Assembly (NCBI GenBank): GCA_004022145.1
Contig: RCNU01000015.1
Reading direction: 5' to 3' (one strand)
Length of the DNA stretch: 64,000 nt
From: Paecilomyces variotii
Taxonomy: Eukaryota
Shown here: positions 1 to 64,000 of the stretch, in pieces
Numbering within the stretch: the stretch's first letter is position 1
Layout of the letters: each line of letters begins with the position of its first letter
Position numbers and translations under genes: made by a program
The notes under the pieces: generated by a model
Database searches by the model: none
Told to the model about the DNA's origin: nothing
Seen by the model: the letters and a program-made list of their open reading frames with translations, nothing else

Positions 1-761
1 AGTATGCGGGCAATTCCGCACGGACCTTTATGTGCCATTGAATGACGGCCACCTTGTGAGTCGGGGCCATTTCGCAGGTAGTGTGTATCTTCGAAATTTC
101 AACGCTTCCTCGGGGTGAAGGATACAAAAAAGTAGAAAAAAAATGTTCGCTGAGACGAGGCAATGTCACTGGAGTAGTCTAATCAAGGCTGAGATATCAG
201 GAATATGACTAATTGATACATATGGAATTGAAAGCGATGATGATAGGAGGGGAAGAGGAGTGGTAATACCGTTACGTTAACCGTCCCATGTTTATCGTAC
301 TGCACCCCGCTTTTACGAGCTGTTTATATTCATAGGAGGCCAAAGCATCGTATATATATATATATTCATAAATGCAAATCTAGACCCGTCCCAGAGTGCC
401 AAAACTAAGAAATTGTGACTGTAGTTGTCTAGTAGTACTCAAGATTCTTCACAAAAATGACCTGTATAGAATAGCGAATCCTATAAAACAGAGCACTAAA
501 TATGCTCACCGGTTAAGTATCGCGATGAAAGGTGACAACAAATGAACCGTCGAGTAACTAGTTACAAATGTCCCCACTCTGATTACATATGGTATTGCAA
601 CTGCGCCCTAACTATGACATGGTTTCTATTTGCCGTACATCCAATTTTTCATCTATGGATGGACAAAAAAAAATCTATATTACAAGGTTTTCCTAGATAA
701 TTAGGCACGGGTCACTCCAAATAGGATTTCCCAGGTCCATCGCACGAGTTGCAACGGCATA

Positions 762-2340
762 ATGTCGACTGTCACTCATACTACCGCTATCGAGCTTCAA
801 CCCAACGGCATCGCTCTTGAAGAACGACAGACTCGACATGCCCATTCTGCTACTACAGACCAAGATGAAGTAATCCAAGCATCTCTCATCGCAGACTCTC
901 AGGTTCCGGATGGAGGTTACGGCTGGGTCGTCATCTTCGGTTGCGCAGTGGTCACTTGGTGGTTTGTCGGCACATCTTATTGCTGGGGAGTGACACAGGC
1001 TGCTCTTGTCGAACGGGGACTGTCGTCTCCGTCGACACTGTCATTCGTGGGGTCACTGACTACCGCTTGTATATCGTTCCTTGCCGTCCTCAATGCGAGA
1101 GTCATTAGGAAATTGGGATCTAGGATCACAGCCCTTCTCGGGGTGTTGCTTGTGGGCCTTGGAGAGATTCTCAGCGGATTTGCTACGGAGAATATTGGCG
1201 GACTATTCATGACTTCTGGTGTCATTACGGGAATTGGAACCAGGTAAGAGACGTACTCTTAATATCCAAGTGTAAGATCCTTCTGACTGTCTTTCAGCCT
1301 ATGTTTTATGGTAAATCCACTACGATAACTAGATGATATCGACATGCGGAGAACTAATGCTTTCAGGTTGTCTCCGTGACGCCAGCTCAGTACTTCAAAA
1401 AGAAACGCGGAGTGGCCAATGGCATTGTTTACGCGGGCGGTGGACTTGGAGGAGCGGTCATCAGTTTTATCATGAATAGCCTGTTAACAAAACTCGGACC
1501 AGCCTGGGCATTTAGAGTCATTGGGTTCATTACACTAGGCACAGGCCTTCCTGCAGCTTATCTCATTAAGGAGCGCACCACCATTCGTCCAAGTGCCTTC
1601 ATTGAATGGTCTGTCTATCCCCTTCCGCTCGATGACGAAAATCTCTTTCTCACAACGCCTCAGGAGATTATTCCGGGATGTTCGGTTTGCAGTTCTCTTT
1701 GCTGCCGGGGCCGTTGCGACCTTTCCCCTCTTCGTCCCGCCGTTCTTCTTACCATTGTATGCCAACTCTCTCAAGTTGTCCTCCAGCATTGGGGCAGGTC
1801 TAGTCGCCGCTTTCAATTTCTCCTCTGCAATAGGACGGTTGATCTGTGGGTTCGGAAGCGACAGTGTTGGGCCGCTCAATACACTGTTTGTCTCCCTCCT
1901 GTTGAGTGCTATCAGCATGCTGGTTCTGTGGCCTGTATCAGAGTCACTTGGTCCTCTGGTCGCGTTTGTCATTATCAACGGTATGGCCAACGGTGGGTTT
2001 TTCGCCACCATGCCAACAGTCATCGGAAACGTTTTCGGATCTGCCAGAGTCTCGGTCGCTATGGGCATGATCGTGACTGGGTGGGCTGGAGGATATCTCT
2101 TGGTGAGTTATGTCCAATCTCTCAAAAAAGAAATTAGCAGTTTCTCTGTGTTGTTATATTGACCTTTTGTAGGGTGCCCCTATTGCCGGTTACATACTGA
2201 GCGCTTCCGGTGGACAGCAGAAAGGGATAGAGGCCTATCACCCCGCTATCTTCTACGCTGGTTCCATGGCTCTCGGGGCAACAAGCCTCGTTGGGTTCGT
2301 GCGGCTTAAGACAGATCGACACCTACTCAAGAAACTGTGA
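762..2340 (+). CDS. MFS monocarboxylate transporter (MCT/MCH-like), 5 exons
   Basis: N-terminal VPDGGYGWVV motif typical of the MCT family, QYFKKKRGVANG loop and multiple TM helices. Introns at about 1244-1297, 1311-1366, 1609-1663 and 2104-2171; stop TGA at 2338-2340. Confidence 0.9.
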
Positions 2341-4443
2341 ATGTATGCCACCAGAGCGGACATACAAGCGTCCGTGGCACACGAGGTTACACGAAGTTTG
2401 GAAGTTAGCGTGTATGATAGGCGAGTTATTTATGGTTAATAAAGTGAAGCGTAGTTCTAAAACAGGACTCGTGCATTTATCTCCGCCACAGGATCTAGAT
2501 GTCTGTTTATCGCAGACGACATTAGCTCCCAGCCCCGCCAAAGTCATCAATTGGCCTGGGGTGCCAATGGAGACCCCGATTTCGGTCATCAGCCGGCATC
2601 TCGCATATATGCAGACTCATGTGAGAGGAGATGATGCGCAGCGCGGGGTTCAGAGCGTGCTGACCACTTGCTCTGTAAGTACTAGTCGACCACCTCTAAT
2701 GTTGATAGACTCGCGTCTTGCAGATGCTGCGGGGTATTAGAGTCGTTTGTGGGGGCTGGCTAGGTAACAGATGATCAAGAATTGCCTTGAAATGGCGACA
2801 GCCCGGTGCGCCATCAAACAAACTCTACTCTAGAGGCAAAAATGTATCTAGAAATCTGGCAGAGGAGCTCGTGGGGAAGTGAGTACGTGCGATATGCCGT
2901 GGATCAGCACTGCAACTGGTGTGCGAACATGTGCTATATGCTGCATGTAGCCAAGAATGGCTTTATCAATCAAGTGCGATCTGCCAGACCCCGAATGCAG
3001 CCGACACAGATGAATTTTCCCGATTGGGTTGACTGGAATGTATGTATGTACTGTACATCCGCAGATGTAGAGTAATACATGGTGAAGAGAACAAAGGAAA
3101 ATACGGAGCACTCTCTGTACTGCCAATAATATGATATCAGACCAGAAACCCCTACTTATTGAATAGTAGGAGTATCTGAATAGAAGTCTTCGTGGGCCTT
3201 CTTAGCACAGATGATCCGCCGTTGGAAACAATTGTCCCATCAGGGGCTTTTGACGTCTGAAATTGCGATTTGGGCTGCTTTGATCTTATCAGTGTCCGCC
3301 CTGAAACGAGCTGCTAAGCAGAGAACCATGCAAATCCGTTGCCGAGAGCCAAAATGAACTGCGGCGGCCAATTTCCCCATCTGGCTATGGCATAGTCAAT
3401 CCGATAAAAAAATAAATGTCTCATGGAGCCAGGCGGGGCGTTGCACTGCGCCATGGCCAGTGCGCGAATGAGCAGTGGAAAGTTTTCGACACAGAAAGAG
3501 CACATCGTCGCAATTCGACCCTCTTGGTGGCGGTCCTTCAATAATATTAAATCATATTAAGATATCACCTATCTACCCTGCCGTCGAGTTAGCACATACA
3601 TACATTATTATTATTAGACTATGGGAAAACTCTGGCCGGAAAAAGCTTGCCAAGACGACATCCCCTAAACCTCCCTCTCAACGGCCAGAGGGACACATTC
3701 AAAAGACCAGATTCATCCCATCTTCTGTCCCTGCCATCCATTATTGGCCTCAAACAGCCCGTATTATTGCGTCTCTCGGGGTGTGCGTGGCGCAGTGGTT
3801 AACGGGCATCGATCGATCCGGGCTTGCGTCGACTCGGGCGGTCTTGGCCAGCACCGTCGCTGCGCTACTTCGATCTCAGTTGCTCCGACTTGAGCAACAC
3901 CAGAAGTTCTAGCCACAGCCTGCCCCCTTAGCTGAACCGCCAAGTTTAGACTGTTGCTCTTGGTATGATTGCATCCCTCCACTGCTCAATTCAAAATAAT
4001 CCTGGCTGCTTACTCTTGCTCTGTCTCAAGTTCTAGTTAGTTAGTCGACGTTTTCCTTGAAATTCGTGTGCCGATCGCTCAGTGTACCGGTCCCTTGTCA
4101 TCATGAGATTTACCTCGCAGCTACATTTCGTCTCGTCAAAAGCGCGGATTCTCCGCTCCTAAGGGCTAACAGCGATCGATCTATGGCGATAACTGCACAA
4201 AAAAAAAAAAAAAAACTCCCTCATAGCTTCAACGAACATCGTCGCGGGATTTTTCCGGTCGCACTGTAACCGTCTGCTCTTGCGACCAGAGTACCTCCAA
4301 CACACAATCTCCATATCCGTCCCTGATCGTCGTTTTCGTCCGATAAAGCGTCACCTATATAAAAATCCCACAGACAGTGTCAGCGCTCTCTCGAACTGAG
4401 CGCGGGGTCTTCCCCAGCGCCTCTGGTGTCAAGAACAAGCAGG

Positions 4444-6942
4444 ATGTTCTCTGCCGTCCTGCCAAAATTTAATTCCATGAAGGAGAAGGTGCCCTTCTTG
4501 AAACAGATACGCCTCAACTTTATTACCATCCACTATGTCTATATTATTCTATGGGCGATCATCGGATCGGTCATTGTCTATGGTGGAGGAGGACTTGCCT
4601 ACATCGATGCACTTTTCCTCGCATCGGGCGCCGCGACCCAGAGCGGCTTGAACACTGTCGATATCAACAAGCTCAACACCTTCCAGCAGATTACTTTCTA
4701 CTGGATGTCCATGTTCACGACCCCGATTTTTATCCACTCCTTCGTCGTATTTATTCGACTTTACTGGTTCGAAAAGCGCTTTCAGCATGTCGTACAGGAC
4801 GCTCGAGCTATGCGTCGTACCAAGTCAAGGTCGAGAACAATGACGACGGACAAGGATCGAGACGGTGACGAGGCGGAAAGAGGTGTCCGTGGCCGCCCAA
4901 TTATTGTCCTGCGTAACCGTTCAAGTGAAGGCGGCCGAAGTATAGAAAATGAGCATGTCATAAAGCCGGATCGCGAGTCGCCTTCGGAGTCCTCTGAGTC
5001 GCCTCACGGTACACGGCAGCGCGACGAAGACGCCGGAAATGAGAAGGATACGGACAGTGGAGAGGACAATCCCCGTAGTCAATCAGGGACCCGATCCCGC
5101 TCTCGCCGCGTCAGTAGTCTGCGTGTCCCAACCCAGCTCAGTCCGGAACACCATATCGCGTTTCTAGAGAATCAACGAAGGGACAAGGGAGCCCTGCGTA
5201 TTCCGAGTCCCCGTGAATACGATCGTGGTGGCGTGCCGCAGGCTCTCGAAGATGACCCCGCTGATCTTACCAGAATCGACACTCGTCGATCTGGGCGGAG
5301 TTCCAAAGAAGAGGACCGCGAAAATACTCACGGCCCATCGCACATCAGCCCGCATATTACTATCAACGAGCCCGACTTCCTGCGCCAACGGAGCCGAACT
5401 ACAACGTTCCCGCGTCTCGAAACGCGCCGTACTATGCGTGACGAGGAGGGTGACGATATGGAGCTCGAACAATCTCGGACAAGGAGAGGCCGATTCAACA
5501 GTCTGATGCGATCCTTTACGCAGGAGCGAGAAAGAGATACAATCCCTTATCTAAGTTGGAATGCAACAATTGGCCGCAACTCCAACTTTGTCGCTCTAAC
5601 TGAAGAACAGCGGAATGAACTCGGAGGTATAGAATATCGGGCACTGAAAACTCTGGCAGTTATCTTGATATCATTCTACGTCTTCTTCCACGTTCTTGGC
5701 ATAATATTCCTGGTTCCTTGGATCATGAATACCAAGACATACGGAGACGTCGTGACAGGCGATGGCCAGGGACGTCCCTGGTGGGGTATTTTCACAGCTG
5801 CCTCCGCTTTCAACGATGTGGGATACACACTGACCCCGGATTCGATGAATTCTTTTGCTCGTGCGATATATCCTCTCCTGATAATGTCGTTCTTGATCGT
5901 CATTGGAAACACCGGCTTCCCATGCATGTTGCGACTTGTTATATGGCTCATGACGAAAATTGTGTCCAAGGGAAGTCCCATATGGGAAGAGCTCGTGTTC
6001 CTTCTGGATCATCCGCGCCGTTGCTTTACACTTCTATTTCCTAGAAATGCCACCTGGTGGCTGTTTGCTATCCTGGTGATACTCAATGCGCTGGATGTGA
6101 TCTTCTTCATCGTTCTGGATGTGAGTACATCGGTTCTAGTTCATTCTGCGCTCCATCTGACGTTCCGTTTCTAGCTTGACGACCCCTCTGTCACATCCAT
6201 CCCAGGCGGTATCCGATTTCTTGACGGCCTCTTTCAAGCTGTCTCGACGAGAACGGCAGGATTTGGTGTCATCAGTTTGTCTGATCTCCACCCGGCTATC
6301 CAGGTCTCCTACCTGATCATGATGTATATCTCCGTCTTCCCCATCGCCATTTCCATGAGACGAACAAACGTCTACGAAGAGAGGAGTCTCGGAATCTATT
6401 CAGCGGTCGATGAAGAGGATGACGAGGACGATAATACTAAAGAACCAAGCTACATTGGTGCTCACTTGCGGAGACAGCTGAGTTTCGACCTCTGGTATGT
6501 GTTCTTGGGAATGTTCATAATCGCGATTGTGGAAGGAGACCGTCTGCAGAATACCAACGAGTACGCATTCACCCTTTTCTCGGTCCTGTTCGAGATCATC
6601 TCTGCCTATGGCACGGTTGGATTGTCTCTCGGATATCCAAACGTCAATGCGTCTTTCTCCAGCCAGTTCAGAGTGATTTCAAAGCTGGTCATTATTGCGA
6701 TGCAGATCCGTGGACGGCACCGAGGATTGCCGTATGCTCTTGACCGTGCTATTCTGCTGCCCTCCGAATCTCTCCACAAGAAGGATGCTACAGAAGCGGA
6801 GAAGCGACTACGTCGGCGTCCTTCTAATGTTAGTCGCATGTCTGGCGTCCCCATGCGAAACAGTACTGCCGTGTCCACGTCTAGAGACATAGATAGTCAG
6901 TCACTTCAGCAGCGTAATGTGGGGGAGCAACCGACCACCTGA
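4444..6942 (+). CDS. TRK1: TRK-family potassium transporter
   Basis: Pore motifs GAATQSGLNT, SAFNDVG, STRTAGF and SAYGTVGLSLG; LGGIEYRALK and RGRHRGLP motifs; one intron at 6121-6174; ATG at 4444. Confidence 0.95.
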
Positions 6943-7899
6943 GCTGTCACTCTTCACGGTGTTTCTATATATATACAATTTCTACACTGATAGACGGATT
7001 GGCGTTGACTCGAGTATTACTCTTGGCGTTGCATACCAGGTGGTTCCTGGAAAGTTCATATACACTATGCATCTTGTTGATAAGCAAGCGATTTTACGAT
7101 TATAATCGTGTTACAATGTTTTGATCTTGTTTCTATATTTTCGTCTTTTGGTGGTCCATTTTTGCCAATTGACTGTGTAGGTCTTCTTGATTGGGATTTT
7201 GCATACCAAAACATGCAGGACATTCGCATAATTCTATTACCTCTCCCCGTGCTCATGCAACATAAAGGACTGCTCCAAAATGGACAAGCGCGCATCCAGC
7301 AGACATGATATTACAAAGACTTGTTAATAATGAAATAATTTACCTGCAGGAAACCTCGAGGTCTCGTCACGATCTCGTGGAGCTCCCCCGCATCCCCAGA
7401 CTCTTGGCGGGAAGCTTATGAACGCCCTGCAAATTCCCCCTTTCGCTCCAAGTTGAATTACCCAGTCTTTGGACAGTGGAAGACATTAGCAGTTTCCTGG
7501 GTCGGCTGGATGATGGCTCGCGCCCGCAGGCTAGACCCTCAGATACCGACAGGGAGGTGAATCCAAAATCTCTGGTTCTACTCCAGATGGAGGGAGCAAT
7601 CAGCAGGAAAGATGAAGCATCCGCTAGAGCAGGAAGAGGTAGCATATATCATACATAATATTGGATCGCCTTGGCAGATACAGCAAGTTTTCTATCCCGG
7701 CATAGAAGCTAAGCTGCTGATCCATAAAGGATATATATATTGGCGCAGAATCGTCGGACATACCACTCATCTTCCGTGAAAGTAGCGACCTTTCTTGAGA
7801 AAGAGACCCTTCAGCAAGTCGGTTACGGTATATCGCCATAACTAGAATCATTATTATTCTCCACGCTAAAATTTACGTTCGGATTCTGGCCATAAACAA

Positions 7900-8740
7900 A
7901 AGTACATCCATCCATCCCACTTCGTAGAAACGTCTCCACGCGCTTACTCCCCGTATTAGAATCGACCTCGTTTTCAGAAGACCTTCACCGCGTCTACTGC
8001 GCTGCGAGACCATGAGGAAGGAGGAGAGAGTAGTTATTCACTACGATGAGTGGAATTCCTTGAGCGGAAAGTCGTTCGGTGCTTCTCTGTCTAGTTGAAG
8101 TATCTAGGTATAACTATGTTTCTATTATCGCTGCTGAGTTTGATAATCATATACTAATAACTACTTACTCTATAGCATTCGAGGTGATAGACGACGTGGA
8201 GTTGGACTAGTCTGAACTGAAGCTTTAACACTATGATATGACTTTGAGCAAATTCGATAGGATTTATAGAAACTAATCGAGGGTAAGACGTAAGTTTGCT
8301 GTCAAAGGGGAAGTATATACTAATCACTAGACACTAATTCTAGCTAGGTAATTGAATACGCATCGCTTTGATATATCCTATATGTCCTAGGACTTCTAGG
8401 CGTTGAATAGGTAGTATATATTTTCTTTCTTACTAGGTAGGCGCTGGAAGCGGCGCGTCGAGAACTTTTGACGTTATCTATCTACCGTATACTTACTTAT
8501 TGATGCTGCCCTCCGAGATATCCCCGATCGCGCGGTACTATGGTGCATACTATGGTACTCTACAGTATAATGATACGCAACTGGCACCCAATAATAAATC
8601 TCTACCATAGAGTAACTTAATAATTAATACACAGAACCTTCTGGAGTGCCTAGTACCATATGGTATGGTAGTAGTAGGTTGCGTTGTATGGTATAACTAT
8701 GGTACTCCACGCAGACATGACAGGTGGAGTACCTAAACCC
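7900..8740. pseudogene. Degenerate, RIP-like AT-shifted relic with intron-like remnants
   Basis: Visibly TpA/TAG/CTA-rich. Reading frame AFEVIDDVELD*SELKL*HYDMTLSKFDRIYRN* has stops that C>T/G>A changes could explain. GT...CTAAT...TAG intron-like segments are present. No product is recognisable. Confidence 0.4.
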
Positions 8741-9646
8741 TGCCTCAGCGCGCAAGCTGATGGAACAAGCTGATCGAGATTGCAAGATCCAGGTTGGAGA
8801 TCTCTCGCTTACCAATGAGCGAGTTAGTTCCACAACAAGACGTTTACGATTCCACAGCCTTTCGCTTCAGATTGCATGCGGAGGAAAACCGATAGATAAG
8901 CTTTCTGCTCTGCCTTGATATCGACATCATCGGGTTACTGTTCTCGGCCCGAGGCGGCTGGGTCGACTTACTTATCCCAGGATTTTTTTTACATGCAAAG
9001 TTCGATTTTTTTTTTTCTTGTGATTGTGGCATGATTAGAATATCAAGATGAAATTGATTATTCATGGCAGAACGATTATCGACAATACCTATGTACGTGC
9101 CATAAGTTAAGAGAGAAATGGAGAAAGAGAGAGTAAAGGCCCCAAGGTGGTCCGTGGCGATCATTCTCTCTGTGACTGATCTAGCTGGATCGCGGGCGTG
9201 GCGCATTCCCACTTAGTAGATAGGCCCGCACGGAAACATGCGCATGTCAGCCCTGTTGGAGAATGGCTTGAACCCACCAGCTGTCCATGGAGAAGCTCTT
9301 TCGCTAAGGCGACGACGCGAAGGCTGGGCAGATGTCACTTGGGAGGGTAAAGACAATAGTTATGCTAAGCTGCTGGCGGAGGACGGCAGTATCTAGTCGA
9401 ATCGCACGTGGTTGTTTCCATCTTCTTCTTCATCTTCTTAATATAGAATGCCATTATATTCGATCATGAGCCCAGATAAACTGAGATGGTTAGCCAGCTG
9501 TATCATTTCAGTCTGATCTACTTAGAACCCTTGCTCCACGCCGATCTTACGTTTCACCACTGCGCGATCTTCCCCAGGTTCCTCAAGAGGTAGTTCTTTG
9601 CCGTCTGAACAGCTTCTATGTACTCCAGCACGCATCGGATTAATAG

Positions 9647-12211
9647 ATGAGGTCTGAAAATGGAGATGATGTGGATGATAGGCCATCGGCTCCAGCGAAA
9701 GAGCTGACTGCGCAAAAGACCGGACATGAGGGTGATCAGGAACAGGGACTGTTGTCTTTCGAGACCCTGAATCCCGCGGGGATTCTCAAAATTCCCCAGA
9801 AAGCCGCGCAGAAAGGAGCCGAATTTCTCTTCACGTCGACTACAGACCAATCTGCGGAGAGTTCCGCATCAGAAGATGAAGACTCGCTGGAACCGGCTTT
9901 GTCGGACAGATACCTCAAAACTGATCCGGCATTCAATCCGAATGAAGTCGCTCATGGTCGGCTCCCAGGAGCGCCAAAAGTGACTACTCCAGGGCTCCGG
10001 GGCTCCAGTAACAGAATCGGCAATTCCGCGAAGCGCAAGGTCGCAGCAATCGCACATCCGAAACGAGCAGCAAAGCAGCGGTTTCAATCAAAGACGGCAG
10101 TGAAACTGTCCAAGGCGACGCGGCCGTACATCTCTAAGGAGTCGGATCGTGAGTATCTCGAGGCTCACGACGAACTGTTCAAGGCGGAAGCAGACCGTAA
10201 ACAGGGAAAAGAAGAAAGAGAACGACGACGGAGCGGAGGCAGTTGGGTGTCACTTAATCAAGATGAATGTCGAAAATCAGAGATCGATGGAACGGAGACC
10301 GGGAGCGTCCGAGAGGGCAACGCCTGCACCATCCAGAGGCGGAAACTCGAGAAGTTGGAGGCTCATCGTGAGAGTCTTGCAATTGCTTGGATCACTGGTC
10401 GACATATCAAACGGGTACGGGTCGCGCCAACCCACGTTGTAGGCTATCCGCGATGGGACGATGAAGAGTTCCTGGAGAAGGACGAGGCCGGGAATGTTGT
10501 CCGTTTCAAATGGGAGAGATATATCGGCAAAGTACGTACCATATATACTGTTCTTCCTTCATAGAACCCCCCGCTAAAACGTTACAACCTGTAGCTTCTG
10601 CTTTATCACTCGCAGCCGTTTACGGCCAGGTATGTCGATGACACTTTGCACGAATTAGATTTTGACACAGAGATCCTGGCATATTACATCGAGCGTCTCG
10701 TCATGGCGACGGAACCATGGCAGCAGTGGGCCATGGAAATGAGACGGCTGTACCGGTGGGAAAATCCAAAGAAAACTGGGAAGTGGTTTGCTGTATTTCT
10801 GCTCCTTTGGTATACAGAGCACATTGTGGGTTTCTGTGTCAGTTCTTCTCATGCCGTGATCCTGAAGACTCTTGTTCACAGAGGGACTAATTGATCGAAC
10901 AGCATATGTATGTGATATACATCGTCCTCAAGAGCCGTTACTTTCCGTCCACGGCGGAATCGGTTCGCGAGTCACTGGACAGATCTATCAATAAAAGTGA
11001 ACAAGCGCTACGTTGGGGCGAGATTGTCGACCGACATGGACGAGAGAAGTGGATCGAGCCGCTTCTTGACGAGGTAGCACCGTTCATCCAGCTTCAAGTT
11101 GGAGACATTGCAGACTTCTTCGAGATCTTGAGAAAGTGAGTGACTAGGTGACATATACATATTGTTCAAACAAAATACTAAACCCGAATAGCTTCTATAG
11201 ATGGAGAAACCCCAGCAAGACAGCGGCGACCCTTTTCTTCTTCGCTTCATGCGCGACAGTGTCACTATTTGCAGATACCGCATTCTGCATGAAGATCTTT
11301 TGGCTGGTCGCCATCTTAATGTTCTTTGTGAGCTTCCCAGTATCGAGTCGATGGCCGCAGTATCGCATTGTGGTCAGTCCACTGAGATGGCCAGTCTGGG
11401 ATATTCCCACAAACGGTAAGTGCGGTGGTATCCTTCCTGTCATGTGAGGCCGTAGAAGGAGACGGGCTAGGAGGAGAAGCGCATGCTAATGTGTAATGCA
11501 GCTGAATGGGCAATCCAATATCTCCAGAAGCATGAAATCCTGCGCAGGGAACAAGTTGCAGAACTGGATGGCCAGGCCCCGTCTTCTGCGGCACCAGAGA
11601 GCGGCCTACCGGAGAGTCCTGATGATAGTGCAGCAGACTATCTTGACGCTATCGAAATGTCACAGCAAGAGTCTGACTCGAATGACGCTGAAAAAGAGAC
11701 AACAGATAGCATGGGAAACTCCAGACGGGATATTATTTCCTTCCATGCATATCGTGGAGGCCACACTGGATATCTGTTGATTTCTTCGAATGGTCTGCGA
11801 TTCACGCAGACTCGCCCATTAACTCTCCATCCCAAGAAGCATCGCCAACATAAGATATGGTCTTATCCTTTCTCTAGTCTGCTCGAGATGAGCAAGATCC
11901 ACAGTGACAATAAGTCCAGGCTGACGAGGTTGGGTCCTCACCTGGCGGCACTTTCCTTGGTATTTCTCTCCGACGTTGCACCTACTTATACGCAGAAGAG
12001 CGATGATGAAGGCGATATTGCGTCGGGGGCCAGGTCGGAGAAAAATGTCTCGGTAGAAATTCTAGATATGGATAAGGCTACCCGGGATGAGGTGTTTAAT
12101 CTCATCATTGGCAGGAGCAAGATACGATGGCGGGCGTTTACAGACTGCGACCAAGGAAGGCATAAGGAATCGGCAAAAAAGAAGAGGCCCCATTTCAGAA
12201 GACAGATATAA
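9647..12211 (+). CDS. Conserved fungal membrane protein with TM region and C-terminal GRAM/PH-like domain (GRAMD4/DUF3292-like)
   Basis: Five exons join in frame (about 9647-10531, 10595-10837, 10903-11135, 11193-11416, 11502-12211). Two repeated YRWxNPxKT motifs are followed by hydrophobic segments; C-terminal SFHAYRGGHTGYLLISSNGLRF is GRAM-like. Confidence 0.7.
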
Positions 12212-14099
12212 TTGAAGTATGGATGGTATGTACATAGATATGACCATGATATCCTCATATAGTAATGATGTGTTTCTGTTTTATTTACTTGAGATTCTAT
12301 TGATCGACACGGCGTAAAACAGTCCATTATCAACCTGATTTGTAGTATCTCATGTTACTACAGTAGTACAGTCCAGTCTCTTATGGCACTTAGGCTACAG
12401 TTGTCAAATAATAGTCCCCACAGGAAGCTACGAACTCCTGATGTCTTTAGCCGTTGATACGGAAACGGTTTGATCGACTGTGGTCCAACCTGTTACCTTA
12501 CTGAGTAGTTATCTCAGGTGGGTATCGACCTGCCACCTACTGAGTACGGAGTCTCCGTACTGCTGTACTCTACTCTCAGTAGGAGGTGTAGAGACCTTTT
12601 CTGTCTCTCATCCATGATCAGACTGATTCGATTCTGATTCAATCCTCTAGAGTAATCTGGTTATTTTAGGCGAACACGGGCCAGCTAAGTCACTTATGGA
12701 GCATGACGTTAGCAGCGGGAGCGGGAACGCGTCAACAGACGATCCAGACGGGACGAACACAATGCATCGTTGATGGCAATTGGCTCGATCGAATTTTCTG
12801 GTGGTTGGTCTGAGCTTGAACCATGTTTCTGGCGCAGTAGAGCATGTCTGGATGCGAAATCAAGTTGCAGTGCTTTTCGCACAAGGGTGTAGAGAAGCTT
12901 GTTGCTTATTGCTGGTTGATGGTGTGATCGGCTGGGGGTACTTAATTATCCCGCGGAATGCTTATCAGTTCAGCCTGTTACATAGAGGACGAGGAGCACC
13001 GATGGTTGGAGTGAATGGATGAGGCTTCAGTGCCTTGCGATAATGCAGCGGTATCTGCCTCATCAGTTGCAAATAATAATGATCCAGTGAGTGTTCGCTG
13101 GTTATGAATTCTGAAGTGATGCGAGAGCGAGTAATTATTAGTGGAGGTCTTCCTGGATAAGATGAGGGCGGCTTAACCAGACTTAACCAGAGCCAGTTAA
13201 GAATGTCTCTCCTCTTAGGTCGAAAGGCTGTCAATCGCTTAATGTGTCATCCATCCAGGGACCAGGCACCTTGGAGCCTAATTCTTGATGCGAACGGTAA
13301 CTGTCTGGCTTGGAGATGCTCCATTGACCGCGGGCTAACTGTAACAAGCGCCGGTGTCCAGACTCGTAGAACCTGTTCTATCGAAGTGCAAGTGTAGCCT
13401 TATAGTTAAGTACTGTAGTTGCTGGAGTTACAACGCAGCACGAATGCGGTAAGACGAAGATTGCACATCGGGCGTCTGCCCCAGCCAAATAGATCAGCAT
13501 ACCGCTCTGCAACTCAAGATAGTAACAAATAGCAGATAGCCATGCGACCGTGCAGCGATTTCTCTTGCTTTGGCGTGTAGGATAAATGCTCCGTACATAG
13601 AGTAGCTCGATAGAAAAAAAAAACTTATGGATCTCCTCTACCACTTGGTTTAAGACGTGGATCGCTTTCATTAAATTGACTATGCTGCTCTAGAATTAGC
13701 TTGCAGACTAAGACTCTAATTCACAGATTGTATACGTACCTGATGCGTATCTCCAAGATTGTCGAGACACGCTGATGCGATTGATGGGTGGGTAGCTGCT
13801 GTCTCTATTTGACCTTCCGTGTTCCCCCCTCTCCTCCTTCCAGAGCCTTTTTCTCTTTCATCTGACTTTGCTTCCTCCTTCGTTTAAGCTGGAGAATTAT
13901 TGCTTCATCGGTCACTCGCTTGCCTGCACACATATATCATTACATTCCAACATACAGTGATTTACTATTTTTCCCCCTTACGGTGCCCTCGGGCCTCTCT
14001 GCTTGCCGCAGCACTTGAGCTGCAGGGCCTCCTGGTAGCTTCAATCCGCGGACTGGTACATCTTCGACTGTGCCACACAAACATCGCTCTTCGCCCATC

Positions 14100-15397
14100 A
14101 TGGTATACGGGAACGACTTCAGCGGCGGAGATGACTATGGTCGCTATGGCGGGGCAGGTTCCCAGATCCCCAAGACGGAGCTGGATCACATCGCCCAGCC
14201 GCCCGCCTACGCCAGCACGCCGGGAGCCGCGGGCCTAGAATCCCAGGGCGCGACGCCAAGGTCGAGATGGGACCCTCGTTCATGGGGTCTGAAGACCAAA
14301 CTTGCTGTGGCTGCTGCAGTGGTCGTTGCCATCATCGTGATTGTGGTAGGATCCGTGGAGGGTACAAAAGCGAATCGGTACCCGAATTATTCCAAGTTAA
14401 ATTATACCCTGAAAGAGACGTATTCGGGAACAAGTTTCTTTGATCAATTCAACTACTATTCGGGATATGACCCAGCGGCAGGTTTCGTCCAGTATGTCCT
14501 CTACAAAGTTCTTTTGGTTTGACCATGATCACTGACAATACATAGCTATGTGGACCAGGCCGGATCGGAGTATCTGAATCTGACTTATGCGTCGGAGGAC
14601 TCTGCTGTGATCAAAGTAGACACATCGAATGTCGATGCGTCTACCGGTCGAAGATCAGTCCGGATCACGTCGAAGAACACCTACAATAGCGGTCTGTTCA
14701 TCTTTGACATCCTGCACTCTCCCTACGGCTGTGGCACCTGGCCAGCGCTCTGGCTTTCCGATCCAGACAACTGGCCCACGAACGGGGAGATTGATGTCCT
14801 CGAAGCGAATAACGCTGCAACGACGGGGAACCAGATGACATTGCACACAACCAATGGTTGTAAGATGAATGTCAAGCGGAAGGAGACAGGAAAGGTGCTT
14901 GCCACGAACTGCTGGAACGAAACCAACAGCAACGAGGGTTGCGGCGTTCAGGGAAAGCCCGCTACCTATGGCGAAGCGCTGAACAACAACGGTGGAGGGG
15001 TAAAGATCTCCGACAGCTCGTCTGGATTCCGTCTTGCTAATCAATTCTACAGATCTACGCAACGGAGTTGAGAGATGCTGGTATCCGTGTCTGGTTCTTC
15101 CCGCGTTCTTCCATCCCTAACGATATCTCCGATGCGAATTCCACTCCGGACCCCTCTACGTGGGGAACTGCATTGGCTGACTTCCCCAGCACCGACTGCG
15201 ATATCAGTTCGCACTTCCGCAATCAGAGTATTATTGCTAATATAGATCTCTGCGGTCAACTGGCTGGCTTGGAGAAATTTTACACTGTGCAGTCTGGTTG
15301 CCCAGGAACCTGCACGGATTATGTGGCGAACAATCCAACAGCCTTTACAAACGCGTACTGGGAGTTCAAGAGCTTCAAGGTCTACCAGGCTTCCTAA
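14100..15397 (+). CDS. GH16 endo-1,3(4)-beta-glucanase, membrane-anchored (single N-terminal TM)
   Basis: GH16 catalytic motif GCGTWPALW...WPTNGEIDVLE; TM segment LAVAAAVVVAIIVIVVG; two introns at about 14493-14545 and 15000-15052. Confidence 0.92.
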
Positions 15398-15870
15398 AAG
15401 TTCTCGAGAAGTTTCGTTTGGGGGTTTCTCGCCATTCTTTTTTGAGTTCACGAAAATGTACGATAATAAGTATAATGACGGCGTTTAATGGGTCTAATGG
15501 TTTGGTTTCCGGTTGATGCCGTCACAACATGTGGATAGCTAGCTATAAACGACAATACATTAACTAATGTCTGATTATTCGTGTCTTATTCTCTGTTCCT
15601 CCACCTGTAGCAATCAGAATATTCACTCTTTACTGCGGGAAGAACAGTCCATTTTGACTGTTAACTTATGCATTCATTGCCCTGGGCGGGGAAAGGATAA
15701 GTGAAGGAGAGGAGTGAGGAATATCTATTCAGCGCATTCTCTCTCCATATATTATTCCTTCTTACTCCTATTATCCTCCTCCACTTTCATGTATTAAAAG
15801 AAGAAATTTGGGCAAAATTTGCAGCTCACCTCACGCATATTTCTTCCAGATCATAAGTGATGCATCGAAC

Positions 15871-16320
15871 TACAGTAACAACCTGGCTATAACGAACCCG
15901 CGTATAACGAATACCTCGACATAATGAATTTGACACCGTGTCAAAATCAAAATTCTATACAAAATTCGTTATCCCTCCTTACTACAAAAATCGTTCATTT
16001 CTTTTTCAGGCCTTGCTTATACAATTCATTATATGAAGGTACCCACAAATTTACCTTATTTATCAGTAATTACCTTATCAAAAATTCCCTAATTAGGGAA
16101 ATTTTATTCGAAAATTTCAATATTCATACCTATATACAACGAATGGGTTTGGTTTTTATGCCACTAGACCTCGATTTCTTCATCAAGTTTAAGATAATAG
16201 ACAGAGACCGCTGTAAGAAAGCAGCTAAGGAGTGGTTTCCTTTAAAGTAAATGGCCCCTATTTTTAAAGACTATAAGCAATATTAAGTTGAGCAGGGTAT
16301 TATCACCGCCGATGCTATTG
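15871..16320 (+). mobile_element. Truncated pogo/Tigger-like (Tc1-mariner superfamily) DNA transposon left end
   Basis: TA followed by CAGTAACAACCTGGCTATAACGAA, with subterminal repeats TATAACGAA (x2) and CATAATGAA, typical of pogo/Tigger TIRs. Downstream decayed frame DYKQY*VEQGIITAD resembles the segment preceding the first DDD aspartate of pogo transposases. No convincing right TIR. Confidence 0.6.
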
Positions 16321-17727
16321 GCGGGAAGTATCTACCTATATTCATTAAATCCTATCTGCATGTTGGTCGATTTGATTTCAATATAACCGAAGCATTTTCA
16401 AAACCCAGAGAGTGGCACGGCACCCCCATGGCTTCTATTCGCAGGTGTATCCACGCACTTACGGTAGTAGCCCCCGTCTTGGCATGAGGAACCCGGCAGC
16501 TTCAGCCTGTTCAGCCTTAGACCATATGTGTCGGTTCTTCTTCTTTATCTTCGCGAAATCGGCCCCGAGGGTGTCTTTGCCCATGCACTATAGGTGTATA
16601 AAGAAAGTATTCCTTATAAGGTTATAGTTTTCTACCGCACGATTTACTTCGCTAAGGGCTTTATAAAAATTTTATATATATATCTTTTTTAGGAGTTCTG
16701 CGGCCTAAATCTATAATTATATAAAAATCTCTTCCAGTAATAAAAAAAAAATATCCGGTAATAATAAATAGTTGTCCTATAGGATTGTCCGACAATATGG
16801 AGATAGCTAGGTTACTGTTATGAGTGTTTAAGTTAGCGTTGGTATTTGCTTTTAGGGCGCGTACTCTATATGCATGACCTGCAAGGCATGTCTGATTCCA
16901 CTATCACTAAAGCTAAATTCAATAATCTTATAATAGCCTATCCATAACCCTATTTGCCTTCTCTAGCATTTTTTGAAATTTAGTGTCTTAGAAAGCCATA
17001 GTCATAAAAAGTCATGTGTGCTGGGGAAGTCGTAAGATTAAGTCAGTATGAATGAATTCAGTAAGGATAAAATTATATTTATCCCTCAGGGCGCAGAACT
17101 CATTAAATCTCTACGGTCGACTGCTGAGTTGGCCTTCATCACCCCTCTGGAGCCCTTATCACCAGCACTCATACTAAAACATCATGCCGCCGCCTTAGAG
17201 GCAAAAAGGGCTTTCCGGCGATTGACCATGTTCTACAATGGGCTTAAGTACGGCTGAGCGGACGGGAAGCCCTGTTTTCCACACCCTATGGTCGTATGTG
17301 ATAGTTCTTTACTTCAAGGGAATCATATAGTGAGGGTAGGGATAGGGAATGTTGCATTAACGTAGAGTATACAGAATGTTTACCAGTACTGTGTTGTAAT
17401 ACTGCCATATATGAGCTTGGATGAACATGCAGGATGATTGATCAGACGGTATTTGAAGCTTATAGTTAGTCAACAGAAGGATCAAGCATCCGGGAGTTCC
17501 TCAGCAGCTCTGGACACGACGCCTCGTTCGAGGGCAACAATAGCACAGACACTTTCCGTGGGGATCCTTATCGATATAGGCTCTACGCCAGGGTTTATGT
17601 CGTATACAGAGACAGATATACGTTTTTCATCATACCAAAGATCAATACAACTTGCAAGTTCCAATCACCAATGAATGTTCTTCTATAGTCATGTTGTTTT
17701 TGGGAGATACATAAGACTTGTCAACCC

Positions 17728-19446
17728 TTACAGTCTTGCCTTTACATCCGCGTCTTCCAAAGACGATAGTCCAGTCCTATACTCCCGTAATCGATTCCGT
17801 AGTATCTTTCCCGTCGGGTTTCTAATGATGCGCGTAACTTCCCAGACACCACCTCGAAGCTTCTTGTAGCCACTAACTTGGTCATTGATATCTTTATGAA
17901 TTTGACGAAGTGCGCACACCTTCTCGGAGAGCGTTGTGAACAGCTTCTTCAGAACAACGTACGCGATAGGCAGCTCCGTAAGCTGATCTTCTTCCCATAC
18001 TGCTGCGACACCTGCTTCAGCGACATATGGGTGCGAGTTGAGATATGCTTCGAGTTCTGTCGGGCTAATTTGGAAATTCTTGTATTTTATCAGCTCCTTC
18101 GTACGTCCAACAATGGATATTAAGCCAGTTTCCGTAATAGTACAGATATCCCCCGTGTTGTACCATCCTGGAATCGGAAATGCTTTTCGGTTCGCCTCTT
18201 CATTAAATGCGTATCCTTGAAAGAGGTTGGGACCGCGGATCCAAAGCTCTCCCGGTCCACCTTTGTTTGCGTCATGAGTTGAGTTCTCTTGCTTCAATAC
18301 CGCTTCAATGTTGGGAAGTAGGTGCCCAACAACTCCATCTGGAAGATCTTCATCAAGCCTCTGGTATGCGATAAAAGGCGCTGCTTCTGTCATGCCATAG
18401 AGCTGAATTGGTTTCCAAGGTGCACGACTCAGAAGTCTGTCCATTAGATCTTGCTTGAACGGCGCACCACCACAGTTAATGATTTGCGCGCTCGAGAAGT
18501 CATATTTCTCGCATATGTCTGTATGAGCGAGAGCTAACACAATAGACGGCACACCTTGGAAACTCGTTGCGGAGTTCGACTGTACAAGTTGTCCGAAAGT
18601 CTCTAGATCAAAACTTGGCATTGCATGGTGCATCATGCCCGTCCATGGCCCGAAGAAGAGCGGCATTGTGGTCATGCCTATGTGCACAAATGGTGTGAAG
18701 GCGACTGTTCTACTCGCCTTATGGAATTGTTTGGGATCGTGCGCGTATAATTGATGACAGTTGGCGACGAAGTTGTAGTGTGTCAGCTGTGCACCCTTAG
18801 GCAGACCGGTCGTTCCAGAAGACAAGTGTATGGATGCTAGACGTGTGGACGTATCCTCCCAATGCGGAATCGGTAGACTTGTTTCTGCCATCAAATCTTG
18901 TGGCAAGTGCTTGTATCCCTTGACTTTCTTGCCTGCGGTTATAACTTGCGGTCTTTTCCAGACAGTACCCTCTTTCTGTAATGCATTCCTTGCGATTTCG
19001 ATAGCTTGCTCAACTTTCGGCAATACTTCTCCATAGACGATAACAATGTGAGGTCGTGAGACACAGAGTCCATGAGCGATCTCAGCTGGCTTCAATGCGT
19101 GGTTGATCGGGCAGGCTACACCTCCAGTCCAGAGCACTGCATGGAAAGTCTCTATATAGTCTACTGAATTTGGAATAATAATAGCGTGTCGATGGCCGTC
19201 TTGCGCATCTAACACGCATCGCAGGCCTTTTGCTAGTCGCCCAGCCCGCGAGCGAAGTTCTCCAAGGGTCAAACTGCGATTTGTGAGGTTGTCCTTGGCG
19301 ATCAAATGTGATGGAGGCAGAGGAGGTGTGCATGCGCTTGTATGAAGCAACTCCGTGAGGTTGATGTTGCGAGGAATGGTAATTTTAACTGAGGAGCGAT
19401 ACACATGTTGAGGCTCCTTGGTGTACATGGCTTTATCGAGCAACAT
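17728..19446 (-). CDS. 4-coumarate:CoA-ligase-like acyl/aryl-CoA synthetase (ANL superfamily), intronless, PTS1 -ARL
   Basis: AMP-binding motifs LSSGTTGLPKG, YGMTE, YNTGD, GRTKELIK and PTGKILR; C-terminus VKARL. Start is ATG 19446 or 19428. Confidence 0.92.
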   Translation of the reverse strand: MLLDKAMYTKEPQHVYRSSVKITIPRNINLTELLHTSACTPPLPPSHLIAKDNLTNRSLTLGELRSRAGRLAKGLRCVLDAQDGHRHAIIIPNSVDYIETFHAVLWTGGVACPINHALKPAEIAHGLCVSRPHIVIVYGEVLPKVEQAIEIARNALQKEGTVWKRPQVITAGKKVKGYKHLPQDLMAETSLPIPHWEDTSTRLASIHLSSGTTGLPKGAQLTHYNFVANCHQLYAHDPKQFHKASRTVAFTPFVHIGMTTMPLFFGPWTGMMHHAMPSFDLETFGQLVQSNSATSFQGVPSIVLALAHTDICEKYDFSSAQIINCGGAPFKQDLMDRLLSRAPWKPIQLYGMTEAAPFIAYQRLDEDLPDGVVGHLLPNIEAVLKQENSTHDANKGGPGELWIRGPNLFQGYAFNEEANRKAFPIPGWYNTGDICTITETGLISIVGRTKELIKYKNFQISPTELEAYLNSHPYVAEAGVAAVWEEDQLTELPIAYVVLKKLFTTLSEKVCALRQIHKDINDQVSGYKKLRGGVWEVTRIIRNPTGKILRNRLREYRTGLSSLEDADVKARL

Positions 19447-20874
19447 GCAGATCAAGGTATAGGTAATGATGTAGGGATAGGGACAAATAGTCTGTAGATC
19501 TCAACACGAAGAAAAGCTCGAGTATCTTGTATGGCACTGCGAGGTAACTCTGCTTCTATTTTACCATAATGCTGAATAAAGAATGGCTTAAAGGTCGCTT
19601 TCAATCGACACTCGGTAAGAAAGGCATGTTGGCCCGTAAGCCAACTAGATCCACTTATGCACATCCAAATAGATTGATTTGTGAGAAGTCTTCATGGAGT
19701 GTTCTAGCACAGTAAAATAATGCATCGTCGTTGTAACCTAATGACTCGGTCTCGGTTGTACTCCCTACAGTGTGATAGTGATAACAACAGCGTTACCGAA
19801 GATGTATGTATCTAGACCACCTGGTCTAAAGGCAAGGGTCCCACGTTCTCCTCTAGATCTTGACAGGGATTGCCATGCAGGCTTATACAAAAGTACGATA
19901 TTATTGCGCCGTTGTTTAGACGCTCCCGGTTTCCGGGCCATCGTCGCTCACATCATTTCCCAAACGGCTACTTATCCTTTACGGCGGGTTGCAACTTCAG
20001 AGACCACGACCCACAAAGATGATGGGAGTCCACGGAATACGGAGTAGAAGGGGGTCAGAATTCATCCTGTTGAAGGTGATACTGAACTAACAATTCAATG
20101 TTTGTGACATCGCTCCTCTTAAGGTTTGGTGGATGTGCTGGGCACGAGCCGGTCGGTATCGATATGACCGATTCGTTGATATCCTAACAACATGCCTTCC
20201 AGCACATGGTGACAGGCATGGAACCAGATTATCCCTGTGAAATCTAGACAGGTCTAGGGTATAGGGCGGGGTCGTCTCCTGCTGGTCGTCAGATGGGCAT
20301 TGTCACAATCTATGGCTCGTTGCAGCGAAGAAGATGGAAATTATCTCCTTCTGAACCGCAGAAGTTGCACATAAGTAATTAGGTAATTAGTTCCGCAGAA
20401 TATGCTATCACTAGATAGAGTTCTTATTAGTACTGGAAGGCTGTATACGCAACGGCATAGCAACTAATAAGTCTGTTGTGCCTGTACTGAAGCCGTCCGA
20501 TGTATTGCGAAGACCGGGTCCTTCCATGAAGTTTAGAATCGAGCATATACACGCCACTATCGATTCCTGGCTGCGTTATCTTTGAAAGGAAGCCGGCAGT
20601 GCGACTTGAAAACCCCATGTGAAAGGATCGAAGGTTCGCTTCGGTGATATCAACCCCTGGATTAAAGCAGGGATTAATGCAACTAGCGATTCTGGAAACA
20701 GACCTTTCCTGTCCGATATTCGCAGAAGAATTCCCCGATAGAAACAGATACTATATTAGACCGCACAGTCGGTCCTTCACGCAGCACGCCTGATAAATCA
20801 TTATCCTATCAGCGGGGATATCTTCCGTGTCTGCTCGTTTATGGATGATAGCCGCATACTTCGCTGGTGTCACA

Positions 20875-21490
20875 TCCAGGAAAACCAAACTGGAGGATTC
20901 TGCTCTTTGGTCGAATAGCGCCGATAGCTGCTGCTGATGATGATCTATAGTACTACAGAACCTACTTCATTCCAACGCTGGCACCGGAAATTCAACATCA
21001 GCTGGCAGGGTATTGAACTAGATAAGCCGCTTGTGGTATCATTCAAATCTAGCCCACCCAGATGTTTTGACTTTCCAACAGTGCCACAAGCTGTGTGATG
21101 CGGCCCTGGTAGTCTCGCCAATAGAAGTTTGTGTCTTTTCCGTTATTAATATTGACGCATATTCTGTTAGATCTAGACAGACCAAACTGGAAGATTCTCC
21201 TTTTTGTTCGAATGGCCTAGAGCCAATACATTACTATATTCCTATCCCACGCCGATCCTAGGATGTTTGTTGCTAGGGTCAGATGCATATCCGTGGAGGT
21301 TCTCATTCTGTATTATTGCGGCGCGGTGCTGGCATCCGAACCGCAACTGTCACGCTACCAATGCACGAATATTGGCACGGACAGTAATTTCATTCATGGT
21401 TTCCCATTTAACGCAAGTAGATGATTTCAGACCCAGGCAGACCGAACTGGAGGACTTTCCTTTTTTGTCGAATGGCCTAGCGCTAATAGA
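20875..21490. repeat. Three dispersed imperfect ~50-60 bp direct repeats (spacing 297 and 260 bp)
   Basis: ACCAAACTGGAGGATTCTGCTCTTTGGTCGAATAGC at 20884, ACCAAACTGGAAGATTCTCCTTTTTGTTCGAATGGCCTAG at 21181 and ACCGAACTGGAGGACTTTCCTTTTTTGTCGAATGGCCTAG at 21441. Confidence 0.8.
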
Positions 21491-21634
21491 TGTGTCCCGC
21501 AACTGATCTGTGACATCTCGAGGGGGAAAAGGAGACTTGGCCTTCCATTCCCAGCTGCAATTTGGTATTATCGTGTCTTCTTAAATTGTCTGTATACCAA
21601 CAGAAGAAAACATACGTGGAGAGTCTAGAATGGT

Positions 21635-22486
21635 ATGAACGACTTATCAACCATGGCACCAACAGTGATCCCACCTCCACCAACCCCCAACTTTCTCCAG
21701 CTTTCTTATCCTGCCCCCCGCATCTTATTAGTGGTCATGGCGCGCGAAGAGAGCCTGAACTGCATGAACACAGCGGCCCAGTGGGAGATGGACGCTGTTT
21801 GGAAATGGCTTGATGACGAGCCTTCCCTATCGGTAGCCGTTATCACCGGGGCAGGCAAGAAAGCATTTTCAGCCGGGGCTGATCTCAAAGAATGGAACAA
21901 TTCCATGGGAGAAGATTCCGACGTCCGAAATCGCATTGGCAATGCACCGGCTTTCAAACCCCTCAGTCGACGACTAGGAAAGAAACCCATCATTGCGGCG
22001 GTAAACGGGCTCGCGCTGGGTGCAGGTGCGGAGTTTGTAGTTAACTGCGATCTTGTTGTTGCAGCTGATACAGCATACTTTGGCCTTCCTGAGGTCAAGA
22101 GAGGTGTGGCACCCATCGGGGGATGTCTTCCGCGACTTATACGGATCATTGGGCTCCAACGAGCATCTGAGTTCGCGTTAACTGGACGCAATGTGAGCGC
22201 ACAGGAGGCTTTGACATGGGGGCTTGTTAACAAAGTTGTCCCGCAGTCGGAGGTTGTCAATGAAGCGGTCAAATATGCAAGTATGATTGCTGAAAATAGC
22301 CCTGATGCTGTAATCTGCACCAGGGCTGGTCTCAGACAGGGATGGGAAACTGCAGCTGTGGAACGAGCTGTGGATATCACATTGGAAAGGGAATTTGCTG
22401 AACTACAGAAGGGTTCCAATATTCGAGAGGGGTTGAATGCATTTACCGGGAAGAGACCTCCTAGGTGGACAAGAAGTCGGCTGTGA
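21635..22486 (+). CDS. Enoyl-CoA hydratase/isomerase (crotonase; SidH/carnitinyl-CoA-dehydratase-like), intronless, PTS1 -SRL
   Basis: FSAGADLKEW, KPIIAAVNGLALGAGAE and FGLPEVKRG crotonase motifs; C-terminus TRSRL. Confidence 0.93.
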   Translation: MNDLSTMAPTVIPPPPTPNFLQLSYPAPRILLVVMAREESLNCMNTAAQWEMDAVWKWLDDEPSLSVAVITGAGKKAFSAGADLKEWNNSMGEDSDVRNRIGNAPAFKPLSRRLGKKPIIAAVNGLALGAGAEFVVNCDLVVAADTAYFGLPEVKRGVAPIGGCLPRLIRIIGLQRASEFALTGRNVSAQEALTWGLVNKVVPQSEVVNEAVKYASMIAENSPDAVICTRAGLRQGWETAAVERAVDITLEREFAELQKGSNIREGLNAFTGKRPPRWTRSRL

Positions 22487-22961
22487 AATTGATTTGCGGC
22501 GTACGAATGTAGTAGCTACGGACTTTCCTCAAACTATGGTTGATGAACCTAGTTATCTGATTTCTGTGGTTCATTTTTATTCATACATACAGACCCCGAA
22601 AAGGACTAGGGAATAGTCGAATGCCTGAAGATGCCTCAGGGTATTGAACTTTCAAATGAATTTCTGGAAGAATTTCTTGGGTGGGAGCGTGAGCAAGACT
22701 ACATAGTCATAACCGTAAAAGGGTATCCTCATCCAGAAATCAAGAGAACACTGTACGTGGAGCAAAGGAAATCACAGCTTTTATCATGTTTAAAAAGCAT
22801 GACGAAAGAGCCTTGGGCATCCCGAAAAAAAGGAAGATATTAGTGGAGTTAGAAAATCCCCGAGAATGCGATACTCGCCATAAGATTTCCCTCATAGTGA
22901 ACAAAATGAAATTCGTCACGGCCATCAGAGATACAGCCGGATAAAACCGCGTATGAGGAGC

Positions 22962-25448
22962 TTACGAGGACTCCAGTTTGCCCAAGAGACTACCCTCAGC
23001 AAACTGACTTTGCGGGGTGAGGTCCAGTAGTGGCTTCGTAGCGTTGCGGTCGCCGGAGGCAACACCATGCCCAGTTCCTACGCCTCCCTGAGCAGTTGCA
23101 AGTTTGTCGGCACGGGCCAGAAGACTGTTCGGTGCAAACTGACTGTCAGGGGATGTTATACTGTAATCCACCAAGGTCGACGAAGCTCCGTTTGTCCCAT
23201 GCTCATGGCCGCTCCCATGCTTGCGGCTACGAGTAGTATTGGAGCGTTTGGGTATGCCAGCACCAGTATTAGACATGTCTGCGGGTTCATCAGGAAGCGC
23301 AGGAACGCCATGCTGGGCTGGCCGTCTCCAAGTTGTCGCGCTAGGAACTACGATGGCTCCCGGTGCTAGCTCAGGACCAGTTGCAGCATCGACAAGAGGA
23401 ACACCAGGAGCGACCGTTACTCCATGACCCTTGCGCGCATGTTGTGGCGGTTCCCGGTAAACTGGCGTGAGATCAACGAGAGGTTTTTGACGAGTCGAAG
23501 TAGACCGATTGAGATCAGAATTGCCAGTGTCCGGATCGTGGGTGGAGCGCATAGTATTTGTGCGGCTATTGACACGACTTGACGGATTGCTGAATGGATG
23601 GGAGCATGGTGGAGAAACAGTCGGACTGAGCGCATTGAGTAAACCATGAGGAGAGAACGGCCCCTCTTCGGCTTCCTTCCGCTCTCTTTCACGCTCTCTT
23701 TCACGCATTAATCGCTGCCGCTGGCTGTATGTCCTTCCGAGAAGTCCTGTTGGTGAAAAGGTCGCATCCTCAACATTCTGAGAAGAGTCTGATCTCGGCG
23801 GTACGTCCTTGAGGTGGCGCGAATCGAGGTGCTGAGTATCAAGACTGAGCTTCTTCGGAAAGGATGCAGGAGCATGTGACTGGTTGTTTTTCTGGTGCAT
23901 ATGCTGCTGATATCGTGTTGGGTGGGTAGTCTGAATAGGGCCTTGATCCTTCTGAGCCTGACCCAAAACGTTTACCAAATACCAGCTCCGCCATCCCTGG
24001 ACGGCTTTATGCCATTGAGTAGCGATGTCGCGGTGATTAGTGGAGAAGAAATGGACAAAGTTCTCGGTGCTCAAGAACATGCTCGACTTTTGCTGGCTCT
24101 TGACCGCGAAGCATATTTTCTTGGGGGCCTTTATCTTCTTCGCTAATTGACGTGGAGTTGGCGAGTAGATATCGAAATCTGACAGGTGACAAACATTCGT
24201 TTGTTCATGCCCCAGTTTCTTGGCCATTACGACTTGGCCATCTGCGCGAAGCGTCACATAGCGCTTATCCCATTTCCCTGGTCGTTGAGAATGGTATATA
24301 TGGAAGGTTTGTTCTTCGGGCTGTTGTTCCGGAACGGCCTTGACATCGAGTTCATCTATCGCGGACGAACTAGAAGCAGGTATAATAACCAGAGAATTTT
24401 GATTATCAGAATCCCAAGAGTTCAGTACATCGCGAATATGCTCATATCTCCGCAATGGTCGCTCAAGCCCAAGTTGATGGAATGATTCAAGCAGGATAGA
24501 TCTCTGGGGATCAATCGGTTCAGAAAGGACATTGCACGCGAAAGTAATGATATCCTGGGAACAAGTGGTAGGGGTCACTGGCACCACGATGCCAGACTCA
24601 TTGCATTTCACAGTGACCTTTCTCTCGCCAGCATTCACAGCGGAGACGGGAGCGTCGAAGCCTGGGACGATTCCTCCTCCACCAGGCTCGATATTCTTGC
24701 CTGAGGATCCGTCGTCTGTGGCGGTTTGTTTGGTTTCACTCGCTTCTCGCTGAGAACGTCCACGGCTCTTCGAACGCGTAATTCGGGCCTTCCATGACAT
24801 CCTTGGCGATACCGTGCTATCAGAAACATCACGCCTAGTGGCATGTTCCGTGATAAATCCTGGCTCCTTCATTTCTCTGTGTCTGTCGTGGTCCCTTCTT
24901 TCCCTATGTTCCCTTGTGGCCCTCACTTTCTCTGGTGTCATTTGTCGTTCTTCAGAGGTCAACCTTTCCATAGCTTCCCTTCTATTCCGCTCTCGTATAG
25001 CATCATCTTCCTCATCGTCCTCGCTCTCGCTTTCCTGAGAACTATCAAGTTGTCCTCCGATACGAGTGTAAGAGTTAGAAACGTTCCGCGGAGTGCCAAT
25101 CTCGCATCGATCGGCTTTGCTTGCATCCACTCGCGACCGATCAACGAGCTGCGGCAATGGAGGCTGAGGCTCAGGAGGAGGCGGATGAGTAACTGCTGGC
25201 AACCTTGCTCGTCTGTATCGAGACATGCTCTGAGCAATGGTTTCATTGTGGGGCTTCTTCTGAGCTGACTCAGATCTCGGATCGTCTGTGATTGCGGTGG
25301 AGGTAAGATAACTTTGATTGACCTGCAATCCAAGTGTCTTACTAGCCTCTTGCTGCTTTTTCGCAGCAGCCTGTCTTACCGAGCGATACCGTGAGAACTT
25401 CAGGGGCCCTTGCCCTGGTGAGCCTATAACGCCTGGTTGAGGCTCCAT
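22962..25448 (-). CDS. Ras-association (RA)-like + PH domain protein
   Basis: 828-aa single ORF. Central LLESFHQLGLERPLRRYEHIRDVLNSW (RA-like) is followed by KWDKRYVTLRADG...FAVKSQQK...W (PH), with low-complexity flanks. Confidence 0.8.
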   Translation of the reverse strand: MEPQPGVIGSPGQGPLKFSRYRSVRQAAAKKQQEASKTLGLQVNQSYLTSTAITDDPRSESAQKKPHNETIAQSMSRYRRARLPAVTHPPPPEPQPPLPQLVDRSRVDASKADRCEIGTPRNVSNSYTRIGGQLDSSQESESEDDEEDDAIRERNRREAMERLTSEERQMTPEKVRATREHRERRDHDRHREMKEPGFITEHATRRDVSDSTVSPRMSWKARITRSKSRGRSQREASETKQTATDDGSSGKNIEPGGGGIVPGFDAPVSAVNAGERKVTVKCNESGIVVPVTPTTCSQDIITFACNVLSEPIDPQRSILLESFHQLGLERPLRRYEHIRDVLNSWDSDNQNSLVIIPASSSSAIDELDVKAVPEQQPEEQTFHIYHSQRPGKWDKRYVTLRADGQVVMAKKLGHEQTNVCHLSDFDIYSPTPRQLAKKIKAPKKICFAVKSQQKSSMFLSTENFVHFFSTNHRDIATQWHKAVQGWRSWYLVNVLGQAQKDQGPIQTTHPTRYQQHMHQKNNQSHAPASFPKKLSLDTQHLDSRHLKDVPPRSDSSQNVEDATFSPTGLLGRTYSQRQRLMRERERERERKEAEEGPFSPHGLLNALSPTVSPPCSHPFSNPSSRVNSRTNTMRSTHDPDTGNSDLNRSTSTRQKPLVDLTPVYREPPQHARKGHGVTVAPGVPLVDAATGPELAPGAIVVPSATTWRRPAQHGVPALPDEPADMSNTGAGIPKRSNTTRSRKHGSGHEHGTNGASSTLVDYSITSPDSQFAPNSLLARADKLATAQGGVGTGHGVASGDRNATKPLLDLTPQSQFAEGSLLGKLESS

Positions 25449-26803
25449 GGCTGCAGTTTTAGCAGTGATGATCGTCCCTTATCAACGCGCTGCGACGCGA
25501 GACATTGCATGAAAGATAACGCGGAATGATCACAGTCACCCTATACACAGTATTTCTGCCTCCATCCAGCGCTCTTTAGGCTTTGGAAGTTCACTTTAGT
25601 GGACAATAGAGGCCTTTTATCACGCTAAGTTGGAATCGGCCGGGCGCTGACGTAGGTCTGCAATTTGATCAATTCAGATAGGATAGAATCATAGAACCCT
25701 GCAACAGCAGGGGTGTGATAGCTTCTCTGGATTTCAGTATTCTTCTAAAGTAGTGCATGCTGCTATTTAAGGACGGAAGAGATGCGCAGATGAACGAGAT
25801 CCATCAAGGACCGTGCTTTGTGCCATGCACGGACGTTCTGATGAAACGGACGGCTCCTCGCGAGGTTTTTTTTTTTTTTTCCTTTTCCTTTTTGCACATG
25901 ATGTTACTCGGCCCAGATCATCAAATGTGATGTAAAGCCGCAGAGGAACAGGAACAGCACACATTGCTCTGCAAGGGACAACTATTCCCCAAGTAGCGAT
26001 TGACAGAGGTTAGCTTGCCAGCAATACCACATCATTTGCTGCGGAATTTTAGACAGTTGGATGGCTCATGGCCGGAGAAGCGAGTTAAGACTATTTGAGG
26101 CTGAAGCATCTAGCGTTTACTATTATTACTTCATTTTTTCTATTATAGGCTGTTGTCCCCTTCTACTATCGGCAGTTAATTGTTTAGCTGCTGATCATAT
26201 CACTTAACACTTTGTGTTTTCTTCTAACGTCACACAGTCAGCCGGTTTCCAACTCACGAGGCATACAACGCTGTCGAATAGTCGGTTCAAGCAGTTCAAC
26301 TTCCGCCATTCAGTTCCTGGACAAATGTGCCGACAAGGCTGGTACCAGCCTCTACTTATTCATTCTTCCCTGCTGTTGACCTTAGCACACACGCTGATAC
26401 AACATTGGATGTCCAGTTTGCCACTAGTCGTGAGGCTTTAAAGATCTCCACCGCGGCAAATGGAGATCTTCAATGGTCTCAGAACATATCATATTCACCC
26501 GTCCTAATTTCTACCGGGCTGTTTCTACACCATTCTTGTGAAATTTGCGGAAATGAGAACTGGTTACCTTGGAAGGGTCAATTCTCAGAAAATATTTTTG
26601 ACTTCATTCGTGGACAGTCGTGCTTGGGCGTCAACACTCTGTTTGCTGAGCATTGCAGCTGAATCATGATAGGTAGGTAGGTATGTACAGGATTTTTTTC
26701 TGGAATGTGCGTTCGCTCCTCCAGAGGACTGAAGATTCCGATTGCTCTAGGGATATTGCTCCCGACAGGCTTGAGAGCTGACCAATGGCTTGATGCTCTC
26801 TCT

Positions 26804-28010
26804 CTACTTGCGGTATGCGCCTAGTTCTCTCCTCCTGCAACAAGTCAGTCTCAATATTCCCAGTTTCTCTTACGGATAGGAGATACATACCACCAGGCTA
26901 CAAAGTCCACCGTCCTCGTATCGATTTCAAGGTCCTTTAGCTCCTTGGTCGACAGATGGGTATCGTACGGCCTCTGGACAGGAGCGTTCGGATCATTTCC
27001 CTCTTTGTTCCTGATCATGCCGGGCAATGGCAGATTTAGGATCTCCGCAAACTTCTCGCACATCTCGTATTTTGTCATTCGGTCCTCGGACGAGAACTGC
27101 AGGATTCTTGGCATCTCCTTGAGCTTATCTCGGTTAGTGAGATACTTGACCGCTGTATGAAGGCACACCCTTGCTACATCCTCCGTGTTGGTCGGGTATC
27201 GCTGGGCCCAGTCATCCATCTTCACGCCAGCGTTCTCGTCCTGAGCCTTCCATACCGCGTCTACCAACACATTCACCGCGCTCTCTTCGTTCTTCTGAGC
27301 GGAGCCGTAGAGGACAGGTACCCTCAGGACCACCCCCATGCCGTTTTCGCTAGTCTCCTCTAATACGGCAATTTCGCCATCCCTTTTCATCTGCCCGTAT
27401 CTGTTCGTAGGTTCGGGTTTCGCTGAAGCTTCGTAAGGGGCTTCGCCTGGCCGACCAGGGAAGACATAGTCCGTCGAGATATAGATGAGGAAGATCCCCC
27501 GTGACGACGTAGCCTGAGCGAGTGCACGGGTAGCCTCGACATTGATCTTGGAAGCTCTTTCCGGGTCGTTCTCGCACAGGTCAGGAGAGCGGTTTGCGGC
27601 GCCTGTATTTGGGCTTGTCAGAAACGTGATCAAACAAGAGAGCAACTACTCCGGCATAGACGAGTATATATTTCATCTAGAAAGAGCACGTACAATGAAC
27701 AACGACCAGTGGCCTAAGACACGTAACTGTCAGCACCAAAATAATGATAACAACCCAATCTACCCCGCACCTATACAAATCGAACAACCACGCCATTGAA
27801 CCGCCAATTTTCAAAACATACTACTTACTTTGCCTCGTCCAGCAGCATCCTCGCTTCCTCTGGATTTTCTAGATTGGCCTTCATGATCGTAGGCGGGACA
27901 GCTCGCGTGTGCCCTTGGCCGACAGTAAGCCAGCCAGCATGTTTGAAAATCTTGAAGACCTGACGGCCCAGCAGGCCCGTCGCACCGGTGACAAGTGCTG
28001 TGTGAGACAT
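26804..28010 (-). CDS. RmlD-like NAD(P)-dependent reductase (dTDP-4-dehydrorhamnose reductase / MAT2-beta-like)
   Basis: VTGATGLLG Rossmann motif, YISTDYVFPG and YGQMK (YxxxK). Four exons including a 20-nt micro-exon at 27694-27713; last exon RELGAYRK* ends at 26804. Confidence 0.88.
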
Positions 28011-28654
28011 GCTTCGTAGTAATTGGAATGGAATTGAATCGATACTGACTCAATTCAAACAGATCAGTGAGGAAATGATTAGGTGAAACACTTTTGAAGG
28101 GACTACATGACGACTCTTGATCTTTAGTTCTACGCGGGACGCAAGCGAGAACCATGACGTATAGTAACTGATTAACTAGTTATGGGGAATGGGGGGGCCT
28201 TACTCAGCAGAGCTACCACAGGGCATTGTTTATGCAATTGCTAGAACTTATGAGTTATTATACATGATTATACTATTAGGAGAAGGCTGCACACGCAATG
28301 GTGGGCATATTTGACTGGTATCATGCTGGCTCATCAATTTCTAGAGGCGGGGTCGGCAAATAACCATCGCGGAGGATAAAGATAAATTAAGAGAGATAAT
28401 AATCATACGACAGCATTGATACCTCCACTAAATGATAATATAGTGTCGCGTGATACGCGTTTTTCCATTTGCGCGTACGTACTTGCATACTGGGATTAAG
28501 CCACAATGAGCTGAAGTAGCTCATATATATTCCAATAATGCTTTTGGGCCGTCATACAACCGTCTAATATAAGAAATTTGATCTCTCAGAACACCCAGAT
28601 ATGCAAATAATTATGTTGTTCAGTATACAAAATCGTCCTTGGCTATGACAGCTC

Positions 28655-30145
28655 CTATGACTGCGTCATTTCGACGTCTTTCGTCTTGTCGTCGGCTTTC
28701 TCCTTTATAGTAGCATCTTGCGAGGCCTTTTCAGTCTCGGCGGCCTTCTGCTGTTTATATTGGGCTCGTTCTTCCCTCTTCAACTGCCTTCTGCTCTTGG
28801 GTTTCCCAGCTTCAGCGTCACTCTTGCGCGAGGGCCAAGTCTGACGACATTTCTCTTCATCTTCTTCCGACCACGCACGTGGAAGTACTGCGAAAAGAAG
28901 ATATGAGGTATGAGTTTTGATCTCAGGTTCAGTGCGATGGATCAGACGACCAGAGTTGTATGGAGGGGGCCGCTGCTTAGACCGATCGGCCGCTCCCTTG
29001 TCCGTCTCACCGTCTCCGGTCGTCGTTTGTCGTCGAAGGGGTGTCTCACTAGATTCGCCCTGTTCTGCTGTCACGCGATAGCGCTTGGCGTGCTCTTCAA
29101 CGGTACGCAGTCTCGCAACCGACTCTTCCACTGAGTTAGGGAAGACTGTTGCAGAGCGGACACCCTCATATTCCAGTCCGATGTACTCCCTGTGGACTTC
29201 GATTCGTCGCTGTTGCACCTCGACCATCGAAATGTTTAGCCACCCAAGTTGCCTCATAGTTGTGATTGTCCTTTGCACCTGTTCCAGGCAGGGCGAGAAT
29301 GTACATATATGCACAGCTGATGACGGATCGAGAGGGGACTCTGTTCCATTACTAGGCGAGCGGACGAGATGCGGGAGAGCAAGCCAAGGAGCCGGTAGGT
29401 CCAAAAAGATAGCATTGGCTTTGGGTGATGCTCCCGTCTTTGGGTCTCCCACCAAGAAACCATCTTTGTAAACATCACGGTGTGTCACTTCCACCAAACC
29501 TTCCAGTCCATGCTCCTTTATTTCCTGTTGTATCCGCTCAACGCGCTGAGCGTGAAACTCGAAACTGCAAACTTTGCCCAGTCGTCTTCGCTTCGCAGGA
29601 GGTGCCTCGGCAGGGTATCCGTTGAACACTGCACGAACTGAGGCATGTGTAAAGGAACCACTGCCCGCTCCAGCCTCAATAATTCTGCTGCCGGGTCGCG
29701 CGCGCAATCTATGTAGAACGTAACTGTAGTCGGGCGTGTAGACAACCTGGGTTCGGTGAGGCAGCGATGCAGTCCACGATTCTGGAGTCGGTGGAAGCAG
29801 GTGGATGAAACCACTCGCTGCTGCGACTGGAGTTTTGGCTGTCCTCACTCCGTCTGCCGCCCCTGAAGAATCAATATCATCTGCTTTGCGCTTTTGCTGT
29901 CTCCGGCCGCGAGATCCGGTATCGACCTTCGAAGCGACGATTTGCGAACCCCATGGCTGATCGAGCAAGGTACTATGCGGATAAGATCCAAAGCGAGTAT
30001 TGGTGACTTTTCCTTCATCGTATCCTAGATTTTCATCGTCGTATGTCCTGAGAACGGTCGTGACAAGCTGATCTCTGCGTAGATGAAGAACAGCGAGCGT
30101 ATCTGGCTGCGAAGACCTGCCAGGAGTCAGGAAAGGAGAGGGCAT
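28655..30145 (-). CDS. TRM61: tRNA (adenine-58-N1)-methyltransferase catalytic subunit
   Basis: LPHRTQVVYTPD, IIEAGAGSGSFTH, FLDLPAPW, FSPCLEQV and HTSYLLFA motifs of Gcd14/Trm61. Confidence 0.96.
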   Translation of the reverse strand: MPSPFLTPGRSSQPDTLAVLHLRRDQLVTTVLRTYDDENLGYDEGKVTNTRFGSYPHSTLLDQPWGSQIVASKVDTGSRGRRQQKRKADDIDSSGAADGVRTAKTPVAAASGFIHLLPPTPESWTASLPHRTQVVYTPDYSYVLHRLRARPGSRIIEAGAGSGSFTHASVRAVFNGYPAEAPPAKRRRLGKVCSFEFHAQRVERIQQEIKEHGLEGLVEVTHRDVYKDGFLVGDPKTGASPKANAIFLDLPAPWLALPHLVRSPSNGTESPLDPSSAVHICTFSPCLEQVQRTITTMRQLGWLNISMVEVQQRRIEVHREYIGLEYEGVRSATVFPNSVEESVARLRTVEEHAKRYRVTAEQGESSETPLRRQTTTGDGETDKGAADRSKQRPPPYNSGRLIHRTEPEIKTHTSYLLFAVLPRAWSEEDEEKCRQTWPSRKSDAEAGKPKSRRQLKREERAQYKQQKAAETEKASQDATIKEKADDKTKDVEMTQS

Positions 30146-30443
30146 GATGACGGAAAATAGGCCGATGCGAAACCGGTATTATCTCCCTCTATTCGAAACT
30201 CGCAACGGCCCTGGCAGGAGAATAATTCGTTCTGTACACGCTTTTTCCCCCGCAAAAGTTGACGTCTTGCAAGATTTCTACGGAGATGGCCCAAAACGGG
30301 CTAGATAGGGCTTAGGGCTCAGTGCTTCTCCGTATCAGCTTCCGCAGTTGTTTGGTTCAGGCGGAGCTGAAGATGGCGGCATTCTGTTTGTCCTTGAGTC
30401 ACCCCTCCCTCTTTAGCCCCTCCTTGATTCCCTCCGTTCCTTT

Positions 30444-33090
30444 ATGCGTTTCTCCTCTCGTCCCTGCGCTCTTTTCTTTACCTCTGTTTTCAGACAGCGG
30501 CCACCCTCGACTACTGCCTTGTTTATTCTCCCGAGGACCATGAGTACCTCGCGCCAGCAGCCGCCGTGGCAGCAACCGGCTCTCCCTGCGGAAGCCGGTG
30601 CGCGTCTGCCGCCGCTGAAGATCTACAATACGTTAACAAGGACAAAGACGCCGTTCATTCCTTTGGATCCGGAGGGCAAGAGGGTGACTTGGTATGCTTG
30701 CGGACCGACGGTGTGAGTATTGCAGGCGAAAGTGGCGCCTTGGAGTTGCTGGCTTGGTCCCATATCAGAGTATCTAACTTCTGCATCTAGATATGATGAT
30801 GCGCATTTGGGGCATGCGCGCAATTATGTGAGCACTGATATTATTCGGCGGTTAATGCGCGACTATTTCAAGTTCGACGTGAAGTTCGTTATGAACATCA
30901 CGGATGTGGATGACAAGGTACGCTTTTCTTCACAACGAACAGAGAATTGGCGCAGCAAGAACTAAACGCCTCTAGATTATCCTACGAGGCCGACAGCAGC
31001 ATCTGTTCTCTGAGTTCGTCTCTGCACACCCAACTGTCGACGAGGAAGTCCTCCAGACCGCCAGATCTGCATACACGGCCTACATCAAAAAGAACCTCCC
31101 GTTGCTCGACCCGCAGCTCTCACCGGAGAAATACCAGGAAGAAGTGGAGAAGGCATATGCAGTCGTGCTCAATGGTGGTCCCCTACCTGGAAACGAGAAG
31201 CCAGGTGACGACGAAGCTAAGGTCAAGATGCACATCAAGACTGTTGCATCCGCGGCCAAGGCTATTGCGCAGGCCCAGGGCTCGGGAAAGACGGTTCTTG
31301 CCGAAAGCTTCTACGACAGCATTCAAGACGTCCTGCTTCCCTACTTGGATTCGCTGAAAGGGTCGATGATAAACGGAGAAGATCATGCAATATTCACCAA
31401 GCTTACAAAGAAGTACGAAGAAAGGTTTATGCAGGATATGAGAGACTTGAATGTTTTGGACCCCGACGAGTTGACTCGAGTAACGGAATACGGCAACGAG
31501 ATTGCCAATTTCGTCGAGAAGATCGTTCAGAATAACTTCGGTTACGTGACGGCGGATGGTTCAGTTTACTTCGACATCAATGCCTTTGAGGCTGCGGGTA
31601 ATCCCTATGCTAGGTTGGAGCCTTGGAGCCGCACCGATAACAAGCTCCTCGCAGAAGGGGAAGGCGCATTGACTAGCAAGACTACGGAGAAGCGCTCACC
31701 TTCCGATTTTGCTTTGTGGAAGTCTTCTAAACCAGGAGAGCCAAGCTGGCCCAGCCCCTGGGGTAAGGGTCGTCCTGGGTGGCATATTGAGTGCTCCGCC
31801 ATGGCGTCTGCGAAATTCGGCAAAAAGATGGATATCCATTCTGGAGGCATTGACCTTGCCTTCCCACACCACGACAACGAGATCGCTCAAAGTGAGGCCT
31901 TCTGGTCGTGCGAAGACCATTCGCATGAGCAATGGGTGAACTACTTCCTCCACATGGGTCATCTGTCGATTCAAGGAAGCAAGATGAGTAAGAGTTTGAA
32001 GAACTTCACCACAATCCGTGAAGCACTAGAACAGAAAGCTTGGACCCCAAGGAGTCTGCGCATTGTGTTCTTGCTAGGCGGTTGGAGGGAAGGCATTGAG
32101 ATTACGGAGGACCTTATCAATGCTGGAAACGCATGGGAGGACAAGGTGAACAACTTTTTCCTGAAGGTGAAGGACCCATCTGCTCTTGAGGAATCTGGCT
32201 CCGCCACAGACGAGACTCTCGCTGCCGCTCTCGAGTCTACCAAGGCCACTGTTCGCGAACATCTGTGCGATTCGTTTAACACTCCTGGAGCCATGTATGC
32301 CATCTCGGAGCTCATTACGAAGTACAATAGCGCAGACAAGGAGACATTGAAGGCTAAGGATGTGGAAGCTGTTGCGCGCTGGATCACTTCCATGGTGAAT
32401 ACCTTTGGTCTCAATGGTACTGCTTCACCGGACAGTGCGGAGATCGGCTGGTCTGGGATTGATGTTCCAGAAGAAGCGAAGCCTTATCTCTATCCCCTTT
32501 CTGAGATGCGCGACACCCTCCGTCAGGCCGCGAAGGCAAAGACCGGACTAACCCCTGAGAAGATACAGGAGATAGTGTCGCGTGGGTCGGTGACAGAACA
32601 AGAGGTCCCTGAAAATGCTAAGCCTTATGCTACTGTTTTGTCTGAGTTCAAGACGAAAGTGTCTTCTCTTGAGCAGTCTAGTAATATCGAGAAGGAAATC
32701 TTAAGCCTCTGCGATCGTGTGCGAGATGTTGACCTCTTCGATCTTGGCATTTACCTGGAGGATCGCGACAACAAGCCAGCATTGGTCCGCCCTGTCAGCA
32801 AGGAGCTCATTCAAGCTCGCGAGGAAAAGGCCGCGCGGGCTCGCCAGAAGCAGCTCGAAAAGGAGAAGAAGGAAAGAGAAGCGCGTGAAAAGTTGGAGAA
32901 AGGCAAGCTGAGTCACCTGGAGATGTTCCGAACAAATGAATACAGCGCGTGGGATGCAGAGGGTATCCCAACCCATGACGCAGCCGGCGAGGAGATTAAC
33001 AAGAGCCGTGCTAAGAAGCTGCGGAAAGATTGGGAACGACAGAAGAAGGCGCATGAGGCTTGGTTAGCGAGTGCGCAGGGCGCAAAATAG
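30444..33090 (+). CDS. CRS1: Cysteinyl-tRNA synthetase
   Basis: [18 protein letters not shown] (HIGH motif), [19 protein letters not shown] and KMSKS; two introns near 30713-30791 and 30917-30976; in-frame ATGs at 30444 and 30540. Confidence 0.96.
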
Positions 33091-33705
33091 ATACCTACCG
33101 GCAGGCTTGTGCCTCAGCCGTGGCATGTTTACTGTCTTGTATGATTTCGATCGTTGCATTTCAGGCGTTATACGGAGACTCGATCTCGAACCATAAAAAA
33201 GATACGTTGTTTTTCCACCTCGCTATTCGCACATGTGGCGTCGTCTGTAGATGTTACATTTTCAGGTTATGAGTAATGTCAAATACCTAAAGACAAGTGA
33301 CCATAGTTTCCTTCCTCTAGCGCTTATGCTGAACGCCTTATCAATTATAATTACAAGGATGGAAAGGACCGAATCCTCTTCCGGTCTCTGATACTTCCGC
33401 ATCGATTGGACTCTGAACGGCCTTTGACGGAGTCATCGGCTGCATAGAACAAGTAGAAGTTATTCATGCATCTTTCCCAATGGATAATTTGATGGCTAGC
33501 AAGACCGTGTAAGATTTTAATGTAATGTAAGATAATACTTGATGCGGGGATGCGGCCGATGCGACTACTTTTTTCTGGATCAGCCCAGCGGCCGTGTCTT
33601 TGTATGAGGTTTGGGCATATTTATATCTGTTCTGCTTCTCTAATCTCCGCCCTTTCCAGACTCTCTCTTGTTCTATATATACTCTAATTCTGTTCATCGT
33701 TAACG

Positions 33706-34632
33706 ATGTCTCCTCGCGTTTGGTTTATCACCGGGTGCTCAACTGGTTTTGGCCGAGAGCTCGTACTTCAAGCCCTGAAGAGAGGCGACAAGGTCATTGC
33801 GACAGCCCGCAATGTTTCCAAGCTGGCAGACCTCGAGGCCGAAGGAGCGAAGATCTTGCCCCTCGATGTTACGGCAGATTTGGGATCTTTGAAGCAATCT
33901 GCGGCTACGGCGTATGCCGTTTATGACAGAATCGATATCTTGGTTAACAACGCCGGGTACCTTTGCTCAGGATCTATTGAAGAGACAAGGGAAGTTCATC
34001 CTAATATTGGGAAATTTGCAGGATAAAAAGCTAATCTTCGCAATAGCCCAGAAGAGACGTACTCTCAATTCAACGCCAACGTCTTCGGTCTCCTCAATAT
34101 CAATAGAGCATTCCTGCCTTACCTACGGGCCCAGAAATCCGGAGTCATTGCAAACTTCTCCAGCATTGGCGCCTGGACAGGTCCTGCTGGAGTAGGTATA
34201 TACTGCGCATCGAAATGGGCAGTCGCTGGAATCTCAGAGGCTATGAGCAGTGAACTTGCCGAATTCGGAATAAGGACCATCAGCATCGAACCTGGATTTT
34301 TCAGATCCAAGCTTCTGGACGGAGGCAATCGATCTGTTATCCAGAACTACATTGCAGACTATGATGGTGCCGCTGCACGAAAGGGAATGCAGATGCTAGA
34401 AGCCCTGGACCAGAAGCAGCCGGGAGATATTGCCAAGGGCTGTAAGGTCATCATCGATGTTCTTACACAATGTAGTACCGCAGCTGGGAAGGACATCCCG
34501 ATCAGGCTGGCATTGGGTGCGGATTCGTACGAGCTCATCAGGGCCAAGTGCCAGGAGACGATCACCCTCTTGGATGGGTGGAAGGATATCTCAACTCCTA
34601 CCAACCATGATGATGTAGCTGGAAACCTGTAA
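33706..34632 (+). CDS. Short-chain dehydrogenase/reductase (17beta-HSD-like classical SDR); intron has non-canonical GG donor
   Basis: WFITGCSTGFG, LVNNAG, YCASK and IEPGFF motifs. The frame is restored by removing 33990-34046 (GGAAGT...GCTAAT...TAG). Confidence 0.85.
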
Positions 34633-35090
34633 GGGGTTTCACCTTGGATATTGTTATTGTCAGTCGATATTCCCATTTTACTTTACTCGATTTAGTTACA
34701 ACCCATCTTACTCTAAAAATGTAGAACTTGAGGTCAAGAACTGGCAGTTAAGTATTGAATGAGGAACCCATTCATAACTACACTGTAATGTTCTCGCCTC
34801 AAAAGAACAAAAGTACTCCTCGCTAAATCTTCAATAAAGCTTCAAAGGCGCATTCTGGCTTACCCATGTTGTTGTCGTCGTCCGGTAGACTTACCATTTC
34901 GGGACTTCCATGCATACGGTATCAGATGACTAGAATAATAGCGGGGTTCCCCAATCTGCGAATTTAGCCTATTCTATCTCCGACGTTTCTTTATTTCTAC
35001 CAGGATTTCTCAGAGATCTCTCTCTTGCTATCCTGTCTTTTTGTCACTGCACTGCAACTAAAGTTGCCAACCTTACTCACATCAGACAAA

Positions 35091-36454
35091 ATGGCCTCAG
35101 AACGAACCGGGCTGGAGGTTCTCCGGGAAGCAACCATCGTTGATTGCGACACAATGGATGAAGAAGGTAGGCAGATCTGATAACAGCCATCCAAGATCAG
35201 CCGAAGTCTAGAGAAGCTGATATCACGGATAGTGGCAAAGAAACTGGGAAAATTCCAGGATTGTACCTCCAACCAGGTCAGAATCCCTTATATGCATGTT
35301 CTTGATAGTAGATATGGGATATTGACATCAGATCAATATAGGCAATTGCATATGGCGAACTTTCGAAACCGAAGCATGCGGACCTGCTTCGTGCTTCAGT
35401 GAAGGACGCAAAGGATCTCACCAACTCAGAACACTCTCCGAGTATTAGTCTGGCAGAATTGACAATCGAAATTGCGGTATTTCTCTGTGCTCCTAGTGAA
35501 TTTAGGCGCATTTATGGCTGATTTTCCTACTTTAGATGGTCCGGTTAGCTTTGAAGATTGCACCACACCTCACCGGTCGTGTTCACATACAAACGAATCC
35601 GTATTATTCTTACTCCACGGAAAAGACGATCTTGAATTCACAGAGTAGAAATTTTCTATCTGAAAAATCTATACCGTTCTGGTCACTAATCGAACTTACA
35701 GGGATTGTTCGTATTTTCCTCTACCTAAACCCAAGCTTCGACCCGTCTCGGATTTGCATCAAGATCCCCAGTACCTGGGAGGGCTTGATGGCTTGCCGCG
35801 CACTTGAACTGGAGGGAATCCCGACACTGGCCACCACTTTATTCGCCCTATGCCAAGCTGCTCTAGCAGCAGAAGTCGGCTGCACATACATCGCTCCATA
35901 TGTCAATCAGCTAAAAGTACATTTCCAACCAGGGTGAGTTGTGTGTATTCCTCAAACAACGCTGTAATAACACTGACCTCCATATTTCAGATTCGTGGAT
36001 CCTGCTAAACTCTTATCATTCTGTGTCTCCGTTCAACGCTACTACAAGGCTGTCGCAGTCACGAAAACTAAAGTTCTGCCAGCTAGTCTGACGTCGACCG
36101 AGGAGATATTTGCACTAAAGGGAGTCGACCACATTACTATTGCGCCTGGTCTTCTTGAGCAGTTAGCAAGCCCTGGCTCAGCACCGACTACCCCTTCTCT
36201 CTTCGACCAGGATGGAAGTGCGATCGAACCCGTACCGAAAGCAAAGATGTCTTACCTTAATGATCCCGCTGCGTATCGTTTGGCGTTTGCGAGAGATCTC
36301 AATGGTGAAAGTGCGGGAAAGCTTGCCCAGGTAAGTCCTAGAATCAATCCATGTGCATTGCTTAGGCTAAGGCTAGGAATTGAAGGCAATCAGTATATTC
36401 TGCGACATGCAGGATAAATTAGAACAGCTCGTGACTCCTTTCCTTGAAGAGTAA
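35091..36454 (+). CDS. Transaldolase-family protein (divergent paralog)
   Basis: VDCDT, DCTSNQAI, Schiff-base CIKIPSTWEG, TLATTLF and YIAPYVN motifs; about 7 exons; stop TAA at 36452-36454. Confidence 0.88.
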
Positions 36455-37099
36455 AACTGTCTCAGAGCAACGCTTTTTACCTGTAGGAACAGTCCAGATG
36501 AAACGCATGCATTTTCGATTAGAGTCCTTCTTTTGAAGCTGCTCATTGGTTCGATGCTTATAGAATTGCGTGGTTCTCAATCCTGCATCACCTACGGCAG
36601 AGAAGGGAGCATTCATGTTAGTAATTGTAGGTCTAGAGTGAATCATATTCTCTTTTCCATAGGGACACATTTTAATTTAATGTATCAGAATGCCCGAAAT
36701 AGTTGAAGGAGTTAGCTGATGTCTATGATGAACAGAAAAAAAAATATACAACTAAGTCCGGCCCTACTTAAGTATCGGAGTCAAATCTCGGCCGCCGATC
36801 TACCCCAGATTTTCGTCACGTGGGTACGACAGAAATTTGTTCCTGGACGTCATCGCACCGCGGGGATTCCAATTCTCCATCCTATCTTCCATCTAGACAC
36901 TCAATTGATCATCAGGAGAATAGACGTGGATGGTTCATCCCATATTGTTGCCGCATTTATCTTATTTCCTTCCGTGGACCTTTCTCTCTCCTCTCTCCCT
37001 CCCTCCCATGTTGTCCTAGCGCGAGCATTCTAGTGGGATTAACTGGAACGTCTGTCGGAATCGCATCGCATAGAGCTCTACTATCCTCGCAATCCCACA

Positions 37100-38270
37100 A
37101 TGTTCCCCCCGCAGGCGGGCAATATTGACATTGAAGCCCTCAGTGGTATCTGTGGGTATGTTTCTGCAGGTCTATATTCGTTCAGCATACCTTTTCCCAT
37201 AACCACTCCCACCCATATTCTTTTGAGTCATAGCATGCGTGCAAACGGTTAACGTATTGTATTGCTTGTCCCATAGTTCCATCTCCATTGCCTGCTGGGT
37301 CGTCGTCTTCTCCCCACAGATCATCGAAAACTTCCGCCGCAGCTCCGCAGATGGACTATCGGTGCTCTTCGTCGTCGTCTGGCTCGCCGGAGATGTATTC
37401 AATATTCTAGGCGCAGTGCTGCAGGGCGTCCTGCCTACGATGACCATCCTCGCCGTATATTATACACTGGCGGATATCGTACTGCTTGGGCAGTGCTTCT
37501 ACTACCGTGGTTTTACGTTATCTGATAATATCCCCGTGAAGGATCACCAGAGAGATCGAGAGAACGCAACGCCGACGGAGCGATCAGCGCTGCTGGGAAA
37601 TAACCTTGAGAACGGTAATGGCCGTGCGAATGGACGCCATGAGGATACATCTTCACTATTGCACCCGCAAGTGCAGCGCCGGCTCTCTACCACCGACGCA
37701 GCTCATCTATCCCCCGCGACCCCCTTCATCGAACCATCTCCATCTCAGGCTCCATCCAAAAAGCCTTCTACTCTCCAAGCATTTTTCTTCAACAGCTCTG
37801 CCATAGTCCTCGTCTGCGCTGCCGGTATTCTCGGATGGTACGTCAGCTCCCGTTCGACTAGTCAGCATACCAAGAAGCACAAGGGCCATGCATCCCACGA
37901 GCCCTTGACGTTCGATACTCTGGGCCAGGTATTCGGATACCTCTGCGCAGCCCTCTACCTTGGTTCGCGCCTTCCCCAACTGCTGCTGAACTTCCGTCGG
38001 AAGTCCACTGAGGGAGTGTCTATGCTATTTTTCCTATTCGCCTGCATTGGAAACTTGACCTACGTGCTCTCGATCTTCGCATACTCGCCTCCCTGCGAGC
38101 ATGGAAAACACCATTGCGAACCTGGAGAGGCAGCTTCCCTCTACGGTAAATATATCCTGGTCAATCTATCCTGGTTGCTCGGTAGTCTTGGAACCTTACT
38201 ACTAGACTTGGGCATCTTCGTGCAGTTCTTCCTCTATAGAAAGAACGGAGATCAACATGTGGTAGCCTGA
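37100..38270 (+). CDS. PQ-loop vacuolar basic amino-acid transporter (Ypq1/Rtc2-like)
   Basis: Two PQ loops (FSPQIIENFRR, RLPQLLLNFRR) and 7 TM segments; one intron at about 37156-37275. Confidence 0.92.
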
Positions 38271-38867
38271 CCGCTGTTTTCACAAGGGGGTCTCAATGAG
38301 TCATTGAGAGAAAAGGAAAACCATGTTCATAATAGACGGTGGATGTGATGGTTAATGTTTCGATCTTACTTGAAATCTCGGGGATATAAAGAAGCTATCT
38401 ATACGGGCTCAAGGCGTTTACGTGGCGATGATAATCAGGATCATCTATACTGTTATTACTGGAGTTGGATATGGATATGGTGCTTTCACTAGCTAAGATT
38501 TGTATTTTTTTACCCCCTTATGGTCTGAAATACTCGTACATACGAATATCAAAAAGCTATTAAAGACAAGAAATTGAAGTCGAATATCAAACACGCTCAC
38601 TTCCATATTAGGATCTGCACCATAGGCCAGCTTCCTGATAAGTAACGCGTGTCACAATAACCCCGCTGCTGCTAAGAAAAAGAAATAGTCTTGACATAGC
38701 AAGAACCAGCAGCCTCCATTACCATTACTCCATGTGCATGCAAAGTGGGGAATTTCGCTTTTCAGGTCATCTCATTATCTTTTCTCGTCTCGTCTCGCTG
38801 TCTCATGGCACGTCATGATATCTCGAAGAAAAAGCAAACTTCCGTTGGTTGTTGGATTTGATGTAAT

Positions 38868-40403
38868 TTAATCAGTAGGAGGCTTGGGCTCGACTTTCCC
38901 CTTGCCGACCTCAGACCAGTTCGTGCTGAGCGCGGTGCCCTGGCTCTCGTAATAGCTCTTCACCATCGCACGACGGGTGTCGGGGTCCGCGTTCGCGTAT
39001 AGCTTCTTGAAGAAACCATCGACAGGGTCGCCGGAACCGTAGTCGGAATCGATGGACTCCGCGTCAGAATCGCCAGTGGCGTCGTCTTTGGCTTTGCCTT
39101 TGCCGTTATCCTTGTCCTTGGACTTTTCTTTCTTCTTGGAAGTGAGATCGGTAGCTAGTTTGTCCCAGTCCTTAACGCCGTGACGGGAGGAGGTCGGGTA
39201 TGCGGGACCCTGGGCGGTAGAGCTAGAAGCAGTGGTCGAGGTACTGGGTGCGGCAGATGCGATAGAGGAGCGATCAGCGAGCTTCTCAGTGGAGGTGGCC
39301 TCGAGGACGCTCCATTTCTGACCAGCGACTTTCTTGCGCAGGACGACTTCGATCTTGGTGGACATGACAGTGTATTTAGAGGCAGAAGGGTCAATCGCCG
39401 CGAAGAGAGGGTCGAGGGAGAAGGTAAACTGGGCGCCAGATGGCTGTGGGAATTCGATAGATATCTATTCAGGCCCTTTGTTAGTATGCTCATAAGTCAT
39501 TGAGTAGACGGGTGATTTTTGCGAGTCACGTACCGAATCATCCTTAAACTCGACCTCCACTTTATCTTTCGGCACACCCTTCACGTACAGTGTGAGGACC
39601 ACGGAATCGTTGCTCTGATACCATTCATGGCGGACCTTGCTTTGGGGCACAATGGGTGTCGACGCAGCAGGGCTTGGAGCAGCCGGTCCTGCAGTGAAAG
39701 GAGCAGAGGATCCAGGAACAGGATCAAGGAGGGTCTCTTTGGTACGGTCCGCTCCGACAGGAGTTTCAGCTCTCTCTTTTCCTGCGGCTGCCTTCTTGTC
39801 ATCCACTGCACTCTTCGACGTCCCCTCACCGATTCCCTCCAAGCTCTTTTTGATCTCCTCAGCAGTAGGGATGTGCACATTTTCAGGATATTCCTTGACT
39901 GTAACGGCCCTCTTCTCATCCCCCTCCGCCAAGCTCTTCAGCTTGCCATTGACCTTCATCGTCCAGATCGGCAACTCCTGCTCAAATGAGTTCTTCGAAG
40001 AACGTCCCGGACCACCTTGAGCCATAGCCTCCTTCACATCATTCTCCTTGCTTGGTGGCGGCTTGCTCGCATTGATCTTGTCCTGAACGAGACCAAAAAT
40101 ATATGCTGCATCGCCGTACCTCTCAAGCTGGTACAGCGCAACAGCACGCCTCATCTGGGCAGACAGGATCAGTTCACGCTTTCCACGCTCACGAGCAAGC
40201 ACAAGAGCAATGTCAGCATCTCCAAGAGCAGCCTCGTACTTTGGACCTCCATCCGCAGGCTTGAGACGCGAGTAAGCAGTGGATCGTTTGATGTAATAGG
40301 TCGGAGCGCGGGGTAGTTCGAGGAGGGCGCGAGTGAAGTTCTGTATAGCAGAAGCCCAGTCAGATTTCGCTAGGGCGTCATCGCCCTTCCCTGCGAAATT
40401 CAT
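38868..40403 (-). CDS. SGT1: SGT1 co-chaperone (TPR-CS-SGS)
   Basis: N-terminal TPR, CS domain VRHEWYQS...TKIEVVLRK and SGS motif DTRRAMVKSYYESQGTALSTNW; one intron at about 39467-39533. Confidence 0.95.
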
Positions 40404-41032
40404 ATCTCACGGTTCGTGTCTCACGCGACTATCACTATCACAGACGCGGCGGTGATTCTGCTGATGAGGGGTCTGTGTATCTTCTGGCACTGTTGAGCCA
40501 GACAGTAGTCCGAGGAAGAGAGACAAACCTAGCGTAATAAGAGACAACAGAAAAGTTAGGAGATATTTCTCAGAGCTTGGAGGCTTCCAGAATTCATGTT
40601 TTTGTGAAAACAAAGAGAATCGTCCGCAGTCTGGAGCTCTGTTCTACCGCTTTCTTCGGAGCTCGGAGCTTGCGGGGAAGCTCCAAGCTCTGCACGTGAT
40701 TGGATTAACCAACGGTATCTTATCGATAGAGCCATCAAACAATAAATATTGGGCCATAATAATTGAGAGAGATTGTCAGTAATTGAGCAGTTATAGACGT
40801 CCCGTAGTATCCTAGTTATCATTAGCAGATAATATGCTTAAGAGATATCACTAACAAGACACTAGTAGTTGAATAGAAGAAACTCTGGGGAAAAAAGATT
40901 CCAGATGGAAGATCTCGTTATGAACATATTAGAAATTAATAAAGAGCTATTGTTACATCTCCCCATAGACATGAGAGGGGCAATAGTGTAGGAAAGCAGA
41001 GACTTTTCATATCAAACCGGCAACATTTTCGG

Positions 41033-43433
41033 TCAGATGCTTTCATTGCCAAATGTCTTGGCATAAAGACCCAAGGCTCTGATGGGCCAGTACAACTTGT
41101 AATTCGGGTATGAAATCATGCTAGTGTTGATTAGCATCCGACGAATCTCGAGAAGCACAGCGTTATACATACCAAGACTGGTTAAAAACACCTTCGATAG
41201 CCTCCTGCAGCCATTCACCATTCATCTGCTGTCGCGACATTATCAATTTGATACCTCTGCGGATGGGCTCTGGGTTGGGGTACTCGGCCTCCATGAGAGC
41301 AAGACAGGCCCAGGCAGTCTGCACGACCTGAGAGGTCTGGTGCTGAACGTAAACGTGCCTCTCAGAACTAAGATAGGATTCGCCCCAACCTCCGTCCTCC
41401 TTCTGCTTCGACAGCAGAAACTCGCAACCACGACGCGAATAGTCGCTAGTAGCGTACGTCTCTCCAATGCTGGTGAGACTCTCGAGGGCGAACATGGCAG
41501 CATAAGTGAAGCAAATGCCCCACGATCCGTACCAGCTACCATCAGCTCTCTGCACGCGTTTGATAAACTTCACGGCCTTTTCCTTCACGGCCCTGATCTC
41601 GTCAGCGCGATAATCTGGGTAGAACTGGCTGAACAAGGACAGAGCCGTCACAGTGGCAGTTGTGCATTCGGGGTAGTCATGGCTAACCATGATACCACCA
41701 AAAACCTCGGCAGCATTCAACATCTCCAGCTTCTCTGAACCACGCGCGTTTTCGTATTCACTGAAGCCTCCAGACGGATTCTGCATGAGCAACAGGCAGT
41801 CAACGGCGTCCTTCAAACGTTCAGCGGAGATGATCTTCTCATAGCCGTGCATTTCCTGAAGCTGAATTGTAGACCTCAGCCCTTCCGCCGTGCAGTCGGT
41901 GACTACGTATCCCTGAGTCTTTGTGCTGAATGGCCAGGCGCCCTTACGGTGCTGGCGGTAACACTTATCCTGATCTGGGACGTTCTCGCGAATCTGATGA
42001 TCTTCGAAGAATTCCAGGGCCTTGGTAAGCATCGGTCTCCATTTCGGATCATCTGCAAACCCGGCCACGACAATGGCCTGCGTTATGAAGGCAGTATCCC
42101 AGATTTGCACTCCGTTGGTGCCATTGGCCAGCATACCCTCGTTTTTCACCCACATATAGTCGTTCAGACGCTCACGGTGGCGACGGACAGAGTAACTATC
42201 TGGACCATCATGCAGGTAACAGGCTACCATGTTCATCGGGTTGTTGACTGGCCCGAGTCCCGCATAATCAGTATTCTCATCCTCCATCCGGATGAGCTCC
42301 CAAGTCCAGTCCTCTGCACGCTTTTTCACGAAGGATGGTCGAAGATAAGGGTTCCAGAGCTTCACGAGGAACCAGTTAGCCGCGTTGAGGATCCAAGTCT
42401 TTGGGTAATAATTGTCGGCTTCAGCGATGGAGCAACGATGGGCAGCAAAATCGATGCTATCATAGGGCTGCGTATAGAGCTCTTCCCGAAGCTGCTTGGT
42501 GAGCGGGTCCAGAGGATGGGTGAATCTCTTCGACCACAGGTAACCCATAGGGAGGAAAACCTGGCGCATATGAATCCACCATCTCCAAGGAGCAAAAGGA
42601 ACCCAGTCTGGAAGGAGCCTAGACATGAAATGAGTTTAAAGAACAGCGAAGCATCATCAAAGATAACTAAACATACCAGAGCTCAGGAGGAACAGGGTTC
42701 ACACACTCCCAGTCCATGACACCAAGCACGCTGAGCCAGAATTTGGCCCAGTGAGGTCCATAGATGGCACCTCCAAAGCTGTGCAGCAGACCACGCGCCT
42801 TCACCATACGGGGGTCTTCCTCACTCACGCCAAGGAGACGCAAGGTGACGTAGTTCATTGCCGTGCCGAAGACCGAACTGTGAGCCTCAATATGCAGACC
42901 CCAGCCACCATCCACGGGATGCTGCCGATGGAACAGATATCGTCTGATCTCAATTGCATACTCCGGCGGGATTGGGGTGTTTGTGACATAGTAAGTGATG
43001 ATGATACCTGGCAGCAGGAACATTGGACCACCATACTCACACGCCCAGTTTCCCGGCTCTAGCTGCAACTGAGAGAAGAAAGACAAGCCATTCTCGGCTG
43101 CCTGCAGCGGAGTAGTCGCCCGGGGTAGCTCGGGCAATCCCTGTGGTAGATTCAGTCTCAGATTCTCCTTGAACCAATCAAATGCATGGAGAAAGTGATG
43201 CATACCGTAGGAAGCCCAAGATGATACTTGTCGGCCACTGTTTGAGGCCATGCATTGTTCTCATCGTCAGACTCGAGATAATGCCATGTCTGACGGCCAC
43301 TGTCATCACGAAGTCTCCAACGCGAATAGTCTGTTTTGGGATCGCCGTTCTCATCGGTGGTCAGATGGCCCTGGGCCTCGGTCCTCCAAGGACCGATATG
43401 GCTGTTGGCAATCTGTTGGGTTTCTTGAGACAT
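41033..43433 (-). CDS. ERG7: Oxidosqualene-lanosterol cyclase
   Basis: DCTAE catalytic motif, QW repeats (Qxx[14 protein letters not shown]) and [10 protein letters not shown]; 4 exons. Confidence 0.97.
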
Positions 43434-44128
43434 TTTGGAATATGAAGCCCCTTGTTGTACTCAGAAATGGACAGCAAGACTCATTCCGCGGCGACCTACT
43501 CTCCAAGGATGCTCGTTTCCAAGTATCTCGACGGAAGCAAAGCAATTGAGTCGGCTCTGGGAGGTCCCTGGAATTAATACAACTGCCTGGTTTCCGGGGG
43601 GAAGATGAAGCTTCAGATCCACAATTGTCCTTCTTCAGCTGAGTCATCAGGGGTTGTGGCTTGTGATTGGTCTAAATCCTCCCACGCCCGCGCTTAGATA
43701 GCAGATGGCGCTAATTCACCATCAACAACCGTACAATCTTCAGACGAGCAGCGCTTATATGAGACAAAATGTTATGATCAGACGATATATGATAGTTTGT
43801 TTTCAGACAATAGTTTGTCTGTTGAGCACATTGATGCTCACTCCCTTGTGCAGTTAGGGGTACAATCTACATGGACCTGGGACTCTTTTTATTTGACGTA
43901 TTTACAATTATGTGAATGCTCTAACATTTTCTTTGTAAATCATTTGTTTTTAATTTTCATTATTGCTGTAGTAGCATGTCTGGAGGTAAGGACCGCGAAA
44001 AGCATTCATAGATGGGTGGGCGGCAATACTGCTGTGTGTCAATGCCAAACTTCCCGACATCATCTTATTCACAAAGAGACGGAGCTTAGTACAGTACTCA
44101 AACTGTCCTCGGATATCCTCCATTCAAT

Positions 44129-45646
44129 ATGGCTTTCCCCAGTAGTCGCTATCCTGTTGTTCTATCCCCAAACTCAGGCCCCCCTCCCTCCAGCAATGCA
44201 GAGCAACGACCAGAAGACCGTGTCCGAAACTTCATCAGCCAACTCCTCGAAACCACAGTTGACGAGCTTATGAAACCCAACGGACGACCATTTATCCTCC
44301 TTAAACGACGATCTAACCGCGGAGATTACTTTATCAATCCTCACAATGCAGCTCTCGAAGCCCGCGAAGAGGATAAAGCAATAATGTACTCGTGGCCTGG
44401 AGACAGTGCTTATGAAGCGTGGAGATTCAGTACGGACTCAGCTCGCGATGGATAAGTATACACGCTAAGATTTTTGACGTTAATACTTCAATAGCTGTGT
44501 CGATTCGAGTACTAGGAGTCATTGCAGACGCACTTCGCAACAACATCACGACGTCGAAGAGGTACCGCCATGACCCATATACATGCTTGATGGCGACTTG
44601 TCTAATTATCACTCTTCAAGAGATATATACTATAGTGACCCCATCTACTTCGGTTCCCAGCGAGTTGTCGATACCCTTGTAGACGACATAGCGTATACTA
44701 TTGGGGTCGACCGTGCTGCTCTTCACGTGGTAAGTTTGTGTAAAGGGAAAACTCAGGTCTGGAAATCTAATGCGGAATCAAAGACAGCAGCAGCGAAAGG
44801 ACTAATGGCAGGTGACTTCTCTCTGGCCTTAAAATTGGGGAACATCCTAGATATTGGTGCAGCATCCGAGGTTAGCTTATGCAAGATGATCCTCCGATGA
44901 CTGGTACTGAAATCGAGAAGGATTTTCTCATCCCCGACGCAGAAGGTGTTGACGAGATCATAATATTCGATATACGATGGGTGCTAATAGTTGAAAAAGA
45001 GGCAAGTTGTTCGGACTCAGGTATACAATACATGCTGGCGTCTAATCAATACGACAGGCTATCTTTCACAGATTGACACGAAGCCGCTATCATATTTCCT
45101 CAAGGGCCGGAAAAGGAATCATCATAACCGTAAGACTGCAAACAAAACTTGCTGTTTTCGAAGCTCATCGAATGACAGGGAAAAGGCTATCCCGACATCA
45201 ACACTCGCGCATTCATCCGTCTCCTTTCAGAAACCAAGTCCTTCATGCAAGACACTCCGCATTTGTATGCTCTTGTGGACAGCGATCCTGACGGAATGGC
45301 AATCATGTCCACATACAAGTACGGCTCAATGACACAGGCGCACGAGAATGCCAGGCTCAACGTGTCTGGTATCTGCTGGCTTGGTCTGCGGACATCAGAC
45401 GTAGTAGCCGGCGCTGACCCGCAAGGAGACGAGGCGCTGATGCCACTAAGCGTAAGAGACAGGCAGAAGGCAGTTGCTATACTTAGAAATAACCCTGTTT
45501 TTGCGGAGGACGGACCAGAGCCGCAGTGGCGGACTGAACTGCAGCAAATGCTCATGCTCAATTTGAAGGCTGAAACGGAAGTGCTGTATGACCGAGACCA
45601 AGGTCTCGAAGGGTGGATCGACCAGCAGATTCGGAAGTATCTCTAA
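44129..45646 (+). CDS. SPO11: Meiotic double-strand-break topoisomerase-VIA-like protein Spo11
   Basis: RDIYY catalytic tyrosine motif, AAKGL, Toprim VEKEAIF, GKGYPD, LVDSDPDG and KAETE; 7 exons join in frame. Confidence 0.93.
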
Positions 45647-45894
45647 GTCTATATTCTCACTGTCGTATAATATCAATATAATAGATAACGGTAGAGAACC
45701 ACCTCTCATAACTCCTCGCTGTATAATAATGATAGGAGGTATCAAGTCTAACAGCACCCTACCGAGAACAGCAGAGCATCAGGATAATCGAAGAACGCCA
45801 CATAACGCCCGCAATGAATGCTCGACCAACTCATGACATGCGACAGCATCACGCTGGCCAAAGCGCATGATCGAATGTCACTCATGAAGACGTA

Positions 45895-46492
45895 TCACAG
45901 CCCCAGTCCCCTCCTCACCTCCTCCCTAACCTTCTTTTCATACTCATCCCTCCTCTCTCTCCACATCTTCGCGGCCTCTACGTTGGCGGGACTCTCATCA
46001 TTCGGCTCCGCAAGCATACTCATAACAGAAATCAAAATCTTCTCAACACTCTGAATAGGCGACCATCGCTCGGAGGCGTGCTCGTAGTGGTTGGGGTCAT
46101 CGCCAGGCGGGTGGAGGATGGAGATACACACAGTTCCATTGGGATATACTAAATCAAGGCACAACGATGTCAGTTTCTCAATTCTCATCGCTATAAACCA
46201 TCCACAAAGCCGGTCAAAGCAAATAGGGCTAGGTATGCTCACCATTCGGATGCCACACTCCACCACCAACAAACTTCATCGTAGGGGGACTGAGCGGATA
46301 ATCCTTCGGGAACTTGAGCTCTGCAGCAAACACTCCTCCTTCAAAGGGAGTGCCCTCCGGTCCTTGAATAAGCGCCTCCCAGAGAAACATGTCATCCTCG
46401 TTGACGGGACCGGCAGTGATGCCCTCGGGAGGGTTCACGGATAGGTTGCGGTACTCATGGAAGAGTCGCTTCTGCGCTACTGAGGACGCCAT
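45895..46492 (-). CDS. UBC7: Ubiquitin-conjugating enzyme E2 (Ubc7/UBE2G2)
   Basis: [34 protein letters not shown], the Ubc7-type acidic-loop insertion; one intron. Confidence 0.96.
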
Positions 46493-47541
46493 AATGAGAT
46501 TGCGATTGTGTCTCGTTCTAAAGTGGACGCGAGAGGGAAAGTGATCTCGTGTTGCGGATGCTCTGGCGGTTAAGTACTCAGCGCGCCGACTGCGGAAGTG
46601 GGGTATTGGTCTGGTTGAAGGTACTCGCAGGAAGAGCAGTGGCGAAAAGGAATGTCAGCGAGGGGGTGTATAGATGTATTTAAAGAGAAGGGTATGTAGG
46701 AATGATAGCACTCTTATAAGAGAGGTAGAAAGGTCAGAGATGAGCAGAGAGGACAGTTCCTGAGACCTTGGCGACCTCCGTCCGCGGAGGCCGTATCGGC
46801 AGTAGTGTTCCATAAGCGGATGGCCGGCATCGATCGACGTCCAAGGGACCTCATCGCCGTATCCAAAACTTACCGATCTCTACCACCCAGAAATAATAAT
46901 TATTCAGTGGCGCAGCATAATTAACTTATGGTAGACATATCATTCAGTCATCTTCCAATCAATAACTCCTGCACTTTTATTGCCTCAAGCTCGCTATGTA
47001 TAAATTTCCAACAAACAGCTCCTCTTATTCTCTGTACAATACAACCAAAGATAATAACCCCACAATCTAGATATGATTTATATTTCCCACAACTTTAAAC
47101 CATGGCAAACAACAATCTTGTTCTGAATGGACAAAATCTTAGGATGAGACTATTCCTCCTCGATTTATGTAGATCACGTAATCAAATGTATAGCCCATAC
47201 GCGGACGGAACGGAGATTTCTCTATCTTATAACAAAATATTCATATACCGTGCAATGTTTCCGAATAGCGTTATTGGACGAAGGTTGCCCGAAAAGAGAG
47301 AATATCATTTTGGCATCAAGTCTTCCTTATAGAACAGATAAACTGCTTCACAGAATGGTAACTACATCAAGTTGAAATATATATATAAAAAAAAAGAAAA
47401 AAAAGAAACGAAATCCAATATATATAACAGACAATCCTCCGACAGACAACTCATATACTGACACAAGACTACAAGATACAATGAAATATGATACGGCACA
47501 AGAGAAATCAAATCATGTACACGAAGATCGATGCACAGCAT

Positions 47542-48885
47542 CTAAGACGACGGGGGCCCACCAACATAGACAGTAAGCAGTTGGGGATCCGCATCAGTGA
47601 CAGAACCAGACTGGTCGTCTCCGCCAGTCGGATTGACATCATCGTATGAGAATGCATACCCCTTGCCATCGCTCTCGTACTTGTGCACAATCTTGCTGTA
47701 GTAGTTTGTCGGAGATACGGTGTAGTAGTAGTTAGAGCCCAGACTGGGCTGAACGTTGCCGCCGGATAGAAGGAGGGTAGAACGATTAAAGGCTGCGCAG
47801 AGACGGGGTACCACAGCTTTGTGAATATCGTTGTCACTGGCCTGAATCAAGAATGGACCGCTGTTGCAACCGAATATGTCGCTGGCAACGGGCTTCGAGT
47901 AGCCTCGATTGTCGCCAGCACAGGTGAGCTGGTCGCCTCTGACAGTGCAGTTGACATTTCCCGCACCCGATTGCGTGTTGATGGTGAGTGTGGAATTGGT
48001 GTACCGTGTCCAGACTTTGTCAACATAGTCGGACCAGTAGTCGCTGAAGGCCGTGGCATCTGAGCCAATATAGTCTGTCGGCGCCATCACGCGGAGAGGA
48101 TTGCCAGTGGTGTCCGTCACGCAGAGCTTATCCCATGGCTGGCCATCCGAGGCGGCTTGGGCCTGCAAGTCGGAACATATTTGGGCGACTGCATCGGATT
48201 CAAGGCCGTCCGCACTTTTGATGCTCCCATTCCCAGTAAGGAGTTCCATTCCCAACACGAGGCCGACAAAGTCGACGTAGCTAATGTTTGCGTATATTCC
48301 GGCGTCTTCGGTGTTAGTCAACTCGACGAACCCCCAGTTGACGTCTGCACTGGCATCGTCAGGGTTGACAGCGGAGGGCTCGACCAGAGACAGAATATTG
48401 TCGACCGTAACGGTATAAAACTCGAGGTTACCTTCAGCGAACCAGACACGAGCGGATGATATGTAGCTCGGTAAGGTGAGATTGGTGACGGTTCCAAAAC
48501 CACTGATCGGAATAGCGACATTTCCTGTAATAGGCAGAGGAATTGTGGTTCCATTGGTTCCAGCCGGGTAGAACCAGCTACCATCAGGCTGAAGCATTAC
48601 AAGTTGGTTGTTGTCGTCAAGGCCAGTGACATAGAGGTTGACTGAGCTTCCGCTGAAATTATTGACAATCGACAATGGCAGCTGTGCAGTTCCTTGGGTC
48701 TGCAAAGGACCGTTGGTCGTCGAAGGACCCTTCCCCGAATGAGGATGTGCATTGTACGTGCCATTGATACTGTTCGAGGGACCGATGACAATGCTTCTTC
48801 CGTGCAATCTAGTGACCGGATGTGCCCATGAACAAGCAGCGAGCACACCTGCTATCGCAACGGCCAGCTTCGAAAAGATACGCAT
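47542..48885 (-). CDS. Secreted GH64 beta-1,3-glucanase, intronless
   Basis: Signal peptide MRIFSKLAVAIAGVLAACSWA; GH64 motifs WGFVELT, YANISYVDFVG, RLCAAFNRSTLL and GYAFSYDDV. Confidence 0.9.
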   Translation of the reverse strand: MRIFSKLAVAIAGVLAACSWAHPVTRLHGRSIVIGPSNSINGTYNAHPHSGKGPSTTNGPLQTQGTAQLPLSIVNNFSGSSVNLYVTGLDDNNQLVMLQPDGSWFYPAGTNGTTIPLPITGNVAIPISGFGTVTNLTLPSYISSARVWFAEGNLEFYTVTVDNILSLVEPSAVNPDDASADVNWGFVELTNTEDAGIYANISYVDFVGLVLGMELLTGNGSIKSADGLESDAVAQICSDLQAQAASDGQPWDKLCVTDTTGNPLRVMAPTDYIGSDATAFSDYWSDYVDKVWTRYTNSTLTINTQSGAGNVNCTVRGDQLTCAGDNRGYSKPVASDIFGCNSGPFLIQASDNDIHKAVVPRLCAAFNRSTLLLSGGNVQPSLGSNYYYTVSPTNYYSKIVHKYESDGKGYAFSYDDVNPTGGDDQSGSVTDADPQLLTVYVGGPPSS

Positions 48886-50585
48886 GGTAAATGAATGGCT
48901 GGAGCATGCAACGCTCCAAATAAATGAGTGACAAAAAATAAAGAAAGAATGGACTAATTGCACGTTGCAATTAGGGAACAAGAGAAAAATCACTGATCAG
49001 AAAGAATCTGATAATAGTAAGCCTCCTATGTAGTTCCGTCATCCTATATAGGGCTGGCTAGCCATGTCCAGGAAATCGGGCCGTGTCTGACATACTCCCC
49101 CTGGGAGCTAGACTTTTTGCATCCATGCTGTTAGTCACATTGGGCGCGGCAAGCCGTAAAATAAGTGGCAGGATTTTGGCAAAAGACTCGTCTTGCCAAC
49201 AAGGAACAGAGTCAAAAGGCGGCTCCAAAGCCCCATGATGATACCAAGGCAAGACTTAACATCCCAGTTGCCTGTCGGCCAGGAACACCACTAAGGTCGG
49301 GGGTATGTGAGCTAACAATGTTTCTCCACACTCGTGGCATGCAGGTACACACTGGATATCGTTTTACGGCCAGGAGTCCCATGTCGACGAATAATGCGAA
49401 CATGATGCTTGGCAATCAAGAAGTTTGTAACGCCCCAAGAGGAAGTTAAATTTAAGCCATGAAGCTTAGCAACTCTAGGCCTTCACATTGGGCGCAGAAG
49501 GACCCCTTAGGACATATTTCTGCAGCAGAAACAGTCAGCGGATATCTAGAAGCCTTATCGGAGAATGTGGGTGGACCATCACCATCAGCAAGTCGTTCAC
49601 GAGTCATGGCCCTCGAACAGCTGAACCCTTTGTTGGTATGTAGACCACGTAATTGCCATCGTGACTTCGTTCCAGCCCGCTCCAGACAAGCAACGCTTCA
49701 GACGAGACACGTTTCTCTCCTACAACTGCCTTCCGTGGCACAATCACACCCTCGACACTGCAAGAAGTGGTAAAGCGACGTAGCATAGAGCGTTTGGCGT
49801 TGGGATGATTTTAGGATTAGCTATGGTTTTAGGCCCTTGGCATGTCTGACGGTGGCTTGTGTCATTTCCAACCTCCATTGGGCAATCGGAGATCACTGTG
49901 TCTAGAGAAAAGTCCAAGAGGAACCGAGACTCGTTCTCGGGGAGATCAAAGTGCCGATCGCGATGGCCACGAACATGGGTCTGTGTCCTATGAGCATCCT
50001 CAGGCAGCGCGTCGTGGTAGTGGGCGTTTTTCATGTTGATGGAGCCCGTTTCAAAACTGCCATCCCTTGAAACTAAGATCTTATATAATTCTCCGCATGT
50101 TTGGTCTCACAAGTTTGTCAGAGAATAGTGTGACCCAAGATAAAACGTTCGAGGACTCCGATAGGTAGTCTTAACGCCTTTCTACAGAAGTTCGGACTTT
50201 GGTGAACAACTGTATGCAGGATTATAGAGCTTCACTAATCAGGCGTGGATGATAGAAAGACTGGTAGTTAACCCACCACCATCAGGAGTCTTAATGTTCC
50301 CTCTTTCTAAGTGCAGGGATATAGACATGGGAAGTGTTGCAAGAGGCATGACATCCGACTCATTGCAACATAGAAAGAGCGGGAAAGATGTAACTTCTTA
50401 CCCGCGTAAGTCTACATAACTAGTTGATATTAAACGGTCGTATTTGTGCAGATAAGAGAGTGTACCACCCAAAGGCGCGTAAATAAGATCGCCAACATGA
50501 CGCTAGATCTCAGGACACCATCCACGTAGTTATGTCCCCTGGACACGTAAGATTTTATACAAAATGCCAACAATACAATGGTTCA

Positions 50586-52316
50586 TCAAAACCAGTCTCC
50601 ATCACCTCCATCACCACCTTCATCTCCCGAACCCCCTCCCCACGGGTCATTCCCATGGCCCCAGGGATCCTCATCCTCGTCCCACAGTTCTTGGCCTGCG
50701 CCTGGCTGCTCACCTGGTGGTACCTGCGACTGCTCATATGGTTGTTGTTCCGCTGGAGCAGTTCCGCGCTCACCCATTCCTCTTTGCATCGCCTCATATC
50801 CCGCAATAGTTCCAGCGCCAGCAGCACCAGCAGCTGCACCCTCCGCCATAGTTCCAGCTGCCCCTGCTCTACCAACAGCACCAGTAGCAGCTTCACCAAC
50901 TGCCGTTCCCGCCGCTCCCGCTTCTCCAGCAGCAGCACCGCCTGCAGCAGCCTCTCCGGCTCCGCCTATGGGGAACCAAAACGGCATGAAACCGACTCCC
51001 GTGCCACTATGGCGACTGAAGTAGTCAAAATCAATGCTTACCGCAGTAGCCAGCATAACTGCACGCTGATCAAGTGTCATGCCAGTCGGCTTGTCAGCGG
51101 CAAGCTGTTGCTCGTTTGTCTGCTCCGCCAAGGCTGCAGCATCCATGCGTAGAGCATATACACCGGTATCCGTGAACAGCTCTCGAGCGAAACCAGCAAA
51201 GTTACGGTTGACTGAGCCAATAAGTTGAGAATCCGCCGCTCGAAGTGAAAAATCCCATGAAAGGAAGGGCTCGTCAACATAGGCAAATTGTACGAATTCG
51301 CCCTCGGGTTGCTGACCCGCAGCCTGGGTCAGCTGCATCTGCTGCGCCTTCGAGATATTCGCGTCTGGTATATTAAACTTTCGCAATCCTAGATCCAGTT
51401 CCCTGTTTGGCGTCTGATGGTAGAGGAAAAGGTTGTATTTCCGCCTTAGAGGTGCCCACTGCTGCTGGGCCTCTCCGATGATGCGCATCTCATCTACTCC
51501 TAGCGGCGACACCCTCGCATTTGAACCCCCGGTCACTGGTGCTAGAGAACCTGGCTGATTATTCTGGAGGGCAGTGGAAGATGAATATGCCGCATCTGCA
51601 AGTTCGAGCGGGTCGTAGACTCGAATATGCGAGTTGATCCATGAAAACGGCCGATGGAACTACACCCTGTCAGTGGACCCATCTATAGTAGGTGCGTATG
51701 ATGGCATACCCGTAGAACCTCATTCTCATACTTGTCGAATACATGTGTAACGAAACTTCGATGCGTGCGAAACCACTGTCGAGCCATCATATTGCCCATT
51801 CCTCTCTCTTGTTCAGCCATGTATCCGACATGATTCCCACTTGCATCCATTATCACATATCGATTCGCCTGTTCGAAGCCCCTGTGGCGCAAGAGAAGAT
51901 GTCAGTCCGCAGGTTCATAACGGACAAGAATCTCAAAAATCGCAGCCAAGTACTTACAGCATCACGTTCATTACCTCCAGCTGCCGCTGCACGACCAATG
52001 CTGAGTTTGCCAGTAATCCCGCGGCCGGATGCTTTTCTTTGAGGACTCCATTTGGATCTTCCGGCACATAAACTGGAGAGAGGAGGTTGTTGTCGCTCGG
52101 ATTCGTGTCGCGCAGTGCGGAAGACAAGGCCTCTGCATTTGACTGGGAACCTGGTTTCTCCCCTTCATTCGAAGGTCTTTTCTTGCTTTCTGAAATCGGC
52201 GGCGGAAACTCATTTCGTCGTAATGTATTTCGAGGCCCACGAGGAGCTGGTCTGGTTCTTATTGTTCTCGCCGTCACCCATCGCAAGGCGGGCGCGCGGA
52301 AGCTCCTGCTCCACAT
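50586..52316 (-). CDS. AIM25: Mitochondrial phospholipid-scramblase-family protein
   Basis: Arg-rich presequence; LVVQRQLEVMNVMLGFEQANRY, RQWFRTHRSF and LDQRAVMLATAVSIDFDYFSRH motifs; two introns. Confidence 0.9.
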
Positions 52317-52846
52317 TGAACGAAGCGTCTGGATTCTGGATATGAGTTGCTTAGTACTGCGATTTCAGGTATATAAGCGAATATTGCAATTATATCACAA
52401 AGCAGTGCGCGATAATGGGAAACTATGGCTGATGTCAGAGCGTGGCGTGGATGTTCCGAGCTCACGTCGAACGATCGCAAGCTTGTCGCGGGGTTAGGCG
52501 GAGATAAAATCCCACGTACTGTACATACCTATGTCATCGAAAGCCTCATGGAAATCCATAGATAGCTGGGGAGCATAACTGTTTCTCTTTCTCAAATAAA
52601 TCCAATTCTGGTCGTATTCTACATATATAAGTCAAATCTGCATGTTGTAGGACTTGTATTTATGCATTTATGCTCTTCAACAATAGTATGAACGATAATG
52701 TCGGCGGACAAAGCGAACGCCAGGTGATCTGTCAATCATCCGTTCGCGGCAAATTCTTTGAATCCTGATTATAGGATTGATTACTAGGATCTAGATTATT
52801 TGTATGCTAAAGCCAAACATGGGATCGAATCCCCCCTAGACTCAGA

Positions 52847-52868
52847 AGCAAGCAAGCAAGCAAGCAAT
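52847..52868. repeat. (GCAA)n microsatellite
   Basis: AGCAAGCAAGCAAGCAAGCAA is directly visible. Confidence 0.85.
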
Positions 52869-53102
52869 TCAAGTTGTTCATGTCAGACCTTGCTTCCGTG
52901 CTGAAAGATTCGACAGATAATAATATTGGTTTTCTACTAATCGGCCCTAAAATCAGGACCGATTAGAACAAGGGAGGTATAGAAACAAACGTCTCCTGAA
53001 AGTGCATTTGAACAATCTATAGGAATCCTCTGTATTAATAGCACATCAATCATCATATAATTTTATAGTCCACGTATAGTACAACCATGTCCATCAGCCG
53101 AA

Positions 53103-53569
53103 TCACAATAGACCCTTTCTTGCCAACTCGATTTTCCTCTGAGCTTCACCAGCTTTGTACCCGCCCCTGGAGATGCAAACTGCACTTCCCTCACCGAGCT
53201 CGGTCTTATCCTCGACTGCTGGGTGCGGACACGGACAGTGATGTGGGAAGTGGACGCAGGCAAGCGTATCGGGACAGAGGTAGTTGGAGCAGCGTGCTGT
53301 TCAGAAGGACGTGAGTTAGCAAGCTCTGGTCGACTACGAGAGACGGAAACAAAAGGTCGCAGCTATTTAAATGTTTGAATTTATGAACACATACCTCCCT
53401 CCCAGTGACGCTGATACCATGAGCTGTCGCTAGGCACATTCTGCTGCTCTTGCTGATGGTGCTCCTGACGGGCACCGCCGAACATCTGCTCGAAGAATTG
53501 GAACTGGGCCTGGGCAGTCGCAACGAGTAGCAGAACAGCCCAAAGAGAGACAATGATATTGCGAGCCAT
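53103..53569 (-). CDS. LCL2: Long chronological lifespan protein 2
   Basis: Signal peptide plus QFQFFEQMF; second exon [22 protein letters not shown]...CISRGG...ARKGLL*. Confidence 0.92.
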
Positions 53570-53812
53570 CACGTAAAACAGGAAAGATTATCTTTTGAAC
53601 ACGGCCCGGTGTCCACAGTATGTTTCGTCCATCGTTGCTCGCCGGCCTGAAGCCAGATATCGCGACGGCCATCACGTGACTACGCTAAGGCACGCGCAAC
53701 TCCGATCATCTCGAAAAAGTTCCGTCCGGCATCAAAGCGAACTTGGTTGGAAAAGCAGCGCAAGGGAATCCCTCTTGTTTTCTCGACCGGAGGGATCCGA
53801 CTACACCCAACA

Positions 53813-54655
53813 ATGCTTCAGCCAAGATTACGGGCACCCTTCCGGGTGCTCGAGCGAGCATTCGCACCCTCGCTCTTGTCCTCCTCTTCGCTTCAATCTT
53901 CACAATCTTTCCTGTCACGGACGACCTCGGCTTCTCCATCATCCATCCTCAAGCCGACTTCCTCTCTTCCTTTTCTCCCTCTCTCTATTTTCCGAAATGC
54001 CTCGCACGCGACGCAGGGTCGTGCAAACGCCAAAGCTCGCGATCCCGCTGGAAAACGTCTCGGCGCGAAGAAGGCCGGTGAACAATATGTGATTCCGGGA
54101 AACATCATCTTTCGACAGCGTGGTACGAAATGGTTCCCCGGCGAGAACTGTGCGATGGGACGAGACCACACGATCTATGCGACGGAGGCCGGTTATGTGA
54201 AATACTACCTCGATCCGGAGCGGCATCCGAAACGGAAGTACATTGGTGTTTCGTTTGAGAGAGATGGAATTCTGCCAACACCGCGAAACGCTCCGACGAA
54301 GAGACGGTTGAATATGGTTGTGGCTCCCCGAGTGGAGGTCTCCGAGATGGCTGTCGAGTCTGACCTGGTTACCGTTCAAGACGGTACGATGGTTGCCCAT
54401 GTTGATGCTACCGAGAGAGCCAATCTGCCTGCTGCGAAGACGGAGCTGCAGCTGCGTCCAGGTTACATGTACCGTGAGGCCAATTGGCAGATCGGTCGTG
54501 CTGCTGAGAAAGCTGGTATTACTGCTAAGGAATTCGACCGCAAGAACCGCTGGATGGCGTGGAGAAAGAGAAAGGCTAGGGCTGAGCGTGCTGCTCAGAT
54601 GAAGAGCTTGAAGAACAAGAAGAAGACCTCCAAGAAAGGCAAAGGCGGTCGTTAA
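53813..54655 (+). CDS. MRP7: Mitochondrial ribosomal protein bL27m
   Basis: Ser/Arg-rich presequence followed by the L27 signature GKRLGAKK...GNIIFRQRGTKWFPGENCAMGRDHTIYA. Confidence 0.95.
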   Translation: MLQPRLRAPFRVLERAFAPSLLSSSSLQSSQSFLSRTTSASPSSILKPTSSLPFLPLSIFRNASHATQGRANAKARDPAGKRLGAKKAGEQYVIPGNIIFRQRGTKWFPGENCAMGRDHTIYATEAGYVKYYLDPERHPKRKYIGVSFERDGILPTPRNAPTKRRLNMVVAPRVEVSEMAVESDLVTVQDGTMVAHVDATERANLPAAKTELQLRPGYMYREANWQIGRAAEKAGITAKEFDRKNRWMAWRKRKARAERAAQMKSLKNKKKTSKKGKGGR

Positions 54656-55036
54656 TTACTCTTCTTGAACATGTCCTTTTATGTACCCGGCGATATGGGA
54701 TGTCTTCAGGTGTTGTGATCTATGTATTATAGAAAGAAATCGGGCAAATTATGAAAACTCTTTACTGTTCTCATTGTGATTATTCGACTTCTTTGACCAA
54801 TTCGAACTTCATATTCAGCCATAGCTGGCAATATTCTCTTTAGTGACATTTATGACATCTTGGCCGCCACTGGAGACCAAAGGGGTATCCTACTTTTGCC
54901 TCTTCGACAATAAACATAGCTCAGATACAGAGCAGGTATCCTTTAACAAAAAAACCAGAAAAATAAAAAAAAACACACGGTACATCATCATGGTAACCGT
55001 CCGTGTCTAGCAGGCGCCCCAAAAAGCAGCACACAA

Positions 55037-58000
55037 CTATGCATCAAATAATCTACCCAGTATCAGACTCTGGCAGACGAACTCGTTGCCCACTATCCGG
55101 ATATTGTTCGTGTTGAGCCTAATACCGCTTCCGCTGACTGCCTGTACAGGAAGAGGTCTCTTTCGCTTTCTCCCTCGTCCTGAATGCGGCTTCAGAGGTG
55201 CACCCTCGGAACTACCGAGAATCATGGTCTTGGCAGCAGCTTCTTCGTGATCGTCGACGTAGATCCAATCCCAAGCTGGGGAGGATTCCTTTTGTTGATC
55301 CATAAGCATTGCCTTGGCTGCATTCAGATCGAGGACCCGCTCGACCCGAGAGGCACCTAGAGCGTATGTTAGAAAGATATATGCTTTCTTCCTTTCCTCC
55401 GCTTTTCCGCGACCCATGACAATGAGCACAGACTGTCCCTCCAGTAACTTAGGTCTCGCGGCGATGGTGTCTGTTAATCGTGCCGTAGACGCAGAAGTTG
55501 GTGTAAGGATTCTGGACTTCGTGGCCCCATTGAGGTACATCGACTCTCCCGCGGGAAGAAGATACATGTCCCAGTCTAGAATACGGTTTTGCTTCACACA
55601 ATCTTCTATCCACCGTCCTGAAAGACAAGGGAGACCGAGTGCCAAGGCTTGCATATACTTCTCACGGCGGGAGTGTTTGTCGGCGAGTAGACAGGCGAAA
55701 CCGACGGCCTCTGCACCTGCGACCAGGCGGAATTGTTTTTCTGAATGGTCAATCGAGTTCGAGCCGGGTGACTTGACCGGGCTAGCTGCTGCTGCGCTGG
55801 AGGGTAACTCAAACAGCTCATTAAATCCGTCTCTCAGTAGCCGACCGCCGTTCTCTACTATCAACTTCATAATGTGGGACTTTGAATGTTCATTCTCCAC
55901 GTAAGAGACCGCAAATACCATTCCTGCGAAGAGACCAGCTTGGACAATGATACTCCGAGAGAGTCTGGAGTTTGGTGTTGCAGGAGCAGAGTTGACGTCT
56001 GGTGTGTCTGCTGTAAGTCCATCTTTTCCCGGTGTGAAGGAGAATTGTCTGTCTTTTAGCTGGTTCCAGAGGATAGTGTCTAGATAAATCCGCGAAATAG
56101 GAACCTTGATAAGGTTCCCAGCGGCGCCTGAACTGCCCTTGCGGGGACTCCTGCGTTGCTTGGGTGCTAGTATCATGGAAGAGTACCCGTATACATCTGT
56201 CATCGGTCTCGATCCGTTCTCTTGTCGATCAAGTTCTTCTGGGCTCAAGAGGTCGCCAAAGCCACGTACGATATGAGTGACTTTCTGAACGTTTGGCATA
56301 TCCACCTTCACGGAGTCTCCTATACGCAATTCCAATCTTTTCAGTGTGCCGGCCAAGACATGATCAGTGGTATCATCTTCGAACTTAACCATGTACTTGG
56401 ACTGGGCACTCAGGTTTGACATTCCCAGGCATGTAGCAGGATAATAGGCTCGCTTGAATCCGTTGAAGCAGGCAAAGACCTGATTGGGAGCGAGTACAGA
56501 AATCTCAGGCATGGAGGACTGGGAATTACTCGGGGCCCGGGAAGAGTGTCCTCCATGTAGGGGGTCGGAACTTTCCGGTATAGTAGGAGTTGATGTAGGG
56601 CTTTGATTATGAATCACAACTGCCTTCGCTACTAGAGATTTCCGCAATCCTTTCTCCTGTGCTGTCCGAGTTTCAGATCGTGAAGAGAGTCTCGACTTCC
56701 TTATGTCCAGCGCTTTCTGTACATTTTTCTCAGGAGATGCATCGACCTCCCAAACAGTTTCAGCACGTCTCCATGAGGCCGGTCGCCGACGCTGTATGGC
56801 ATTAATACCCACGATAGGCTCTGATGACTCAGGCTCGTCCTGCTGTGCTTCGACTTGCTGGGCCTCGTCAGCTTGTTGAGGATTGGCTGCGGGAAGGTCA
56901 GGAGCCTGTACTTCATTTGTGGCGACAAGAGAGGTGTTGACTCTGGGCGCCAATGGCCGCGGTGTGAGAGGGACTATAGGGTCGGAGGCATAGATATTCT
57001 TGCCATCATTGCCGCGTCGCTTCTTTCTGTGTGGGATCGGTGAGAAGCCGACCACTGAGGTGAACTCTTTGTCATCAGCAGTAAGAAGATTGATGTCCAC
57101 ATCGAGAAACCCAGTAGGGGTAAACGGTGACAGGTCAGAAGCGATTTCAGTCAGTGCTCTCCGTTGTCTGCCGCTTGGACTAGACAGGATCTTCGCGTTG
57201 AGATGTGGTCTCTCTGTGAGGTGGCTTCGTTGACTTGCTGTACCAGAACAGTCCATGCCTTCGCGATGTTCTTGATACATGGGAGGCAGCTCGTCGTCCT
57301 CTTCACCTACACTGACAGCATCTGCAGCCTCACTAGTGAGGGTGTCATTCACTATGCGTCGAGGACTAGTCTCCAGTATTCGCGTCCCAGGAACCGCGTG
57401 ATCAGAAAGCCCTGCAGGTCTATGCATGGGAGTTTCTGCGACACGGGAAGGCATTGAGGAAGACTTTTCTTTCGTATCTGTACCAGCGATGTTGCCGGTC
57501 GTATCAGCGGTCCCATCTTGGCTACTGATTTTGGGGACAAAGTTAAGCGACCTCTTGAAAGGCAGAGGTGTCGGGGAACCTTCTGAGCTTATTGAGACAG
57601 CCCTTCGAGGAACCGGGCTTTTCAATTCGACCTGGCGGCGATGAAGTGCCCGTCGAGACTTATCGTCTTTTGATGGCGGGGGAGACGAAAGGAAAGTCTG
57701 TCCGCCCACAGGAGAAGAGGCTACTTTTTCGACATCAAAAGCATCTTCGGTTGGTGATGCAACATGGCCTTGCGCTGGGATGTTGGAAACCGGAGATCTC
57801 TGCGGCCCCGGTTGCACTCCTGCACTCCTTTCGCTCTTTCCATGTTCATATGTGTCGGGGGACGGCTGGGAATCCCTGACGATCTGTTGAGAGGAGATTA
57901 CCCCGGATGCATGCACGTCGATAACCTCCCGGCTGCTCGACCTTTTATGAAGAGGGGTCGTCGTTCTGTGAAGCAGAGTTCCGTTATCAGACTGAAGGGC

Positions 58001-59558
58001 TTGCGAGAGACGGTCATGAGCACTAGACGGTGTGATGGAGGAGTTCGGTGGAAGAGCATCATAGTTTTCCTTGTCTTCCTCAGTCGTAGGCGGCTGACAG
58101 GATACAGCTGGAGTCGGACGGTGATCATCTTCTTGTTCAGTTTCCTCTTCACTGGTGGCTCCATGCTGAAAGACCATTGTAGAACCTTGAGTCTCACCAT
58201 CCTGGATGTATCCCGTAACGTCGATACTTCGCTTCGCTGTACCCCCACTGACAGGTGACCTAGGCACAAATGACTGCTGGCCTCGCTTGTTAGGAGCTGG
58301 TCGTGCAGGAGCAGTAAGATTGGCTAATTGCACCATGGTTTCCTCATCAATTCTCCTTTGACGATTTAGACGTTCAACGAAGCTGGGTTCTTTATCGAAA
58401 TCATCGTCACTCTGGTCACCGGAGAAGATATTTTCAGCCGACTTCGTCCTTCGCTCCTCTAGGAGTTTGTCTCGCTTTTCCTGTGACTCTTTCATCGAGA
58501 TATAATTCAACTGCGGCTCTGTATATCCACGACGAAGGGACGACCGAGGGGCTTTGAATGGCGACGAGGTAGATCCCACTACTGGACGGTTCTGGATGGG
58601 GATATTCGGTGACGGTCTGTCGGACATGGGGCCTGACGGCAGATCGTTGACGAAGGGCGACGATGGAGCTTGGGTTGCTTGAAACACTTGACTAAGAGCC
58701 ATGATACCACCGCTAGATTCAACATCTGGCGCGATCGGATTCCGCGGCAAGGACGGTGTCGTAGCGGATAGACGTGGCTGGTCTGCCTGTTTCTTCGCCG
58801 TCGCCGGTGTTGAGGTTAGAAACCGCTGTGACTCCGGGAAGAGATTAGGTTGATAATGCAACGGCGACGACACTCCGACCTTCGAGCCTGTTTCTTCTTC
58901 ATGGTCGGAAGTATTGTTGGCGACTTGAGTTTCTCCAAACCCTGACAGCAGATCCACATGGCCGGTGTCTCCTTCGTGCAAAGTGGCTAGTGTAGCTCCG
59001 TCTGCTCCTGTGTCGATATCCATTGCATCTCCATCACTTTGTCTTTGGGAGTATCTGCTCTGCTTCAGAATACTGTCAAAGACAGATTGGGACACGGGCT
59101 GCGTATCTCCTGGTGCACTGTCTGCTGAGCTCATTTTGGACGGTTCCGGTGCAGCAGTTGAAGAACCACTTTGGTCCAAAATCTGTGAATGCGCTGCTGG
59201 GCCTGCGCTGTCACTCTCTGCGGGCTCTGCGCCGGACAAGGTTCTCTTATCAGTAATGTCGGATGTTGATCGTGGCTTTGCAACACCGTCCTCGTATTCA
59301 TCCGATCGAGGATATTTTTCATCATACTTTTCGCCCCGGATATCTCCCCTCTTATCCTCTTGAAGAAGTTCCTCAGTATTTTCCACTGCGTCTAAATGTG
59401 TCTGAGATTTCTCATTCTCCTGATCAAGCGTAGGAAAATACGAGTTAGCATAGCCCAAGGATATCGCAACGACGACATGGTGGTAAGTTAACTTACAACC
59501 AACCCCAAGGCAGCTCGCTTCAGCTGCGAAATATCGATGCTGTCTCCCTGAGACTCCA
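55037..59558 (-). CDS. RAD9: DNA-damage checkpoint adaptor Rad9/Crb2 (53BP1-like; Tudor + tandem BRCT)
   Basis: Short first exon MESQGDSIDISQL from ATG 59558; SQ/TQ-rich disordered region; Tudor-like FACFNG..AYYPATC; BRCT KYMQALALGLPCLSGRWIEDC and EFVCQSLILG. Confidence 0.9.
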
Positions 59559-59687
59559 TAGCTGATTTGGACCTCAAGTCAGGCACAATAACACGCAACA
59601 TGCCATGGCCTCCTGGGCCACACAATCTTGGTTGCACGAGGTTGCAGTATTATGCACATTCAAGAATGGCACTTGAGAAATGCGACA

Positions 59688-59728
59688 CGACGCGATAACG
59701 CGTGTTTGCACGTGATCTGAGTCGCGTA
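59688..59728. promoter_or_regulatory. MCB-like CGCG cluster plus E-box upstream of RAD9
   Basis: ACGCGA (59690), ACGCGT (59698), CACGTG (about 59709) and TCGCGT (59722) lie within 40 bp, about 130-170 bp upstream of the ATG. Confidence 0.5.
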
Positions 59729-60119
59729 ATAATTGTCCCACATTTGGTATAGCGTACTTCAGTCTCGACTTCCTTTTGGCTTGCCAGAAATTCGACATTA
59801 TTATGATTATGCTTGGTATCATTATTATTGATTAGCTTAGGGCCAACGCTTCGCCTAGGACGGGCAATGACGGTTATTTTATCGATGCAGTTAATGAAGA
59901 ATCCTGCACCATCATGACTCCAGCAGGTAATGAGATTAGAGGCATTTACTAGGCTATTATGTTTGTATGTACATACAACAACACAAGATATAGGGCATTC
60001 AAGTCATTACGGTCATTCATTTACACTGCGTGTCATATAATAGTACATGGTATCTGCTAATGGAGATTTTCAATGGCCTGACGTCTAGTCCGCCTATCAT
60101 AGTATAATGAGTCGCTTTA

Positions 60120-61568
60120 TCAATCACGACTCCGGTTAGGGACCCAACGCTTAAGAGCGAAGTCCCGAATCTTGTAGCGTCGAAGATGGTTTCCAATGTC
60201 ATCATGATGGCTTTGCGGCGGTGGAATGTCCACATAACAAAGCACCAGACTTTTTTTAACTTGAGCCTGGACGCGATTTACGCAATGTAGCCACCACCAG
60301 CTGCGGGCCTGCTTCCTGGAGATATAGTCTCTCCTTGATTCTGTTTCCGACCAATAGCGGTTTCCATAGGAAGGCAAGATGACCAGAGCGAATTCTGCAT
60401 GGGAGAAAACTGGGCCGCGGTTGTAGAGGAGGTAGTCAACCCCAAATTTCACACCGGAACGCACAACCCAGCCCAGGGAACGGTAATGATGGTACACCAC
60501 GTAGGAAAGCATGAATGGGTCGTCGGGTTCAAGGACAGTGGAAGGATCCCTAGGCGGGAAATACGAGTGACGGCGAAACAGCGTTAGAAGGGAACCCGCC
60601 GACATGACTGACTTCTGCTCGTCAAATACTTGAAGCACTCCCAGGCCATATACAAGGAAAAAAGTCTCCTCGTTTGAAAGCTGCAAATGCTCTTCATTTC
60701 TCAACAGCTCCTCCTCGTCTTCCTCGCGGATACCCATTTCTGGCTCGCGAAGACGAGTAGAGACTTGAGAATCCACAACGAACTCCTTTTGCTCGACGAC
60801 TGGAGAGAAACGGACAGTCTTCGCCCCGTTCTCTGTCTTTCCGCTAACATTCTCAGCCTTGTCGGCCGTGCCATCCTTCACTTCCTCTGCAGCAGGTTGG
60901 CTCGGATTAGCAGCCCTGGACTTCTTGGCCTGGTTGACAGAGAACTTCTCTGCAGCCGAAGTAGAACCATTGACACCGTCGAGAGAGAGCGGATGTGCTG
61001 CATCAGGCGAAGAAGCGATGCCTTGCCTGGCGGCCGCCTCCTGCTTTAGCCGTTCAGCTATAGCTTCCCTTTCTTTTCGCGCTCGCTCCAGTTTGAATTC
61101 ACGTCTTTCAACCCTCCTCTTACCCGTTGCCTCTTCACTGGTGTTGTCGCCCAGTAATCCCCTCCGCTTCTTTTCGCGCTCCAGCCAGCTGGGTTCACTT
61201 CTACTCAGACTACCTCTTCCAAAGAAGCCCATCTCCCACAATGCTCGTATTGCTTTCTCGTCAGTGACATGGACTGACGATGTGGCTGAGTCGAAGTACG
61301 CAGGATATACGGCATGATGAGGGGGAGATATAAGGTAGGTGAGATACGAGAGGACCACGCTTATAATAGAGAGGGGATTATGAGGAATAAGAGGCGGTAG
61401 AGGATGGACTTCTAGAGGGAGAGGAAAGCGGTGAATATGTCCGTAATTAGGCCGCTGCGGACGAGCCCGAGGTGGACGAGGTTTTTCATCCCGTCCCGGC
61501 TCAGCGTGGCCATCCGGCGCTGCTGGCAAGGACTCGGATATTGTTACTGTAGTATTTTGAGATGGCAT
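60120..61568 (-). CDS. SEN2: tRNA-splicing endonuclease subunit Sen2
   Basis: LWEMGFFGRGSLSRSEP, EHLQLSNEETFFL, and catalytic-triad region GVKFGVDYLLYNRGPVFSHAEF...KKSLVLCYV. Confidence 0.95.
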   Translation of the reverse strand: MPSQNTTVTISESLPAAPDGHAEPGRDEKPRPPRARPQRPNYGHIHRFPLPLEVHPLPPLIPHNPLSIISVVLSYLTYLISPPHHAVYPAYFDSATSSVHVTDEKAIRALWEMGFFGRGSLSRSEPSWLEREKKRRGLLGDNTSEEATGKRRVERREFKLERARKEREAIAERLKQEAAARQGIASSPDAAHPLSLDGVNGSTSAAEKFSVNQAKKSRAANPSQPAAEEVKDGTADKAENVSGKTENGAKTVRFSPVVEQKEFVVDSQVSTRLREPEMGIREEDEEELLRNEEHLQLSNEETFFLVYGLGVLQVFDEQKSVMSAGSLLTLFRRHSYFPPRDPSTVLEPDDPFMLSYVVYHHYRSLGWVVRSGVKFGVDYLLYNRGPVFSHAEFALVILPSYGNRYWSETESRRDYISRKQARSWWWLHCVNRVQAQVKKSLVLCYVDIPPPQSHHDDIGNHLRRYKIRDFALKRWVPNRSRD

Positions 61569-62276
61569 TGTCAACAGGCCATTATTGGTGTAGGCGATAG
61601 AACTGTTCTATTCTGTGGCTCGATTAGCCTAATATTCAAAGAAAATAATGGTTCCAAGACCGTCTTTGAACAAGAAGATACCATGTATTGTTCCTCAGAT
61701 ACCGTTGTAGTCTATTAAAAGCGCCATCATCGACAAACAGCTAGAAATCAAGGTGCCATTTGTCTAGACTTGCTTTAAAGGTGTCATCATAGGAGGGGGA
61801 GGGGTAGAGAGATTCACGCATTGCTATGGAAAGCCAGTTATAACTCACCGAAAAAGCTTTTCCCTGTACACCTCCGGCATCCGGACGTCATCAGTTCCAA
61901 GACAGATATCGCATACAGATGCAAAGACTGAATGCCACTATAGCCGGTCAGATCAACCACATTTACTCAGGAAGGACACATTTTTCCTTCGTGCGCAATG
62001 AAGCGAACAGTGCAGAGTAGGAAATTTCTGCGATGGTTCGCTTGCGAGCAGTTAGTTTTATGGGCGGAAGTGGGAAGGGCGCTAAAGAGCGCCTAAGCGC
62101 CGTACCGGGATGGTCCGAGCGCTACCGCCGCCGCACGCCGAAAATTTCCTGCGCATGATTTCGAGATCCCCGAGATAGCACGAGAGCAAAAGTCTTCACG
62201 GTCAACTTAACCAGTATCTCCATCAGAGGAACGTTAGTCCATTTTATCTCTCTAGCAGATTCAATAATTTTCCAAA

Positions 62277-62690
62277 ATGCATCTTATGGTACGCCGTCAA
62301 GCCCGATCCGTGCTCCATCTATTGTCTAACTCATGTCAGTACACTCTCGATGCCTCTGGCAAGCGCGTCTACACTCTCAAGAAGGTCCTCAACGGTGAGG
62401 TTACCAAGAGTGCTCACCCTGCGAGATTCTCTCCTGATGACAAGTACTCGAGGTAAGTTTTGGCAAACCGAGGGCGCATTTCGGCCTGAAGCCGCTTGCA
62501 CAGAGAGCTCCGCAAGCAAGATGAGAGACAACGTATCGGTTCTGACTGGTAAAATAGACACCGAGTGACTCTCAAGAAGAGATACGGTCTTCTTCTCACT
62601 CAACAGCCTGGTAGGTTTACTTCTACATATACCTTGTTCAAACACGATTCTAATACCTGAGATCTAGACAAGACTGCTGCCAAGCTCTGA
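62277..62690 (+). CDS. NOP10: H/ACA snoRNP subunit Nop10 (missed by ORF track; 4 exons)
   Basis: Spliced product [66 protein letters not shown]. Confidence 0.96.
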
Positions 62691-63097
62691 ACGGACAATA
62701 AAAGTGATAAACGGTTATAATGGCGAATGGTGTTTAATGTGGAGTTTGATTTGGTGAGAGAATATTTCTCTCTGCCTTGATCAGGATATAGTGGTTTGCC
62801 AGTATTTGCTTCGTGTATTCAACGGTTCAAAGCTACCTTCCACGAATACTGGATGCGGAATGCGGAAAGCATCAGTATAGTACTTCGAGGATGGCTTAAT
62901 GGAGAGATACATCTGAAATTTATGTACGAGTTTGCGTGTGGTGTCTATATCTGCGGATATGGTCTGCATGCTGGTGATATGTACATGGCATCATCATCAT
63001 CGGTATCCCTAGCGTAGTCCAGTTCTATTTTAGATCTCTTAAATACACTTTTTTCCTACCAGAACTCCGGTCATCCCTCATGCAGATGCAAATAGAA

Positions 63098-64000
63098 CTA
63101 GCGCTTTCTAGAATTCACGCTGCGTCCAGCTCCCACCTTGATCCGACCGCCAGTCCTATGGCGCTCGCCAGTGAGAATACCAGGCAGGTAATCCTCATCC
63201 ATGAGATCTCGCTCCTTCCTGAGCCGTCTCTGTTCTTCTGTTCTGGCCTTCACATACTCTTTCTGATCTTCCGCGAGAATAAGGCCGGTTCCCCATCCTC
63301 CCTGGCCACCACCGCCCTTCCACTTTCCGCTAGCGCTTCCATGCACCGGTTTCGGGATACTGTATTTGTCTCCTCGAGTGTTCCATTGCATGTTTTTCTT
63401 CAGATGCATCTTGAACTCTCCACTCGCATTCGTCGAGCACGAGACTCTGGTGAGAGTGTCCTTTCCACATCGGGGACAGAACTGCTTTGTCATGTCCTTC
63501 GTGGTAGCAAAGCATGCATGGCAGCGTTTGATGTATGTCTTGAGGTGTTGAATCCTTTGTAGAGTGGTCGTAGATAATAGGTTCAAGTTCATCTGAAGCA
63601 GTACGTTTTGACACTGTTGAAAGTCAACTAAATCGGTACAGATGTCTGGAATGTCTGATTTTTACATACCGCAAAGTCTGTGGTCATTGTTGCGACCTGC
63701 ATGACCTTAGGTTCAGTAGCTGTGATTGCTGCGCTGCCCTCATCGCGGGCCTGCTTCTTCTTGAGATTTGAGGGCGTAATCCACTCTCCACCATCGGACT
63801 CTTCGTCATCTTCTGCCTCTTCTGCCTCTTCTGCCGATTGAGGCTCGATGATCTGTTCTGGAGATGTCTGTTCTTCCGTAGCGGGGCTCCCATTTTCTTC
63901 ATTTTCTTCCAGGACGGGAGTCTCTGGGACGGGAGTCTCTGCACTCTGGAGAGTGGTATTCTCCAATTCCTTTGTGAGCTCCTCTACCTTAGTCTCCTCC
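63098..64000 (-). CDS. NOB1: 20S pre-rRNA D-site endonuclease Nob1 (3' part; runs off the window)
   Basis: GGEWITPSN and TTDFA|xQNVLLQMNL motifs; Zn ribbon RCHACF...FCPRCGKDTL. Confidence 0.95.

Follow-up and report, generated by a model that had tools for sequence, protein, structure and literature searches.

General features of the locus

The window analysed here is a 64,000-nt stretch of the genome of Paecilomyces variotii (contig RCNU01000015.1, assembly GCA_004022145.1). Its features of interest are listed below.

17728..19446, minus strand: predicted peroxisomal acyl-CoA ligase (ORF, Pfam, PDB match, transcript contig 17673-19532)
21635..22486, plus strand: crotonase of the SidH/CaiD subfamily, here ECH-A (ORF, Pfam, PDB match, transcript contig from 21216)
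19447..21634, no strand: divergent promoter region
20872..21491, plus strand: three copies of a ~45-63-nt repeat upstream of ECH-A (20872, 21169, 21429)
15871..16135, no strand: dispersed ~265-bp repeat in the flank, outside the pair
17241..17300, minus strand: 5' half of a 5S rRNA gene, 60 bp, in the flank
22962..25448, minus strand: RA/PH-domain gene, 828 aa, expressed, convergent with ECH-A

The ligase and ECH-A ORFs lie head-to-head with 2188 bp between them and end in -KARL and -RSRL, in agreement with the initial annotation, which described two head-to-head genes about 2.2 kb apart with PTS1-type ends and no NRPS, SidF or transporter beside them. Both genes had also been called intronless, and spliced RNA contigs from run X1, in which both introns of the left neighbour are skipped, cover the ligase (17673-19532) and ECH-A (from 21216) without gaps or mismatches. 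The ligase and ECH-A are real, transcribed genes. In run X19 the neighbours are spliced and the pair is uncovered, contig gaps alone carrying no proof, and all nine runs added by species label contain almost no sequence words of the pair. Run X2 resembles DNA. The GC3 values of the pair (0.475 and 0.486) agree with the 0.48 of the adjoining PH gene.

The spacer contains no relics of lost cluster genes detectable by tblastx, HMM or Pfam read-through searches. Neither CCTCGG nor ATCWGATAA, which we take to be the FarA-type and SreA-type consensus sites, occurs in 19447..21634. The core of the ~45-63-nt repeat is missing from the other loci fetched. The motif GAATyATTAG, picked post hoc, is present in 4 of 8 ECH-A promoters, a count that Markov shuffles reached in 17 of 100 trials; for 12-mers the count is 3 of 8, reached by shuffles in 5 of 100, so that a shared motif is borderline at best.

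Flanking DNA and inheritance

It had been proposed that the pair sits amid decayed sequence rather than core genes, which does not fit the flanks: the RA/PH-domain gene ends 476 bp to the right of ECH-A, and to the left about 2.3 kb of non-coding DNA is followed by an expressed, spliced gene. Decayed DNA is confined to the left side and consists of one small repeat and half a 5S gene. The ~265-bp repeat, with at least nine other near-full copies at 79-85%, has no Pfam match and begins TA-CAGT, presumably like a pogo/Tc1 end. About 30 matches to the 5S half-gene are listed from other parts of the genome; its 3' half is absent from the 64,000-nt window and Rfam gave no match. The half-gene suggested a 5S-targeting element (compare the available part of PMC11162782), which we rejected as an explanation for the pair: an insertion of this kind would have to sit to the left of 17241 and would not reach the two genes.

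All 17 P. variotii accession pairs listed are consecutive, with the two genes side by side, and the genes also adjoin each other in two sister species; this look-up shows gene carriers only, strains without both genes being invisible to it. Both gene trees place Paecilomyces with Rasamsonia. Within Paecilomyces/Rasamsonia the two genes belong to the core genome and have descended vertically, and the accessory, possibly mobile island of the initial annotation finds no support in this host. Pfam gave no match, to a captain recombinase or otherwise, in 12 read-through frames of flank and spacer; with no patchiness among the listed strains, we rejected Starship cargo for the pair. A bacterial donor was likewise rejected, the crotonase relatives at the 80 bacterial loci kept of 592 being at most 41% identical to ECH-A. 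AtuA or ABM genes accompany none of these 80, a MaoC gene one and a distant ligase 16. No relative was found on viral contigs.

The ligase

The ligase is 572 aa long (566 from the second Met), matches the Pfam AMP-binding family and terminates in the PTS1 -ARL. Its P-loop SSGTTG, YGMTE motif and terminal Lys K547 are intact. Its best PDB match is plant 4CL (E 4e-56), with 194 bits against 4CL and 128 against Fcs, and its structure model (TM 0.81 to 3a9v) indicates a known fold and nothing further; both back the earlier description of a 4CL/luciferase-like enzyme. In the top-120 homologue list, 96 sequences end in AKL, SKL, ARL or SRL.

At Pt4CL1 positions Y236, S240, K303, G329 and V338, which we take to be the hydroxycinnamate pocket residues, the alignment places G257, M261, N324, L349 and F358, and the homologues carry G/A, M, N, L/V and F/Y. 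Bulky residues therefore occupy the positions of G329 and V338, in a stretch of the model with pLDDT 50-67. Our literature search found no paper on the roles of these 4CL residues. Assignment as a plant-type 4CL was rejected, the ANL fold of the 4CL/luciferase branch being present and the hydroxycinnamate pocket residues absent. The enzyme is not SidI either, with a PTS1 in place of a PTS2 and 26% identity over 106 aa to the host SidI-like protein. Nor is it HcsA/FatB: its neighbour is a crotonase rather than the thiolase katA, the HcsA class being taken from the description in the available part of PMC8140964.

The crotonase ECH-A

ECH-A has 283 aa (277 from the second Met), matches ECH_1 and ends in the PTS1 -SRL; 116 of its top 120 homologues end in SRL or SKL. 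Its best PDB match is A. fumigatus SidH (7oeq, E 4.7e-77). The 262 bits against SidH compare with 93 against hydroxycinnamoyl-CoA hydratase/lyase, over residues 30-235 only, and membership of the HCHL subfamily was rejected on this score. Two glutamates of the catalytic type, E133 and E153, do not vary across the alignment (32 of 32 sequences). ECH-A has the two catalytic glutamates and the PTS1 expected of SidH. Orthologue-level SidH was nevertheless rejected: identity is ~48% (about 128/268, a hand count of the match line), and over SidH 74-270 hand counts give 50% for ECH-A versus 54% for the C45 paralogue, which is as close or closer; the tree contains no SidH. Siderophore genes and SreA boxes are absent at the ECH-A locus and promoter.

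A wider cluster in the Pezizomycotina

Ligase and ECH-A are linked in 16 of the 17 named fungi found in both top-120 homologue lists, linkage being scored from same-sized contigs or near-consecutive accessions in these lists rather than by a genome survey. They are adjacent in Paecilomyces, Xylona and Neocucurbitaria, 2 apart in Rasamsonia emersonii and Coniochaeta hoffmannii, and 4 apart in R. byssochlamydoides, Lophium, Mytilinidion, Thyridium and Dactylonectria. Gene order within the cluster also differs between fungi, and together with the varying spacing this indicates that clustering has been kept despite rearrangement. In Fusarium zealandicum the two genes lie on separate short contigs. 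The ligase of five Xylariaceae is on a contig that differs in size from the one carrying a second crotonase (ECH-B).

The one full locus read, metagenome locus L015, has the order MFS - MaoC - ECH-B - ligase - ECH-A. A TRI12-like MFS gene is present on 8 of 11 close fungal ECH-A loci, the remaining three being contigs of 1.2-2.1 kb. TRI12-family pumps can also export. By locus tag, ECH-B adjoins ECH-A in Colletotrichum fioriniae, Pestalotiopsis 9143b, Elasticomyces and Sporothrix; it adjoins the ligase in Exophiala, Lophium and Mytilinidion. The cluster MaoC has its closest relative (64%) in Verticillium longisporum, in a merged gene model that also includes a domain of the acyclic terpene utilisation protein AtuA; this is the one model that may link AtuA to the cluster. 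AtuA is absent from the fetched fungal loci and from all 80 bacterial loci, and the host AtuA gene lies on contig C5, unlinked to the pair. Two gene models join the ligase to an ABM-domain gene. For the ABM and AtuA pieces, the leads from the ESM Atlas were all below 0.9. L015 contains no dehydrogenase, thiolase or carboxylase; no geranyl-CoA carboxylase was found among the ORFs of L015 or locus L012, and neither these two loci nor the window has a PKS, an NRPS or a terpene synthase.

In P. variotii no ECH-B orthologue was found (best matches 44-45%), a search run without a positive control gave no ABM match, and the relatives of the cluster MFS and MaoC are unlinked to the pair. The pair is a reduced remnant of a 5-7-gene cluster, the fuller form of which adds ECH-B, a MaoC hydratase and a TRI12-like transporter, with ABM and AtuA genes as less well supported members. 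Of the compact two-gene module initially proposed, the linked unit with conserved PTS1 ends stands (16/17 fungi); its self-contained nature does not. The ligase is found mostly in Sordariomycetes, Dothideomycetes and Leotiomycetes, and most of the cluster hosts in the homologue lists are fungi of wood, litter or roots. We found no description of the cluster in the literature searched, which included few subscription papers.

Proposed function and alternatives

We consider it somewhat probable (roughly 55%) that the two genes form the core left over from a Pezizomycotina catabolic cluster in which activation of a branched acid feeds beta-oxidation. The cluster probably breaks down a plant-derived acid inside peroxisomes, and the imported acid is probably branched and of plant origin. 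The peroxisomal location, direction of flux, substrate class and hand-over to beta-oxidation that we infer would combine as follows. In the full cluster, the TRI12-like MFS would import a carboxylic acid, the PTS1-bearing ligase would form its CoA thioester in the peroxisome, and the two crotonases and the MaoC (MFE-2-type) hydratase would hydrate or dehydrate this at C2-C3. The two enzyme types, crotonase and MaoC hydratase, have opposite stereochemistry, so that jointly they could resolve acyl-CoAs that stall ordinary Fox2 beta-oxidation, such as cis-enoyl, wrong-handed 3-hydroxy or beta-methyl-branched species. The product would pass to housekeeping beta-oxidation; since L015 has no dehydrogenase, thiolase or carboxylase, these downstream steps are assumed. 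P. variotii, which retains the ligase and ECH-A only, would rely on unlinked genes for the remaining steps.

We lean towards a beta-methyl-branched, terpenoid-type substrate because of the AtuA-merged MaoC relative, the ligase pocket unlike that of plant 4CL and the chemistry of SidH, the closest solved relative of ECH-A, which acts on a beta-methyl-branched acyl-CoA (PMC3709128). A more specific version is doubtful: that, in filamentous ascomycetes, a partly horizontally spread peroxisomal cluster of CoA ligase, two SidH-like crotonases, MaoC, transporter, ABM and AtuA degrades beta-methyl-branched plant terpenoid acids without a biotin carboxylase. If this is true, eukaryotes would have a counterpart of the Atu pathway that uses a biotin carboxylase in bacteria, and the cluster would offer a handle on the role of AtuA.

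A fungal Fcs/Ech-like route, in which hydroxycinnamates or related aromatic side chains are activated, hydrated and cleaved by retro-aldol reaction, would suit the 4CL fold of the ligase, the wood, litter and root habitats of the hosts and the lack of a thiolase in L015; according to the available part of PMC8140964, fungi outside the Eurotiomycetes must use other genes. The route is unlikely, however, given the five altered 4CL pocket positions and the far higher score of ECH-A against SidH than against hydroxycinnamoyl-CoA hydratase/lyase. Equally unlikely is that ECH-A fills, solely or as a second job, the missing SidH step from mevalonyl-CoA to anhydromevalonyl-CoA. It could stand in because the host siderophore cluster lacks sidH: contig C10 encodes an ABC transporter, a SidF-like protein, a SidI-like protein with the PTS2 RLQQTLLHV (compared with Table 1 of PMC3709128) and a large NRPS, with no crotonase found within 105-165 kb, and locus L075 has seven ATCWGATAA sites. 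Only ECH-A and the C45 copy are SidH-like among the nine crotonase loci found in the genome, and ferrirubin has been associated with P. variotii in a review (PMC7763231, available part). The available part of PMC5932178 describes a Scedosporium 'sidH' (48% identity; at a guess, an ECH-A orthologue) that lies beside an MFS gene, off the siderophore cluster, and is up in iron starvation, but it also stays up in iron excess. Further against this role, ECH-A falls well short of the 80% over the C-terminus seen among true SidH orthologues (PMC3709128), its promoter lacks an SreA box, as does the vicinity of the C45 copy, and its conserved neighbours are not siderophore genes.

That the cluster is biosynthetic, making or tailoring a small acyl unit or metabolite exported by the TRI12-like MFS, is quite improbable. 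The TRI12 family is named after an efflux pump, ABM is merged with the ligase in two models and SidH-subfamily enzymes act in biosynthesis; against this, the loci read contain no PKS, NRPS or terpene synthase, and locus-tag spacing of 1-5 genes, with the intervening genes partly identified, leaves little room for one of these. Least probable is that the P. variotii genes are leftover neighbours that no longer cooperate, as the missing ECH-B and ABM and the unlinked MFS and MaoC relatives might suggest: both frames are intact and transcribed, and the genes have stayed side by side in three Paecilomyces species.

When a catabolic cluster persists through rearrangement in several fungal classes, it usually points to one particular compound of plants or litter, and the present cluster is carried by endophytes, by fungi of roots and wood and by Colletotrichum and Verticillium. 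Its crotonases are labelled 'sidH' or 'carnitinyl-CoA dehydratase' in databases, and awareness of the cluster averts sidH mis-assignment in iron studies. That the host has sidI and sidF without a clear sidH marks a gap in its siderophore biosynthesis. For the proposed catabolic cluster, the genes are a defined set for a substrate hunt, with the intronless two-gene P. variotii form as the simplest entry.

Comparison with known systems

The initial annotation drew parallels with SidI/SidH and Fcs/Ech; both are analogies only. Like A. fumigatus SidI/SidH(/SidF), which carries out peroxisomal anhydromevalonyl-CoA synthesis (PMC3709128; PDB 7oeq), the pair would use a CoA ligase and then a crotonase in peroxisomes, with ECH-A in the SidH subfamily and a PTS1 on the hydratase. 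Unlike SidI, which in Eurotiomycetes has the PTS2 RLQQTLxHx (PMC3709128) and whose host counterpart on C10 bears a PTS2, the window ligase is 4CL-like with a PTS1, and its locus is without siderophore genes or SreA boxes. The pair shares the two-gene layout of bacterial Fcs/Ech, but its scores against these enzymes (128 and 93 bits) are below those against 4CL and SidH (194 and 262). As described in the available part of PMC8140964, A. niger HcsA-KatA/FoxA, a beta-oxidation route for hydroxycinnamates, combines clustered entry genes with peroxisomal CoA activation of a non-fatty acid that then enters beta-oxidation, as we propose for the present cluster; HcsA, however, is a FatB/very-long-chain-type synthetase beside a thiolase, in Eurotiomycetes only, whereas the window ligase is of the 4CL/luciferase type and sits with hydratases. 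With Pseudomonas Atu/Liu (PMC4097962, available part) the cluster would share a CoA ligase, a crotonase, possibly an AtuA-family gene and branched acids, and it differs in that no biotin carboxylase or acyl-CoA dehydrogenase is seen in L015.

Structure and expression of the divergent pair

As initially annotated, the window holds two divergent ORFs, encoding a CoA ligase (572 aa, C-terminus -ARL) and the crotonase ECH-A (283 aa, -SRL), with 2188 bp between them.

Features of the window around the pair
14100-15397 (+): expressed gene, spliced, encoding an EIDVLE motif
15871-16135: dispersed repeat of about 265 bp starting TA-CAGT, with at least 9 other near-full copies (79-85%)
17241-17300 (-): 5S rRNA gene truncated at about 60 bases
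17728-19446 (-): ligase
20872-21491: three direct repeats of about 45-63 nt in the crotonase promoter, at spacings of 297 and 260 bp
21635-22486 (+): ECH-A

Pfam identifies AMP-binding in the ligase and ECH_1 in the crotonase. The 4CL/luciferase-like and SidH-like assignments held: the nearest solved structures of the ligase are plant 4CL and luciferases, and that of ECH-A is Aspergillus fumigatus SidH (262 bits vs 141 for the next match). Spliced RNA contigs from run X1, with zero differences from the window, span both genes without introns, confirming them as intronless; run X3 covers each gene partially. The X1 contig of the crotonase extends into its convergent neighbour, which makes ranking of genes by depth impossible; it begins at 21216, inside the second direct-repeat copy. 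A candidate shared element, GAATyATTAG, borderline against shuffles, occurs upstream of ECH-A in four loci (L010, L013, L014 and L015), and its window variant, CTAATGACTC, lies at 19738 near the ligase. The proposed peroxisomal targeting is echoed in homologues, with PTS1-type C-termini kept in 96 of 120 ligases and 116 of 120 crotonases.

Genomic setting and inheritance

The pair had been placed in an accessory island surrounded by decayed sequence. Decay was found on the left, as the dispersed repeat and the 5S half-gene, and not on the right, where the neighbouring gene ends 476 bp away. The best matches of both proteins (98-99%) are from P. variotii. Each of the 17 P. variotii ligase accessions in the list has a crotonase accession one number off, in a look-up that sees only strains carrying the genes and to which strains lacking both are invisible; P. 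lecythidis and strain No. 5 show the same adjacency. The window ligase falls in a starred set of seven rows, otherwise made up of Paecilomyces, Rasamsonia and a single environmental row, a placement shared by a second ligase tree; in a quick crotonase tree ECH-A shares its starred set with Paecilomyces, Rasamsonia and Elaphomyces. Given this adjacency, the gene trees, the close right neighbour and the confinement of decay to the left, the island was not borne out, and the pair is core and vertically inherited in P. variotii among the listed pair-bearing accessions.

Decayed transposase-like text, recognized by eye and with no Pfam match, trails the repeat to about 16400. The 5S half-gene, which may be a scar left by an element that targets 5S genes, has about 1.1 kb of unique DNA, AT-rich in part, to its left. 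The decayed flank (16354-16371) and the ligase start (19435-19452) share an 18-bp inverted match (94%), probably by chance. The gene at 14100-15397 we take to be GH16-like; two of its exons had no Pfam match.

Outside Paecilomyces, Neocucurbitaria clusters with Leotiomycetes in both gene trees, and Exophiala with Sordariomycetes in the ligase tree. AU tests on the ligase rejected a single Dothideomycete clade (p 0.002) and a single Eurotiomycete clade (p 0.03), using 17 rows, the simpler LG+G4 model and groups picked after the tree was seen. These choices leave the ligase history there as one of putative transfer or hidden paralogy, with transfer not proven. No close bacterial or viral relative was found in the bacterial loci and viral contigs searched.

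A wider cluster across fungi

The two genes are usually linked: among the 17 named organisms common to both top-120 homologue lists, environmental rows left out, ligase and ECH-A lie on one contig or have near-consecutive accessions in 16, the exception being Fusarium zealandicum. Close fungal ECH-A relatives occur at 11 of 15 metagenome loci, 8 of these 11 with a TRI12-like MFS. L015 holds MFS, a MaoC/MFE-2 hydratase, a second crotonase (ECH-B), ligase and ECH-A; in L015 and L016 ligase and ECH-A are divergent, as in the window. ECH-B forms a separate clade, about 40-44% identical to ECH-A, with both glutamates present and ends mostly -SHL/-SYL. In Lophium, Mytilinidion, Coniochaeta and Dactylonectria ECH-B is no more than five genes from the pair; in Exophiala, Colletotrichum fioriniae, Pestalotiopsis, Elasticomyces and Sporothrix it adjoins one pair member. 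By merged gene models, the ligase has an ABM neighbour (two models) and the closest MaoC relative has AtuA next to it (one). In five Xylariaceae ligase and ECH-B are on contigs of unequal size, indicating that the cluster also breaks up.

The peroxisomal cluster is real and conserved, apparently new to the literature, and the P. variotii pair is its reduced form. No ECH-B orthologue was found in P. variotii, and the ABM piece had no match in a search without a positive control. The MaoC and MFS relatives of P. variotii are unlinked to the pair, as is its distant AtuA; the AtuA-family gene (host contig C5:283000-293000, L081) adjoins an alpha/beta hydrolase, a xylose-isomerase-like TIM barrel and a methyltransferase. 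A second divergent pair, CoA ligase (-AKL) and crotonase (-TKL), sits amid housekeeping-looking genes on host contig C86 (1049337-1051997; L039, L040), with about 33% (ligase) and 37% (crotonase) identity to their window counterparts.

Predicted function

The ligase keeps its adenylation motifs. Five positions taken to line the substrate pocket differ from Populus 4CL; with a small residue at Y236 and bulky ones at G329 and V338, they suggest a short, closed, non-phenolic pocket. ECH-A retains both glutamates, which in crotonases mark hydration/dehydration beyond mere isomerisation, and should thus hydrate or dehydrate. Crotonases and MaoC hydratases differ in stereochemistry, and no dehydrogenase or thiolase was found in L015, the sole full locus read. 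This content would fit an entry module in which two crotonases and one MaoC hydratase correct stereochemistry or branching and pass the product to general beta-oxidation. We give a probability of roughly 0.55 to a catabolic cluster that activates an acid, (de)hydrates it and delivers it to beta-oxidation. Kinship with SidH, together with the AtuA hint, favours beta-methyl-branched acids as the putative substrate; the terpenoid form of this reading is given a low probability.

Alternatively, ECH-A could fill a missing SidH step in the host siderophore pathway. The siderophore cluster on host contig C10 (120800-148400; L074-L077) encodes an ABC transporter, a SidF-like protein, a SidI-like protein with PTS2 and a large NRPS, and L075 has 7 sites matching what we take to be the SreA-type consensus. 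No crotonase occurs in the 60 kb around it, and no clear SidH orthologue was seen in the host genome. The SidI-like gene excludes the window ligase from the SidI role and leaves the SidH step without a gene. Of at least nine host crotonase loci two are SidH-like, ECH-A and a copy adjoining a presumed mannitol-1-phosphate-dehydrogenase-like ORF, and neither has a SreA box or orthologue-level identity to SidH. We regard this role as quite improbable. The Scedosporium 'sidH' SAPIO_CDS2272 (48% identity), reported to adjoin an MFS and to respond oddly to iron (PMC5932178), may be orthologous to ECH-A and not a true SidH.

The cluster is a good lead toward a new catabolic route. Its CoA chemistry would resemble that of HcsA-type and SidI/SidH-type systems, but the pair is a member of neither.
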